A stretch of DNA of 64,000 nucleotides from an uncultured Acidimicrobiia bacterium (GCA_963836205.1 CAWIIV010000020.1:64001-128000); one strand, 5' to 3'; positions 1 to 64,000 are shown, counted from the stretch's first letter. A program made the numbers and translations. Notes: generated from the letters alone by a model not told the origin.

Positions 1-483
1 TCGAACCTCGGTCGCACCGCGCTGGCGGTGGCCGCGGCCGCAGGCGTGGCCGGCCTGCTCACCTACACCCCGCCGCAGACCGAGTTGCAGACGGCGAGCC
101 CGACCCCGGACCGGGCTCGGCCGATCGTGTCCGGCCCCTTCACCGCCACCCCCGCCTCGGTGCCGTTCCCGGTGGACGCGGCTCCGGTCACCACCGCGAC
201 CACCGCCGCCCCGGCCATCGTCCCCCCGGCCGTCCCGCCTGTCACCGAGCCCCCGCCGCCCCCGCCCACCGAGGTGGCACCGGAGCCTGCGCCCCCGCCG
301 GACGTTCCTCCGCCCGCTCCTCGGGCCACATACGCCCCGACCTACACGTACACCGAGCCCGAGCCGGAGCCGGAAGCCGCCCCGCCGGACGACTCCGGCG
401 ACAACTGCGCCAACTTCGGCGACCTGCTCACCCTCCTCGACGACCCCGAGTTGCGGACAGCCGTCTCCACCGTCGGATGCTGA
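1..483 (+). CDS. Pro/Thr/Ala-rich protein, probably 5'-truncated by the window edge
   Basis: Low-complexity P/T/A-rich ORF with a hydrophobic stretch near the window start; stop at 481-483. Confidence 0.5.
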   Translation, partial: SNLGRTALAVAAAAGVAGLLTYTPPQTELQTASPTPDRARPIVSGPFTATPASVPFPVDAAPVTTATTAAPAIVPPAVPPVTEPPPPPPTEVAPEPAPPPDVPPPAPRATYAPTYTYTEPEPEPEAAPPDDSGDNCANFGDLLTLLDDPELRTAVSTVGC

Positions 484-552
484 CCCCGACTCGTCGGTGG
501 GCCCGGTCACCTGAGCTGGGCGAGGAGCTCGTTTGCCGGGTCGCCGAGGGCC

Positions 553-2016
553 TCAGCCGCCGCGCAGGAGGCCGTCGAGGACCAGAACGGGCCCGACCAG
601 GAACATCATGTACAGCGCGAACGCGATCCCGGTCATGGCCACGGAGATGCCGAGCATGAGGGCGTAGAACAGCACCACCAGCGGCCCGCCGACCAGCACG
701 AGCACCACCTTGGCGCCCGCGCCCAGACGACGAGGGCCCTCGTCGAACTCGACGGTCGCACCCAGAGCACGCAGGTGGGCGAGGCGGCGGCCCATCTTCG
801 GCTGGAAGCCGGCGAGCGGGGAATCGTGCTTCGGGTCGGCTGGCTCCGACGCCTGGGGCCCGACCACGAACAGGTGGGCCACCGACTCGGTACCGGGGAG
901 GACGCCGCCGCACTCGGTCAGAGCGACCAGGCCCGCGGCCAGGCCGTCCGGGTAGCGGGTCAGCTCCACCGCGGAGGCGTCGGCCAGCGCCGACCGAGCC
1001 CGCCACGCCCGCCGGACGAGCGGGTTCACCAGGAACAACGAGAAGAGAAGCTGGTTCATCACGAACGCCAGCTGGGCCGCCATCAGCGGCAGCAGCAGCA
1101 CGCTCAGGCACCCCTTGGCCTCGACCGTCTCGCCCCCGCCGCCGCCTTGGGCCTGGAGCAGGGCCAGGGCCACCTCCTTCGCCTGCTCCGGGTTCTGGGC
1201 GGCGGCCCGGGGGCGGGCGAGCAACCGGAGGGTGGGCCCGAGCGCCCGGCGGGCCCGACGGTCGGTGGGGGCGGTCAGCACCGCCGAGCACAGGCCGAGC
1301 GTGTAAGAGAGGCTGGCGATGGTGCGGGCGATGGCCAGGTCGCCGTTGCCGATCCGACCCACCAGATGGGCGACGACCCCTTGCGTCTCCTCCCGACCGA
1401 GCCCGTCGAGCAGTCCTCGCGAAACGACCACCGCCGCATCGTCCGGGGAGGTGCCGGTGACGGCGGCGTTGGCGACGGGTGAGTCGACCACGTGGACGCT
1501 CGGCGGCGGTAGACCACCCGCCAGGGCGATCTCGGCCACCACGTTCACCAACTGGCGCTCCTCCAGGTCACCCGGGCGGGGCGGGCGGGCGCCCATGGCC
1601 AGCAGCTCGGCAGGCGTGCCCGCGTGCCGGAACAGGCGACGGACGGCCACCCAACAGCCGGTCAGCGCCACCGCGCCCGGCACGACCAGGACGACCACCA
1701 GGGTGATGACGAGCCGAGGGACGTCGTCCACCTGGTTGCCATCCATCGCGACGCGGAAGGGGCGGAGGAGGTCGGGCGTGTGGACCACCAGGTTGGCCAG
1801 GTCGTTGAGGATGACGACCACGGCCACGAGGAGCGGGGAGAGGGCGGCGCTGAGGGGGATGCCGATGACGGCAACTGCGGCCGCGCACGCCACGCTCCAT
1901 CGCCAACTGGCGCGCCGGTGGCGGCGCTGGGCGCGGTCGAAACTCTCACGGTCGACCGGACCCGGTACCGCCCGCCACTCACTCGCCGGCTGGCGGTCGG
2001 AGTCGTCCATGACCAA
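553..2016 (-). CDS. HtpX/M48-like membrane protein with degenerate zinc motifs
   Basis: ERQLVNVVAEIALAGGLPPP..VANAAVTG..SRGLLDGL..QGVVAH and LADASAVELTRYPDGL resemble HtpX; several TM segments; HExxH reads HLVGR. Confidence 0.75.
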   Translation of the reverse strand: MVMDDSDRQPASEWRAVPGPVDRESFDRAQRRHRRASWRWSVACAAAVAVIGIPLSAALSPLLVAVVVILNDLANLVVHTPDLLRPFRVAMDGNQVDDVPRLVITLVVVLVVPGAVALTGCWVAVRRLFRHAGTPAELLAMGARPPRPGDLEERQLVNVVAEIALAGGLPPPSVHVVDSPVANAAVTGTSPDDAAVVVSRGLLDGLGREETQGVVAHLVGRIGNGDLAIARTIASLSYTLGLCSAVLTAPTDRRARRALGPTLRLLARPRAAAQNPEQAKEVALALLQAQGGGGGETVEAKGCLSVLLLPLMAAQLAFVMNQLLFSLFLVNPLVRRAWRARSALADASAVELTRYPDGLAAGLVALTECGGVLPGTESVAHLFVVGPQASEPADPKHDSPLAGFQPKMGRRLAHLRALGATVEFDEGPRRLGAGAKVVLVLVGGPLVVLFYALMLGISVAMTGIAFALYMMFLVGPVLVLDGLLRGG

Positions 2017-2159
2017 ACCGTGCCACGCCGAGTTGCAGCGCGCGGGATCGAAAGAGTCGTACTACCACGACCCCGAAGTGGGGCTCCCACCATCGACCCC
2101 GAACCGCCCATCGCATTTGCTACGTACCACCAGCAATTCCGAAAAACAGGAGATGCGTC

Positions 2160-3551
2160 ATGGGCAACGGGACTTCGAACGACCGGCAGCGGGCAGTCGT
2201 GATCGGCGCCAGCATGGCCGGACTGAGCGCGGCCGCCGTGCTCGCCAGCCGGTTCGACAACGTCGTCCTCGTCGACCGCGACGCGCTCCCCGAGACACCC
2301 GCCGACCGCCGGGGTGTGCCGCAGGGGCGCCACGCCCACGGGCTTCTGCCCGCCGGCCTCAAGCGCATCGAAGGTTGGTTCCCCGGCTACAACGACGCCC
2401 TGGTGGCCGACGGTGCCCTCCAACTCGACTTCGCCGACGACATCCTCTGGGTCCACCCCGATGGCGCACGGGTCCAGTTCGAGTCGGGTGTGACCGGGCC
2501 GGTCTGCTCGCGAGCCCTGATCGAGCACCACCTGCGGCGGCGGGTGCTGGCCCTGCCCAACGTCAGCGTCCGCAGCGGCTCGGGGGTGACGGGCCTCACC
2601 TCGACCCCTGATGGGCGCACCGTCACCGGCGTCACGTTGGAGGACGGGTCCAACCTGCCCGCCGACCTCGTGGTCGACGCCTCCGGGCGAGCCGGGCGAT
2701 CGGTGCCGTCGTTGGCGGCGATGGGCTACGACGAGCCGCCGATGTCGGTCGTCACCATCGACATGAGCTACGCCAGCCGGGTCTTCCGCCGCCGCCCCGG
2801 CGTGGAGCAGACCTGGGAGGGCACCCTCGTCGTGGCCCCTCCGCCCAGCGGCCGCCAGGGTGTCGTCCTCCCCCTGGAGGGTGACCGGTGGATGGTCACG
2901 CTCGCCGGCTTCCACGGCGACCACCCGCCCCGCGACGCGGCCGGGTTCCTCGCCTTCGCCCGCGACCTTCCCTCGCCCGCCGTGGCCGAGGTGATCGAGA
3001 CGTGCGAGCCGCTCGGTGAGATCGTCACCCACCGACTCCCGTCGAACCAGCGCCGCCACGTCGAGAAGCTGCGCCGGGTCCCCGGTGGACTGGTGATGGT
3101 GGGCGACTCGGTGTGCAGCTTCAACCCCGTCTACGGCCAGGGGATGTCGAGCGCCACCCTTCAGGCCGAGGCCCTCGGTGAGGCCCTCGACGACATGTCC
3201 ACGCTCGACGAGCGCTTCGTCCGGAAGTTCTACCGCCGGACGGCCAAGGCGATCACGCCCGTGTGGCAGATGTCGACCGGCGCCGACTTCTCCCTGCCCG
3301 AGACGCGCGGCCCGAAGGCCCCCGGCACCGACGCCATCAACCGCTACATGGCCAAGGTCCTGCGGGCGTCCCGGGTCTCGGAGGAGGTCTGCCTCCGGCT
3401 GGTCGAGGTGACCACGCTTCTCCGCCCGCCGTTCGCCCTCATGACCCCCGCCATGATCATGAAGGTCCGGCGAGCTGCTCGAATCGAGGTCCCCCCGGCG
3501 CTCGTCGTCGACCGCCAGGAGGCGGAGCCCCAACACCGCAAGGTCGCCTGA
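2160..3551 (+). CDS. FAD-dependent oxidoreductase/monooxygenase
   Basis: VVIGASMAGL Rossmann motif, RRGVPQGRHAH, DLVVDASGR, MVGDSVCSFNPVYGQGMS. Confidence 0.9.
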   Translation: MGNGTSNDRQRAVVIGASMAGLSAAAVLASRFDNVVLVDRDALPETPADRRGVPQGRHAHGLLPAGLKRIEGWFPGYNDALVADGALQLDFADDILWVHPDGARVQFESGVTGPVCSRALIEHHLRRRVLALPNVSVRSGSGVTGLTSTPDGRTVTGVTLEDGSNLPADLVVDASGRAGRSVPSLAAMGYDEPPMSVVTIDMSYASRVFRRRPGVEQTWEGTLVVAPPPSGRQGVVLPLEGDRWMVTLAGFHGDHPPRDAAGFLAFARDLPSPAVAEVIETCEPLGEIVTHRLPSNQRRHVEKLRRVPGGLVMVGDSVCSFNPVYGQGMSSATLQAEALGEALDDMSTLDERFVRKFYRRTAKAITPVWQMSTGADFSLPETRGPKAPGTDAINRYMAKVLRASRVSEEVCLRLVEVTTLLRPPFALMTPAMIMKVRRAARIEVPPALVVDRQEAEPQHRKVA

Positions 3552-3614
3552 TCGCACCGGCCGCGGAGGCCGGCAGTCGTCATCATCGAGTGCTTCTGTC
3601 GCATCATGGTATGA

Positions 3615-4513
3615 ACGCCCTTCGAGGATGTCATCCGGGCCAACCTCGACGCCGGCCGGCCCGACCAGGTGTCGCTCACCTTCGGGCGACGGATCCCAAG
3701 CCGACGCTGAAGCGATTCCGGTTCCGGACCAGAGTTCTCACCGAGGGGGTCATCCCGTCGGTCCACGTCGACTACAAGCACTCCCGGATCAAGCAGTACT
3801 TCAAGAAGGAGATCGCCCTTCGCACGGAGACGACCGTCAACGACACCCGCGACTTCGGGATCGGCAAGCGGCTGACCAACCTGCCCGCCCTGCGGCAGGT
3901 CGGCTTCCCCGCCAACCGGCGCCTCCTCCAGGTGCAACGAACCAGCAGCGACCCCATCCTCGGAGCCGACACCTACAACCGCGTCGCCTACCCGTCCACG
4001 TCGAGGGCCAGCGCGTCCCCGCCCGCGCTTCGACCACCCCGTCACCCAGGCCCTGTTCGGCGCGCTCGTCGTCTGCCACCTGCTGCCCACCGGTTTCGCC
4101 AACCGCGACCTGCGAGGCTTGCTCGCACCCCTGCTCGGCGTCCCCGCCGAGACCATGACCCCGGGCCGCATGACCTATCACCTGCGCCGGCTCCGCCTCC
4201 ACGGGCTCATCGAGCGGATCCCCCACACCCACCGCTACACCGTCAACGACTTCGGCCTCAACGCCGCCGTCGTGCTGCACCGCGCCCATGCCCGGTTCAC
4301 CGCCACCGCCATGGCCGACCTGGCCACCAACCCCAGGGGCGACCCCGACGGCAAGCTCCGACGCGCCATCGCCAACCTCGACCGCGAGCTCGACCGGATA
4401 GCCAAGCAGTCCGGCTTCACCCTCAGTCCCGCGGCCTGACCCAACTCGGTCCGAGGGAATCGGTCTCAGAACTTGACTCACCGACGACAGAACATGGAGG
4501 TCAAGCTTCCTAG
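3615..4513 (+). mobile_element. 5'-truncated, frameshifted transposase-like gene of an unclassified family, with a putative right end
   Basis: Fragments in three frames: FEDVIRANLDAGRPDQVSLTF / FRTRVLTEGVIPSVHVDYKHSRIKQYFK..LRTETTVNDTRDFGIGKRL / MTYHLRRLRLHGLIERIPHTHRY (wHTH-like), stop 4439; CTTGAC..GTCAAG inverted pair at 4472-4505, then CTAG. Confidence 0.6.
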
Positions 4514-4556
4514 TTCACCGCGGACTCGGCCACCGGCGGCCGCAAATCGCTGACCG

Positions 4557-6025
4557 TCAGCGGGCCTGCGACCCGTCCTCCCGAGCCCAGGCGACGACGA
4601 GGTCACCGATCTGGTTGCCGGCGCCCAGCGACACCGAGTCGTAGCGCCAGTGGATGCCCCCGAGCAGCCGTGACTCGGCCTGGTCCGTGGCCCGCTGCTC
4701 GAACGTGGCCGCGTCGGCGGGGAAGAGGTAGGTCATGACCGCCTGCGCCGCGCCGGCATATCCGGCGCTGCCCGAGGGGTAGGCGGGGAACAGCGGCGTG
4801 CCGAGCAACGGCGTCCAGTCCGGGTCGAGGCCCAGGTCGCGGATGGCGTTGATCGGACGGGGGCTCCAGTAGGTGTACTTGGCGTCCCACGCCGATATGC
4901 CGGCGTCGGCCAGGGCGATGGTGACGAGGGTGACCGCCCGCACCGCGTCGGGCACGCTCAGCCCGCCCGCCTCGATTTCGGCGGTGGCCGCCTTCAGCAC
5001 GTCGGCCGCGTTCACTTCGAGGGTGATGCCTCCGGGGAGCTTCGTCCCCTGGCCACCCTCGTAGAACCGGGCCAGCGCAGCCTGGTCGGGGGTGAGGTTG
5101 GTGCGGATGTCGATCAGCTTCCTGGGCCGCGGCGACGAAGTCGGGGGACCCGTAGACAGGCGGGGGCGGCGGCCGGAACATGCTGTTGGACGTCATCACC
5201 CACGCCTTCCAGGTGCCGGCGGCGGGGTCGACGGGCGGGGACACGCTGCCGGGCGGGGGCTCCCAGAACTCCGGGCCGCCTCCGATCCCGGAGGGACGCC
5301 GACCGTCCCATGGCGTGCCCGCGCCGTCGGTGCGGGCGTGGTCGATCCACCGGTCGGCCACCTCCCGGCCGAGCTCCAGGCCGGCGGCGACGTCGCTCGG
5401 CGTGTTGACACCGGCCTGCACCCGGGACCGGGCCGCCTGCTCCGCGGTCTCGTCGAGGCGCAGCGCCGACTCGCTCGGGTAGAGGTGGGCCAGGATCCTT
5501 GACGCGGCCCCGGCGATGGCCGCGTGTTCCGACGGGTAGGACGGGTCGGCCCCGGCCGGGATCACCGGGTCGGAACCGGTCGGAGGCATCACGTCGTACT
5601 GGTGCTTCCAGTAGTAGGCGGAGACCATGGCGTCGTACATCGCCCCGTGGACGAGGGCGTAGTTGCGGGTCGACAGGGGCGGGTTCTTGACCTGGTTGGA
5701 GACGAAGGTGAAGGCCGTCGTCATCCACGGCTCGGTCGGCATCGGACCGCTCCACCTGTGGACGGCCTCCACGATCGCCGGCGTGCGCTCGCCCGACGAG
5801 CCGCCTGACCTCGGCCAGGTCGGCCTCGGCCCGGTCCGAACCCGATTCCGGCGGTGGGGGGACGGCGATCGCCGACGACGAGACGACCCAGGTCCTCCAG
5901 CTCCCGATGCTGGGCTCGGCCACCGAACGCTCGTCGTCGTCACCGCCGCAGGCGGCCATGGCGCCAGCGAGCAGGAGACAGGAAACGAGTCCCGCCGTCC
6001 ACCGCAGCCGACCGGTCCCGGGCAT
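4557..6025 (-). CDS. Lipoprotein with tandem PAP2/vanadium haloperoxidase-like domains (frameshifts near 5790 and 5115)
   Basis: Lipobox AMAAC; domain 1 WKHQY..PSYPSEHAA..SRVQAGVN; domain 2 WDAKYTYWSPRP..PAYPSGS..SRLLGGIHWRYD. Confidence 0.8.
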
Positions 6026-6153
6026 GGACGGGAGCGTAGGAGAACGGGGCTCGGCCCGCGGTGGTAGCCGCGCTCCACCGCGGCGCAATCCAAGTGGAGG
6101 TCTTGGCCGTATCTCAGCCGGCAACCGCTCGGGCGAGACAAGAGGAGAGCTGG

Positions 6154-7086
6154 ATGACCCTTCGACGGACTGCTGCGGTCGTGTGCATCCTTGCGCTCAG
6201 CGCCATCGTGGACGCCGCGCCCACGGCCGCTGCCCCAAAGGACCGAGCCGCGCCCAAGGCGCCGACCAACCTCCGCATCACCGCGTCGACGGCCACCAGC
6301 GTCACGCTGGCCTGGAACGCATCGACCGACAACTCGTCGAACTGGTGGTACTGCGTGCAGAACGGTGGCGCCGGATGCATCCGGGTCGATCCGCCGCAGA
6401 CCACGCTGACGCGCACGCAGCTCCTCCCCGACCGCACGTTCTCGTTCTCCGTCTATGCCATCGACGCGGTAGGCAACCGATCCGCGAACAGCAACACCGT
6501 CACCTACACGACACCGCCCGATACGACGCCGCCCAGCCCGCCACCGGCGCTGTCGCTCACAGCCGTCCACCCCGTGCGCATCTCGGTGGCGTGGACGGCG
6601 TCGACCGACAACCTGAGCCAGGTCTGGAACACGCTGTACATGAACGACTCTCCTGTGTTTCCCGACCAGATCGGGCTTCGGTCGGCGACGCTCTTCTACC
6701 TCACCCCCTCGACCACGTACGTGTTCAAGGTGACGGCCCGGGACGCGTCGGGCAACACGGTCACCAGCAACATCCTGTCGGTGACGACCCCGGCGGCGAC
6801 CGACGTCGTCGCGCCGACGGCGCCGACCAACCTCACGTTGTCGCCGGAGACCTCTTCGCCCGAGATCTGGCTGGACTGGACCCCGTCGAGCGACAACGTG
6901 GACCCGCAGTCGCAGATCCTGTACGAGATCTACCAGAACGGGGTGCGCACGACCGACGGGGGCATCGGCGCCGCCGAGGGGATCACCTTCTGCCGGTTCA
7001 CCGGGCCGATCGAGGTCGTCCTCCGCGCCGTCGACACGTCCGGGAACCGGTCAGGGCCGAGCAACGCCATCATGTTCGTCTGCTGA
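6154..7086 (+). CDS. Secreted fibronectin type III repeat protein
   Basis: Signal peptide; three FN3-like units (APTNLRIT..VTLAWNASTDN..FSVYAIDAVGNRS). Confidence 0.85.
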   Translation: MTLRRTAAVVCILALSAIVDAAPTAAAPKDRAAPKAPTNLRITASTATSVTLAWNASTDNSSNWWYCVQNGGAGCIRVDPPQTTLTRTQLLPDRTFSFSVYAIDAVGNRSANSNTVTYTTPPDTTPPSPPPALSLTAVHPVRISVAWTASTDNLSQVWNTLYMNDSPVFPDQIGLRSATLFYLTPSTTYVFKVTARDASGNTVTSNILSVTTPAATDVVAPTAPTNLTLSPETSSPEIWLDWTPSSDNVDPQSQILYEIYQNGVRTTDGGIGAAEGITFCRFTGPIEVVLRAVDTSGNRSGPSNAIMFVC

Positions 7087-7132
7087 CGGCTGGGTTGGCC
7101 GGAGGACGTCCCCCCCTCGACGGTGGAGGGTC

Positions 7133-8125
7133 TCACGACATCTGCAACGGGCGGCCGCCGCGGGAGGGGACCGCGGTGAGGAACTTCGGGACGCGCCCGC
7201 CGGGCCAGACTGACGTGACCGCGGCTCGGACCGGGCTCAGACGGTCGACGGGGACCAGCGCGGTGAGGCAGCCGCCGGGCAGCGTGCCCGCGCCCAGCGC
7301 GCCGGCGGCACAGGCGGCGTCGGCCACCGCCTGCACCACCGAGTCGCCCGCCAACGACCTCGCCCGGCCGAGCATGGGGCCGAGGCCGGCCACGTCGCCC
7401 TGCCGAAGCACATCCACCGCGGCCAGCGCCAGGTCAGCCGCACCCGCGACCGGATCGCTCGCGACCACCTTGCCCACGTCGATGATCACGAGCCGCAGTC
7501 CGGCACCGGCCAGGTCGAACGGCAGCGGCTCCAGCGTCATCTCCTGCCGGTCGACCAACAGGGCCGTGCCGTCGGGTGCGGAGGAGGCGGCCAATTGCGC
7601 GGCGAGGTCGCCCAACGGCGCCCGTTGGGCCAGGGTCAGCTCGGCCCCGAACAGCTGGGCGAGGGCGGATGCGACCACCGCCGCCAGCGCGATTTCGGAC
7701 TGCATCCCGGCTCCCTCGGGCAACGCCGTGCCGACGAGCAGCGACATGCCGCCCAGGGGGTGACCGGCTGCCCTCGCCGCCGACACCACGGCCAGCGGGC
7801 AGGCGGCCCAGGCGGGCAGGTCGTCGTCGAGCTCGTCGAGGGGCCGGATGAGCTCCTTCCCCGCCTGGCTGCCCGAGCGGAGCTCGATCCTGCCGTCGGA
7901 CCGGGTGGCCGCGGCCACGGTGGCCCCCCACTTCATGGGCATGGCCAGGGCGAAACGGTCGTCGAGCTCCCCGAACACGGTCAGGCCGCCGGCACCGAAG
8001 GTCATCAGCGTCGCCTTGTGCCCGAAGACCTGTTCGTAGAGGAAGGCGGTGAGACGAAGCTCGGGGTCGGCGTCGGAACGGAAGGCGAGGTCGACGGTGT
8101 CGGCGATACCGGTCGGCGCCGGCAT
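7133..8125 (-). CDS. Galactokinase-like (GHMP) protein with degenerate motifs; last gene of PKS operon
   Basis: GGLTVFGE, WAACPLAVV, LPEGAGMQSE, AAGALGA; start overlaps glycosyltransferase stop. Confidence 0.65.
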   Translation of the reverse strand: MPAPTGIADTVDLAFRSDADPELRLTAFLYEQVFGHKATLMTFGAGGLTVFGELDDRFALAMPMKWGATVAAATRSDGRIELRSGSQAGKELIRPLDELDDDLPAWAACPLAVVSAARAAGHPLGGMSLLVGTALPEGAGMQSEIALAAVVASALAQLFGAELTLAQRAPLGDLAAQLAASSAPDGTALLVDRQEMTLEPLPFDLAGAGLRLVIIDVGKVVASDPVAGAADLALAAVDVLRQGDVAGLGPMLGRARSLAGDSVVQAVADAACAAGALGAGTLPGGCLTALVPVDRLSPVRAAVTSVWPGGRVPKFLTAVPSRGGRPLQMS

Positions 8126-9285
8126 CACGCCACCAAGCCTTCCAACCGGTCGGCCGCCGTCGCCGCGCCCCCGGCCTGGACGAACGATCGGCTGATGCGC
8201 TCCGCCGCCTGCCGGTAGGACGGGACGTCGAGCACGGTGCTCACCGCGTCGCGCAGCTCGTGGGCCCGCAACCGGCTGAACCGCACCCGGATACCTGCCC
8301 CCGCGGCCTCGATCTGCTGGGCCACGACCGGTTGGTCGTCGCGTATCGGCGCCACCACCTGGGGCAGCCCGTGGGCCAGGGCCTCGACCACCGTGTTGTG
8401 CCCGGCATGGGAGACCACCGCGTCCACGTGGGGCAGGAGCTCGAGTTGGGGCACCCAGTCGGCGACGATCGAACCCTCCGGCGCATTGTCGACCGTGCCC
8501 GTAGGCGCCACCATGATCAGCTGGGCGAGGTCACCGAGCGCCTCGGCCGCGAGGCCGAAGAAGCGCTTGCCGGACTCGCCGTTCAGGCTGCCGAGCGACA
8601 CGAGGACGGCGCGGCGGTCGCCGTCGAGCCGGTCCCACGGGAATGGGCCCGACGGAGGCCGAGTCGTCATCGCCGGCCCGGTGAACGCGTAATGGTCGGG
8701 AAAGGTCATGTCCGACCCGACCAGGTCCGCGGTCGTGAAGCACAGGACGAGTCGATCGGAAAAGCGCAGGTCAACCGCATCGACCAGGCCCACGTCCCGT
8801 TGGAACTCGACTTGGAGCTGACGGATCCACTCCTCCACCTTGGGCAGGTTGCGCAAGGAATGGGCCAGCTCGGCCGAGGTGGTGGCCGACGTGACCCACG
8901 GCACCCCTGCCCGCCGCGCCGCCACCGGCCCGGCGAGGGCCTGCTGATCGGAGATCACGACGTCGGGACGGAACTCGGCGATCGCCCCGTCGACGCCCGG
9001 GAGCATGGCCCGCCCGAGGGGCAGGACGAACTCCTGCCAGAAGAACTTCAGGGCGACCACGCCCTTCAGCTCCTGCCACGCCGACCGGAGGTTCACCAGC
9101 TCGGCGTCGAGGTCGTCGTCGGACGCCCGGTAGACCCGCGAACCGTCGGGAAGCAACGACCCGAGGGCCCCGCCGTGACCGGCCCACGCCACCTCGTGGC
9201 CCCGCCGCTCCAGCTGCTCGGCGACCGCGAGCGTGGGATTGATGTGACCGACGAGCGGCGGGACGACGAAGAGGTAGCGGCTCAT
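8125..9285 (-). CDS. GT1/MGT-family glycosyltransferase
   Basis: MSRYLFVVPPLVGHINP and WVPQLELLPHVDAVVSHAGHNTVVEALAHGLPQVVAPIRDDQP signature. Confidence 0.93.
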   Translation of the reverse strand: MSRYLFVVPPLVGHINPTLAVAEQLERRGHEVAWAGHGGALGSLLPDGSRVYRASDDDLDAELVNLRSAWQELKGVVALKFFWQEFVLPLGRAMLPGVDGAIAEFRPDVVISDQQALAGPVAARRAGVPWVTSATTSAELAHSLRNLPKVEEWIRQLQVEFQRDVGLVDAVDLRFSDRLVLCFTTADLVGSDMTFPDHYAFTGPAMTTRPPSGPFPWDRLDGDRRAVLVSLGSLNGESGKRFFGLAAEALGDLAQLIMVAPTGTVDNAPEGSIVADWVPQLELLPHVDAVVSHAGHNTVVEALAHGLPQVVAPIRDDQPVVAQQIEAAGAGIRVRFSRLRAHELRDAVSTVLDVPSYRQAAERISRSFVQAGGAATAADRLEGLVA

Positions 9286-10125
9286 CCCGCGGCCAGCAGT
9301 GCCGGCGTCAGTGCTCCGAGGTCGGCCCGCTCCTGCCAACAGGCCGCCAGCCACTCGAGGGCGCAGTCCCGCAGGTCGTCGGTTGCCTCGCTCAACACGG
9401 TGTGGGCCAGCCCCGGAAAGATCGCCAGGGTGAGGTCGCCCACGCTCGCCCGCAGGACGTCGACCGCCCCGATCAGCTCCGACGCCTCGCCGTAGACGGC
9501 GAGTACCGGGCACTGGATACGCCGCAGGTCGTCGGGCTCGATCGAGCCACCGCACGCCAGGTCGTTCACGATCGTGGTCCCGTTGAGGAGGGCGTCGGAC
9601 GTACGCAGGAACCGCACGAACTTGCGCTCCCGCAGCTTGAACGCGTGCTGCGGGCAGGTCGTCGCGCTCGAGCCGCATAGCCCCCGTGGTGAGGGTGTTG
9701 GCCATGTCCTCCGCCCATGGGGACCCGCCGACGGTGTTGTAGTGGCCTTCCACCAGGATGATTCCGGCCACCCGGTCGGGATGGGTCATGGCCATGCGGG
9801 CGGCCACGACCGCGCCGTAGGAGTTCCCCAGCAGGTAGACGGGGTGGTCGATCCCGCAGGCGTCGAGCAGGGCGGCCAGGTCGGCGACGCTGTCGTCGGG
9901 GCTGTAGCCCGTGGGCGGCCGCTCCGACCGGCCGTGGCCCCGCAGGTCGTAGAGGAACGCCTCCGCCCCCGCGTCCATCACCGGTCCCGCGAGCGTGTAG
10001 TAGAAGCTCGACAGGTTGTCGATGATCAGCCCGTGGACGAACACCACCGTCGTCCGGGGAATGGCGTGCTTGGGCACGAGGCGCTGCACGTGGAACTTGA
10101 CCCCGTTGGCGACGACGTCAGCCAT
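9282..10125 (-). CDS. Alpha/beta hydrolase (thioesterase-like), frameshift near 9655
   Basis: VFVHGL, YDLRGHGRS, GNSYG nucleophile elbow; C-terminus IQCPVLAVYG..GLAHTV in a second frame. Confidence 0.85.
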
Positions 10126-10450
10126 GGTTCTCTCCCCCACTCTCGGTTTCGGGCTCGATGCACTGGTGGATGTGGGTGACGAGACGGCCGACGGTCATGG
10201 AGACGATCTCCTCCAGCTCCATGGCGCCGACGAAGCCGACGAAGTCGACCCTGTCGCCGTAGCGCTCCCGGAGCTTCTCGGCCAGGGCGACGAACTCGAT
10301 GCTCTCCACCGCCAGGTCGTCGTTGAAGCTGGTGTCGGACGTGACCTCGACGTCGAGCAGGAAGTCCTCGCCGATGACCTCGACGAGGATGGCCACCACC
10401 TCGTCGAGAATCGAGTCCTCCGTGGTCTTCGTGCCGGGGGACTTGGTCAT
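10118..10450 (-). CDS. Stand-alone acyl carrier protein
   Basis: DTSFNDDLAVESIEFVALAEKL phosphopantetheine-Ser motif; acidic, 110 aa; overlaps both neighbours. Confidence 0.88.
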   Translation of the reverse strand: MTKSPGTKTTEDSILDEVVAILVEVIGEDFLLDVEVTSDTSFNDDLAVESIEFVALAEKLRERYGDRVDFVGFVGAMELEEIVSMTVGRLVTHIHQCIEPETESGGENHG

Positions 10451-13400
10451 TCCGGGGCCTCCGTTGGAACAGGGGTGGTCCAGGCCACGGCATAGGTGGC
10501 CGATGGACCGTCGATGAGCAGGGTCGTTGCCTGGTAACGGCGGCCGTCGGTGACGATTTCCAACCCGTCGCCGGTCTTCTGGGTGACTTCGAAGTTGCGG
10601 GGATTGCCCATGAACCCGGTGCCCCGGGCCTTGGCCACCGCCTCCTTGGCCGCCCAGAAGCGGACGAGGGCGGTGGTGCGGGCGTGGGCGTCGTGGGCGT
10701 CGTGGGCGTCGCCGGCGTCGCCGGCCTCCGTCTCGGCGTCGAGCAGGCGGTGCTCGGCGGAGGTGAAGCCGATGCGTTCGGTGTCGAGGGCGCGATCGTC
10801 GACCGCCTCCACGTCGATGCCGACGGGGCCGTCGGGCGACACCATGGCCACGCCGAGGTCGCCGCTGTGGGCGATGGAGACATGCAGCCGGCCTCCGCCG
10901 GGGAACGGTCCCGTGACCCGGGGCTGGCCGGAGGGGTCGTTGGAGACGGTGATCTCGCACGGGAAGACGGGGCCGTGGCCGTGGTCCCACAGCCATCTGG
11001 CGGGTGGCGTCCTTGGCCGCGATCCGGCCGAGGAGCCACTGGCGCTGGCGGCGGGCGTTGAGTCCGTCGTACTCGGCCCGCTCGGCGGCGTTGAGGTAGC
11101 GCCGCATCATGAGCTCACGGGAGGCGGTGCCTGGCCAGCGCTCACGGACCAGGCACCACCCACCCAGCTGGGACTCGCCTACCCCAGCGATCTCGGGAGA
11201 GAACTTCACCCTCCAAATCTGTTCGTCGGTGGCAAAGCGCCTCGTGGTCCAGCCGTCGATCTCGCACCACGTGTCGCCGTCGGGGGTGCGGAGGGTGGCA
11301 TCGGCTCGCATCCCGGTCTCGGTGAGCTCGGTGATGCGGGCGGTGCAGGCCACCGCGTGGGTGGCGGGAGGCTGGGGCCCGTAGAGCCGGATGGCGTCGA
11401 CCGAGACGGGGAACACGGTGCGGTCGGATTCGACGCCAACCTGCATCCAGTGGCCGATGAGCTGGCCGGCGCTGTCGAGGAGGGCACCGGGCGTGGGCAG
11501 GGGCCGGAGGACGCCCCGGATCCCGTCGTCGGCGATCGAGGTGACCTCGGTGACGCCGGCGAAGCGGGGACCGTGGAACATCCACCGGTCGTCGTAGAGC
11601 TGGGCCGCCGAAACCGGCGGGGTGCGCTCGCCGGCGAGGGGCTGGTCGGTGGTACGGGGCGGCACCGGGTAGTTGTCGGCAAGGAGGACGGTCCCGCTGG
11701 AGTAGCCCTCGATGGTGACCTTGACCCGGTCAGGACCCTCCTCGACCGCGGTCACGGTGGTGGTCGTGGCCGGCGCCACCACCAGCCACCGCATGGCCCG
11801 GACGTGGGAGAAGCCGACGACCACGCGTCCGGGGACGAGCTGGCGGGCGGCGTCGGCCATGAGCTCGAGGAGGGTCGTGAGGGGCACGACGGGGAAGCGG
11901 TCGGAGTCGTCGTCCCAGTCGTCGGGCTGGAGAAGCAGGCAGTGGTCGCGCACGTACGGCATGGTGTCGAGGGAGAAGGTGCGTTCGACGGACGAGCGGC
12001 GGGGGGCGGTCGGGGTCGGTGCGGGGAGGGGGGCCGCCGACTGCCAGGCCGCGACGATGCGCCGGGCCGACTCGGTGGCCTCCTGCATGGCGACGCCGAG
12101 CTCGGCCAGGACGGGGCTGCCGCCGGGGGTGATGGGCGACGTCTCGATCGAGGGCCCGTCGGAGCCGACGATCCGGGGGGCGGAACCGTTGAGGCGGACG
12201 AGCGGCGTGCCCAGGTCGAGGCGGACGGTCGTGCGCGTCCGGGCCACCGGGCTGGTCGCCGTCTCGGGGCCGTCCAGCCGATCCCACCGCACGTCGCGGC
12301 CCTCGGTCCACAGGGCGGCGGCCACCCGCCGGAGCTGGGCCAACCCCGAGCGGGACGCCACGTTGGCCGTAACCGCCAGGTAGCGCTCGTCTTTGAGGGT
12401 GTCGTCGACGAAGCCGGGGAGGCTCCCCGGACCGACCTGGACGAAGGCCCGCACGCCCTCGGCGTGGAGGCGGCGGGTGAGCGGCCCGAAGCGCACCGGC
12501 TCCAGCAGGTGGCGGACGACCAGGTCGCGCACGGCGGTGGGATCGTCGGGGAAGGGGCCGACGGTGGTGGCCGACCAAACCGGCACCGACGGCCGGTGAA
12601 GTGGCAGCCGGTCGAACGAATCCCGCACCGGGCCGAGGTAAGGAGCGAGCATCGGCGAGTGGAAGCCGGACTTGAACGGCATCGGCTGGGCCATGACCTG
12701 GTCGGCCCGCAGCCGCTCGACGGCGATGTCGACCGACCGGCGGGAGCCGCAGATCACCGACTGGTGGGGGCAGTTGTCGTGGGAGACGGCGACATCGTCG
12801 AGGCCGGCGAGGGCGGCCGCGGCTCGGTCGGCGCCGCAGCCGAGGGCGGCGTACACGAGGTCGGGCACCTCGACCGCACCCGGGCGGAGGGTGGCGACGA
12901 AGGCGTCGATGGCGGCCCGGTCGTAGAGGCCGGAGGCGATCATGGCCGTCCACTCCCCCAGGCTGTGGCCGGCCATGACGTCGGGGGCCACGCCGATGCG
13001 CCCGAGGGCGTCGGCGAGAAGTCGTCCGACGGCGATGATGTCGAGTGAGCGCTCGACGAGATCGTCGCCGCCGGAGAGCTGGGGCCGAGCCAGGCGGAAG
13101 TGCTCGGCCACGTCGTCCACCCTGGGCACGAACTCAGGCTCGAATCCGGGGAAGAGGAACGCGATTTTATTCGTCGATTTGACGAGAAGAGGATCGGCGG
13201 TGAACCAGAGATCGCTGCGCCCCTGCCACGGCGTGCCCCGGGCGGCGACCTTCCGCGCAAGGTTCAGTTTGCGAGTGGTGGGCGCTACTATTGCCAGCCG
13301 CACCGCTCCGCCTGCCGGATCGACGCCTGAAGAGCCGGCGACCCGGAGCAGCTCGTCGTCGGACGACGCCAGCCGACGGCACATCTCGTCGGGGCTCGAC

Positions 13401-14887
13401 GCAGCCAGGAGGAGCACACGCTCCGCGGGCTCGGTCGTGACCCGGACCCGCGACCGCGGGCGGGCGGTGCGCCATCCGGGCGCCTCCTCCAGGACCACGT
13501 GGGCGTTGATCCCACCGAAGCCGAACGCGTTCACCCCGGCCCGGCGGGGACTCACCGCGGTGGCCCGGTCCCACTGCTCGAGCTCGGTCACCGGCCGGAA
13601 GCGGGTGGGCGCCAGCGCCGGGTGAGGCTCCTCCACGTGCAGCGTCGGCGGGCGGACGCCGTGGTGGACGGCCAGGGCGGCCTTGATCAGCCCCGCGATC
13701 CCGGCCGCGGGCATGGCGTGGCCGATGTTGGACTTCACCGTCCCCAGCCCGACCAGCTCGGCCCCCGGCGTCCGGCGGCCACCGAAGGCCCGGGCCACCG
13801 TCTCCAGCTCCGCCTGGTCGCCGGCAGGGGTGGCGGTGCCGTGGGCCTCGAGCAGACCGATGGCGTCGGGCGCGGTCGGGTCGAGGCGAGCCTCGGTCCA
13901 CGCCTGCTCCACCGCCAGCAGCTGGCCGGCGGACAGCGGGCTCATGAGGCTCGAAGCCCGCCCGTCGCTGGCCACGCCCGTCCCCCGGATGACGGCGTAG
14001 ATCCGGTCGCCCGCCCGTTCGGCGTCGGCCAGGCGCTTGAGGAGCACGATGCCGGTGCCCTCTGACATGAGGGTGCCGTCGGCCCGCCGGTCGAAGGGAC
14101 GGATGGCCTGGCTGGGGCTGAGGGCCTTGAGCTGGGTGAACACGCTCCACAGGGTGGCCACGTGGCAGTGGTGGACGGCTCCCGCCAGCACCGCGTCGCA
14201 CCGGCCCGAGGCCAGCTCCCGGACGGCGTGGTCGACTGCCACCAACGACGAGGCGCAGGCGGCGTCGACCGTGTAGGCCGGTCCCCGGAAGTCGAAGCGG
14301 TTGGCCACCCGGGAGGCGGCGAAGTTGGGGACCAGGCCGATGGCCGACTCGCCTGAGGCCGGTCCGAGCTGGTCGTCGAACGCGGTGCGCACGGCGTCGA
14401 GCTGCGCCCCTGTGATGCCGGGGACGAGCTCCCGCAGCAGGGAGAGCACCTGGTGGCTGGTGCGCACCCGCTGGTCCATGCGGGCGCTGGCCGGGGTGAT
14501 GTAGCCGCCCCGGCCGATGATCACGCCGATGCGGTTGCGGTCGGGCAGGCGGTCGTCGCCGCCGGCGTCGGCGATGGCCTCGGCGGCCGTGCGCAAGGCC
14601 AGGAGCTGGTCGGGCTCGGTGCCGGCCACCGCGTTGGGCATCACGCCGAAGGCGGCGGGGTCGAAGTCGGCCAGGCCGTCGACGAAGCCACCCCGCCGGC
14701 AGTAGAAGCGGTCGCTGGCGAAATGGCCGTTGACCGCGGTGGGATCGAAGTAGACGTCGGGGTCCCACCGGGATGCGGGCACGTCGGTGATCGAGTCGAC
14801 CCCGTCGCAGATGTTCCGCCAGAACGTCGGCACGTCGCCCGCGCCCGGGAAGACGGCGCCGATTCCCACGATGGCCACGTCGATCAT
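10447..14887 (-). CDS. Type I PKS: KS-AT-DH with fused C-terminal phosphopantetheinyl transferase (frameshift near 10995)
   Basis: KS DAACASSL, EAHGTAT, KSNIGH; AT GHSLGE and SGFHS; DH-like RDHCLL..PVVP; PPTase SIAHS, VGIDVE, FWAAKEAVAKA. Confidence 0.9.
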
Positions 14888-17800
14888 TCGGCGGGGTCCA
14901 GACCGAGCACGGTGGTGTACATGACTTGTGCCGGCCCGTCGGGTCCGGCCGCCAGCTCGGCCAGGAGGGCGGCCACGCCTTCGTCGGGGTCGATGGTGGT
15001 CAGTCCCCGACGGGCGTACTCGGCCTCGAGGGAGGCCGACACCATGCCCCCGCCGGCGGCCGACCACGGTCCCCAGTCGACGCTGACGACCCGGGCCCCG
15101 CCCAGGCGGTGGCGCCAGACCCGGGCGAGGGTGTCGAGGGCGTCGTTGGCGGCGGCGTAGTCGGACTGGCCCCGGTTGCCGTAGACGCCGGAGACGCTGC
15201 CGAACAGGGCGAGGAACCGGAGGCCGGCCGGGCGCAGGGCGTTGGCCAAGGCGGTGGCACCCGCCACCTTGGTCTCGTAGACCCGGGCGAAGGACTCGGG
15301 GGACTTGGCCGCCAGGAGGGCGTCCTCGCAAACGCCGGCGCCGTGGACCACGCCGTCGAGGCGGCCCCGGCGGGCGTAGACGTCGTCGACCACGGACCCC
15401 ACCGCGGCCGGGTCGCGCACGTCGGCCACGTGGTAACGAACGGAGGCGGCGTGGGCGGAGAGGGCCTCGATCGTGCGCCCGGACCTCCCTCTCGGCCAGG
15501 ATGCGGCGCACCATGGCCTCCACCTCCACCGGCTTGCGCACACCGGACTCGATGACCGAGTGACGCAGGCCGATCTCGTCGTCGGCGCGGGCGGTGGCGG
15601 GGGCCTCGGGGCCGGTGGGCGGGGGCGTGCGTCCGACGAGCTCCACGTGGCAACCGGTCGCGGCGGCGATGGCGATCGCGACCCGGGCGGTGATCCCCCG
15701 GGCGCCGCCGGTGAGGAGGACGACGGCGTCGGGGTCGAGATCGAGGGCGTGGGCCGCGAGCGCGGGAGCCTCGACCACGGTGAGGGTCGACCGGGTACCG
15801 TTCGTGTAGCCGACGACGGTCGGGGCGGAGCGGGTGGCCAGCTCGTCGAGCAGGTGGCGGGCCACCTTCTGGGGCGCCTCCTTGGTGTCGACGTCGACCG
15901 CCCGCACCAGCACGTCGGGGAACTCGTGGGCGAGGGTGCGGGCCAGTCCCCGAACGCCGGCGCCGGGGGTGGGATCGGTGGACTCCTCACCGGTCCAGCG
16001 GTGGCCGAAGGTGCCGGCCGAGCCGGTGGCCAGCAGGAGCGTAGGCGCCCCCGCCAGGAGGACCCGGCGGATCCCGGCGAAGGCGTCGGGGAGGACGGCG
16101 GCCGAGCCCGGCCGGAGGGCGGCCAGGTGGACGACCTCGTCGTCGGCGTCGAGGGCGTCGCAGTCGTCGGTGCTGAGGACCGACGCGCCCCGCTGCTCGA
16201 GCAGGTCGGCCAGCTCCAGGCCGATGCCCCGCCCGTCGTCCACGACGATGAACCGGCGGCCGGCGAACGACAGGGGGGCGGGCGCGGGGTGGTCGATCCG
16301 GCCGAGCTCGACCAGGTAGCGCCGCATCCCGTTGCCGCCGGATCCATCCGAACCGGTGACGCTTTCGGTCGTCCAGGGACCTTCTGCATGACCAGTTGGC
16401 CCCGGGCTCCGAACCGGTGACGTTTTCGGTCGTCCAAGGGCCGTTCGCGTCACCAGTTCGAGGGGTGCGCTCGGCCGGCGAACCGGTGACGGATCCGGTG
16501 GCCATGAACCCTGGATCTGTCACCAGTTGGGTTGGGGCGGCGATCGGGAGGAGGTGGTCCTCCAGCCAGGCGACGATGCCGGCGATGGTCTTGATGCGGG
16601 CGAGGTCCTCGATGAGGCTCTCGTCGATCGTGGCGCCGGCGCCGCCCATGCCGAGGCGGTCGGCGAACTCGCCGATCATCTCGGTGCGCTTGATCGACCC
16701 GATGGACAGGTCGGCTTCCAGGTCGAGGTCGGGGTCGAGCATGTCGCGGGGGTAGCCAGTGCGGGCGCTGACGATGTCGAGGACGACGGCAGTGAGGTCG
16801 ACGGGCGCGTCGGGGATCGCCGGATCGGGAGCGGGGACGGTTGCAGCAGCAACGGAGGCGGTGTTGGCCGGCACTCGCTCGGTGGCGGCGACCACGATCG
16901 GTGCCGGGGCCGCGCCCAGGTAGGCGAGCATGACGTCCCGCTGGGCGGCCACCAGGTCGCGGGTTGACTGGAGGAACTGGAGGACGGTGGCGTCCCGCTC
17001 GGTGGTGGCGACCGCGGGCACGGCGCCGGGATGCGCGTCGCGGGGCATGAGCGTGGCCGGCCGCAGTCCACCGACCAGGGGCTGGCCGTCGGCCCGGCGG
17101 ACGAGGTGGCCGTCGACCAGCCAACCCGGCCTCGCCGGGACGTCGGTCAGCCTGACCAGGCGGGCTCGGCCGTCGAGAAGGGCCTGGGTGTCGACCGGGA
17201 CGCCGGCCACCGCCAGCTCGGCCAAGGCGAGGAGCAGGCGGCGCAGGCCATGGTCGCCGGGGAGGTCGCAGGCCACCACCGTGTGGGGACGGTCGCCGAG
17301 GATGGCGCCCACGAGCTTGGTGAGCACGCCGCCCGGCCCGGTTTCCACGAACACGCGGGCGCCGGCCTCGTACATGGCCTCGATCTCGTCGACGAACCGA
17401 ACCGGGTGGGCCAGGTGACAGGCGAGGGCGGTGCGCAGGTCGTCGCCGTGGGGGGCGGCGGTGGTGTTGGACCAGACCGGGAAGGCGGGGTCGGCCACCT
17501 CGACATCGGCCAGGGCCGCCGCGAACGTCGTCGCGGCCCCGGCCACCACCGGGCTGTGGAAGGCGCACGCCACCGGCAGTCGCTTCGAGGGCAGGCCGGC
17601 GGACGCCAACCGGGCGATGGCCTCGGCCAGGGCCGGCTCCGTCCCCGAGATCACCGTCTGCAGGGGGGAGTTGTGGTTGGCGACCACGATCCCGTCGACG
17701 CCGGCGATGGCCGCGGCCACGTCGGCCGCCGATGCCGCCACCGCGGCCATGCCGCCCGGATCGGCACCGGCCGCGTCGAGCACCGCCGCGGCCCGGGCCG

Positions 17801-20800
17801 CGCTGAGGGTGAGAAGGTCGTCGGCGGCGATAGCGCCGGCTGCGGCCAGGGCCACCAGCTCGCCGTAGCTGTGGCCGCCGGCCAGGTCGGGACGGACGCC
17901 CACCGATGCCAACACCTCGTACATGGCCAGCCCCGCGATCCCGAGCGTCGGCTGGGCCGAGCGGGTGTCGGTGATGGCTGCCTGCTGCGCCGTCTTGTCG
18001 TCGCGGCCGAAGGCGAGGGGCGGGAACATCACCGACGCGTACCGCCCACCGGCCAGCCGCAGGAGCCGCTGGAGCCGGGGGAAGGCCACGAACAGGTCGG
18101 CCAGCATCCCCGGCCGCTGGCTCCCCTGCCCCGGGAACAGGAATGCGACCTTGCCGGGGTCCCCGTCTTCGGCGGTCAGCCTGTTGGCTGGCTCGGCGGC
18201 AGCCAGCCCGGCGGCTCGGCCGTCGGCAGCGGCGCGCACATCGTCGGCGGCGGCGGTGACCGGCCCGTGGGTGGCGGCGAGCCGGTTGGCTGGCTCGGCG
18301 GCTGCCAGCCCGGAGGCTCGGCCGTCGGCGGCGGTGAGCGCGGCAGGGAAGACGCCGTCGCCGATAGTGCCGGCCCGCAGGCGGTCGACTTTGGCCGACA
18401 GGTCGTCGAGGTCGTCGGCCACGATGGCGGAGACGCCGGCCATCGCCAACTGGTGACGATTTCGGGGGCCATGACCCCCGGATCCGTCACCGGTTCGGGT
18501 CACGGCGACGGTGAAGGCCAGATCCCGCAGGGCCCAGGGTCGGCCGGCCCCGTCGTTGGCGGCGATGAGCTCGGCCAGGCGGTCGACGTCGGCCGGACTC
18601 CGGAAGAGGAACAACTCGGCCGGCCACTCGTCGAGCCCGTGGGCGGGCTCGGCCGCACCGTCGTAGCCGGCGACGACGGCGTGGAAGTTGGTCCCCCCGA
18701 AGCCGAAGGCGCTCACGCCGGCATACCGACCACCGGGTGCCGCCGGCCACGGACGGGCGCCGGGCGAGAAGGCGAACGGGCTCGACGCCGAGTCCCAGTA
18801 GGGGTTGGGCTCGGTGAGGTGCAAGGTCCCCGGGCGGACCCCGGTGTGAAGGGCCAAGCGTGGTCTTGATCAGCCCGGCCAGCCCGGCCGCGCACTTGGT
18901 GTGTCCCACCTGCGACTTCACCGAGCCCAGCACGGCCGAACCGGGCGCCGATCCGGCGGCGATGAACATCTCGGTCAGCGCCGCCAGCTCGGTGCGGTCG
19001 CCCACAACCGTCCCCGTGCCGTGGGCCTCGACCAGGCCCACCGCGGCCGGCGACACCCCCGCCATCCGGTACGCCCGCTCCAGCGCCGCCTGCTGCCCCT
19101 CCCGGCGGGGAGCCGTGAGGCCCAGCGATTTCCCGTCGCTCGACCCCGCCACCGCCTTGACGACCGCGTAGACCCGGTCGCCGTCGCGCTCGGCGTCCTC
19201 CAGCCGCTTGAGGACGACGCAGGCGACGCCTTCGCCGAGGGCGATCCCGTCGGCCTCGCCGTCGAAGGTGGCGCAGCGCCCGCTCGGGGACAGGGCGTGC
19301 ACCGAGGCGAACATGAGGTAGTCGTGGATGCCGTTGTGGAGGTCGCCGGCGCCGCACAGGACCATGTCGCTGGTGCCGGTGCGCAGCTCCTTGCAGGCGA
19401 TGTCGAGGGCGGCCAGGGACGCGGCGCAGGCGGCGTCGACCGTGTAGTTGACGCCGCCCAGGTCGAGGCGGTTGGCGATGCGGCCGGCGATGACGTTGCC
19501 GAGCACGCCCGGGAAGGAGTCCTCGGTGAGCCTGGGTAGGTGCTCGTCGAGGGCGGCCGGCAGCTCGCCGAAGTAGGCGGGGAAGGCGGAGCGCAGGTTG
19601 TAGGCGGAGGCGAGGTCGGTGCCGGCCTCGGCCCCGAAGATCACAGACGTGCGGTCGCGCCGGAACGGGCGCCCACCTCCGTAGCCGGCGTCGGCCAGGG
19701 CCCGGGCCGCGACCTCCAACGCCAGCAGCTGCACCGGCTCGATGCCCACCAGCGACGACGGGGGGATGCCGTAGGCGAGGGCGTCGAACGGCACCGCCGG
19801 GATGAACCCGCCCCACTTCGACGGCGTGCGCGCCCCGGGGGTCCTTGAACGAGTCGCGGTCGTAGTAGAGGTCGGGGTCCCAGCGGGTGACGGGCACCTC
19901 GGTGACCGAATCGACCCCCGCCACCACGTTGGCCCAGAAAGCGGCCACGTCGGGCGCGCCCGGGTAGATGCAGGCCATCCCCACGATGGCGATATCGAGG
20001 GGACGGGCGTCGTCGGACCGGTCGACGGCGGCCGGGTCGAGGCCCAGCGCCGACACCCGTTCGGTGAGGAAGGCGTCGACCCCGTCGGTGACCTGGGCGT
20101 GCAGGCGAGGCGATGGTGGTGACGTCGTCCCGCAGGGCCGCGACCTGGCCGATCATGTACATCCCGTCCCGCTGCTGGTCGGTCTCGTCGACCGTCGCCA
20201 GCCGGCCCCCGTCCCGCTTGAGGCCCTTGGACGCGATCCGCAGCCGGCCCAGGTTGAGCTGCTCCAGCTCGGCCCACATCTCCTGTTGGGACGCGCCGGA
20301 CGCCGTCAGCCGGCCCCGGGCCTCGTCGAACGCCTCCACGTAGGGGGTGGGGGCGCAGCGGGTGGCGTGGCCGGGCGACGTCTCCAGCAGCACCGTCTCC
20401 CGGCACTCGACCGCCTGCCGTTGGAACCCGGGGAGGATGGCGCCCGCGGCCACCGCCTCCTCGGTGAACAGGTAGGCGGTGCCCATGAGGACTCCGACCG
20501 AGGCGCCCGCCGCCGAGAGGGGCGCGGCCGCGGCCGCCACCATGGCCGCTGACCGCTCGTCAGCGATCCCGCCGGCGAACAGGATGTGGAGGTCGGGCAC
20601 CGCCTCGGGCACCGCGAGCAGCCGCTCGATCTGGGTGTCCCACAGGGGGAAGCTCGCCCGCGGCCCCACGTGGCCGCCGCACTCGAAGCCCTCGAACACG
20701 AACCGGCGGGCGCCCTCCCGCAGGAAGCGGTCGAGGAGGCCGGGCGAGGGGACGTGCAGGTAGGTGGCGATGCCGGCCGCCTCGAGCGGTGCCGCCTGCG

Positions 20801-21932
20801 ACGGACGGCCGCCGGCGATGAGGGCGTACGGCGGGCGGACGTCGTGGACCACGGCCAGCTGCGCCTCCCGCACCTCGGGCGGGGTGAAGCCGAGGATCCC
20901 GACGCCCCAGGGGAGGTCGCCCAGCAGGTCCGACGTCTCCGTCAGCAGCCGGCGCACCTCGTCGCCCGTCATCAGGGCCAAGGCCAGGAAGGGCAGCCCG
21001 CCGTTCTCGGCCACGGCCAGGGCGAAGGCGGCCCGGTCGCTCACCCGGGTCATCGGCCCCTGGACCACCCGGTGGCGCAGGCCCCCGCCCGTGGCGGCGG
21101 TGGTCAGGTGGGCGCGAATCGAGTCCTGCACCGCCTGCACCACGCCGCCGGCGGTGACGAAACGGTCGGCCAGGGGGCGGGCGAGGGCGCCGTCCTGGCC
21201 CACGGGCACGAGGTGGGTATGGAGGTCGGAGCCGAGGCGGAGGGTCACGTCGCCGATGCCGTCGACGGCCAGGTCGGGCCGGGTGAACACCCGGTGGCCG
21301 CCGACCACCACCGTCTCGCTCCCGTCCATGGCCGCGATGGCGGCCGCCGTCTCCCGGGGCAGGACCGCCTCCCGAACCAGGGCGAGCTGGGTGTCGAGCA
21401 CGACGCCGACGGCCCCGCCCGCCACCGCCGCCGCTGCGGTGTGCAAGCCGATGCCGCCCGCGGCCCAGACGGGCACGTCCGCCGGAAGGTGGGCCAGCAG
21501 CGTCTGGAGCAGGACGAACGTGGTCAACTCCCCCACCCGTCCGCCCGCCTCCGCCCCCCGGGCGATGATCCCGTCGGCGCCGGCGGCAAGAGCGGCGTCG
21601 GCCTCGTCCCCGGAGCAGACCTCGACCAGGACGAGCCGCTCGGCGGCGTCGGCGGCCGTCCACGGCGAGCCGGAGGCCAGGACGACGGTGTCGACCTCGG
21701 GGGGGAGGTCGGCCGGTGTCACGGGGCAGCCCGGTCCGACCCTCACGCCGAACGACGCCGGCACCCACCGGGCGGCGTCGGCCAGGGCGGCGAGGGCTCG
21801 CCCGCGGTCACGTCCGAGGTCCAAGACGCCCAGTCCCCCGGCCCGCTCCACCGCCGCGACGACGGCGGCGATGGGCTCGCCGAGGGGCGTCACGCCGACG
21901 ACGAGACAGCGACCGAGAGGTTGGGACTGCAT
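14884..21932 (-). CDS. Type I PKS: tandem FabK/nitronate-monooxygenase-like ER - KS - AT - ACP - KR (about 5 frameshifts)
   Basis: ARGAEAGGRVG, VVQGPMTRVSD, EGFECGGHVG; KS DAACAASL, EAHGTGT, KSQVGHTK; AT FPGQGSQ, GHSYGE, AFHS; PfaA-type ACP LEADLSIGSIKR; KR LLTGGARGIT and YGNRGQSDYAAAN. Confidence 0.88.
16349..16530. repeat. Three clustered copies of a 51-52 bp palindromic (REP-like) element
   Basis: cgaaccggtgac...(gtc/atg)accagtt(c/g)g at 16349-16399, 16410-16460, 16479-16530. Confidence 0.85.
18170..18340 (-). repeat. In-frame duplication in the KS-AT linker
   Basis: AADGRA(S/A)GLAAAEPANRL occurs twice, period 105 nt. Confidence 0.8.
18446..18497. repeat. Copy of the 52 bp palindromic element, opposite orientation
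   Basis: ccaactggtgac..ccggatccgtcaccggttcg, close to the reverse complement of 16479-16530. Confidence 0.85.
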
Positions 21933-22198
21933 CGATCCTCTTCTTCTGCGGGGGTCAGAGGGACGTTCAACCGGCTCGCGTCGGGAGGACGCGTGGGCTT
22001 CTCCTGGCGTCAGGCCCGAATGACGGGAATATCGGCAAGTAGGCCGTTTGGCTTAAGGAGAACTCGTCGACCGGCTACCCCCCCGTCCTCGGAGACCCCG
22101 GGCTGGGGGCCGCCGCTCCCCCAGGCATCGGTCGCGATCGGCGGGTCGGCTCTCGCCGTGCTCGAACGGGTGGGGGAGTTTGGTGCGATCATGTCCTG

Positions 22199-22525
22199 AT
22201 GCGGCGGACTTCAGCGGCGATCGCAGTCGGATTCGTGCTCGCGTTCCTGGGCGGCTGCGGGGGCGGCAGCGACGATCCCCCGCCCACCACCGTCACCACC
22301 GAGCCGGCCCCCACCACCACGCTCGTGCAGGGCGATCCCCAGGGCATCGCCTGCCTCGAGGTGGCCACCGAGGGCCTGAAGCTGCGCAACGACTTCAATC
22401 TCGCGTCACGGGGCGTCATCGCGCCCGACCCGGAGCCCTACCGGCAACGGGCCGTCGCCCTCCGCGCCGAGCACGCCCGCCTCGGCTGCCCCGGCGACCT
22501 CCTCAAGGGATTCCTCGAGAGCTGA
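22199..22525 (+). CDS. Small lipoprotein
   Basis: Signal peptide with LGGC lipobox, Thr/Pro linker, two further Cys. Confidence 0.75.
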   Translation: MRRTSAAIAVGFVLAFLGGCGGGSDDPPPTTVTTEPAPTTTLVQGDPQGIACLEVATEGLKLRNDFNLASRGVIAPDPEPYRQRAVALRAEHARLGCPGDLLKGFLES

Positions 22526-22582
22526 TCCGCCCCGCGACCGCCCGCGGCGCGGCCGGCCGAGCCGGGGTTGGCTCTGGCGGGC

Positions 22583-23497
22583 TCAGGCCAGGTGTCGGCC
22601 GAACCAGTCGAGGACGGCCTGGTAGGCGGCGGCGGCCTGGGTGGCGTCGTAGCGCGGACCGGTGTCGTTGAAGAAGGCGTGGTTGACCCCGGGGAACGTG
22701 CGCAGCTCGTGGGTGAGGCCCGCCTTCTCCAGGGCGGCGCGCGCCGTCTCCAGGGTGGCGTTCACCCGGGTGTCGAGCTCGCCGTAGACGCCGAGCACGG
22801 CGGCGCTGGTGCCGGAGAAGTCGACGTCGGCCTCGACCGTCCCGTAGAAGGGGGCCGCCGCCGCCACCCGGGGCTCGCCACTGCCCAGGACCGCCCACGT
22901 GGTGGCGCCGCCGAAGCAGAAGCCGATAACGCCCAGCTTCGCTGCCGGCACCCGCTTGGCCAGCTCGTCGAGGGTGGCCTTGACGTCGGCGACGTGGCGG
23001 TCGCCACCGGCGGCGTTGAGGGCGGCCCCGGCGTCGGCCTCCCCCACCTTGGCGCTGCCGCCCTCCTCCGACAGCAGGTCGACGGCGATGGCCGAGTACC
23101 CGCTGGCGGCCAGCCGGGACGCGACCGTCCGGATGTGGGGTGTGAGGCCGCGGTTCTCGTGGATGACGACCACCGCCCCCTTGGCCGTCGTCGCCGCCGC
23201 CCACGCCCCCGTGAGCGGCGTGGCCCGCCCGCTCGGGTAGGTGATGGTCTCGGTCGTGTCGGCCGCGGCGGGGGCGGCGGTGGTCTGGGTCGGGCCCGCG
23301 GTCGACGACGAGGTGGAGTCCGATACGGCCGGGTCGTCGTCGTCACCGCCCCCGCAGGCGGCCAGCAGGGCCGAGGCCCCGAAGGCGGTGAAGCCCATCA
23401 TCCCCAGGCGACGGAGAGCCTCCCGCCTGGTCATCAGGCCGAGAGCACAGTCCTCGGCGACCTCTTCGGCCAGATACCTCTGGTGGTAGGTGTCCAT
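22583..23497 (-). CDS. Dienelactone hydrolase family protein (probable Tat lipoprotein)
   Basis: TRREAL, LAAC, VIHENRGL, GFCFGG, NHAFFNDT. Confidence 0.92.
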   Translation of the reverse strand: MDTYHQRYLAEEVAEDCALGLMTRREALRRLGMMGFTAFGASALLAACGGGDDDDPAVSDSTSSSTAGPTQTTAAPAAADTTETITYPSGRATPLTGAWAAATTAKGAVVVIHENRGLTPHIRTVASRLAASGYSAIAVDLLSEEGGSAKVGEADAGAALNAAGGDRHVADVKATLDELAKRVPAAKLGVIGFCFGGATTWAVLGSGEPRVAAAAPFYGTVEADVDFSGTSAAVLGVYGELDTRVNATLETARAALEKAGLTHELRTFPGVNHAFFNDTGPRYDATQAAAAYQAVLDWFGRHLA

Positions 23498-23600
23498 GAG
23501 GGAATGTTACGAATCTGAACGCAAACGGGATGGCTTTTGACTTGGAGTGGCGGGGCGACCACCCTGTGTGAGATCCGTCGCCGGTGGGGACCATACAGGC

Positions 23601-23879
23601 ATGAACGCTGACGCATCCAACCTGCTGTGGTTCATCCTGACCGCACTGTTCATCGGCCTCGTCGTGGGGGCGATCGCCCGGCTCCTGGTCCCCGGCCCGA
23701 CCCCCATGGGGCTGCTGGGGACGGCTGCCGCCGGCATCGTCGGAGCCATCGGTGCCGGCCTCGTCGGACGGCTCATCTGGGGGCCTCTCTACACCCCCGG
23801 CTGGATCGCCTCGATCCTCGGCGCGGTCGTGGTGGTCGCCCTGGTCAGCCGCCGGCGCCGGTACTACTACGACTACTGA
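23601..23879 (+). CDS. GlsB/YeaQ/YmgE family stress membrane protein
   Basis: IGLVVGAIARLLVPG..GIVGA..GWIASILGAVVV. Confidence 0.88.
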   Translation: MNADASNLLWFILTALFIGLVVGAIARLLVPGPTPMGLLGTAAAGIVGAIGAGLVGRLIWGPLYTPGWIASILGAVVVVALVSRRRRYYYDY

Positions 23880-23888
23880 CGGGGACTA

Positions 23889-24071
23889 TTAGGCCCCGTC
23901 CGGCTGGCGGATGATGAGGGCGGACGTGCCGCCGAAGTCGATGCTGGCCGTCGCCCGGGTGACCTCGTCGAGGGACGACTTGCCCCCGCCGCGGTCGCTC
24001 TCCATCAGGACGAGCGCCTCGTCGTCGAGGCCGGTCGACTTCAGTAGCTGCTTCAGCTGTCCGACGTTCAT
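23889..24071 (-). CDS. Small hypothetical protein
   Basis: ATG-initiated 60 aa ORF with protein-like composition (MNVGQLKQLLK..). Confidence 0.5.
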   Translation of the reverse strand: MNVGQLKQLLKSTGLDDEALVLMESDRGGGKSSLDEVTRATASIDFGGTSALIIRQPDGA

Positions 24072-24108
24072 GCCCGGAACCTAGCGCCGCCGACCCGACG
24101 CCCGCCCG

Positions 24109-26465
24109 TCAGCCAGCGGGCAGGCGATCCCAGTGGCGGTGCCAGCCCATCGCCTCCACCAGGCGGCCGGCGAAGTCGGCGTCGGCGGTGTCGCCCACGA
24201 CGACGCCCGGCGCGTCGGTGGCAACCCCGCTCGCTTCGAGCACGGCACGCCCGTCGCCCCAGGCGGCGATCACCTTGTGGTGGCGGAACGCCTCGCCCAG
24301 GTTGAGGGCGGTCCTGGGGTCGGTGCCGACCGCGTCGGCCGAGCCTGCGGCCACCACCAGGGCGTCGTACTCCACCGACTGGGTGGTCATCACGGTGCGG
24401 TCGACCGGCACCGGCCCGTCCGCACCCGCCACCGCTCCGCCCTCTCGGGGCGATGACGTAGAGGGCGGCACCCTCGGCGACCAAGGCGTCACGCAGCGCG
24501 TCCACCCCGCCGTCCGTCGACGCCGTCGGCGGCGAGCACGCCCACCACCCGGCCCAGGATCGGCCCCGGCTCGGCCGGCACCTGGGAGAGGGCAGGGGAC
24601 GAGCCGGCGTCGGCGGCCGGTGCGCCCGAGGGCACGTCGAGGCCGAGGTTGGCGGCCACCCGTTCGCACAGCTCGGCGGCAACGTTGGCCAGGTTGCCCA
24701 CCATCCGCTCCCGGACCTCGGGGTGGACGCACTTGCCCAGCTCGAAGGAGAAGGCGCCCACGATGTGGTCGCGCTCGGGCGGGGTCATGCTGTTCCAGAA
24801 CATCGTGGCCTGGGTGAAGTGGTCGTCGAACGACTGCGCCCGCTCTCGGACCACGGTGCCTTCCACCGGCCGGGGGACGTGCACCATCCCCGCCGCGCCG
24901 GCGTGGAACGGGCACCCGCCACCGAGCGAGTTGGGGAAGTACGGGGCCACGCCCTCGTGGATGGCGTGCTGGCCGAAGCCGTCGCGCTGGTTCGAGTTCA
25001 CCGGCGAGCGGGGCCGGTTGATCGGGAGCTGGTCGAAGTTGGGACCGCCCAGCCGGGTCAGCTGGGTGTCGAGGTAGGAGAAGTTGCGGGCCTGGAGCAG
25101 GGGGTCGTCGGTGAAGTCGATGCCCCTCGGGACATGGGCGGTGCAGAAGGCGATCTGCTCGGTCTCGGCGAAGAAGTTGGTCGGGTTGCGGTCGAGGGTG
25201 AGGCGTCCGATGATCCGCACCGGGGCCAGCTCCTCGGGGACGAGCTTGGTCGGGTCGAGGAGGTCGATGCCCTCGAAGCTCTGGTCGTCGTTGTCGGGGA
25301 ACAGCTGCACCCCGAAGTCGTACTCCGGGCCCGCCCCGCTCTCGATGGCGTCCCACAGGTCGCGGCGGTGGAAGTCGGGATCGATGCCGCCCAGCTTCTG
25401 GGACTCCTCCCACACGAGCGAGTGGATGCCGGCCACCGGCTTCCAGTGGAACTTCACCAGGGTGGTGGCCCCGTCCTCGGCGACAAGCCGGAAGGTGTGG
25501 ACACCGAAGCCCTCCATCGTCCGGTACGACCGGGGTATGGCACGGTCGGACATGACCCACATGAGCATGTGGGTGGACTCCGGCTGGAGGGACACGAAGT
25601 CCCAGAAGGTGTCGTGGGCGCTCTGGGCCTGGGGGATCTCCCGGTCGGGCTCGGGCTTCACCGCGTGGATGATGTCGGGGAACTTGATCCCGTCCTGGAT
25701 GAAGAAGACGGGGATGTTGTTGCCCACCAGGTCCCAGTTCCCCTCGGGTGTGTAGAACTTGGTGGCGAATCCCCGCACGTCACGAGCGGTGTCGGCCGAC
25801 CCCCTCGAACCGGCGACGGTCGAGAACCTGACGAAGACGGGAGTCTCGACGCGGGTGTCGGTGAGGACCCGGGCCGAGGTGAACCCGGCCAGGGATTCGG
25901 TCAGCCGGAAGGTGCCGTGGGCGCCGGTGCCGCGGGCGTGCACCACCCGCTCGGGGATGCGCTCGTGGTCGAAGTGCATGATCTTCTCCCGCAGGTGGTG
26001 GTCCTGCAGGAGGGCGGGGCCGCGGGGGCCGACCCGGAGGGTGTTGTCGGTGTTGTCGACGACGGTGCCGGTGCTGGTCGTGAGGACATCGCCTCGCTGG
26101 GCCCACGTCGGGGTGAGGGCCTCGTCGCGGGCGGGGTTTCCGACCTTGTGGGCGACGCCCACGTCGGCCTTCGAACGCGGCTTCTCGGGGCTGGGCGCCT
26201 TGGCCACGGCCTTCGGGGACGTCGGCGCCTTGGCCGGCGCATTGGTGGCCCGTTTCGCGGCTGCCGCCTTGGAGACGCGCTCCGTCGTTGGCGCGATCTT
26301 CTCGGCCGGCGTGCTCGTCGCCCGAGAGCGCGAGGTCGACGCGGCGGCGGACTTCGCGGCCGCAGCCGAAGTCGCCTTGGAGACCTTCTCGGTGGTCTTG
26401 GCCACCTTCTCGGCGGCCTTCTTGGTCGTCTTGGCCACCTTGCCCGCGGCCTTCTTCGTCGCCAT
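24109..26465 (-). CDS. katE: Large-subunit catalase HPII with C-terminal DJ-1-like domain (frameshifts near 24500 and 24450)
   Basis: [41 protein letters not shown]; C-terminal [18 protein letters not shown]. Confidence 0.93.
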
Positions 26466-26508
26466 GTTGCCTTCCTTCGATCGCCTCGAACCGGACCGGG
26501 CGGGGTCC

Positions 26509-26533
26509 TACCCCGTCCCCCGTTTGCGGAACC
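26509..26533 (-). promoter_or_regulatory. Putative SigF/SigB-type stress promoter for katE
   Basis: Minus strand GGTT-N15-GGGGTA about 45 nt upstream of the ATG. Confidence 0.5.
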
Positions 26534-26546
26534 GGGGGACGGCGAA

Positions 26547-27062
26547 TCAGGCGTCGTCGAGGTGGCGGCGCATGCACACCCGGGTCGACGGGTCGAGGCC
26601 ATGGTCGGCCTCCCGTTGCCGGACGGCCCGCAGCCCGGGACCGATCTCCTCGTCGGCCATCACCCGGAAGCCGAGGCGCTCGAACCGGGGCCGGTTCCAG
26701 GGCACGTCGGCGAAGGTGGTGAGCGTGAGGGCGACGCGGCCCGTGGTGGTGGCCCAGGCCGCGACCTGATCGAGCAGCGCTCGCCCCACACCCGTCCCCT
26801 GGTGGTCGGGACGAACGGTGACCTGTTCGACGTGGGCGCAGCCGTCGACCGGGTCGACGAGGACGTAGCCGATCGGCGCCCCGACCGGATCGGTGGCCAC
26901 CCAGGCCCGGCCGGCGCCGACGTAGGCGGCAAGGACGTCGAGCGGGAAGGGCTCGTCGTCGGCAACGTGGTCGAGCCCGACCTCACGGAAGCGTTCGCCG
27001 GCGCTCCGTTCGATGTCCTGAAGGGCGTCGCCGTCGGCGGCCGTCGCCGGCCGGATCGTCAC
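26547..27062 (-). CDS. GNAT acetyltransferase
   Basis: IRPAT..AHVEQVTVRPDHQGTGVGRALL..LTTFADVPWN. Confidence 0.9.
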   Translation of the reverse strand: MTIRPATAADGDALQDIERSAGERFREVGLDHVADDEPFPLDVLAAYVGAGRAWVATDPVGAPIGYVLVDPVDGCAHVEQVTVRPDHQGTGVGRALLDQVAAWATTTGRVALTLTTFADVPWNRPRFERLGFRVMADEEIGPGLRAVRQREADHGLDPSTRVCMRRHLDDA

Positions 27063-27481
27063 CCGCTCTCGCACCGCTCCTTCAGGCCTTTCGCCTCCAT
27101 GGCCACGTACCGCCGGGTAAGGGCGGCCGAGACCGCCGAGACGACGCCGGCCAGCGGCCCCGACCGCCGGATCCCGAGGTGGACCTCGACCGTCGAGGGC
27201 CCGAGGGCCGCGAGCCGATGCTCGGCCACCGTCGTCACGCCGGGCGCGGTGGCCGTCCACGTGAACGATCGTCCCGGTTCGAGCTCGGACACCTCCCACG
27301 TCACGGCCGGCACCCGCGGCTGCTTGATTCGCACCTTGCTGCCCACCGCCAGCGGACCCTTGTCCTCCGACACGACCTTTTGCATGGAAGCGGTCCACTC
27401 CGGCCACCGCTCCACATCGGTCAGCACCGCCCACACCCTCTCGGGGGCGGCGTCGATCATGATCGACGTCTCGTAAGCCAT
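27059..27481 (-). CDS. SRPBCC family protein
   Basis: IDAAPERVWAVLTDVERWPEW..EAKGLKERCES. Confidence 0.9.
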   Translation of the reverse strand: MAYETSIMIDAAPERVWAVLTDVERWPEWTASMQKVVSEDKGPLAVGSKVRIKQPRVPAVTWEVSELEPGRSFTWTATAPGVTTVAEHRLAALGPSTVEVHLGIRRSGPLAGVVSAVSAALTRRYVAMEAKGLKERCESG

Positions 27482-27647
27482 CCCCCCAGTATGGGCACCG
27501 GCTGGGCCGACTGCGACGGAAACCGAGGCGCGGACCCACGCCCGCCGGGCTCGGCGACGACCCTTCGAGTCGGGGTGTCCGCCAACACCGCGGGTGGTGA
27601 TCCGCGGCCGACCCCACGAACGTCGAGCGCTCCGTGCATCCTCGTCA

Positions 27648-28813
27648 TCACGGCGGCGGCGGTGGCGGCGGCGGCGGTGGTCGTGACTGGTGCCGGAGGC
27701 GGTTGTGGAAGGCGCAGGCGAGGCGGCCGTTGTCGTCGACGGTGAGCCCGCCCATGGCCCAGGGCTGGACGTGGTCGACCTGGCATTCGTCGGTGGGGGC
27801 CTCGCAGGTCTCGTGGAAGCACTCCCGGTCCCGGACCTGCACCGCCCGGCGGGTGGCCCCGGCGAAGATGCGCCGGCGCACGCCCACGTTGGTGACCCGG
27901 TCCGCTCCCTCGAAGACGACCCGCTCCACCCACGCCTGGTCGAGCCAGGAAACGAGCGACCCCGGCGTGACCACGGTGCCGTCGGCCAGCTCGCAGATGC
28001 GTCCGGCGAAGGTCTCGTAGCCGACCAGGACGCTGAACAGCGGCTCGGGCATGCGTGCTCCCGCCGGCATGGCCAGGGCCCGCCGAGCCAGCTCGACGAG
28101 GGCGTCGGCCCGGCGCTGGGCCGGCCGGCGGCCCAGGTCGGCTGCGCACACCGCATCTCCCACCCGGTCCTTGGCCTCGGCCCAGTCGGCGGCGAAGAGT
28201 TCCTCCTCCACCGCCTTGAGGGCATCGGCCACGATCGATCCCGAGATGGGGTCGAGCAGCCCGTCGAGGACCCACGTCCCCTCGAAGCCGGCCGACAGGT
28301 GCAGGCGCCGGGCATCACGTTGGGCGGCGGCCTTGTCCTCGGCCCCGTCGGGATCGGCGTGCTGGGCCCAGTAGGCCAGGGCCCGGCTGAAGTGGCGGTG
28401 ACTGAGCTCCTTGGCCTGGGAGACCAACATCTCCTCGTCCCGGGCAAAACAGTCGGCTGTGGCCTCGGTGCGAGCCGCCGCCAACGCCGAGACCTGGGCC
28501 TGGCCGACGTCGCCCGCCAGCCATGCCTGCTCAACCAGCGCCATGTGTCGTAGCCCACGACCGAGATGCACCCGCTCCGGGCGGTGCCCACCGGCAGGGC
28601 GCAGCGGGCCGCCATCCACGTGGCCGCCGAACGGGCACCGTCGTCGGCCCACGAACCTGCCGAGTCGAAGGCGGCCGAGGCCCGGGTGAGCACCGCCGTC
28701 AGCCGTTGCCGCTGGCGGTCGAGGGCCACGATGCTCTCGCCGTCGGCCAGCGTCGAGGGATCGGCCGCGCACAGCGCGTCGACCGCCGCCACCAGCCCAG
28801 TCACCACGTCCAT
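27648..28813 (-). CDS. DUF222/HNH endonuclease (13E12-repeat-like), frameshift near 28575
   Basis: QRRADALVELA, RRAVQVRDRECFHETC..CQVDHVQPWAMGG.T..DNGRLACAFHN. Confidence 0.88.
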
Positions 28814-28867
28814 CGCCGGACTCCCCGGTCGAGCACCTGACCAAGGGGGAAGTACCCCCACTCTACA

Positions 28868-28881
28868 CGAACATGTGTTCG
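28868..28881. promoter_or_regulatory. LexA (SOS) box
   Basis: CGAAC-ATGT-GTTCG; TAAAAT -10 at 28902-28907 just before ATG 28916. Confidence 0.85.
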
Positions 28882-28915
28882 TAGAGCAAGTCATTCTTGT
28901 GTAAAATGCAAACCC

Positions 28916-29941
28916 ATGGTCCGCTGGCGACTGGAGAGCGAAGACGACGGGCAGGCCGCGCTCTTCGAGGAGGAGGTGGAGCGCCACGTCGGCAGGGGCG
29001 AGTTCCGGGGCCTCGAGTTCCTCCACGTCAACGCCCGCCGGATCATCAACGAGGTGCCGGCCGCGTCCCACCTGCCCTTCCGGTTCACCATCAACGCTTA
29101 CCGAGGCTGCTCGCACGCCTGCGTCTACTGCTTCGCCCGGCCCACCCACGGGTACCTCGACCTGGGGATCGGCGAGGACTTCGAGCGCAAGATCGTGGTC
29201 AAGGTCAACGCCGTCGAGCGGCTGCGGGCCGAGTTGGCGCCGGGGCGGTGGGCGGGCGACCACATCGCCATGGGCACCAACACCGACCCTTACCAGCGGT
29301 GCGAGGGCAAGTACCACCTCACCCGGGGGATCGTCGAGGTACTGGCCGAGGCGGGCAACCCGTTCTCCATCCTCACCAAGTCCACGCTCATCCTGCGAGA
29401 CCTCGAGCTGCTGGCCGAGGCGGCCACGCGCACCGACGTCCGGGCCAACTTCTCCATCGGCACCCTCGACGAGGAGGTGTGGAAGCTCACCGAGCCGGGC
29501 ACGCCCCATCCCCTGCGGCGGATCGAGGCGGTGGCCAAGCTGAACGCGGCCGGGGTGCCGTGCGGGGTGCTGGTGGCGCCGGTGCTGCCCGGCCTGTCCG
29601 ACTCCCCCGAGCAGTTGGAGGCGGTGGTCAAGGCGTGCGTCGAGGCCGGCGCCCGGCCCATCGCCTCGATCCTGCTCCACCTGCGGCCGGGCGTCCGGGA
29701 GCACTACCTGGGCTGGCTGGCAGGCGCCCGCCCCGATCTCGTCCCTGCCTACGACGAGCTCTACCCGCGCTCGTATGCGCCGAAGTCGGCCCAAGACCGG
29801 GTGGCCCGGATGGTGTCGGAACTGGTCGAGCGCCACGGCGGCCGCCCCGCCCGGCCGAGCGGCACCCGCTCGCCGTCGTCCAAGCCCCGGGTTCGGGCGC
29901 CCCGCCCTGCGCCCGAGAAGCAGATGGAGCTGCGGCTGTAG
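28916..29941 (+). CDS. Rv2578c/SplB-like radical SAM DNA-repair protein
   Basis: INAYRGCSHACVYCFARPTH (CxxxCxxC), GTNTDPYQ, ILTKS. Confidence 0.92.
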   Translation: MVRWRLESEDDGQAALFEEEVERHVGRGEFRGLEFLHVNARRIINEVPAASHLPFRFTINAYRGCSHACVYCFARPTHGYLDLGIGEDFERKIVVKVNAVERLRAELAPGRWAGDHIAMGTNTDPYQRCEGKYHLTRGIVEVLAEAGNPFSILTKSTLILRDLELLAEAATRTDVRANFSIGTLDEEVWKLTEPGTPHPLRRIEAVAKLNAAGVPCGVLVAPVLPGLSDSPEQLEAVVKACVEAGARPIASILLHLRPGVREHYLGWLAGARPDLVPAYDELYPRSYAPKSAQDRVARMVSELVERHGGRPARPSGTRSPSSKPRVRAPRPAPEKQMELRL

Positions 29942-29950
29942 CCCTCGACC

Positions 29951-30586
29951 TCAGTCCGGCGGGGCGCTGGTCTGGTCGTCCTCCTGCTCGGACTGGGCGT
30001 CGCTGCTCTTCACGAAGGTGTGCTCGGAATCCCCCAACGCCTCCTCGGCCGCGGCCCGCGCCTTTTTGATGTGCTGGTCAAGCTCCTCCAACAGGCGGGG
30101 ATCGGGTCCGGAACCGGCCTTGGAGTCGTCGTCGGCCTCCGTGACTGGGTCGTCGGCCGCCTGAGCGGACTCGGCTGTGTCGGCGTCGGACGTGTCGGTG
30201 TCCGTCGGGTCGGTGCCCGTCGGGTCGGAGTCGTCGGAGTCGGAGTCGGAGTCCGAGTCGGAGTCGGAGTCGGAGTCGGTGGCGGCGTCCGCGTCGGCGT
30301 CCGTCGTGTCGGTGTCGGCGTCCTCACCGTCGGTGTCGTCGGAGTCGACCGAGTCGGTGGGGTCATCAGCGTCGGTGTCGCCGGAGTCCGAGTCGTCGGA
30401 GTCGACCGAGTCGTTGGCGTCGTCGGAGTCGGTGTCGGTCGTGTCGGAGGGGACGTCCGAGTCGCCGTCGGTCTCAGCCGGGCCCGGGTCCTCGTCGGCG
30501 GCCTCGGAGGTGTCGGTGGCGGCCTCGGCGGTGTCGGGTGACTCGTCGTTCTCAGTCGCCCCGGACTTCTCGGTCGTGTCGGTCAT
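29951..30586 (-). CDS. Highly acidic Asp/Ser/Thr-rich disordered protein
   Basis: (DS)n and DT repeats; short helical C-terminal segment LLEELDQHIKKAR. Confidence 0.75.
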   Translation of the reverse strand: MTDTTEKSGATENDESPDTAEAATDTSEAADEDPGPAETDGDSDVPSDTTDTDSDDANDSVDSDDSDSGDTDADDPTDSVDSDDTDGEDADTDTTDADADAATDSDSDSDSDSDSDSDDSDPTGTDPTDTDTSDADTAESAQAADDPVTEADDDSKAGSGPDPRLLEELDQHIKKARAAAEEALGDSEHTFVKSSDAQSEQEDDQTSAPPD

Positions 30587-30596
30587 GGGCCGTCAC

Positions 30597-30620
30597 TACC
30601 CAACCGGCCCGGAGCCATCC
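30597..30620 (-). promoter_or_regulatory. Putative SigF/SigB-type promoter
   Basis: Minus strand GGAT-N15-GGGTA ending 10 nt before ATG 30586. Confidence 0.4.
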
Positions 30621-30664
30621 CGGCCGCCGTCGCGCCGGGCCCGGGATGGCGAAGCGACGGGTGG

Positions 30665-30877
30665 TTATCCCCCGAGGGGCAGGTCGTCGTCCCGACCGCC
30701 GTTCGTGTGCCGGGTCCGGGTGGATGCCAATCCCACCAGGCCGACCACGATGAGGAGCGCCGGCCACACCCAGCGGGCGGCGTCGCCCGCACCCTGGTCG
30801 AGCAGGCCGAGGAGGGCCACGCCGGCGAAGAAGACGCCCGCCATCAGCGAGAGAACGTCGAGGTCATGCCGCGGCAC
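30665..30877 (-). CDS. Small two-TM protein of the Psp locus
   Basis: RHDLDVLSLMAGVFF..WVWPALLIVVGL; overlaps upstream gene end. Confidence 0.8.
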   Translation of the reverse strand: MPRHDLDVLSLMAGVFFAGVALLGLLDQGAGDAARWVWPALLIVVGLVGLASTRTRHTNGGRDDDLPLGG

Positions 30878-32183
30878 GTCGCACCTCCAGTTGTCCGAGT
30901 CCGACCCGTGCGTCGAGGAGCAGCCGGCCGGCGCCTTCTTGTCCGGCGACCACGATCCGCTCGTCGACGCCGACGCCGGCCCAGTCCCGTCCGAACACGA
31001 CCATGTCGCCCGCCCCGACGTGGGCGTCGACCTCGACCGCCGCTCCGGCGGGCACGGTCACGATGATGTTGCCGGTGGCCATGCTGACCACGACCGGGAC
31101 GGTCCGGCCGGCCAGGTCGACCCGGCGTAGGTCGAGGCGCAACTCGCCCGCCACCAGGCGGTAGGGGGAATGGATCTCGGCCACCGAGGCGGGCGTGTAC
31201 AGCCGCTCCCCCGCCCCGCCCTTGAAGGGGACGTCGAGCAGCGACGCCACGAACAGGGCACCGGCCAGCACGATGGCGACCGGGATGAGCCCTCGCGCCC
31301 GGCCCCGCCAGGCGCCGACGACCATGGCCCCCGAGACCAGGAACAAGGCCAGGGCCAGGCCAACCACCAGGTCGGCCCCGGCCAGGGCGACCACCCCAGC
31401 GAGAATGGCCAGCAGGCTGAGCGTCACCGACACCAGCGCCGACCGCGGCTTGGGCGGTTTGGGTGGCTTGGGCGGCGCCGGCGCCCGACGGCTGTACACC
31501 GGCGGGGCCGGCGGCGGCGGCGGCAACGGCGCAGTGCTCACGGTGTCCGCCCACGCCGACGACCCCACCGGCGGCGGCGGCAACGGCGCAGTGCTCACGG
31601 TGTCCGCCCACGCCGACGACCCCGCCGGCGGCGGGGTCGTCAGGTCGGTCGTCGAGTCGGTCGTGGCGTCGGCCTCGCCCACCACGTGGGCCTGCGCCGT
31701 GGGTGCGGCGGACACCGTCGAGGCGGGCGGGGGCGTCGGGGGAATCGTCTGCCCCCCTCGGCGAGACCAGAGCACGGCCGCGCCCAGCCCGATGAGCACC
31801 AGGCCGAGGGGTATGTCGTCCCCGTGGCCGTCGGTGATGCGGTCGAGGAGGAGAAGCACGCCGACCCCGGCCAGGCCGGCAGCCAGGAGCTTGTGGCTGC
31901 GGTCCTTCCCCGGCAGCCATTGCGCCCCGAACGTCTTGCCCTGGTCGTCGGGCACGAGGGCCCAGCCGATCAGGTAGAGGAGGATCCCCGTCCCCCCGGC
32001 CAGCGACATCACCACGAAGGCGATGCGGAAGACGAGGGGGTCGATCCCGAACTGGCGGCCGAGGCCCCCGCAGAGGCCGGAGATGACGGTGTCGTCTGTG
32101 GCCCGGGTAAGGCCCCCCAGCGGGGGGCGGGACCCCGGCGGAGGCGGTCCTCCGGGGGGTCGGGTTTCGTGTGCCGTGTCCAT
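30864..32183 (-). CDS. PspC-domain membrane protein with C-terminal LiaF/DUF2154-like domain
   Basis: RATDDTVISGLCGGLGRQFGIDPLVFRI..YLIGWALVP; YRLVAGELRLDL. Confidence 0.88.
   Translation of the reverse strand: MDTAHETRPPGGPPPPGSRPPLGGLTRATDDTVISGLCGGLGRQFGIDPLVFRIAFVVMSLAGGTGILLYLIGWALVPDDQGKTFGAQWLPGKDRSHKLLAAGLAGVGVLLLLDRITDGHGDDIPLGLVLIGLGAAVLWSRRGGQTIPPTPPPASTVSAAPTAQAHVVGEADATTDSTTDLTTPPPAGSSAWADTVSTAPLPPPPVGSSAWADTVSTAPLPPPPPAPPVYSRRAPAPPKPPKPPKPRSALVSVTLSLLAILAGVVALAGADLVVGLALALFLVSGAMVVGAWRGRARGLIPVAIVLAGALFVASLLDVPFKGGAGERLYTPASVAEIHSPYRLVAGELRLDLRRVDLAGRTVPVVVSMATGNIIVTVPAGAAVEVDAHVGAGDMVVFGRDWAGVGVDERIVVAGQEGAGRLLLDARVGLGQLEVRRAAA
31508..31623. repeat. 57 bp in-frame tandem duplication
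   Basis: GSSAWADTVSTAPLPPPP encoded twice. Confidence 0.9.
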
Positions 32184-32299
32184 GGAGGCCAGCATGCGCC
32201 TGCCCGGAGCGGACGACCATCCGTGACGTCCCGGACCCGACCCGGACCCGTACCCGACCCCTCCTCCGGACGATGCCCGTAGCCGTCCCCGAAGGCCCC

Positions 32300-33562
32300 A
32301 TGGGATCATCGGAGCAGGTGACCGACCCGCTGGCGAGCGAGAACGCCCGTTCCCCGAAGTCCTGGACCAGCGTGACGCGCCCCCGGGAGGGTCGCGTCCT
32401 GGGCGGCGTCTGCGCCGGCGTGGGCCGGGCCTTCGGCCTCGACCCGATCATCGTTCGGATCCTGGTGGTGGCCCTGGTGGCGGCGGGCGGCAGCGGCGCC
32501 GTGCTCTACGTGGTCGGCTGGCTGCTCCTGCCCCAGGAGGGCGAGGACGAGTCGCTGGCCCAGGCCGCGGTTCGTGACCGGCGTTACGACCCGGCCGAGA
32601 TCCTGGCCGTGGCGGCCGTCGTCTTCGGGGTCCTGCTCCTCCTGCGGGAGACGGGCCTCTGGTTCGGCGACGGGGTGGTGTGGCCGATCCTGCTGTCGGG
32701 CGTGGGCCTGGCCGTCATCTGGCGCCAGGCGGGCGACGACGACCGGGCCTCGTTGCAACGGGTCGTCGGACGGCTGCCGGCCGCGGTCGACGTGCGGGGT
32801 CGGCGGGCGGCGCTGGCCCGGGTGGTGATCGGGGTGGCCCTGGTGGTGGGTGGAGTCGGGTCCTTCCTCGCCGCCAGCGACGCCTTCTCCGCCCTGCGCC
32901 AGGGACTCCTCGCCACCGCCGGCATCGTGGCCGGGGTGGCCGTGATCACGGGGCCGTGGTGGGTGCGCATGGGCCGGGACCTCACCCGGGAGCGGCGGGA
33001 GCGCATCCGGTCGGAGGAGCGGGCCGAGGTTGCCGCCCACCTGCACGATTCCGTCCTCCAGACCCTCGCCCTCATCCAGCGCAACGCCGACGACCCCCGC
33101 ACCGTCGTCACCATGGCCCGCCGCCAGGAGCGGGAGCTGCGGAGCTGGCTCTACCGCGGCGACCCGCCACCGACCGCCGCCCAGTCGCTCGCGGCTGCAG
33201 TTACCCGGGCCGCGGAGGAGGTGGAGGTCGACCACGGGGTGACCATCGACGTGGTGGCAGTGGGCGACGCCCCCCTCGACGACCGGCTGGAGGCGGTGGT
33301 GGCCGCGGCCCGGGAGGCGATGGTGAACGCGGCCAAGTGGTCGGGCGCGGCCAACGTGTCGGTCTACGTGGAAGCGGCCGACGGCGAGGTCAAGGTGTTC
33401 GTGCGGGACTGGGGGTGCGGGTTCGACCCGTCCGGCGTCGCCGACGATCGCCACGGCCTGCAGGAGTCGGTCGTCGGACGCATGGCCCGCCACGGCGGCC
33501 TGGCCGAGGTCCGGACGGGTGCGGGCGAGGGCACCGAGATCCAACTGCGGATGCCCCGGTGA
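32300..33562 (+). CDS. PspC-domain sensor histidine kinase
   Basis: GRVLGGVCAGV; AAHLHDSVLQTL H-box; EAMVNAAK; VRDWGCGFD; GEGTEI. Confidence 0.92.
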   Translation: MGSSEQVTDPLASENARSPKSWTSVTRPREGRVLGGVCAGVGRAFGLDPIIVRILVVALVAAGGSGAVLYVVGWLLLPQEGEDESLAQAAVRDRRYDPAEILAVAAVVFGVLLLLRETGLWFGDGVVWPILLSGVGLAVIWRQAGDDDRASLQRVVGRLPAAVDVRGRRAALARVVIGVALVVGGVGSFLAASDAFSALRQGLLATAGIVAGVAVITGPWWVRMGRDLTRERRERIRSEERAEVAAHLHDSVLQTLALIQRNADDPRTVVTMARRQERELRSWLYRGDPPPTAAQSLAAAVTRAAEEVEVDHGVTIDVVAVGDAPLDDRLEAVVAAAREAMVNAAKWSGAANVSVYVEAADGEVKVFVRDWGCGFDPSGVADDRHGLQESVVGRMARHGGLAEVRTGAGEGTEIQLRMPR

Positions 33563-34206
33563 GCGACAAGCCGAGGGTCTTCCTCGTCGACGACCACCAC
33601 CTGTTCCGGTCGGGGGTGCGGGCGGAGCTGGGCGACACCGTGGAGGTGGTCGGCGAGGCGTCGGAGGTCGAGGCGGCGGTGGAGATGATCATCGAGCGCC
33701 GGCCCGACGTCGTCCTCCTCGACGTCCACCTCCCCGGCGGTGGGGGCCGCGCCGTCGTGGCCCGGGTGGCGCCCGTGGCCCCTGACGTGCGCTTTCTCGC
33801 CCTGTCGGTGTCGGACGCGGCCGAGGACGTCATCGGCGTGATCCGGGCCGGAGCCCGGGGGTACGTCACCAAGACCATCTCCGGACCGGAGCTGACCTCG
33901 GCCATCCTCCGGGTGGCCGAGGGCGACGCCGTGTTCTCCCCCCGCCTGGCCGGCTTCGTGCTCGACGCCTTCGGGACGGCTGCGGCCCTCCCCGACGGCG
34001 GCGATCCCGAGGTCGACCAGCTCACGGCCCGGGAGCAGGAGGTGTTGCGCCTGATCGCCCGGGGCTACGCCTACAAGGCCGCGGCCCGAGAGCTGAACAT
34101 CGGCACCCGGACGGTGGAGACCCACGTGTCGTCGGTGCTGCGCAAGCTCCAGCTCTCGAACCGCCACCAGCTGACCCGCTGGGCCACCGAGCGCCGGCTG
34201 ATCTGA
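33559..34206 (+). CDS. NarL/LuxR response regulator
   Basis: LVDDHHLFR, DVVLLDVHLP, LTAREQEVL..TVETHVSSVLRKL. Confidence 0.95.
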   Translation: MSDKPRVFLVDDHHLFRSGVRAELGDTVEVVGEASEVEAAVEMIIERRPDVVLLDVHLPGGGGRAVVARVAPVAPDVRFLALSVSDAAEDVIGVIRAGARGYVTKTISGPELTSAILRVAEGDAVFSPRLAGFVLDAFGTAAALPDGGDPEVDQLTAREQEVLRLIARGYAYKAAARELNIGTRTVETHVSSVLRKLQLSNRHQLTRWATERRLI

Positions 34207-34281
34207 GTCACAGCTCGCCAGCGGGCACCCGGTGGCCGGGGCGGGCCCTACGCCCGATAATTGGGCCCGGTCCTCAGGCGA

Positions 34282-34599
34282 TCAGGCGGTGGCGGTGGCG
34301 GTGGCGCCCTCCTGCTCGACGGCCGCGCGCACCTTCGGGGGACGGCCCCGCGGCCGCTTGACCGCGAGAACCTTGCCCTTGAAGAACAGCCGTCCGCCCC
34401 ACACGCCGTACGGCTCCCGGCGGGCGAGAGCCGTCTCGAAGCACAGCTCACGCACCGGGCAGACGGCGCAGATGGCCTTGGCCCGGGCGATGTCGTCGAG
34501 CTGCTCCGAGTAGAACAGCGCGACCAGGTTGCCGGTGCCGCTCTTGCACCGGGCCTCGGCCCACAGCTCCTCGTCGTTCTCCTGCAGCTCGGCGAACAT
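34282..34599 (-). CDS. whiB7: WhiB7/WblC-like regulator with C-terminal AT-hook
   Basis: Four Cys, EPYGVWGG, KRPRGRPPK; SD AGGAG before ATG. Confidence 0.85.
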   Translation of the reverse strand: MFAELQENDEELWAEARCKSGTGNLVALFYSEQLDDIARAKAICAVCPVRELCFETALARREPYGVWGGRLFFKGKVLAVKRPRGRPPKVRAAVEQEGATATATA

Positions 34600-34633
34600 C
34601 GCTCCGCTCCTCTCCTGTGTGTACTTCTCCTGG

Positions 34634-34667
34634 AAAACCAAGAGCCGCCGGCTGTTGCCGGCGGCTC
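34634..34667 (-). terminator. Intrinsic terminator/attenuator upstream of whiB7
   Basis: Minus strand GAGCCGCCGGC-AACA-GCCGGCGGCTC followed by TTGGTTTT. Confidence 0.85.
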
Positions 34668-34698
34668 GAGGGGCCCTGCTTGGAGGTCTGACCGGTTG

Positions 34699-34848
34699 CT
34701 ATCCCGGTGAACCTCCGTAGCCCCTCGGCCGCACGATGTGACCGTTGGCAATCGGCCACGTGACCATCGACACCTCGGCCGCAAACGGACGCGCCGCGTC
34801 GAGGACGCAATCGCTCCGCTTGGCGTAGGTGGTGGCGGTCAACAGCAC
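34699..34848 (-). CDS. whiB7 leader peptide (uORF, 49 aa, probably leaderless)
   Basis: GTG..MLLTATTYAKRSDCVLDAARPFAAEVSMVTWPIANGHIVRPRGYGGSPG*; starts 6 nt after a -10-like element and ends before the terminator. Confidence 0.65.
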   Translation of the reverse strand: MLLTATTYAKRSDCVLDAARPFAAEVSMVTWPIANGHIVRPRGYGGSPG

Positions 34849-34854
34849 GGCAAC

Positions 34855-34900
34855 ATGGTTCCCAATTGCCAGGTCCACGTCAACCGATTTACGAGATTTC
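34855..34900 (-). promoter_or_regulatory. Putative WhiB7-activated sigmaA promoter
   Basis: GAAATC..TAAATC-GG-TTGACG-N17-AACCAT. Confidence 0.6.
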
Positions 34901-34916
34901 CTGCGACAATCGGTGC

Positions 34917-35264
34917 ATGCCCATGCGGATCGAATGCAAGAACTACGAGAGCCGCACGTATCCGGGCGGCGAAACCGTCCGCAAGTGCAACCTCGACTTG
35001 GCCCCTGAAGCGCCGTGGCGATGCCCGGCCAACTGCTCCGCCTTCGCCCCCCGGCTGGCCGACGTCAACTGGACCCACGGCGAACTGCTCGCCCCGCCCA
35101 CCCCTCCGGAGCCCCCCGGGCTCGACGAGAACGCGGTGCGGCTGCTCGACGAGGCCGAGGACATCGTCAACGCCGCCGGACCGTCGATCATGCGGGAGCT
35201 GCGGGCCAAGGGCTCGCGCGACGAGCGTATGCCCTGGTGGAAGCGGTTCGGCCGCAACCGCTGA
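34917..35264 (+). CDS. Cys-containing hypothetical protein
   Basis: MRIECKNYESR..KCNLDLAPEAPWRCPANC; typical codon usage. Confidence 0.8.
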   Translation: MPMRIECKNYESRTYPGGETVRKCNLDLAPEAPWRCPANCSAFAPRLADVNWTHGELLAPPTPPEPPGLDENAVRLLDEAEDIVNAAGPSIMRELRAKGSRDERMPWWKRFGRNR

Positions 35265-35271
35265 GCTGCTT

Positions 35272-35379
35272 TCAGAAATCGAAGGTCAGCGCGAACCACA
35301 GGGAGTACGCGAACCACAGGCCGACGACGAAGGCGACCAGGATCATGATCACCTTCTCGGTCTCGCTCGGCCGCTTCAC
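35272..35379 (-). CDS. Small single-TM protein (35 aa)
   Basis: GTGA overlap with desaturase stop; hydrophobic VIMILVAFVVGLWFAYSLWF. Confidence 0.55.
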   Translation of the reverse strand: MKRPSETEKVIMILVAFVVGLWFAYSLWFALTFDF

Positions 35380-36200
35380 GGCGCCGCCACCAGATAGCGG
35401 GCGGCGGCGGCGATGCCCTCCTGGGATCGCAGGCCGCGGAGCAGGGCCGGGTAGCCGCCGGTAAGCGCCTGGGCCGGCGTCGACACCCGCTTGCCGCCGG
35501 TCAGCCCGTAGCGGACGGCAACGGTCTCGGCCGCGTAGGTGCCGAAGAGGCGGTCCCAGACGATGAGCATCGAGCCGAAGTTCTTGTCGAGATACTCGGG
35601 GTTCGACCCGTGGTGCACCCGGTGGGCGGCCGGGGTGACGAAGACCCAGTCGAGCGGCGTCCGGCGGCGGACGAGCTCGGTGTGCTGGAGCTGGCCGGCC
35701 ATCAGGACCAGGGCGCCCATGGCGGCGAAGGCGACGGGGTGGAACCCGAGCAGGGGCACCCAGAGGGCGAGCGCGGGCTTGTAGAGCGACTCCATCCACG
35801 GCAGGCGCACGGCCGAGGTGAACGTGAAGCGCTCCAACGAGTGGTGGATCATGTGCGACGCCCACAGCACCCGCACCCGGTGCTCGGCCCGGTGGATCCA
35901 GTAGTAGGCGAAGTCCCGGCCGACGAAGATGCCCAGCCACACCAGCGGGTTGGTCCAGTCGAGGGTGAACAGCCGATGCTGGTAGACGGCCAGAGCCACG
36001 CCGAACATGAGGGCCTTCGACACCACGCCCTTGACTGCCAGGTAGGCCAGGCCGGCCGTCATCGACGTCGCCGATCCCTTCAGCCGCCTGCGGAAGGTCC
36101 CGAAGGCGAGCTCGCCGCCGACGGTCACGGTCACCGAGGCCGCCAGGAGGAGGGTGGCGTGGGCGGTGACCCAGGGGATGAGGGCGGAGGCGTCGGGCAT
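35376..36200 (-). CDS. Sterol desaturase/fatty acid hydroxylase family protein
   Basis: His boxes YYWIHRAEH, HMIHHS, HRVHHG; DKNFG..WDRLFGT. Confidence 0.92.
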   Translation of the reverse strand: MPDASALIPWVTAHATLLLAASVTVTVGGELAFGTFRRRLKGSATSMTAGLAYLAVKGVVSKALMFGVALAVYQHRLFTLDWTNPLVWLGIFVGRDFAYYWIHRAEHRVRVLWASHMIHHSLERFTFTSAVRLPWMESLYKPALALWVPLLGFHPVAFAAMGALVLMAGQLQHTELVRRRTPLDWVFVTPAAHRVHHGSNPEYLDKNFGSMLIVWDRLFGTYAAETVAVRYGLTGGKRVSTPAQALTGGYPALLRGLRSQEGIAAAARYLVAAP

Positions 36201-36278
36201 GCTCCTACCGTCGGCCCCCGACGGCCCCGCCGACCCCCGGCCTGGCCCCCAAAGCCCCCTGGGGCCGACCCGATCATG

Positions 36279-36329
36279 TGCTTTCTGAAGCGAAAACGAC
36301 CTCCCATGTCGTTTTTGCTTCAGAAAGCA
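36279..36329. repeat. 22 bp AT-rich inverted repeat
   Basis: tgctttctgaagcgaaaacgac-N7-gtcgtttttgcttcagaaagca (1 mismatch). Confidence 0.85.
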
Positions 36330-36367
36330 GTGGCGGGCGGGGCGCCGGGGCGTGGTGAAGTGGCGGG

Positions 36368-38263
36368 GTGGATCCCGCGGCCGCCCTGAAGACGTTGGCG
36401 GGCGCCCTCGTCGGAGGCGGCGAGGTGCGGGCCGGGCAGGTGGCCATGGCGGAGGCGGTGGCCCGGGCGGTACGAGACGGGCGGCCACTGGTCGTGCGGG
36501 CGGGGACGGGAACGGGGAAGACGTGGGCCTACCTGGTCGGATCGCTGCTCGAGTCGGCGGGCAAGGTCGTGGTCGCCACCGCCACCAAGGCGCTCCAGGA
36601 CCAGCTGTCGGGCAAGGACCTTCCCGCGGTAGCCGCGGCCGGCGTGCGGCCCGGACTCACGTGGGCGGTCCTCAAGGGTCGGAGCAACTACCTGTGCCGG
36701 CAGGCGGCGGCGGAGGCGGCTCGCGACGACGACGCCCCCGCCCTCGGGCTCGGCGGCGGGAGCGGGGGCAGCGAGACCGGGCGGGCTGTGGGGCGGGAGG
36801 TGGCCCGGCTGCTGGCGTGGGCCGAGGACAGCGTGAGCGGCGACCGGGCCGAGCTGTCGTTCGAGCCGAGCCCGGCGGCGTGGTCGTCGGTGAGCGTGGG
36901 GTCCGACCAGTGCCCGGGGGCGAAGGAGTGCCCGAGCGGCGAGACCTGCTTCGCCGAGGCCGCCTACGAGCGGGCCCGGGAGGCCGACGTCGTCGTCGTC
37001 AACCTCCACCTGCTCGGGGCCCACGTCGCCTCCGGCGGCCACGTCCTCCCCGACCACGACGTCGTCATCCTCGACGAGGCCCACGAGGCACCCGACGTCA
37101 TGGCCGGCGCCCTGGGCGTCACCCTCACCCCGGGGCGGGTCACCGCCGTCGCCCGGCTGGCGTCGGCCACGAGCCTGTCCCGCCACCGGGACCGTCTCGA
37201 CGACGTCGTCGAACCGCTGGTGGGCACCCGGCTGGCCACCGGCGCCATGGGGAATGCCCAGGTGGGCGAGGTCCTGACCGACCTGGCCGAGGCGTTGCGG
37301 GCGGCGCGGGCGGCGCTCCGTGGCCTCCAGCCCGACCCCGCCCTCAAGGCCCGCCGGGAACGGGCGACCAAGGCGCTCGACTCCCTGGCGGCCGATGTCG
37401 ACACGGTCCTGCACGCAGGCGACGAGGACGTGACGTGGGTCGAGCAGGCGGGGTCGGGGTCGCAGCGGGCGCTGCGGGTGGCACCGATCGACGTCGGGGC
37501 GGAGCTGGCCCGGGTGGCGTGGTCGTCGACGACCGCCATCCTCACCTCGGCCACCGTCCCCATCGGCCTCGGCGCCCAGCTCGGGCTCGGCCGGGACTCC
37601 GTCGAGCTCGACGTGGGTAGTCCGTTCGACTACCGCCGGCTGGCCCTGCTCTACGTCCCCCGCCTCCCCGACCCCCGCCATCCCGACCACGAGGCGGCGG
37701 CCCACGCCGAGCTCGAATTCCTGATCGCTGCCGCCGGTGGCCGCACCCTGGCCCTGTTCACGTCGTGGCGGGCCATGCGGGCGGCCCACGGCGCCCTCGC
37801 CGACCGTCTGCCGTACCGGATCCTGGCCCAGGACGACCTTCCCAAGCCGGCGCTGATCGACGCCTTCCGGTCGGACGAGACCTCGTGCCTGTTCGCCACA
37901 ATGGGCTTCTGGCAGGGCGTCGACGTGCCCGGATCGGCCTGCTCCCTGGTGGTGATCGACCGGCTGCCGTTCCCCCGGCCCGACGACCCGGTGATCCAGG
38001 CCAGGCGGGAGCGGGCGGGACCCAACGCCTTCAACGCCGTCGACCTGCCCCACGTCGCCACCCGCCTGGCCCAGGGGGCGGGCCGCCTCATCCGGAGCAC
38101 GACCGACCGGGGGGTCGTGGCCGTCCTCGACCGCCGGTTGGCGGAGTCGTCGTACCGGCCGGTGATCCTGTCGGCCCTACCGCCGATGCGCCGGACCCGG
38201 GACCGGGCCGACGTCACCGCCTTCTTCGCCGCCCCCGCCGACGCCGCGCCGGACGACGGCTGA
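36368..38263 (+). CDS. DinG/YoaA-family ATP-dependent DNA helicase
   Basis: AGTGTGKT, KGRSNYLC, Fe-S Cys cluster, DEAH, FWQGVDVPG, QGAGRLIRS. Confidence 0.93.
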   Translation: MDPAAALKTLAGALVGGGEVRAGQVAMAEAVARAVRDGRPLVVRAGTGTGKTWAYLVGSLLESAGKVVVATATKALQDQLSGKDLPAVAAAGVRPGLTWAVLKGRSNYLCRQAAAEAARDDDAPALGLGGGSGGSETGRAVGREVARLLAWAEDSVSGDRAELSFEPSPAAWSSVSVGSDQCPGAKECPSGETCFAEAAYERAREADVVVVNLHLLGAHVASGGHVLPDHDVVILDEAHEAPDVMAGALGVTLTPGRVTAVARLASATSLSRHRDRLDDVVEPLVGTRLATGAMGNAQVGEVLTDLAEALRAARAALRGLQPDPALKARRERATKALDSLAADVDTVLHAGDEDVTWVEQAGSGSQRALRVAPIDVGAELARVAWSSTTAILTSATVPIGLGAQLGLGRDSVELDVGSPFDYRRLALLYVPRLPDPRHPDHEAAAHAELEFLIAAAGGRTLALFTSWRAMRAAHGALADRLPYRILAQDDLPKPALIDAFRSDETSCLFATMGFWQGVDVPGSACSLVVIDRLPFPRPDDPVIQARRERAGPNAFNAVDLPHVATRLAQGAGRLIRSTTDRGVVAVLDRRLAESSYRPVILSALPPMRRTRDRADVTAFFAAPADAAPDDG

Positions 38264-38267
38264 GAGC

Positions 38268-38516
38268 TCAGGCGCTGCGGCGGAGGGGTGCGTCCACGGC
38301 CTCGGGCATCGGCATCGGGCTGACATCGGCCACGCGGCCAACGTCGACCGCACCCACGTTGGCGACCTCGGCCGCCGACTGCGCCCGCCGCCGCCACCGC
38401 CGAGGGGCCGCCACCGACGCCGCCCGGCGGTGCCGATCGGCCTCGCGGCACAGGTCGGCCAGCCGGGCGTCGGACAGCCTCATCATCGTCTCCGTGTAGG
38501 CATCGAACCCGCTCAT
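38268..38516 (-). CDS. Small hypothetical protein
   Basis: MSGFDAYTETMMRLSDARLADLCREADRHRR. Confidence 0.5.
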   Translation of the reverse strand: MSGFDAYTETMMRLSDARLADLCREADRHRRAASVAAPRRWRRRAQSAAEVANVGAVDVGRVADVSPMPMPEAVDAPLRRSA

Positions 38517-38804
38517 GCGCCCATGATCGACGAGGCACCCGCGGGCGTGCTCCGAATTTCCGTGCGGGCAGGCGAGGGCGCCTGCCAGCCGAGTGAAACG
38601 CAGAGAGAAGGCCTCCCGACCAGGCCCGCTCGCCGGCAAGCACACGCGCTCGGTTCCTGTCCCGCTCTTCGGCATTGTTGCCTCAGATGCCTCTTCGTCC
38701 CGATGCTTCGCTCCTGGCTGCCCAAACTGCATCCCACACCTGGCGCCTCCGTGTAGGTACGGTTCGGGCGGCCCGGATTGCAGACTTCCTTGGCTGGCAT
38801 GGCC

Positions 38805-38828
38805 TAGACTAGTCGAACTAGTGTTCGT
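38805..38828 (+). promoter_or_regulatory. -10 element followed by a LexA box, upstream of the methyltransferase
   Basis: TAGACT (38805-38810) then TCGAAC-TAGT-GTTCGT (38813-38828); SD GGGAGG before GTG 38845. Confidence 0.75.
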
Positions 38829-38844
38829 ATGAGGGAGGTCGACG

Positions 38845-39861
38845 GTGGGCCTAGCGCCAACCCAGTGGGGACATCCGGCGGGATCCGACGTCGTGATCGG
38901 TCGATCGCTTGGGCTGGAACACCTGGCATCGCTTGTCCCAGCCTCGCTGTTGGAGTTCGTCAGGCGCGAGCCTCAGAAAGCCTTCCCTGCAATAGCGAAG
39001 GATCCGGACGCCTGCGCGCAACTGCGCATGGCAGTCGCATCGTTGGAAACGTGTCACCGCCTTCAAAATCTCGACAGCCGGCATCTCGCACTGCCCGACG
39101 GGAGTGTTGGCCTCGTGGTGACATCTCCGCCCTACTGGACGCTGAAGAAGTACAACGAGCACGAGGGCCAGCTCGGCGACGTCGAGGATTACGAGATGTT
39201 CCTCGACGAGCTCGACGAGGTGTGGCGCAGAGCGTACGACGCTCTCGTGCCAGGCGGACGGTTGGTAATCGTCGTCGGAGACGTCAGCGTTTCCAGGCGG
39301 GCGTTCGGCCGACACCTCGTTTTTCCTCTTCATGCAAGCATCCAGGAGCGATGCCGTCGTCTCGGGTTCGACAACCTCGCTCCGATCATCTGGTACAAGA
39401 TCGCCAATGCCCAGTATGAGGCGGGTGGTGGAGGCTTCTTCGGAAAACCATTCGAACCAAACGGCGTCATAAAGAACGATGTCGAGTACATCCTCTTCCA
39501 GAGAAAGCCGGGTGGATATCGGAAGCCGGATATCCCGACTAGGCTCCTCTCCTTGATTCCCGCTACTGACCATTCGGACTGGTTCCAGCAGGTCTGGAGA
39601 CTCAGCGGAGCTTCAACGTCTGAGCACCCAGCGCCGTTCCCGCTCACGCTCGCCGAGCGGCTGATCCGAATGTTCTCATTCGTCGGTGACACGGTGCTGG
39701 ATCCGTTCATAGGAACGGGCACGACGGCCGTAGCGGCCGCACGCTCCGGCCGGCACTCTATCGGATGTGAAGTCGATCCTCACTACTTCGCGAACTCGGT
39801 GCAGCGTGTCACCAAGGCATCCGGGGCGCCCGCTCAAACGGCATTCGATCTCTCGGCCTAG
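38845..39861 (+). CDS. Beta-class N4-cytosine/N6-adenine DNA methyltransferase
   Basis: VVTSPPY catalytic motif before HPAPFP and VLDPFIGTGTT SAM-binding motif. Confidence 0.93.
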   Translation: MGLAPTQWGHPAGSDVVIGRSLGLEHLASLVPASLLEFVRREPQKAFPAIAKDPDACAQLRMAVASLETCHRLQNLDSRHLALPDGSVGLVVTSPPYWTLKKYNEHEGQLGDVEDYEMFLDELDEVWRRAYDALVPGGRLVIVVGDVSVSRRAFGRHLVFPLHASIQERCRRLGFDNLAPIIWYKIANAQYEAGGGGFFGKPFEPNGVIKNDVEYILFQRKPGGYRKPDIPTRLLSLIPATDHSDWFQQVWRLSGASTSEHPAPFPLTLAERLIRMFSFVGDTVLDPFIGTGTTAVAAARSGRHSIGCEVDPHYFANSVQRVTKASGAPAQTAFDLSA

Positions 39862-39915
39862 GAGCTCACAGGGATGGCGGAATCGTCGAGGAGGACCGCG
39901 ACGTAACATCTGCCG

Positions 39916-40653
39916 GTGGCACTTCCCTTGAGCTTTCTCACTCACCTGCAAACCAAGGGCTACAACTCACGCAACAGCGTCCACTCGCGTGCCATCTGTG
40001 AAGCCATGGTGGCCGACCTCATGGCGACATGCGTGAGGATCCGAGAGGAGGCCATGGCGGGCCAACTCGTGTTCAAGATCGACCATATCTTGCCGGCAGC
40101 CGGTCTGGACGAATGGAAGACGGACCTCGCTATCGGACCTCCGTCTCCGGACTTCCTGCCCGATCCTGGTACTCCACCCGGGGCAATGCCGGAGGGAACA
40201 CCAATTTCCACCCGAATCGCCGTAGAGGCGAAATCTACGATGACCAAGCACAGCGGAGCCCGCAAGAACCGCAAGCGTGACCTCGAAGCCCACCACCAGC
40301 ATGTCCACGCGTACAGCGAGGCAACGATCGCCGCCAGCATCTCGCTCGTAAACGCTTCCGATACCTTTCAATCGAGTCTTCTCAGCGAGCCGACCCAGAT
40401 TACGACTAGTCGGATGACGGCATATGCCAAGGCCCAAGGCGTGGTCGATCAGGTGAAGATGGTCGCTTTCTCGCCGCACCAGGGTGCACAAGGAATTGAC
40501 GCAAAGTGCGCACTGGTTGTCGAGATGGACAACGTAAACCTTGCCTCGACCAAGTACGTCGAGAAGGCGCCGCCAGCACCGGCGTCGGGTGATCCTCTCC
40601 ATTGGGACTCATTCATCCATCGCGTGTGCGAGCGCTACTCTGAGCGCTTCTAG
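39916..40653 (+). CDS. Putative type II restriction endonuclease (PD-(D/E)xK)
   Basis: Directly downstream of the MTase; KTDLAIG..IAVEAKS motif; atypical lower-GC codon usage. Confidence 0.6.
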   Translation: MALPLSFLTHLQTKGYNSRNSVHSRAICEAMVADLMATCVRIREEAMAGQLVFKIDHILPAAGLDEWKTDLAIGPPSPDFLPDPGTPPGAMPEGTPISTRIAVEAKSTMTKHSGARKNRKRDLEAHHQHVHAYSEATIAASISLVNASDTFQSSLLSEPTQITTSRMTAYAKAQGVVDQVKMVAFSPHQGAQGIDAKCALVVEMDNVNLASTKYVEKAPPAPASGDPLHWDSFIHRVCERYSERF

Positions 40654-40674
40654 CTCGCATCACACGAGGAACGA

Positions 40675-40860
40675 TCACCCCCCGAAGTCTGTCTGGAGTC
40701 CTCTGAGTTCCTCGACGGGGCCGACGACGCACGAGTACCCAAACTCGTTGGTGAGAGTGCCCCACGCAGCATCGGCGATCCACTCTGGGTCGTCGTAGGC
40801 CACCTCTCCGGGCTCGACTGTCACCGTGATTGTTATGCGGAAGGTTCGAGGCGTCGCCAC
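40675..40860 (-). CDS. Small acidic hypothetical protein
   Basis: RTFRITITVTVEPGEVAYDDPEWIADAAWGTLTNEFGY. Confidence 0.55.
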   Translation of the reverse strand: MATPRTFRITITVTVEPGEVAYDDPEWIADAAWGTLTNEFGYSCVVGPVEELRGLQTDFGG

Positions 40861-41076
40861 CGGTACAGCTTCGCTCGAGGCTCGCGGCGAAGCGACAATC
40901 GCCGGGCCGTCCGGCCCGTCCGAGGTCAGTGATTGCGCGTGGGCTGGGCGGCGAATGGCCGGCCCGCGTTGGCACACCCACCGCTGGGCTCTTCCCGAAG
41001 CCCGGAGCTCCGTTCAGGTGGCGGCCGGCCAAAGGCGTTCTCACCGCGATCGCGCCGCGCCTCTAATCTGGCGGCC

Positions 41077-41772
41077 ATGGCGCTGACGCCGGTGCAGGTG
41101 CGCATCCTCGGGTGCCTCATGGAGAAGGAGCGCACCACTCCCGACAACTACCCGCTCACCCTCAACTCGTTGATGTCGGCCTGCAACCAGACCACCAACC
41201 GCCAGCCCGTGAGCAGGCTGGAGGAGGCCACCGTGAGCAACGCCCTGTTGAACCTGCGGGGGCTCAACCTGGTGCGGATCGTCTACAGCCGGTCGAACCG
41301 GGCCGACCGGTTCCGCCAGGTCCTCGACGAGGCCCTGGGGCTCGACGGGAGCGAGGCGGCCGTCGTCTGCCTGCTCATGCTGCGGGGGCCGCAGACGGCG
41401 AGCGAGCTGCGAGCCCGGAGCGAGCGGCTGCACCCCTTCGCCGACCAGGAGGAGGTCGATGACGCCCTCCGCCGCCTGGCCCGGCGGGACGAGCCCCTCG
41501 TGGCCCGGCTCGAGCGCCAGCCGGGGCAGAAGGAGAACCGGTGGGCGCAGCTGTTGGGGGGCGAGCTTCCGGGGGCGGAGGCACCCTCGCTCACGGCCGT
41601 GGCTCCGACCGCCGCCTCGGGACCGGACGGGCTCATGGCCGCGCCGGCGTCGTCGGTGCCGGTGCCCACCTCGGAGCGACTGGCGGCCCTGGAGGGGGCG
41701 ATGGAGGCACTCCGCGACGAGGTTGTCCGGCTCCGGGCCGAGCACGACGAACTGGTGCGGGAGCTCCATTGA
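41077..41772 (+). CDS. YceH/DUF480 family protein
   Basis: RILGCLMEKERTTPDNYPLTLNSL..CNQ..LMLRGPQT..PGQKENRWAQL. Confidence 0.93.
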   Translation: MALTPVQVRILGCLMEKERTTPDNYPLTLNSLMSACNQTTNRQPVSRLEEATVSNALLNLRGLNLVRIVYSRSNRADRFRQVLDEALGLDGSEAAVVCLLMLRGPQTASELRARSERLHPFADQEEVDDALRRLARRDEPLVARLERQPGQKENRWAQLLGGELPGAEAPSLTAVAPTAASGPDGLMAAPASSVPVPTSERLAALEGAMEALRDEVVRLRAEHDELVRELH

Positions 41773-41780
41773 GAACCCGG

Positions 41781-43574
41781 ATGGTCCTCGCCGCAGCCCT
41801 CCTGGCGCTCGGGGTCGCGACGGGCGCCAACGTGTCCGCGGCCGGCGGGGCCCAGTTCGGGAACGAGCGCATCACCAGCTACGACATCACCATCGCGGTG
41901 GAGTCGACGGGCGACCTCGCCATCACCGAGGTCATCGACTACGACTTCGGCGTCCTGGACCGCCACGGCATCTTCCGGATCATCCCCGTCCGCCTCCGCT
42001 ACGACGACCACTACGACCGGGTGTACCCCCTCACGGTGCGGTCGGTCACCGGCTCGCCGGGCACTCCCGACGAGTACGAGGTCGACACCGTCGGCGGCAA
42101 CAAGGAGATCAGGATCGGCGACCCCGACAAGACGATCTCCGGCGCCCACCGCTACACGATCGAGTACGTGGTGAAGAGCGGGCTCAACGGCTTCGCCGAG
42201 CACGACGAGCTCTACTGGAACGCCATCGGCACGGAGTGGGACGTTCCCGTCGAGCACGCCACCACTCGCGTGCTCACGCCCGGGCCCCTCACCGACGTGG
42301 CCTGCTTCAGCGGACCGATGGGATCGCTCCTTCCCTGCGTCCGGTCGGAGCTCCTCGATCGCGAGGCGATCTTCGTGACGGACAACCTCCGGCCCAACGA
42401 GGCTTTCACCGTCGTCGTCGGCTTCGAGAAGGGCTTCGTCCCGGCGCCTACGCCTGTCCTCGACGAGCGGTGGGCGTTCGACCGGGCCTTCGCCGTCACC
42501 CCGGCCACGGCGGGCGCCAGCGCCGGCATCCTCGCCCTGGTCGTGGGGGGGGCGGCGGCCCTGCTGTGGCGCACCGGCCGCGACCGGCGCTTCGCCGGCT
42601 CGCCCGTCGACATCGCCTTCGGCAGCGAGACGGGGCAGGAGCAGACCGTGCCCCTCATGGAGCGCCCGCTCACGCCGGTGGAGTTCGCCCCTCCCGACGA
42701 CCTGCGCCCCGGGCAGGTGGGCACGCTCATCGACGAGACGGCGAACACCCTCGACGTCACCGCCACCATCGTCGACCTGGCCGTGCGGGGCTACCTGCGC
42801 ATCGACGAGATCCCCAAGGAGGGGTGGTTCGGCAAGAAGGACTGGAACCTGGTCGAGCTCAAGGAGGCCAACGGTCTCCGCAACTACGAGCGCAGCCTGC
42901 TGGCCGCCATCTTTCGGGGCCGGAGCGAGGTCAAGCTGTCGGGCCTGAAGAACACGTTCGCCACCGACCTGAAGAAGGTGGAGGACCTGCTCTACGACGA
43001 CGCCGTGGCCCAGGGCTGGTTCGCCCGCCGCCCCGACCGCACCCGCACCCTGTGGACGGTGCTGGGCGTGTTGGCGCTGGCCGGCGCCATCGGGATCACC
43101 ATCCTGGTGGCGGCCACCACCCATGCCGGGCTGGTGCCGATCCCCTTGATGCTCGGCGGCGTGCTCCTGCTGTTCGGCGCCCGGCGGATGCCCCGGCGCA
43201 CGGGCAAGGGCACGGGCACCCTCCGCCGGGTGCAGGGCTTCCGTCGGTTCATCGAGGAGTCGGAGAAGGACCGGGCCCAGTTCGCCGAGCGCCAGAACCT
43301 GTTCTCCGAGTACCTGCCCTACGCCATCGTCTTCGGCGCCACCGAGAAGTGGGCCAAGGCCTTCGCCGGCATCGACGGCCAGCTGCCGGACACCGGCTGG
43401 TACTCCGGACCCAGCCATTTCACCGTCGGCAGCTTCTCCGACTCGATGAACGGGTTCGCCACCACCACCGCGGGGACGATCGCCTCCACCCCCGCCGGTT
43501 CGGGGAGCAGCGGCTTCAGTGGCGGCGGGTCGTCGGGCGGCGGGGGCGGCGGTGGTGGCGGGGGGTCCTGGTAG
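41781..43574 (+). CDS. DUF2207 family membrane protein
   Basis: DELYWNAIGTEW, ATIVDLAVRGYL, YLPYAIVFG, GGGGGGSW terminus. Confidence 0.92.
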   Translation: MVLAAALLALGVATGANVSAAGGAQFGNERITSYDITIAVESTGDLAITEVIDYDFGVLDRHGIFRIIPVRLRYDDHYDRVYPLTVRSVTGSPGTPDEYEVDTVGGNKEIRIGDPDKTISGAHRYTIEYVVKSGLNGFAEHDELYWNAIGTEWDVPVEHATTRVLTPGPLTDVACFSGPMGSLLPCVRSELLDREAIFVTDNLRPNEAFTVVVGFEKGFVPAPTPVLDERWAFDRAFAVTPATAGASAGILALVVGGAAALLWRTGRDRRFAGSPVDIAFGSETGQEQTVPLMERPLTPVEFAPPDDLRPGQVGTLIDETANTLDVTATIVDLAVRGYLRIDEIPKEGWFGKKDWNLVELKEANGLRNYERSLLAAIFRGRSEVKLSGLKNTFATDLKKVEDLLYDDAVAQGWFARRPDRTRTLWTVLGVLALAGAIGITILVAATTHAGLVPIPLMLGGVLLLFGARRMPRRTGKGTGTLRRVQGFRRFIEESEKDRAQFAERQNLFSEYLPYAIVFGATEKWAKAFAGIDGQLPDTGWYSGPSHFTVGSFSDSMNGFATTTAGTIASTPAGSGSSGFSGGGSSGGGGGGGGGGSW

Positions 43575-43599
43575 CCGACCGCCCCATCGGACCTGGGCC

Positions 43600-43888
43600 A
43601 GAGGGGCTGGAGGTTGAGACAGTGGGCAGTCCGGGCAGTCTCCTAGGCGTGGACCGCGACGTCGACCGTCACGACGTCACCGCCGGGCTGGGGCCCGGCG
43701 ATTCACTCGTGTCGTCCACCGACGGCATCGTCGAGCGCCGCGGGGGCCGGCGGTCCTTCGAGGAGGACGGGGTGGCCGCCGTCCCCGAGGTGAGCGTCGG
43801 GAGGTCGGCCGACGAGGTCGTGGCCGATGCCGAGGGCACCGGCCGCCGCGTCGCGGGGGCGCCGCCCGGGGTCGGGGCCGTCGGCTGA
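43600..43888 (+). pseudogene. C-terminal remnant of a SpoIIE/RsbU PP2C phosphatase
   Basis: GSLLGV..DVTAGLGPGDSLVSSTDGIVE; no N-terminus and no final DD motif. Confidence 0.6.
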
Positions 43889-44298
43889 TGCCGGGCGTCG
43901 GGTCGCAATCGGCGACCAGGTTCCCCGGCGTTCCCGAGAGCGCAGGCCAGGCCCGCCGGTTCGTTGGCCAGGTCCTGATGGCGGCCGGGCGGCCGGAGGC
44001 GGTGGAGGTGGCGGTCCTGCTGGTCAGCGAGCTGGTGAGCAATGCCGTGCTCCACGCCGGCACCGACATCGAGGTCGTGGTCCGGGTCCTCCCCGAACGC
44101 CTGGCGGTGGAGGTCCACGACCAGGGCGGGGGCCATGCGATCCGTCGGCGGTACTCGAACATGTCGGGAACCGGCCGGGGCCTGATGCTGGTGGAAGAGC
44201 TCGCCCGCGACTGGGGCACGGTGGTCACCGACAGCGGCAAGTTCGTGTGGTTCGAGCTCGAGCTCGCCCCCGCCGGGGCCCACCCGGTGAAAGGGTGA
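43888..44298 (+). CDS. RsbW-like HATPase_c anti-sigma factor/kinase
   Basis: ARRFV..LLVSELVSNAVLHA..VEVHD..GTGRGL..GKFVWFEL. Confidence 0.92.
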   Translation: MPGVGSQSATRFPGVPESAGQARRFVGQVLMAAGRPEAVEVAVLLVSELVSNAVLHAGTDIEVVVRVLPERLAVEVHDQGGGHAIRRRYSNMSGTGRGLMLVEELARDWGTVVTDSGKFVWFELELAPAGAHPVKG

Positions 44299-44780
44299 CG
44301 GAGTTGGTCGACATCGACCGCCTGGTGACCGTCCGCATCCTGGGGCTGCCGGTGCCCGTCTACCTGCGGGCGAGCGAGCACGGCGACGAGCTGATGCGAG
44401 AGTTCGCCCTCATCGCGGCCGGCGCCGATTCCGACGGCAATTCCGACCCCGGGGTGCCCGTCCGGCTCACGGCCGTGGTCGACGAGCTGCGGGGTCGCTT
44501 CTCCGGCTTCACCCTCCAGCCCGAGTCCGAGCTGGCCGCGGCCGCCGCCTCGGGTGCGGACACGATCGACCTCGAGTACCGACTCCCCCCGGAGGCGGTC
44601 CAGGCCGCCGTCGACCTGGGCGGCCTGCTCGACGAGGCCGACGAGTTCTGCCGCGCCGGCGACCTCCTCACCCTGGAGACGCCGCCCGAGGCCGTCGAGT
44701 TCCGGCGCTGGTTCCTCGGCGAGTTCGTCCGCCAGGCCGCAGGCGAGGCGCCCGTCCCCTGGTCGGACTGGAACGGTTAG
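44295..44780 (+). CDS. Hypothetical protein coupled to the anti-sigma gene
   Basis: GTGA overlap; HGDELMREFAL..LDEADEFC..LLTL..FRRWFLGEF. Confidence 0.8.
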   Translation: MTELVDIDRLVTVRILGLPVPVYLRASEHGDELMREFALIAAGADSDGNSDPGVPVRLTAVVDELRGRFSGFTLQPESELAAAAASGADTIDLEYRLPPEAVQAAVDLGGLLDEADEFCRAGDLLTLETPPEAVEFRRWFLGEFVRQAAGEAPVPWSDWNG

Positions 44781-44800
44781 CCCCGGGGAAGAAGCACGGC

Positions 44801-46246
44801 ATGCCCTTGCATCCCCGCGTCCTCGACGACGCTCCCGTCCCGACGCTCGACGACTATCTCGGTGGCGGCGGGGGGCAGGCCCTGCAGCTGGCGGGCAAGG
44901 CCGAGCCGGAGGGCGTGATCGGGGCCCTGGAGGACTCCGGGCTGCGGGGACGAGGCGGGGCCGGCTTTCCCACCGGCACCAAGTGGCGGACGGTGTTCGA
45001 CAGCCGCTCGGACACCCTCCCGGCGACGGTGGTGGTCAACGCGGCCGAGGGCGAGCCGGGCACGTTCAAGGACCGGGCCATCCTCCGCCGCAACCCCTAC
45101 CGGGTGCTCGAAGGGGCGCTGGTGGCAGCCACCACGGTCGGTGCCGACACGGTCATCGTGGCCATGAAGGCGTCGTTCACCCAGGAGCTGGCCCGGGTGC
45201 GAGCCGCGATCGGCGAGATCCAGCGGGCGGGATGGGGCGAGGGCATCGAGTTGGTCGTGGTCGAGGGCCCCAGCCACTACCTCTACGGCGAGGAGACGGC
45301 CCTGCTGGAGGTGATCGCCGGGCGCAACCCGTTCCCCCGCATCGCCCCGCCCTACCGCCACGGCACCGACGAGCTCGGCCCCGACACCAAGTCGGCGGCC
45401 GACGAGGCCATGGCGTCGGAGACGTCCGACACGGCCGCCGCCCCCACCCTCGTCAACAACGCCGAGACCATGGCCAACATCGCCGGCATCGTGGTCGAGG
45501 GCCCGGAGTGGTTCCGGTCGGTGGGCACCGACAAGTCGCCAGGCACGATCGTGTGCACGGTCACCGGCTCCACCCGCCGCCACGGGGTGGGCGAGTTCCC
45601 TATGGGCACGCCCCTGCGGGAGGTCATCGAGACCCTGGGGGGCGGGATGCGCAGCGGCGAGCGGGTGCGGGCGGTGCTGTCGGGCGTGGCCAACGCCCTC
45701 CTGCCGGGCCATCTCATCGACACCCCCGTCACCTACGAGGACCTGAAGGAGGCCGGGAGCGGACTCGGCTCCGCCGGGTTCATCGTCTTCGACGAGACGA
45801 ACGACCCGGTGGCGGTGGCGGCGGGCGTGTCCCGGTTCCTGGCGGTGGAGTCGTGCGGCCAGTGCACGCCGTGCAAGCAGGAAGGACTGTCGATCGCCGG
45901 GCTCCTCGAGCGAGTGGGCCGGGATCAGGCCGACCCCACCGACCTCGACGCCCTCCGGGCGAGCCTGTCCACCGTCACCGACTCCGCCCGCTGCTTCCTC
46001 GCCACCCAGCACCAGCAGGTGGTGGAAAGCGTCCTGCGCCTGTTCCCCGACACGGTACGGGCCCACCTCGACCAGACGGCGCCGGCGGTGGTGCCCGAGC
46101 TGATCGTCCCCATCGTCGACCTCGAGGGCGAGACGGCAACCCTCGACGAGGAACACGCGGGCAAGCAACCCGACTGGACCCACGACGAGGAGTACTCCGG
46201 TCAGTCCCCGGCCGACCGGGTCGACGCCAGCACGCCCCCCTTGTAA
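44801..46246 (+). CDS. Stand-alone NuoF-like FMN/[4Fe-4S] NAD(P)H oxidoreductase
   Basis: SGLRGRGGAGFPTGTKW, NAAEGEPGTFKDR, YLYGEETAL, ESCGQCTPC..ARC. Confidence 0.9.
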   Translation: MPLHPRVLDDAPVPTLDDYLGGGGGQALQLAGKAEPEGVIGALEDSGLRGRGGAGFPTGTKWRTVFDSRSDTLPATVVVNAAEGEPGTFKDRAILRRNPYRVLEGALVAATTVGADTVIVAMKASFTQELARVRAAIGEIQRAGWGEGIELVVVEGPSHYLYGEETALLEVIAGRNPFPRIAPPYRHGTDELGPDTKSAADEAMASETSDTAAAPTLVNNAETMANIAGIVVEGPEWFRSVGTDKSPGTIVCTVTGSTRRHGVGEFPMGTPLREVIETLGGGMRSGERVRAVLSGVANALLPGHLIDTPVTYEDLKEAGSGLGSAGFIVFDETNDPVAVAAGVSRFLAVESCGQCTPCKQEGLSIAGLLERVGRDQADPTDLDALRASLSTVTDSARCFLATQHQQVVESVLRLFPDTVRAHLDQTAPAVVPELIVPIVDLEGETATLDEEHAGKQPDWTHDEEYSGQSPADRVDASTPPL

Positions 46247-46308
46247 CCACCCCCGGCGGTAGGGTGATCGCTCACCGGACGGGGACGGCCTGGCGAAGGG
46301 AGCTGGTG

Positions 46309-46871
46309 ATGGAAAGGACGACGTCCAGCGGGCGCGGTACGACCGGGTGTTCCAGGCCTACGAGAGCCCCGAGGGCGACCTCACCTGGGACAGCTTCTCG
46401 GCCCACATCGACACCCTGGCCGCCCAGCGGGGGATGGCCGCCGACTCGCCCGAAGTCGGCACCCTCCGGGAGGGGCTCCGGGCCTACTGGGACCAGCTGT
46501 CGGGCATGGCCGACACCGACCACGACGGCCGGGTCAGCCGCGACGAGTGGCGGGCGTTCTGCACGGGGATGACCGAGGTCGTGCGCCAGGCGGCGGCCGC
46601 CGGCGGCGAGTTCCCCCTCACCCCGTGGATCCGGGCCCTCTACGCCCTCATCGACGCCGACGGCGACGGGCGCATCACCCAGGAGGAGTACGGGAACTGG
46701 CTCGCCGTGCTCGGCCTGGCCGCCGACACCGACGTCGCCGCCGCCTTCGCCGGCTTCGACACCGACGAGAACGGCACCCTGTCGTGGGAGGAGTTCGCCT
46801 CGGCCAGCCAGCAGTACTGGTCGGACTTCGAGAACCTCGACCTGCCCGGCGCCCGCTGGATCGGCCCGTGA
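46309..46871 (+). CDS. EF-hand calcium-binding protein (calerythrin-like); start uncertain, possible 1-nt error
   Basis: DTDHDGRVSRDEW, DADGDGRITQEEY, DTDENGTLSWEEF. Confidence 0.88.
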
Positions 46872-48010
46872 AGGCCCGGACCCGGTCCGGAGCCGCCCTG
46901 GCCCTCGCCCTGTCCGTGGCCGGGACCCTGCTGGCCGGCTGCGGGGACCCACCGTCGTCGCCGGGGCCGACGACCACCGAGCCCACCACGGCCACCACGG
47001 CCACCACCTCCGCGCCGCCGACCACCGTCGAGGCAGTCGACTACCACCGCTTCGGCGATCCGAAGGTGCTCACCAACGGGTTCCTCGGTCGGTCGAGTGC
47101 TGACGGGACGGTCCTGTTCGTCGAGGCCGTCGACCCCGAGCTGTCGAAGCCGGGGTGCGAGGGGCAGCCCGAGCCGGTGATGTTCCGCGTGCCCACCGAT
47201 GGCAGTCCCCGGGCCGCCGTCCTGGTCGACGGGGCCACCATCCGCGGCACCGTGGTGCGCGGACCGGAAGGGCGGGTGGCGGTGGTGAAGGGATGCGAGG
47301 AGTTCGTGTCCGACGTGCTGGTCGGCTCGGAAGCGGCCGACGGCACGTTCGCCGACCTCCGCCGGGTGCCCCTCGTCCGGGAGTCCGGGTTCCTCTCCGG
47401 GTTCGGCTGGTCGGCCGACGGCCAACGGCTGCTCGCCGGGCGCAACAACCTCACCCAGGAGACGCCGGCCGACATCGTGTCGATCGACCCGACCACCGGC
47501 GCCTCGACCCTCGTGTTCACCGTCGACGGAGCCGAATCCAGGGCCGTCACCCAGGTGGCCCAGCTCCCCGACGGCACCTACGTGGTGGCCGGATTCGGCT
47601 CGGTCAGCCTCCGTGACTCGACCGGTGCGGCCCGGGCCCGGGCGCCGGGCTTCGGGTTCACGGTCTCCGAGGCTTCGGGGGTGGCCGTCTACCGCGACGG
47701 CGTCGTCCTGCTATCGGACGGGGGCCCCCGGACGGTGGTCCCCGCCGAGCCCGGCGTCATCGTGATCACGGCCGCCTTCTCCCCCGACGGCGCCGCCCTG
47801 GTGTACACGTCCGGTCCCGAGGGGGTGGAGTCGGTCGCCGTCACCACGCTCGCCGACGGCCGCACGACCACCGTCGAAGGCCCCGCCGGGCGCCACCTGC
47901 GGGCGCTCTTCACCGGCGACGGGCGGGCGGTGGCCTTCAATCGCCAGCCCGACCCCGACGCCAACCCCGAGGCCGGCGCCGAGGTCGTCCTGGTCCCCGT
48001 CGGCGGCTAA
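46868..48010 (+). CDS. Lipoprotein with probable beta-propeller (TolB-like)
   Basis: LLAGC lipobox, Thr linker, WSADGQRL, FSPDGAAL, FTGDGRAV repeats. Confidence 0.8.
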   Translation: MKARTRSGAALALALSVAGTLLAGCGDPPSSPGPTTTEPTTATTATTSAPPTTVEAVDYHRFGDPKVLTNGFLGRSSADGTVLFVEAVDPELSKPGCEGQPEPVMFRVPTDGSPRAAVLVDGATIRGTVVRGPEGRVAVVKGCEEFVSDVLVGSEAADGTFADLRRVPLVRESGFLSGFGWSADGQRLLAGRNNLTQETPADIVSIDPTTGASTLVFTVDGAESRAVTQVAQLPDGTYVVAGFGSVSLRDSTGAARARAPGFGFTVSEASGVAVYRDGVVLLSDGGPRTVVPAEPGVIVITAAFSPDGAALVYTSGPEGVESVAVTTLADGRTTTVEGPAGRHLRALFTGDGRAVAFNRQPDPDANPEAGAEVVLVPVGG

Positions 48011-48396
48011 CGGGCGGGGGCGGGCGGGGGGCGGGGCGGGCCGGAGCGCCGGAGGCGGCCGCCGTAGGCGACGGCCGTGGTGGCGACGGCCACGCCCAGG
48101 ATGCCGAGGCCGATGGCCGGGTTCATCCCCGACGGGTGCCACGGCGCCACGAGGTAGTGCTCCAGGTAGCCGCCGGCGTAGACCTCGTCGCCCGCCAGCC
48201 GGCGCAGGGCCTTCTCCCAGTCGGTCAGCGGGCAGTCGAGGCCGCCGGCGTAGATGGCGGCGGTGCCGGCGAGGACCACGAGGTGGGCCTTGGTGACCCG
48301 GGGATGGCGGCGGGCGACGAACCCGCCGGCGAGCAGGAACCCGATGATGGCGAGGTGGGACACCGCCACCGCGTCGGCCGCGCGTCGCAGGACCAT
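48007..48396 (-). CDS. DUF2784 family membrane protein
   Basis: ADAVAVSHLA..CPLTDWEKALRR..GGYLEHYL. Confidence 0.88.
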   Translation of the reverse strand: MVLRRAADAVAVSHLAIIGFLLAGGFVARRHPRVTKAHLVVLAGTAAIYAGGLDCPLTDWEKALRRLAGDEVYAGGYLEHYLVAPWHPSGMNPAIGLGILGVAVATTAVAYGGRLRRSGPPRPPPAPAR

Positions 48397-48441
48397 CGAA
48401 CGGCCAGGGTAGCGGCGGGCGCCGACCGAGCCGCCCCTCCA

Positions 48442-48493
48442 CGAACTGGTGACACGAAAGGTGGCCACCGCCACCGAAAACGTCACCGGTTCG
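48442..48493. repeat. Intergenic copy of the 52 bp palindromic element
   Basis: cgaactggtgac..accgaaaacgtcaccggttcg, similar to the reverse complement of 16410-16460. Confidence 0.85.
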
Positions 48494-48509
48494 GGGTGTC
48501 GGTGTCGGG

Positions 48510-51344
48510 CTACCCGGTGTTTCGCAGCCCGGCGGCGATGCCGTTCACCGTCAGCAACAGCGCCCGGCGGAGCATGGGTGGGGGGTCGTCCGACGCCCGC
48601 AGGCGGCCCAGCAGGCTCACCTGCAGCCGGCAAAGGGGGTCCAAATAGGCCTGGCGGACGTCGAGCGTGCGTTGCAACTCGGGCTGGCGGTCGAGCAGCC
48701 GACGCTCACCGGTCAGGCGCAGCACCTCGTCCACCGTCCGCTCGTGCTCCTCCCGGATGCGGTCGAACAGGTGGTGCAGGCCGGGGTCGACGAGGGTGCG
48801 CACGTAGTGGCGGGCCAGGCCCATGTCGGTCTTGGCCAGGGTCATCTCCACGTTGGACACGAACACCCGGAAGAAGTGCCAGTGCTCGTGCATCTCGGCC
48901 AGCACGTCGCCGTAGCCGGCCTCCCGGGCTGCGGCCAGGCCCGTGCCCAGCCCGAACCAGCCGGGGATGATCTGGCGGGACTGGTTCCACGCGAACACCC
49001 ACGGGATGGCCCGCATGGAGTCGAGTCCCCCGCCGCCCTCGACCCGGGACGCGGGACGGGACCCGATGTTGAGGTCGCCCAGCTCGGTGACGGGCGTCGC
49101 CGTCAGGAAGTAGTCGACCAGGCCGGGCGCATCGACCAGGGACCGGTAGGCGGCGAAGGCGGCGTCGGACACGTCGTCCATGGCCACGTCCCACCGGTCG
49201 AGCACGTCCATCGGCTGCCGGGAATCCCGGTGCAGCAGCGACGCCTCCAGCACCGCCGCCAGCAGGATCTCCAGGTTGTGGCGGGCGAGGCCGGGCAGGC
49301 CGTAGCGCTCGGAGATCACCTCGCCCTGCTCGGTGATCTTCATCTGGCCCTCGAGGGTGCCGAACGGCTGGGCCAGCACCGCCTCGTGGGCTGGTCCCCC
49401 GCCCCGGCTCACCGTGCCCCCCCGGCCGTGGAACAGCCGCAGCAGCACCCCGTGGCGCTGGACCACGTCGCGCAGCCGGCGCTGGGCCCGTTGGATCTCC
49501 CACTGCGACGTGGTGATGCCGGCGTCCTTGTTGGAGTCGGAGTAGCCCAGCATGACCTCCTGGACGTCGCCCCGCAGCGCCACCAGCCGCCGGTAGGACG
49601 GGTCGGAGAGCAGCTCGTCGAGGATCTCGCCCGCCCGCCGCAGCTCGACGACCGTCTCCAGGAGGGGGACGAAGTTGATCCGGGCCAGGCCGGTGCGCAC
49701 GTCGACCAGGCCCGCCTCCCGGGCCAGGACGGCCGCCGCCAGCACGTCGTCGGCGCCGCCGGTCATGGAGACGATGTAGGTCTCCACGATCTCGTCGCCA
49801 TAGCGGTCGAGAGCCTGGCGCATGGCCTCGAAGGTGGCCATGGTGGCCGCCGGCCCCTCGGGCAGGACGGTGGTGGGGGCGATCAGGGGGCGCCGGCTGG
49901 TGAGCTCCCGGGACAGCACCCGCATCCGCTCCGACCGGAGGAGCCGCTGGTAGGGGACGGGGAGGTCCTCCAGCGGGTCGAACAGGGCGGCCAGGGCCTC
50001 GTGGTGCTTGGCCGCGTGCTCCCGCACGTCCATGGTGGCCAGGTTGAGGCCGAAGGTGGCGGTCGTCCGCATCATGCGGGCGACGACCCCGGCGGCGGCG
50101 GTGCCGCCCCGGTTGGTACGCAGCGACGTGGCCATGATGGCCAGCTCGTTCAGCAGCTCGAAGCGGTCGCGGTAGTCGAGGCCGTCGACATGGGACGTGC
50201 CCTCGGCCGCCCGCCGGGCGGTGTTCTCCAGCCGCTGGCGGATGTAGGCGCATTTCAGCCGGTAGGGCTCCTCGCCGTAGAGGCGCACCGAGCGGTCGTA
50301 GACCTCGGGCATGACGATGCGGTCCTCGGCCAGGCCGAGCAGCAGGTCCTCCGACACGGGGACGATGCGGGTGGAGATGCTCAGGTCGCGCACCAGGGCG
50401 TCGACCGAGGCAATCAGGTCGGCGATGCCCCGCTCGTGCTGGATGGCGAGCACGTCGAGGGTGACCTGCGGCGTGACGTTGGGATTTCCGTCCCGGTCGC
50501 CGCCGACCCACGTCCCGAAGCGCAATGGGCGGGCGCCCACGCCCAGGTCGACCCCCAACCGGGCCAGCTCCCGGGTGAGGTCCTCCAGGATGTCGGGGAC
50601 GACGGCCCGGCACAGCTCCTGCAGGTGGTACTGGATCGAGCTGGCCTCCTCCGACGGCTCGGGCTTGCCCTGGCGCAGCTCGTCGGTCTGCCACAGAAGG
50701 TCGACGACCTCGGCGAACCGTCCCTCGATGCGCTCCCGCTCGGCGGGGGACGCGTCCTGCCGGGTGCGGAGCAGCTCGGCCACCTGCCGCATCTTGGACA
50801 GCACCGACCGGCGGGCGGCCTGGGTGGGGTGCGACGTGAACACCGGCCACAGCTCGAGCCGGCGGACGACGTCGTCGACGAGGGTCGACGGCACCCCCTC
50901 GGCCTCGATGCGGTCGACCGCCTCCGCCAGCCGTCCGCCCCGGCCCGACGTGCGCTCGACGTGGCGGGCCTGGTGCACCTGCTGGACCACGTTGGCCAGG
51001 TGGAACCAGGCCGAGAAGGCCCGCACCAGGAGGATCTCGGTGGGCAGGTCGACCCCCGCGAGGACCGCGCCCAGGCGGGCGTCGGCCTTCTCCCCCGCAT
51101 CACCGCCGTCGTCGTCGTCCGGCTGGCCCTCGTGCGGCCACGTGGCCCGGGTGGCGCGCTGCACCTCCTGGACCAGGGCCGACAGGGCCGGGCCCTCCTG
51201 GCGGTCGAGGGACTCCCCGAGCATGCGCCCGACCCATTCCAGGTCGGCCCGTACTGCGGGGGCGTCGGGGTCGGGCTCGGCCACCGTGTAGCGCGCTGTG
51301 GCGGGAGCCGGAGCCGGGGCCGGGGCCGCGGTCGGGGGCGTCAT
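48510..51344 (-). CDS. ppc: Phosphoenolpyruvate carboxylase
   Basis: VFTSHPTQ, WVGGDRDGNP, VMLGYSDSNKD, FHGRGGTVSRGG, RAIPWVF, AAGLRNTG. Confidence 0.97.
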   Translation of the reverse strand: MTPPTAAPAPAPAPATARYTVAEPDPDAPAVRADLEWVGRMLGESLDRQEGPALSALVQEVQRATRATWPHEGQPDDDDGGDAGEKADARLGAVLAGVDLPTEILLVRAFSAWFHLANVVQQVHQARHVERTSGRGGRLAEAVDRIEAEGVPSTLVDDVVRRLELWPVFTSHPTQAARRSVLSKMRQVAELLRTRQDASPAERERIEGRFAEVVDLLWQTDELRQGKPEPSEEASSIQYHLQELCRAVVPDILEDLTRELARLGVDLGVGARPLRFGTWVGGDRDGNPNVTPQVTLDVLAIQHERGIADLIASVDALVRDLSISTRIVPVSEDLLLGLAEDRIVMPEVYDRSVRLYGEEPYRLKCAYIRQRLENTARRAAEGTSHVDGLDYRDRFELLNELAIMATSLRTNRGGTAAAGVVARMMRTTATFGLNLATMDVREHAAKHHEALAALFDPLEDLPVPYQRLLRSERMRVLSRELTSRRPLIAPTTVLPEGPAATMATFEAMRQALDRYGDEIVETYIVSMTGGADDVLAAAVLAREAGLVDVRTGLARINFVPLLETVVELRRAGEILDELLSDPSYRRLVALRGDVQEVMLGYSDSNKDAGITTSQWEIQRAQRRLRDVVQRHGVLLRLFHGRGGTVSRGGGPAHEAVLAQPFGTLEGQMKITEQGEVISERYGLPGLARHNLEILLAAVLEASLLHRDSRQPMDVLDRWDVAMDDVSDAAFAAYRSLVDAPGLVDYFLTATPVTELGDLNIGSRPASRVEGGGGLDSMRAIPWVFAWNQSRQIIPGWFGLGTGLAAAREAGYGDVLAEMHEHWHFFRVFVSNVEMTLAKTDMGLARHYVRTLVDPGLHHLFDRIREEHERTVDEVLRLTGERRLLDRQPELQRTLDVRQAYLDPLCRLQVSLLGRLRASDDPPPMLRRALLLTVNGIAAGLRNTG

Positions 51345-51366
51345 GGGCCGGCCATGCCCAGGTCGG

Positions 51367-52161
51367 TCATGCCTGGTCGGCCCACACCTTCATCCGCTCC
51401 AGGCGGGGGGCGCCGTAAGTGGTCACCATGGCCACGTCGGTGGCGTCGCGGCCCCGGCCGATGAGGACCCGGCCGATGCGGCGGGCGTTGTTGCGGGGGT
51501 CGAAGGTCCACCACCTGTCGCCCAGGTAGACCTCGGTCCAGGCGCAGAAGTCCATCTCGTCGTAGGGAGGGGGCACGTCGATGTCGGGCAGGTAGCCGAA
51601 CACGTAGCGGGCGGGGATGTTGAGGCTGCGGCAGAAGGTGACCATGAGGTGGGCGAAATCCCGGCACACGCCCTCGCCCGAGCCGTAGACGTCGCAGGCG
51701 GTGGTGGTGGCGGTGCTGGTGCCCGCCAGCCACTCGACGTTGTCGTGGACCCAGTTCGACACCGCCTGGACCCTGTTCCAGCCCGGCTCGCTGTCGCCGA
51801 AGAGCTTCCAGGCGTCGTCGAAGAGCACGTCCGACTGGCAGTAGCGGCTGGGGAGCAGGTACACGAGGGCGTCGGCCGGGAGGTTCTCGACCGGCGTCTG
51901 CTGGGCGTAGATGTCGACCGGGTCGGGATAGGGGGACACCTCCACGGTCGCGTCGTAGGTGAGGGTGGTCGTACCCACGGGCAGGGTGAGGCGGTCGCAC
52001 ACGTTGCCGAAGGCGTCGCAGTAGAAGGCCCGGCCCAGTTCGGGGTCGGTGACCCAGCTGGCGGACAGGATCTGTTCCTCGGGTCGGGCCCGCACCTGCC
52101 ACACCGATGGCGTGGGTCCGGACGCGTTCCACTCGAACTCGCACCCGACTCGCACCTTCAT
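51367..52161 (-). CDS. Transglutaminase-like protein
   Basis: YLLPSRYC, GVCRDFAH, IPARYVFGYL, DFCAWTEVYL, GRDATDV. Confidence 0.92.
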   Translation of the reverse strand: MKVRVGCEFEWNASGPTPSVWQVRARPEEQILSASWVTDPELGRAFYCDAFGNVCDRLTLPVGTTTLTYDATVEVSPYPDPVDIYAQQTPVENLPADALVYLLPSRYCQSDVLFDDAWKLFGDSEPGWNRVQAVSNWVHDNVEWLAGTSTATTTACDVYGSGEGVCRDFAHLMVTFCRSLNIPARYVFGYLPDIDVPPPYDEMDFCAWTEVYLGDRWWTFDPRNNARRIGRVLIGRGRDATDVAMVTTYGAPRLERMKVWADQA

Positions 52162-52311
52162 GACGCGGCCCTCATGGCGACCATTCTCCCTCGCGCGGAT
52201 GAACGGGCGGTTTCCCGGCTGTCACGTGCCGGCGTCGCCCCCTTCGGCCTACCTTGGCGACCTACCTGGGGCGACCTACCCTCGCGCCGCGCATCCCAAC
52301 GGTGGGTTCCC

Positions 52312-53070
52312 ATGAGTCTGGCCTGGCCAACCCCGACGCCCGCCCCAGCCGGGGTGGTCGTCGCCACCCTCAACGTCCGCAACACCGCCGATCGCTGGCG
52401 GGAGCGGGCACCGTTGCTGGTAGAGCAGCTGGTGGCCCTCGACCCCGACATCGTCGGCGTGCAGGAGGTGCGCCGGTTCCCCGACCAGGCCCGGCGCATC
52501 GCCCGGGCCGGGGGCCGGAGCGCCGTGCGCAAGGCGTTCAAGACCGGGCCCAAACGGCTGTGGGAGGGAGTCGCCGTGCTCAGCCGGCTCCCGGTGACCG
52601 ATCACGCCCGGCTACGGCTGCGGGGGCAGTCGCGGGTGGCGCTGCGGGTGACGGTGGAGCTGGCCGGCGGGCAGGCCCTCGACGTCTACGACACCCACTT
52701 GGCCGACGGCGACGAGGCGGTGCGGGTCGCCCAGGCCCGGCGGCTGCTGGCGTGGATGGACGAGCGGCCGGAGCGGCCGGCGGTGCTGGTGGGCGACTGC
52801 AACTCACGGCCCGGCTCGGCCCCGATCCGGGTCCTGACCGGACGCCTGCGGTCGGCCTACGCCGAGGTCCACGGGTCGGAGCCGCGGCGCACGGTCCCAC
52901 CCGGCGGGTCGGGGCCGGGCGCGGTGCTCGACTACGTCTTCGTCAACCAGCTGGTGGCGGTGCTCGACGCCGGCCTCGCCTTCTACCGGCCGTCGCCCGC
53001 CGACCCGTCCCTGTTCCCCTCGGATCACCTGGGCCTGTGGGCGACGCTCAGCGTGCTTCCTGCCGGTTGA
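52312..53070 (+). CDS. Endonuclease/exonuclease/phosphatase family protein
   Basis: ATLNVR, DIVGVQEV, DTHL, VGDCN, LDYVF, PSDH. Confidence 0.9.
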   Translation: MSLAWPTPTPAPAGVVVATLNVRNTADRWRERAPLLVEQLVALDPDIVGVQEVRRFPDQARRIARAGGRSAVRKAFKTGPKRLWEGVAVLSRLPVTDHARLRLRGQSRVALRVTVELAGGQALDVYDTHLADGDEAVRVAQARRLLAWMDERPERPAVLVGDCNSRPGSAPIRVLTGRLRSAYAEVHGSEPRRTVPPGGSGPGAVLDYVFVNQLVAVLDAGLAFYRPSPADPSLFPSDHLGLWATLSVLPAG

Positions 53071-54040
53071 GTCGCCGTCGTACCCGCAGTCCCCCGATGA
53101 CCCCGCCGACCGCGATGATGCCGATCACCACCAGCAGCACCCACGTGGCGTTGGGGTTGGGGTCGCGCAGGTTGGACGGCCGGGTCAGGTAACGGTCGAG
53201 GAACGCCACCGTCTGGGGCCAGACGTCGTCGACCAGGCCGCGGCCGTGGCGGCCCCCGGGCACGACGATCAGCTCGTGGGCGATGCCGGCGGTGTCGAGA
53301 CGGGCGGCCATCGCCTGGGCCTGGTCGACCGGAACCAGCTCGTCGCTGCTGTTGACCAGCAAGAGGGGGGCGTCGGTGGGGTCGACGTGGGTGATCGGCG
53401 AGGCGTCGTCCCACCGCTCGGGGCATTCCGCCGGCGGGCAGGACAGGAGGAAGCCGGACAGGGCAGGCGCCTCGCCGGCCAGGGCGGTGAGGTCCATGGG
53501 ACCCGACCACGACGCGCCCACCAAAACGCGCGAGCCCCGGTCGGGCGGCCCGTCCCCCACCGTCGCCAGCATGGCCGCCAGGTGGCCGCCGGCGGAGAAG
53601 CCCAGGGCCCCCATGAGGCCGGCGTCGAGGCGGTAGTCGAAGGCGTGGAGGCGGGCCCACTCCACCGCCGCCCGCACGTCGTCGATCTCGGCGGGGAAGG
53701 CCTCGGGCGCGTTGAGGCGGTAGTTGGGGGCGAACACCACCCACCCCCGCTGGGCCATGCGGGAGGCGATGTCGACCACGTCCCGCTTGTCACCGGTGCG
53801 CCAGGCGCCGCCGTGGAGCAGGATCACCGAGACCCGCTCGGCGTTGGTGTCGTCGGGGACGTAGACGTCGAGGAAGAGGTCCTGGCCGCCGGCGCTGCCG
53901 TACGTGACGTCACGGGTGATGAAGAAGGGGCGCATGGGTTCGGGGGCCACCGTCGAGGGCGGGGTTGTGGGGGTCTGGCCCGCGCCGAGGGTGAGGACAG
54001 CGGCCACCAGGGCGAGGACGGCCCGGCGGGTGCGCGTCAC
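53048..54040 (-). CDS. Secreted alpha/beta esterase with C-terminal membrane anchor
   Basis: LHGGAW, GFSAGGHL, DELVP, GGRHG; N-terminal signal; C-terminal TM plus basic tail. Confidence 0.88.
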   Translation of the reverse strand: MTRTRRAVLALVAAVLTLGAGQTPTTPPSTVAPEPMRPFFITRDVTYGSAGGQDLFLDVYVPDDTNAERVSVILLHGGAWRTGDKRDVVDIASRMAQRGWVVFAPNYRLNAPEAFPAEIDDVRAAVEWARLHAFDYRLDAGLMGALGFSAGGHLAAMLATVGDGPPDRGSRVLVGASWSGPMDLTALAGEAPALSGFLLSCPPAECPERWDDASPITHVDPTDAPLLLVNSSDELVPVDQAQAMAARLDTAGIAHELIVVPGGRHGRGLVDDVWPQTVAFLDRYLTRPSNLRDPNPNATWVLLVVIGIIAVGGVIGGLRVRRRLNRQEAR

Positions 54041-54468
54041 GGGCGGAGGAGGGCGGCCGTCGACCATCGCACCCGGTGGCGGTCGAAGGCGTCCTCCAGG
54101 GCCTGGGCCGGGGCCAGCCCCATCGCCCGGCGGACGAGTGCCAGCAGCACTCCCGCGTACTCGCCGCCGTGGGCCGCGAACGTCACCGGCGTGAGGCAGT
54201 GGGCCACCTCGTGGAGGACCGTCATCTCCCGCCGGGCCCACCGCGGCATCTGGAGAACGCCCTCGGCGCTGGCCGTGGCCCGCTTGTGGCCGTGCCCGGG
54301 GCGGACGTCGAAGGTGCGGGCGCCCCACCGGTCGATGAACCACCCGGCGGCCGCCACCCCGTCGACATAGGCCTGCATGACGGCGACCGTGGGCAGGGCC
54401 TTGCCCGGATCGACCTCGTTCTCGGCCCGGTACAGGCGAGCCCGCTGGCTGTCGCGCGGCCGGTCCAC
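54037..54468 (-). CDS. HExxH metallohydrolase (TIGR04338/SprT-like)
   Basis: RDSQRARLYRAE..WARREMTVLHEVAHCL..HGGEY. Confidence 0.85.
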   Translation of the reverse strand: MDRPRDSQRARLYRAENEVDPGKALPTVAVMQAYVDGVAAAGWFIDRWGARTFDVRPGHGHKRATASAEGVLQMPRWARREMTVLHEVAHCLTPVTFAAHGGEYAGVLLALVRRAMGLAPAQALEDAFDRHRVRWSTAALLRP

Positions 54469-54724
54469 CCGCGGGACCGTACCCGCTGCCCGCCCGCTCG
54501 CCGGACCACCCCGACGGATGTAACCGCGCCGCACCGGGGAGACTCGACGCGACGTGTCCCGTCCCAATCCTTCCGCCCGCCGGTCTTCGCCGCGCCTGGG
54601 TCGCCAGGCTCCCCTGACGCGCCGCGGAACCGACGGCGGGCCCGCCTGCGGCCGTCCTGTGGCGCGGCGCCATGCGATCGTGGCACCGCCCCGCGCTTTG
54701 GCGCGTCTGAGTCGCCAGGCGGCC

Positions 54725-55729
54725 ATGAGGCCCCGCGAGACCCTCGGCCGGCCCCGCGCCGACCGCGGCCTGGCGCCGGCGGTCACGTTCCTGGTCTTCG
54801 CCCTCGTCGCCACCGCGTGTGGCGGCGACGGCGGGTCGCCCGCGGTCCAGGGTCGGCCGCCCGAGACCACGACCACCGCCCCCGCGCCGACCACCACCGC
54901 CACCGTCGCCCCGACGAGGGCGGAGGCCAAAGCGGTCGTCTCGCCTACGGGCGTCGTCGTCCCGGTGGTCTCCCACACCGACGTCGGCTGGGTGGTGCGG
55001 ACCCCGTGCAGCGAGACCGCCGTCCTCACCGAGGGCACCCCCGTGGCCGAAGCCACCATCGTCGTCGACCCCGGCCACGGCGGCACCGAGCCGGGGGCCA
55101 TCTCCCCCGCCGGCCTGCGGGAGGCCGACGTCAACCTCGGGGTCTCCCGGCACCTCGAAGCGGCCCTGGAGGCGGCCGGCGTCAGCGTCCTGCTCACCCG
55201 CACCGGCGACTACGACGTCAACCTCGGCCCCCGCGCCGAGATCGCACGGGCCCTGGGGACGAAGGCGTTCGTGTCCATCCACCACAACGCCGAGCCCGAC
55301 GGTGCGTGGCCCGGCCCCGGCGCCGAGACCTACTACCAGATCGCCTCCTCTGACTCGAAGCGCCTGGCCGGGCTCATCTACGAGGAGGTCGTCCGCGCCT
55401 TCTCCGCCTACGACGTGGCCTGGGTGGCCGACCGCGACGCGGGCGCCAAGTTCCGCCCCGGCGAGCGGGGTGACTACTACGCCGTCCTCCGCCTGCCCCA
55501 AGACGTGGTCAGCGTGCTGGTGGAGAGCGCCTTCGTGTCCAACCCGCCCGAGGCCGAGCTGATCAGCCGGCCCGAAGTGCAGCAGGCGGAGGGCGAGGCC
55601 GTGGCCCGGGGCATCCTCCGCTACCTGAACACGCCCGACCCCGGCTCCGGCTTCACCGACCCCTACCCTCGCACCGACCCCCCCGGCTCGGGAGCGGTGC
55701 CTCCGTGCGTGGAGCCTCGCCTCGAATAA
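54725..55729 (+). CDS. N-acetylmuramoyl-L-alanine amidase lipoprotein
   Basis: VATAC lipobox; VVDPGHGG, LREADVN, FVSIHHN, LVESAFVSN. Confidence 0.92.
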   Translation: MRPRETLGRPRADRGLAPAVTFLVFALVATACGGDGGSPAVQGRPPETTTTAPAPTTTATVAPTRAEAKAVVSPTGVVVPVVSHTDVGWVVRTPCSETAVLTEGTPVAEATIVVDPGHGGTEPGAISPAGLREADVNLGVSRHLEAALEAAGVSVLLTRTGDYDVNLGPRAEIARALGTKAFVSIHHNAEPDGAWPGPGAETYYQIASSDSKRLAGLIYEEVVRAFSAYDVAWVADRDAGAKFRPGERGDYYAVLRLPQDVVSVLVESAFVSNPPEAELISRPEVQQAEGEAVARGILRYLNTPDPGSGFTDPYPRTDPPGSGAVPPCVEPRLE

Positions 55730-55799
55730 GAGGTGTCACTCGCAGAAAGGGTGCGGCTCGGGGTACCGGCGTGCGCCGAGCCCCGCCCGGGGTCGGATG

Positions 55800-56189
55800 T
55801 CAGCCGGGGGTCGACGGGTGGATCGTGAGGGTCGGCCCGGCCTGCCCCCGGAGGACCCGGATGGCGAGCTGCCCGTTGGCCAGCGACGCCTCCACGCCCG
55901 CCCCGAAGCCGTCGGGGAGGTCGAGCTCGCGCTCGTAGCCGCCGTACTCCCACTCGTGGACCAGGTACTGGCGGGGACCGGCGCTGCGCACGTGCGACCA
56001 GAGCCGCAGGCAGCCGGGCCGCAGCTCGATGGTGACGTCGTCGGCGGTGACCGCCGGCATGGCCGCCACCACCACCAGGGCGTTGGTGGTCTCGTACACG
56101 TTCACCGGCACCGGCTGCGGCCGCATCTCGTCCTCGACCTCGGCGGTGGCGTCGTGGACCTGGTCGGCGGTGGGCTGGTCGATGGGCAT
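55800..56189 (-). CDS. Hsp20/alpha-crystallin protein
   Basis: PVNVYET..MPAV..YGGYERELDLP..ASLANGQL. Confidence 0.9.
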   Translation of the reverse strand: MPIDQPTADQVHDATAEVEDEMRPQPVPVNVYETTNALVVVAAMPAVTADDVTIELRPGCLRLWSHVRSAGPRQYLVHEWEYGGYERELDLPDGFGAGVEASLANGQLAIRVLRGQAGPTLTIHPSTPG

Positions 56190-56220
56190 GGGAGACCTCC
56201 TACCCGAGGCTCGGGCGGGT

Positions 56221-56556
56221 TTAGTCCTGGAAGTCGAGGGCCTGCTCGGGCCAGGGCGGCGGGTCGGCGAGGATGAGGTCGTGAATGTCCTTCACCTGGA
56301 GGCGGAACCAGTGGTCGAAGGGGTCGAGGGACACGCCCATGCCGATCATGGCCTCGTCGAGGTTCTCGGCCTCGATGTAGTAGATGACGAACTCCTCGCC
56401 CTCGTTGCCGTGGAGGAAGACCTGCTCCCGGGTGATGCCGAGGCGCTGGCGGGAGTCGACGTAGTCGGGGTTGTCGTCGTTGCACTGGGCCATCAGCTCG
56501 CGCCAGGCGTCGATCTTGCCTGGGATGATCAGCAGTACGAGGGCTGAAGCCGGCAT
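56221..56556 (-). CDS. Hypothetical protein (small alpha/beta barrel-like)
   Basis: IIPGKIDAWR..SRQRLGITREQVFL..PFDHWF; SD GAGGAGG. Confidence 0.8.
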   Translation of the reverse strand: MPASALVLLIIPGKIDAWRELMAQCNDDNPDYVDSRQRLGITREQVFLHGNEGEEFVIYYIEAENLDEAMIGMGVSLDPFDHWFRLQVKDIHDLILADPPPWPEQALDFQD

Positions 56557-56674
56557 GCATCCTCCTCACGACAGGGCTCGTAGCGTTGGTCTGCCGCGAC
56601 CGGGACCCTAGCCAAACTGCGGCTACCCGAAGGTCGACCGCCACACGGCCCGCCGCAGCCGGCTGCGGCCCGTT

Positions 56675-56729
56675 CCCGTTGGTTGTGCGGTTCTGTCGGT
56701 ATATCCCACACAACTGCACAACCAACGGG
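56675..56729. repeat. Imperfect inverted repeat
   Basis: cccgttggttgtgc...gcacaaccaacggg. Confidence 0.8.
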
Positions 56730-56772
56730 GGTTCCGGGTTGCGGGGGACATAACGTCTGACGGCCACGCGAC

Positions 56773-56965
56773 GTGGGGAGGGACCGGGACAAGGTCGACA
56801 AGTTCGCCCGCTGCCGGTGGAAGCCGGGGCCAGACAGCGTCCCCGTCCTGTCCGACTGCCCCCGGTGGGTGGCCGGGCACGTCGTCGAGCGGTTCGACAC
56901 CGGCGACCACGTCGGCCACCTGCTCGACCTCTTCGAAGGCGCGGCCGGCGAATGGCCCGCCGCAG
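56773..56965 (+). pseudogene. C-terminal fragment of a flavin reductase
   Basis: VDKFARCRWKPGP..PVLSDC..VVERFDTGDHVGHLL; N-terminus absent. Confidence 0.6.
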
Positions 56966-56986
56966 GCGGCTGCGGCCCGCGACTCC

Positions 56987-57733
56987 TTACGCCGAGACGA
57001 CCACCGGGACCGCCCACCGGCGCTGGTGGTGGTCGACCCAGTGGTCCATGAGGTTGACCCGGCCCAGGAACTCGTTCCAGCTCAGGCACGGGACGTGGCG
57101 CCAGGCCTCGTTCTCCGGGTGCGACACCACGTACCCACCGAGGTAGACGAACGGGATGTTGACGCCCTCCATGGCCTGCACCCACTCCGGGAAGTGGGCG
57201 GCCGCGGCCAGGACCTCGGCCGACGCCGAGTGGCGGCCCCGGATCTCGATGGCCCGGACCCCGTCGATCGGGTCCCAGCCCGCGGCCAGGTCGATGGTGA
57301 CCCGCCGGATCCCGGGGACGTGCCTGCCGCCGGGGAGCAGCCGCACCGGGCGGGGACCCTCCAGGTGCTGGCGCCAGCTCCAGTTCTCGGGCACGCCTTC
57401 GGAAGCGGCCGCCCACAGCTCCTCGAACGTGCGCCGGATGCCGTCGACGCCGTCCTTCTCGGGCAGGAAGACGGCCACCACGTCGGCCATCAGCGGCTGG
57501 GGGTGCACCACGGGAGTGGTGTCGACGGCGTCGAAGTCGGCGTCGGTGAAGCCCCAGTCCCGCTCCGCGTTCCAGCGGCGGACGTTGGCCAGCTGGTCGG
57601 CGACGGGGATGAAGAGACGCTCGTTCAACGTGGCCCGGTCGATGGTTTCGATGGTCACGAGTGTACGGCGGGGGGTCGGAAGCTCTGCGCCATCAGGTTC
57701 GGCGGTGTCGGGTGCGAGGGTGAGTGCGGACAC
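56987..57733 (-). CDS. Hypothetical protein
   Basis: 248 aa ORF with typical codon bias; SAEVLAAAAHFPEWVQAMEG. Confidence 0.75.
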   Translation of the reverse strand: MSALTLAPDTAEPDGAELPTPRRTLVTIETIDRATLNERLFIPVADQLANVRRWNAERDWGFTDADFDAVDTTPVVHPQPLMADVVAVFLPEKDGVDGIRRTFEELWAAASEGVPENWSWRQHLEGPRPVRLLPGGRHVPGIRRVTIDLAAGWDPIDGVRAIEIRGRHSASAEVLAAAAHFPEWVQAMEGVNIPFVYLGGYVVSHPENEAWRHVPCLSWNEFLGRVNLMDHWVDHHQRRWAVPVVVSA

Positions 57734-57816
57734 GAGGTTTCCTCCGTAGCAGCGATGTCGAACTTCGTTTCAACGGCCCCGTCACTCACGACATTCCCGC
57801 CGCCTCAGGCCGCGGT

Positions 57817-58053
57817 TCACCGGCGGTAGCGGGCGACGAGCTCGTCCCGGCCACGGCGGTCGAGGGGGGGCGGGGCCACCCGGCTGACGGCCCGCACCAT
57901 CGTCCGCATCTGCCGGAGGTAGGCGGTGCAGTGCCGGCATGCCCGCAGGTGCTCCTCGAGGCGGGCGCGGACGGCAGGGCCAAGTGCACCCTCCAGGTGA
58001 TCGGTGACCAGCTCGACCACCTCCTGGCATCCGAGTCGGCGGCGGCCGGGCAC
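57817..58053 (-). CDS. zf-HC2 (zinc anti-sigma) domain protein
   Basis: CQEVVELVTDHLEGAL..EHLRACRHC. Confidence 0.88.
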   Translation of the reverse strand: MPGRRRLGCQEVVELVTDHLEGALGPAVRARLEEHLRACRHCTAYLRQMRTMVRAVSRVAPPPLDRRGRDELVARYRR

Positions 58054-58063
58054 GAAGGTGCGC

Positions 58064-58816
58064 TCAGACCGGGACCGGGGTGGCGTTGGCGACCGGCACG
58101 GCGAAGGCGCGGCACCACACGAGGACGGTGAACTGCTCGGCGACGACGTCGACCCCGGCCGGAATCGGGTAGTTCTGGCTCCCCCGGTTGCCCTTCAGCG
58201 CCCCCAGGTCGTGGCCGCCGCCGGGCGACTCCCGATCGGCGCCCGGCACCAGGTGCACGAAGTAGTCGGGCCCGTTCTGGATGTCGATGTCCTCCAGGCG
58301 GACGATGTGCGACCCGTCGTCGAGGCGGTACAGGGCCGCCGCCCCCGACGCCCGGTGGTCGATGCCCCGCAGCTCGCCGATCGAAAGGAGAACGGGGCCG
58401 GACGGGGCCGGGACCGGGACCGGGGCGGTGGCGGTCACCGACGGCCCCGTGGGGAGGGCGGGCCCGTCAGCCGGCGTCGCCACCGCGACCGGAGCCGCCA
58501 CCGCCGCCGATCCGGGAAGGGGCTCCACCACCTCCTCGTCGGTGAAGTACGGGACGACGAGGAGCCACCCGATCAGGCCGACGGGCACGGCCATCACCAG
58601 GCCCCGGACGACGGCGCTGTCGACGCAGCGGCGCAGCACCCACGACAGCGCCACCAGGGCCAGCACGATCACGGCCAGCCGGCTGAGGGCGGCGGGCGAG
58701 GTGAGCGTGGCCTTGACCACGTCGCCCCGGAACACGACGGCGGCGGCCACCGCGGCCACGACCACCCCTCCCCAGGCCAGGTCGCCCGGACGCACCGCCC
58801 GGGGCGCCGGGGTCAC
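58064..58816 (-). CDS. Membrane-anchored DM13 domain protein
   Basis: TM segments then [35 protein letters not shown]. Confidence 0.88.
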
Positions 58817-60113
58817 GGCCGGACGGCTGCGGAGGGCCCGGCGACCCAGGACAGGTCGCCGGGGAGGTAGCGGGCGCCGGTCCGGCGCCAGTGGTCGAGG
58901 ACGTCGTCGGCGGGGCACCGGCCCCGCTCGACGTAGCGGTCGAGGTAGGCGGCCACCGCGCCGACCGTGGCCCGGTCGGCGCCCGTGCGCACCAGGGAGT
59001 CGAGTGCGAGCCGGAAGCAGGCCCGGGCGGCGTCGGCCAGGGCGGGATGGGCCAGGCCGAGGCGCGACGCCGGCACCCACAGGTCGGCCGTGCTCCAAGC
59101 CGCCTGGGCCGCCGCCTCCCCGGCCTCGTCGTCGTACATCAGGGCGGTGGCCACGGCCACGGCCACCCGCCACCAGGGCCGGGGCAGGCTGTCGACCATC
59201 CGCAGCTCCAGCCAACCCCGGGGCCGCACCGGCGGGAAGAGCGTGGTCAGGTGGTAGTCGAGGTCGTCGAGGGTCGGGAAACCCAGGGTGTGGCCGTGGT
59301 CGACCCACTCCCCGAACGTCAGCGGCGTGCGCACCGGCACGCACCGCCCGGCGCCGTCGTGGATGAGCATGACCTGGGCGTCCATGACGTACGCCCCCCA
59401 CGTCCCCGGCCACGGTCCGGGTCCGCCGGCCGACCGGGTGCGGGACGGGTCGATCCGCCACCAGGTGGCCAGCCGGTACGATTTCCATCCGCTGGGCCCG
59501 CCCGCGACCAGGGGCGAGTTGGCGAAGCTGGCCGCCAGCGTGGGGCCGAGCAGGTGGGCCAGGCCCCACCGGGTGTCGGACGAACGGTTGCGGGCGTCGA
59601 AGTCGAGGTTGACCTGGAGCCCGGCGGTTGCGCACATCATGGTGCGCCCGGCATTCGCCCAGTCCTGGTCGGGGCCGGCGAAGTAGGCCTCCATGGCGTC
59701 GTACCGGGGGGAACGGATGACCCGGGCGGTGGTGGGCGACGGGTCGATGCCGCTGCCGACGAGGACGATCCCGAGGTCGGCGAGGCGGTCGGCGACCAAC
59801 GTCAGGTCGGCCTCGAGCAGGGAGCACGCGGCGGAGACGTCGGCCGCCGGGGGGAGCTCAGCTCGAGCTGGCCGCCGGGCTCGAAGGTGACGGAGGTGCC
59901 GCTGGCCAGGGGTCCGAGCGCCTCCAAGGCCCCCCGGACCGCGTCGTGGGAGGCCCGCCCCCCGTCGAGGCCCATCGGCAGCATCTCCAACTCGATGCCC
60001 ACCCGATCGGCACCCATGAGGTCGGGGCCTTCGAGCCGCGGCAGGAAGAAGCCCCGCCGTACGGCGTGCTCGACTGCGGCCTCTCGGCTGAGAACAGCGA
60101 CCCTTTTCGGCAT
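58813..60113 (-). CDS. egtA: Glutamate-cysteine ligase, EgtA-like (frameshift near 59850)
   Basis: [54 protein letters not shown]. Confidence 0.8.
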
Positions 60114-60233
60114 GATGGACCTTCCCGCCGCCTTACCGGCTCTTCGCTACGACATCCCCGTCCGGATGACCCCCTCCAGCGTTACACCCCCGAAGCGCGG
60201 TGGCCGACACGCCTCGGTGGGCAGAACCCATCT

Positions 60234-60584
60234 ATGCCCAAATATCTGGTCAACGAACAAGCGGTGGCCCATTGCCGCCGGCTGATCGACGCCCGCCGGT
60301 ACGTGCTCCGCAGCACCTGGGGCGAGGTCCAGGCCACGGCCGAGGACGAGAACAAGTACCTCGAACGCCACTCCTGGGAGGAGTACGCGGCCTGGCACCT
60401 CGGGCTCACGGTGGGCGCCAACGACGAGACCAAGGCCCGCCACGGCTTCGGCTACGGCGACTTCCGGCGGGTCCACCGCTCGGCCCTCATCGCCTGCGTC
60501 TTCCGGGCCGCGGAGTGGAACCACAAGGAGGTCGAGCTGGCCGCCCACGACCTCCTCCAGTACCTCGACGCCAAGCGGGCCTGA
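60234..60584 (+). CDS. Hypothetical protein
   Basis: WEEYAAWHLG..ETKARHGFGYGDFRRVHRSAL. Confidence 0.8.
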   Translation: MPKYLVNEQAVAHCRRLIDARRYVLRSTWGEVQATAEDENKYLERHSWEEYAAWHLGLTVGANDETKARHGFGYGDFRRVHRSALIACVFRAAEWNHKEVELAAHDLLQYLDAKRA

Positions 60585-60656
60585 CCCGCCCATCCGTGCC
60601 ACGCTCGGTGTAACACCGTTCGTCCCCGGAGGACGGTCGAGCGTGAAGGAGCGGTG

Positions 60657-61574
60657 ATGGTCGTCAGGAATCCTCGGGCGGAAGCGGCGATTCGCATCAA
60701 CCACCGGTACGACCCGAGGGTCCCCGAACCTTCGCCGCCGGCGGTGAACGAGGGCCCGTGGTTCGCCGACGACCCCGTCGCCGGCGGGGAGCTGGTGCCT
60801 TTCGTCCGCCCCGGCGCCCGCACGTGGGACGACTTCTGCACCGAGATCGGCAACGCCGAGCTGCGCACGTGGTGCGAGCTGCGGTGGCTCGTCCCCCGCG
60901 GCCTCGACCCCCTCCCGCCCGCCTTCGCCGAGACCCGCGACGCCCTCCACCGGGTGGCCGAGCACGTGATCGCCCCCCGCCGGCACCTGGCCAACGGCAA
61001 GATCGGCCTCCGGTACACCTACCGCGGCTTCGGGACGCCCTATTTCGACGACGACCACCAGGTGCGGGTGGAGGACGGCGAGCTGGTCGACCGCAACCGC
61101 CGGCGCCAGCTCACCACCCTGGCTGCGGCCGCCGAGCTCGTCGGCGTCGAGCTGGGGAAAGGTACGGGCGTCTACACCCCCACCACCCCCTGCGAGCCCG
61201 ACGCCCCCCTCGCGGTCGACTTCAACGCGGCCCGGGCGGTGGGCGACTGGTTCGGCTTCGTGACCGCCGTCCTCGAACAGCTCCGGGAGGAGGCGGGCGA
61301 CGACGACTCGCCGTCGAGGGTGCAGCTCTGGCCGGAGCACTTCGACATCGCCGTCGACCTCGGCCCGGAGGGCGACCGGGCCAACTTCGGGGGCTCGCCG
61401 GGTGACGCCGGGCACCCCGAGCCCTACCTCTACGTCGGCCCGTGGGACACCCGGCCCCGGGAGGGCGACTTCTGGAACGAGCCCTTCGGGGCGTCGCTGT
61501 CGTACTCCGCCATCCGGGCGGGGGCCGACCCGCTCGAGTTCCTCCGACAGGGAAAGGCGCTGGTCAGGTCATGA
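60657..61574 (+). CDS. Hypothetical protein
   Basis: TRDALHRVAEHV..VQLWPEHFDIA..GGSPGD..EPYLYVGPW. Confidence 0.8.
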   Translation: MVVRNPRAEAAIRINHRYDPRVPEPSPPAVNEGPWFADDPVAGGELVPFVRPGARTWDDFCTEIGNAELRTWCELRWLVPRGLDPLPPAFAETRDALHRVAEHVIAPRRHLANGKIGLRYTYRGFGTPYFDDDHQVRVEDGELVDRNRRRQLTTLAAAAELVGVELGKGTGVYTPTTPCEPDAPLAVDFNAARAVGDWFGFVTAVLEQLREEAGDDDSPSRVQLWPEHFDIAVDLGPEGDRANFGGSPGDAGHPEPYLYVGPWDTRPREGDFWNEPFGASLSYSAIRAGADPLEFLRQGKALVRS

Positions 61575-63520
61575 GCGAGAACGCATGGGTGAGGATCGAC
61601 CCCGGGGGCCTGGAGGAGGGGCGGGTGACGACCGTGGTCGCCGCCGGGCGGGCCATCTGCCTGGCCCGCACCGCCACCGGGTACGGCGCCCTCGACAACC
61701 ACTGCCCCCACCAGGGCGGGCCCCTGGGCGACGGCCAGATCGCCGACGGCTACGTCATCTGCCCGTGGCACGCCTACGAGTACGACCCGGCCACCGGCAA
61801 GCCCCCGCCCGGCTTCAAGGACGGAGCCACCCCCTACGCGGTCGAAGACCGGGGCGCGGACGGCCTGTGGGTCGAGCTGCCGGTGGCCGAGAACCTCGTC
61901 TCGCTGATGGACCAGATGGTCGACGTGCTCTGCGAATGGGGTCTCGACACCGTGTTCGGGATGGTCGGCCACTCCAACCTGGGCCTGGCCGACGCCCTCC
62001 GCCGCGCCGAGGAGGACGGGCGCATCACCTACATCGGCATCCGCCACGAGGGGGCGGGCGCCTTCGCCGCCTCCGGCTACGCCAAGGTGTCGGGCCGACC
62101 GGCGGCCTGCCTCACCATCGCCGGCCCCGGCGCCACCAACCTCCTCACCGGCCTGTGGGACGCCAAGGTCGACCGGGTGCCGATCGTGGCCCTCACCGGG
62201 CAGGTGAAGTCGCAGGTCATCGGGCCGGGGACGTTCCAGGAAGTCGACCTCGCCTCCGCCTTCAAGCCGGTGGCGGCGTGGAGCCAGACCGTCCTCCGCC
62301 CCGAGAACGCCACCGAGCTGGCCGCCCTGGCCATGAAGCACGCCCTGGTGGAGCGCGACGTCGCCCACCTCATCTTCCCGGACGAGGTCCAGGAGCTGCC
62401 GGGGGTCGCCACGCCCGCGCCCCGGCCCCGCCTCGGGAGGGTCGCGGCCCCGGAGATCGGCCCGCCCGAGGCCGAGCTGGCCCGCGCCGTGGAGCTGCTC
62501 CGCGCCGCCCAGCGGCCGGTGATCATCGTCGGCAACGGCGCCCGCGGCTACGGCGACGAGATCGCCGCCTTCGCCGAGCACGTCGACGCCCCCGTGATCA
62601 CCACGTTCAAGGCCAAGGGGCTGGTCCCCGACTCCCACCCGCTGGCGTGCGGCGTCCTCGGCCGCTCGGGCATCCCGGTGGCGTCGATCCACATGGGCCG
62701 CAGCGACTGCCTGCTGGTGCTGGGGGCGTCGTTCTCCGACCACACCGGGATCGCCACCTACGTCCCCACCATCCAGGTCGACTTCGAACGCATGATGCTG
62801 GGCAAGTTCCACCCCGTCACCGTCCCCCTGTGGGGTGAGATCGGCCGCACCCTGGCCCTGCTGGCCGCGGCCGTACCCGCGGCCGAGCACCCCGCCCAGC
62901 GGGAGTCGATCGCCAAGCAGTGGCGCCGGTGGCGGGCGGAGAAGGCGGCCCGCTCGCTGTTGGCCGACGGCCGCGGGCGCATGCACCCGGCCCACGTGTT
63001 CGAGGTGTTGTCCCGCCTGGTGCCGGAGGACGCGGTCGTCCCCGTCGACGTGGGCAACAACGCCTACTCCTTCGGCCGCTACTTCGAGACCCAACGGGGC
63101 CAGACGGTGCTGATGTCCGGTTACCTGGGCTCGATCGGCTTCGGGTTCCCGGCGGCCATGGGCGCGTGGGCCGCCACCAAGGGCACCGGCCGCAAGGTGG
63201 TCTCGATCAGCGGCGACGGGGGTTTCGGGCAGTACCTGGCCGAGATGACCACGGCGGTCGCCCACTCCATGCCGATCACCCACGTCCTGCTCAACAACGA
63301 CGAGCTGGGCAAGATCTCCAAGGAGCAGATCGGTGCCCTCCGCCCGGTGTGGCAGACGGCCCTGGTCAACCCCGACTTCGCCGCCTACGCCCGCCTGTGC
63401 GGGGCCCGCGGCTGGCGGGTCGAGCGCCCGGAGGACCTGGAGCCGGCCCTGGCCGAAGCCCTCGCCGTCACCGACGGTCCGGGCCTGGTCGAGGTGGTGA
63501 CGTCGGCCCGCGACGTCTGA
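61571..63520 (+). CDS. Rieske [2Fe-2S] domain fused to a pyruvate oxidase-like TPP enzyme
   Basis: NHCPHQGGPL..ICPWHA; IRHEGAGAFAA, GPGATNL, SGDGGF..LNN. Confidence 0.92.
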   Translation: MSENAWVRIDPGGLEEGRVTTVVAAGRAICLARTATGYGALDNHCPHQGGPLGDGQIADGYVICPWHAYEYDPATGKPPPGFKDGATPYAVEDRGADGLWVELPVAENLVSLMDQMVDVLCEWGLDTVFGMVGHSNLGLADALRRAEEDGRITYIGIRHEGAGAFAASGYAKVSGRPAACLTIAGPGATNLLTGLWDAKVDRVPIVALTGQVKSQVIGPGTFQEVDLASAFKPVAAWSQTVLRPENATELAALAMKHALVERDVAHLIFPDEVQELPGVATPAPRPRLGRVAAPEIGPPEAELARAVELLRAAQRPVIIVGNGARGYGDEIAAFAEHVDAPVITTFKAKGLVPDSHPLACGVLGRSGIPVASIHMGRSDCLLVLGASFSDHTGIATYVPTIQVDFERMMLGKFHPVTVPLWGEIGRTLALLAAAVPAAEHPAQRESIAKQWRRWRAEKAARSLLADGRGRMHPAHVFEVLSRLVPEDAVVPVDVGNNAYSFGRYFETQRGQTVLMSGYLGSIGFGFPAAMGAWAATKGTGRKVVSISGDGGFGQYLAEMTTAVAHSMPITHVLLNNDELGKISKEQIGALRPVWQTALVNPDFAAYARLCGARGWRVERPEDLEPALAEALAVTDGPGLVEVVTSARDV

Positions 63521-63556
63521 CCTCGTCCGGACACCCCTCCGGCTCCGTAAGAATGC

Positions 63557-64000
63557 ATGCCCATGGCCAAGGAACGCGCCCCCGGACGTCCGGTCAGCTT
63601 CGGTTCCGACGGCGCCCTGGACCGGCCCGCATCGGAAGCCGACCTCGACTTCGTCCGCCGGCCCATGGTGCGCTGGCTCGACCCCCACCAGCTCCTCGAC
63701 ACCGCCGGCCGGGTCCTGGCGTCGGGATTCTGGAGCGCCTACACCGACAACCGGGAGCTCCAGGCCATGGTGGCGGCGGGCGTCCACGACCGGACGGCGG
63801 CGTCCGACGTATGGGTCGACTACGTCTCCGACCTGGGCGACGGCTTCAACTCGACGTACACCGTCGCCTACCTGCTGGCCCAGCCCGAACTCGACCTCGA
63901 CGGGGAGCACACCCGGCGGGGACGGATCCTGGTCATGGGCGGCGACCAGGTGTACCCCGTCCCCAAGCGCTCGGAGTACGAGAACCGGCTGCTGGGGCCC
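63557..64000 (+). CDS. Metallophosphoesterase-like protein, 3'-truncated by the window edge
   Basis: WVDYVSDLGDGFNSTY..LVMGGDQVYP. Confidence 0.75.
   Translation, partial: MPMAKERAPGRPVSFGSDGALDRPASEADLDFVRRPMVRWLDPHQLLDTAGRVLASGFWSAYTDNRELQAMVAAGVHDRTAASDVWVDYVSDLGDGFNSTYTVAYLLAQPELDLDGEHTRRGRILVMGGDQVYPVPKRSEYENRLLGP

Follow-up and report, generated by a model that had tools for sequence, protein, structure and literature searches.

The window analysed here, 64,000 nucleotides of DNA from an uncultured Acidimicrobiia bacterium, holds a DNA methyltransferase (MTase) gene with four closely spaced CTAG tetranucleotides at its promoter, and this raises the question whether the MTase controls its own transcription by methylating them. 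The initial annotation proposed that the enzyme recognises CTAG or ACTAGT and that its methylation feeds back on both RNA polymerase and LexA, as a methylation-gated SOS switch. The observations behind the proposal were accurate. A direct check of the sequence found CTAG at 38804, 38809, 38818 and 38851, two of the sites having the longer form ACTAGT (at 38808 and 38817). The first two sites overlap the -10 hexamer TAGACT, the third uses the last C of the CGAAC half-site of a LexA operator and the fourth lies inside codons 3-4 of the MTase gene. Also the by-eye list of CTAG in the window outside the surrounding gene islet (4510, 24081, 43643 and 56608) turned out to be exact. Our reading of the locus is a different one. 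With a probability of about 0.72 we consider that the islet carries a type II restriction-modification (R-M) pair wired into the host SOS regulon, and that the CTAG cluster would be incidental. The features concerned are given in Table 1.

Table 1. Features of the islet and of its MTase promoter (positions in the window)
Feature	Position	Strand	Basis and remarks
Inserted islet, about 2.5 kb, 62% GC	38560..41053		Ends approximate; between a DinG-like helicase gene plus a small ORF and a DUF480 gene
CTAG cluster	38804..38854		Two sites as ACTAGT (38808, 38817); peculiar to this copy, not conserved
Probable -10 element TAGACT of the MTase promoter	38805..38810	+	No clear -35; promoter activity inferred
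LexA operator CGAAC-TAGT-GTTCG	38814..38827		Perfect match to the host box, position, conservation
RBS GGGAGG	38833..38838	+	Sequence; 6 nt 5' of the GTG start
Beta-class amino-methyltransferase, 338 aa, TTHA0409-like	38845..39861	+	SPPY before DPFxGxG; PF01555
-10-like hexamer TAACAT	39904..39909	+	6 nt 5' of the nuclease GTG; possible leaderless, LexA-independent promoter, inferred
Putative type II restriction endonuclease, 245 aa, unnamed PD-(D/E)XK family	39916..40653	+	Invariant residues, fold, linkage
Small ORF, about 60 aa	40675..40857	-	Right end of the islet; no Pfam match

The assignment of the MTase to the beta class was confirmed: motif IV (SPPY) precedes motif I (DPFxGxG), and the protein matches PF01555 (E=6e-38) and the PADLOC profile MTase_II (E=5e-54). 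The closest solved structure is PDB 2ZIE (E=5e-104, residues 70-322) of TTHA0409 from Thermus thermophilus HB8 (PDB 2ZIE/2ZIF/2ZIG), which is called a putative methylase. TTHA0409 has the same order of beta-class motifs, whereas the window MTase is longer by about 50 residues at its N-terminus and its gene has a LexA box. The SPPY motif suggests N4-methylcytosine (m4C), which is probably the product also here; the PDB neighbours of the enzyme include both m4C and m6A kinds. Named close homologues come from Acidimicrobiales and other Actinomycetota, and over 100 homologues reach 70-81% identity. The protein is also the best match in the assembly (88.6% complete) to the pFZ1 enzyme (33.8%).

Box match, position and conservation support the MTase gene as a predicted member of the LexA (SOS) regulon. 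The operator described in the initial annotation is shared with known SOS genes, as CGAAC-N4-GTTCG also precedes lexA, recA, dinB, dnaE2 and ruvC in this genome, and it is kept in homologues. Without mismatch the box occurs 26 times in the genome, two of them before lexA, the host LexA being encoded at C14:245057. In the MTase promoter it begins 3 nt after the -10 element, and the call of this element agrees with the homologues: all six box-bearing close homologues have a TA-N3-T hexamer 0-4 nt 5' of the box, and in 6/6 a purine-rich equivalent of the RBS follows it. A generic sigma-70 and terminator scan of 38200-41100 found nothing. An arrangement with TAGACT as the -35 and TATGAG as the -10 element was dropped, because TATGAG is without the final T and is not conserved.

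In a quick tree of the MTases, with the pFZ1 row on a long branch, the window MTase falls in an 11-member clade (100% SH-aLRT). Among the ten closest homologues six have the LexA box in place, three have a PafBC-type element and one has neither. The -10-like hexamer, box and RBS stand in the same order and place in the six (L082, L002, L166, L175, L176 and L228), five of the boxes being perfect and one having one mismatch. At 72-80% protein identity the half-sites are kept, while their spacer and flanking bases vary freely. In L168, L229 and L230 the box is replaced by a 22-nt PafBC-type element, TGTC-AC/GG-N10-TA-N3-T. The 330 nt upstream of the MTase in 27 non-redundant actinobacterial loci contained the box in 6, the PafBC-type element in 12 (one of them, in L176, inside the gene) and either in 17; the genome background per search window was 0.028 and 0.023 for the two elements (together about 5%). 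Two of these loci, L173 (G215) and L175 (G426), are from unpublished genomes and give one count each. A further group, labelled 'other', was left aside because its truncated loci produced indexing artefacts. The excess of damage elements is a strong tendency and not a formal test, because the PafBC-type pattern was written after some of the 27 loci had been seen and because the loci are related.

The N10-TA-N3-T part of this pattern belongs to the PafBC consensus. TGTCAC-N10-(T/C)A-N3-T was found before recA in this genome and in 4/4 other genomes examined, and the genome carries two adjacent WYL genes. The comparison suggests that the PafBC site in Acidimicrobiia begins with TGTCAC rather than with TGTCGG, the beginning of the 22-nt motif given in the accessible text of PMC8682763. 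The recA promoter was seen to hold a LexA box together with a TGTCACAC-type element (G000:C6:437818 and 437864; L264-L267). A different inverted repeat, TTACA-N4-TGTAA (0-1 mismatch), was observed directly 5' of the MTase start in several homologues (L170, L171, L030, L034, L037, L086, L138, L146, L229 and L233). In G187 and G375 the repeat stands also before lexA and recA (L261, L262, L265 and L267); the recognition helix of LexA is altered in these two genomes, and a GAAC box was not found within one mismatch. In G852 and G895 the repeat is present at the MTase, yet lexA has canonical GAAC boxes. The repeat may be a variant form of the LexA box that some Acidimicrobiia use.

The partner gene is less easily named, as the nuclease matched nothing in Pfam, NCBIfam or PADLOC, and a sequence search of the PDB gave weak chemoreceptor matches only. 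Its residues D70, E104 and K106 are invariant in 51/51 aligned sequences. The structure model (pLDDT 94.5) had its best fold match in NgoMIV (Z 9.8, rmsd 3.5, 166 aligned), with further matches to NucC (Z 8.6) and BbvCI (Z 8.3), and Foldseek returned the same kinds of protein with a best E of only 0.005. Unnamed clusters were found in the ESM Atlas, together with the EcoRI (0.86) and XhoI (0.85) clusters as leads only. The nuclease profile did not match the XhoI and MjaI families (hhalign probability for XhoI 0.2-0.9%), and the fold lists, in which XhoI and MjaI structures do not figure, exclude nothing in this respect. The search with the nuclease gave 160 loci. An MTase match, in one case weak and distant, was present in 153 of them, and a contig end cuts most of the remaining seven. 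Based on gene linkage, the PD-(D/E)XK site and the fold, the islet was read as a putative type II R-M pair. MTase and nuclease are separate, linked genes in tandem, with both ORFs intact. The nuclease may have a separate leaderless promoter, because a -10-like hexamer 6 nt 5' of its GTG recurs in the window, in L082 (TAGCCT) and in L002 (CAGAAT), the last two read by eye.

The GC content of the islet is 0.619 in comparison to 0.76 and 0.71 in its flanks, whose genes were identified by Pfam. We take the stretch at about 38560-41053 to be acquired, because 37 bp separate the two flanks in the same-genus genome G105 (an empty site) and because a different insert of about 2.9 kb occupies the site in G401 (C27) and G405 (C146). 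The latter insert apparently encodes a regulator and a membrane protein. The islet itself was absent from the same-genus genomes searched, no match was found in the viral contigs searched, and none of its ORFs is a regulator gene.

We then considered how far the CTAG cluster departs from chance. The 64-kb window contains 12 CTAG vs 54 expected from dinucleotide shuffles; the further islet sites are at 39539, 39858, 40406 and 40650, of which 39858 and 40650 are the TAG stops of the two islet genes. In the 4.05-Mb genome, with 1022 CTAG, a cluster of four in 60 bp occurs once, here. Counted per 100-bp upstream window (n=1714, crudely called), 1588 had no CTAG, 119 had one, six had two, none had three and one, taken to be the MTase promoter, had four. 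The cluster exceeds a simple chance model, since it is unique in the genome and the Poisson estimate for one four-CTAG upstream window is about 0.003, a figure to be read with the caution that the word CTAG was chosen after the cluster was seen and that three of the sites overlap within 18 bp and could have arisen together. Density depends on composition as well, being 1.0-1.9/kb at 52-63% GC vs 0.14-0.25/kb at 68-75%; low-GC stretches of the genome are thus 4-10 times denser in CTAG, and the islet has 62% GC. The genome-wide depletion of CTAG (o/e 0.26) was considered as a sign of a CTAG system and dropped, because same-genus loci of genomes in which the MTase was not found are equally poor (0.18/kb vs 0.25/kb). 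A third ACTAGT was noticed at 40405, within a 10-bp palindrome (40403-40412) in the nuclease gene; it is not conserved in L002.

A search for CTAG clusters upstream of homologues, as suggested in the initial annotation, gave a negative result. None of the 27 actinobacterial loci had three or more CTAG in 330 nt; 17 had none, nine had one and one had two. The spacers of the six homologous boxes are ACTT, GTGC, ACAT, ACAC, GTAC and ACAC, and CTAG at the -10 occurs in one of the six, L082 only. Upstream of 102 family members CTAG was observed 75 times vs 30.6 expected (2.45-fold), the top palindrome tested, and its density before family MTases was 2.3-2.5 times that of other windows, whether upstream or downstream. 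The positions are scattered, and several fall on a stop codon or a C+TAGnnT hexamer. TTAG and ATAG are likewise raised upstream (1.9- and 1.5-fold), and CTAG is less avoided in R-M genes (0.84) than in flanking genes (0.45). The excess fits foreign, non-coding DNA; it appears only partly explained by composition, with a residue left.

The target of the MTase was judged mainly from its partner nucleases. At least four partner types occur with the MTase family: in the 17 non-self loci found with the MTase first, the partner belonged to a second unnamed nuclease family in nine, to the window's family in two and to the XhoI family in three, and none was called in three. Enzymes of the XhoI family (PF04555), such as XhoI and PaeR7I, cut CTCGAG. 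Members passing the Pfam cut-off directly adjoin the MTase family in L169, L231, L232 and L223, and no gamma-class MTase was found within 14 kb around any of the four (0/4). L223 came from the XhoI-first search, in which most other loci had the usual gamma-class NPPY enzyme; there the MTase stands between an XhoI-family gene and a gene of the window's nuclease family. The XhoI-partnered MTases are nested in the quick tree among those with the window's nuclease family. Their core identity to the window MTase is 66, 63, 64 and 53%, and the loop between motifs VII and VIII is in common. The pFZ1 enzyme, the only CTAG enzyme compared, which we take to be MthZI with the target CTAG, has 36% core identity and a 5-residue gap in this loop. 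A phmmer search for an MjaI-family nuclease over the locus ORFs, with the pFZ1 nuclease as query, returned the query itself only.

A target CTCGAG, or a close variant of it, is thus favoured to some degree, because the MTase is closer to the XhoI-partnered enzymes than to the pFZ1 enzyme and has no MjaI-family partner; a third site would be rather unlikely. The target claimed in the initial annotation, CTAG or ACTAGT, we regard as improbable: the partners are XhoI-family or unnamed, never MjaI-family, and ACTAGT is not enriched. The assignment of CTCGAG rests on MTase similarity of 53-66%, since the window's nuclease is not of the XhoI family, and specificities can differ at that level. CTCGAG is absent from the promoter and from either R-M gene, and the only one in the islet (40874) lies just upstream of the small ORF. 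Its avoidance in R-M genes was not significant by codon-shuffle (ratio 0.83, z -1.6), and palindrome avoidance in these genes, by Markov and codon-shuffle models, picked no target convincingly. An m4C MTase for CtcgaG, M.MspLW5III, is on record in the part of PMC4752239 that was available. In the literature outside subscription journals we found no stated specificity for TTHA0409 or for a homologue in phage Lalka27a, and no paper on the regulation or target of the family. In L257:6178-8699 (G459) a single MTase was observed with two different nucleases around it, one of the XhoI family and one of the window's nuclease family.

In our main reading, LexA bound to 38814-38827 would cover the probable start of transcription immediately behind the -10 and hold the MTase at basal level, and DNA damage would lift this repression and induce the MTase. 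Judged by the partner nucleases, the enzyme would most likely convert the first C of CTCGAG, or of a close variant, to N4-methylcytosine. The nuclease would probably be expressed from its own weak leaderless promoter and by read-through, and with its promoter being separate, damage would raise protective methylation most. The added methylation could re-mark sites left bare by repair synthesis, as a type II counterpart of restriction alleviation, which in the accessible text of PMC12707154 protects unmodified sites in type I systems. Alternatively, the purpose could be defence raised when damage signals phage activity. The CTAG cluster would be incidental to this wiring: one site is a common C+TAGnnT -10, two are at freely varying positions and one is in variable N-terminal codons, and all would lie in foreign DNA with weaker avoidance of CTAG. 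Against the incidental reading, the cluster really does stand out from the rest of the genome, and this is left to chance or local duplication.

Methylation of CTAG or ACTAGT at the -10 and operator, altering RNA polymerase and LexA binding, has in its favour the unique four-site cluster placed on the -10 and a half-site. The MTase, an SPPY beta-class enzyme, moreover has 34% identity to the MTase of pFZ1, which is paired with an MjaI-family nuclease, CTAG is 2.45-fold enriched upstream of the 102 homologues, and one near-identical copy (7/285 bases different) has no listed change at the four sites, few changes being expected anyway. Control by promoter methylation exists in CfrBI, AhdI and LlaDII according to the available part of PMC12707154, and CfrBI resembles the proposal in having a cognate site within the MTase promoter; the CfrBI genes are divergent with overlapping promoters (same source), whereas the islet genes are in tandem and their CTAG sites are unconserved and probably not cognate. 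What speaks against such a switch is the comparison with homologues: the six conserved boxes have variable spacers, none of which gives CTAG (0/6), no locus of 27 has three or more sites, ACTAGT is found once upstream of the 102 homologues vs 1.0 expected, and 55/102 have no CTAG in 450 nt. The parallel rise of TTAG and ATAG and the weaker avoidance of CTAG in R-M genes are as expected of foreign DNA, and the partners are XhoI-family or unnamed, never MjaI-family. A comparable case is the E. coli lexA operator, where a Dcm methylation site overlaps the operator and was long suspected to be regulatory. Methylation left lexA expression unchanged and LexA instead shields the site, as stated in the accessible text of Lewis et al. 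2021 (PMC9210283); the Dcm site is m5C and conserved, in contrast to the window's CTAG sites. Feedback by methylation is therefore unlikely, as the cluster is peculiar to one copy and is probably not the MTase's own target, and we give the switch very little credence. The same very low rating applies to a variant in which this strain recently evolved cognate sites and the MTase gene would fire only with LexA cleaved and the promoter unmethylated, as a two-input gate. If true, a methylation gate in which an R-M methyltransferase controls its own LexA operator would be without precedent in the literature searched.

The cluster could also be read independently of methylation, the ACTAGT-CGA-ACTAGT dyad being a recently gained site for a second protein, the MTase or a host regulator, that fine-tunes the promoter. 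Three CTAG in 18 bp do form a near-palindrome offset from the LexA box, in a cluster unique in the genome. The dyad is, however, missing from all six box-bearing homologues and does not recur in front of other SOS genes (of the 26 perfect boxes in the genome, one has CTAG within it), and the islet ORFs include no regulator gene; we hold this reading to be improbable. Equally improbable is that the LexA box was inherited and is irrelevant to R-M function, for example with a silent pair or a dead nuclease. This would agree with the islet being a recent insert absent from the same-genus genomes searched. Both ORFs are, however, intact with invariant catalytic residues, and the half-sites were kept while spacer and flanks diverged at 72-80% protein identity. 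More weight, still as a doubtful alternative, is given to a LexA-controlled pair whose MTase recognises a sequence that is neither CTCGAG nor CTAG, since an unnamed nuclease family would have its own specificity. The variety of at least four partner types, the lack of a significant match between the window's nuclease and the XhoI or MjaI families and the codon-shuffle test, which singled out no word convincingly, are in line with it; the nesting of XhoI-partnered MTases among those with the window's nuclease family, and the occurrence of both nuclease types around one MTase in L223, count against it.

R-M genes linked to the SOS response are already known. The portion of PMC5055667 available to us gives ciprofloxacin induction for cglIM (M-value 3.41) and cglIR (1.38) of C. 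glutamicum and places both genes in the LexA regulon. Main likenesses to the islet are an actinobacterial host, R-M genes of a LexA regulon and, in the CglI data of that portion, induction by a damaging drug that is stronger for the MTase than for the nuclease; CglIM is a cytosine-5 MTase, whereas the islet encodes a beta-class amino-MTase with an unnamed nuclease. The islet would add an unnamed type II family to the SOS-linked systems. XhoI/PaeR7I resemble it in that PF04555 nucleases partner the window's MTase family in four loci, which suggests the same target. They differ in that the window's nuclease is not PF04555 and that their usual MTase is a gamma-class NPPY enzyme and not a beta-class SPPY one. 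The pFZ1 system (MthZI/MjaI-type) shares a beta-class SPPY MTase (34% identity, E=6e-40 pairwise), in contrast to its motif VII-VIII loop, which is unlike that of the window MTase, and to its nuclease, which is convergent, MjaI-family by annotation and without a match to the window's.

The type II R-M family seen here is widespread and unnamed, and in actinobacteria its members usually appear to have a damage promoter, by either of two known routes. We give about even odds to the wider proposal that it has repeatedly re-wired itself to the damage regulator of its host (LexA, PafBC or the possible TTACA-N4-TGTAA box) in order to boost methylation during repair. Type II systems may in this way protect the chromosome during repair through MTase induction. 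For the TTHA0409 family, which has a solved structure and no stated specificity in the literature searched, CTCGAG becomes a candidate target.

Some minor observations concern related genes. Thermus phage Lalka27a (PQ109076.1, L227:2947-3792) encodes a member of the MTase family, 64% identical and annotated as DNMTa; no partner nuclease was detected for it, and it is possibly an anti-restriction enzyme. A second family of beta-class SPPY MTases, 35-40% identical, was observed in many related genomes (L177-L202; G000:C11:91879-92622), among them 7/7 same-genus genomes, and may be a conserved orphan MTase. About 10 of the 26 perfect LexA boxes precede related ORFs of 350-470 aa (in G000 at C4:8014, C5:12141, C6:64722, C11:147950, C17:131110, C20:92868, C22:67541, C23:59134 and others), which by their look we take to be DUF222/HNH-type mobile genes.
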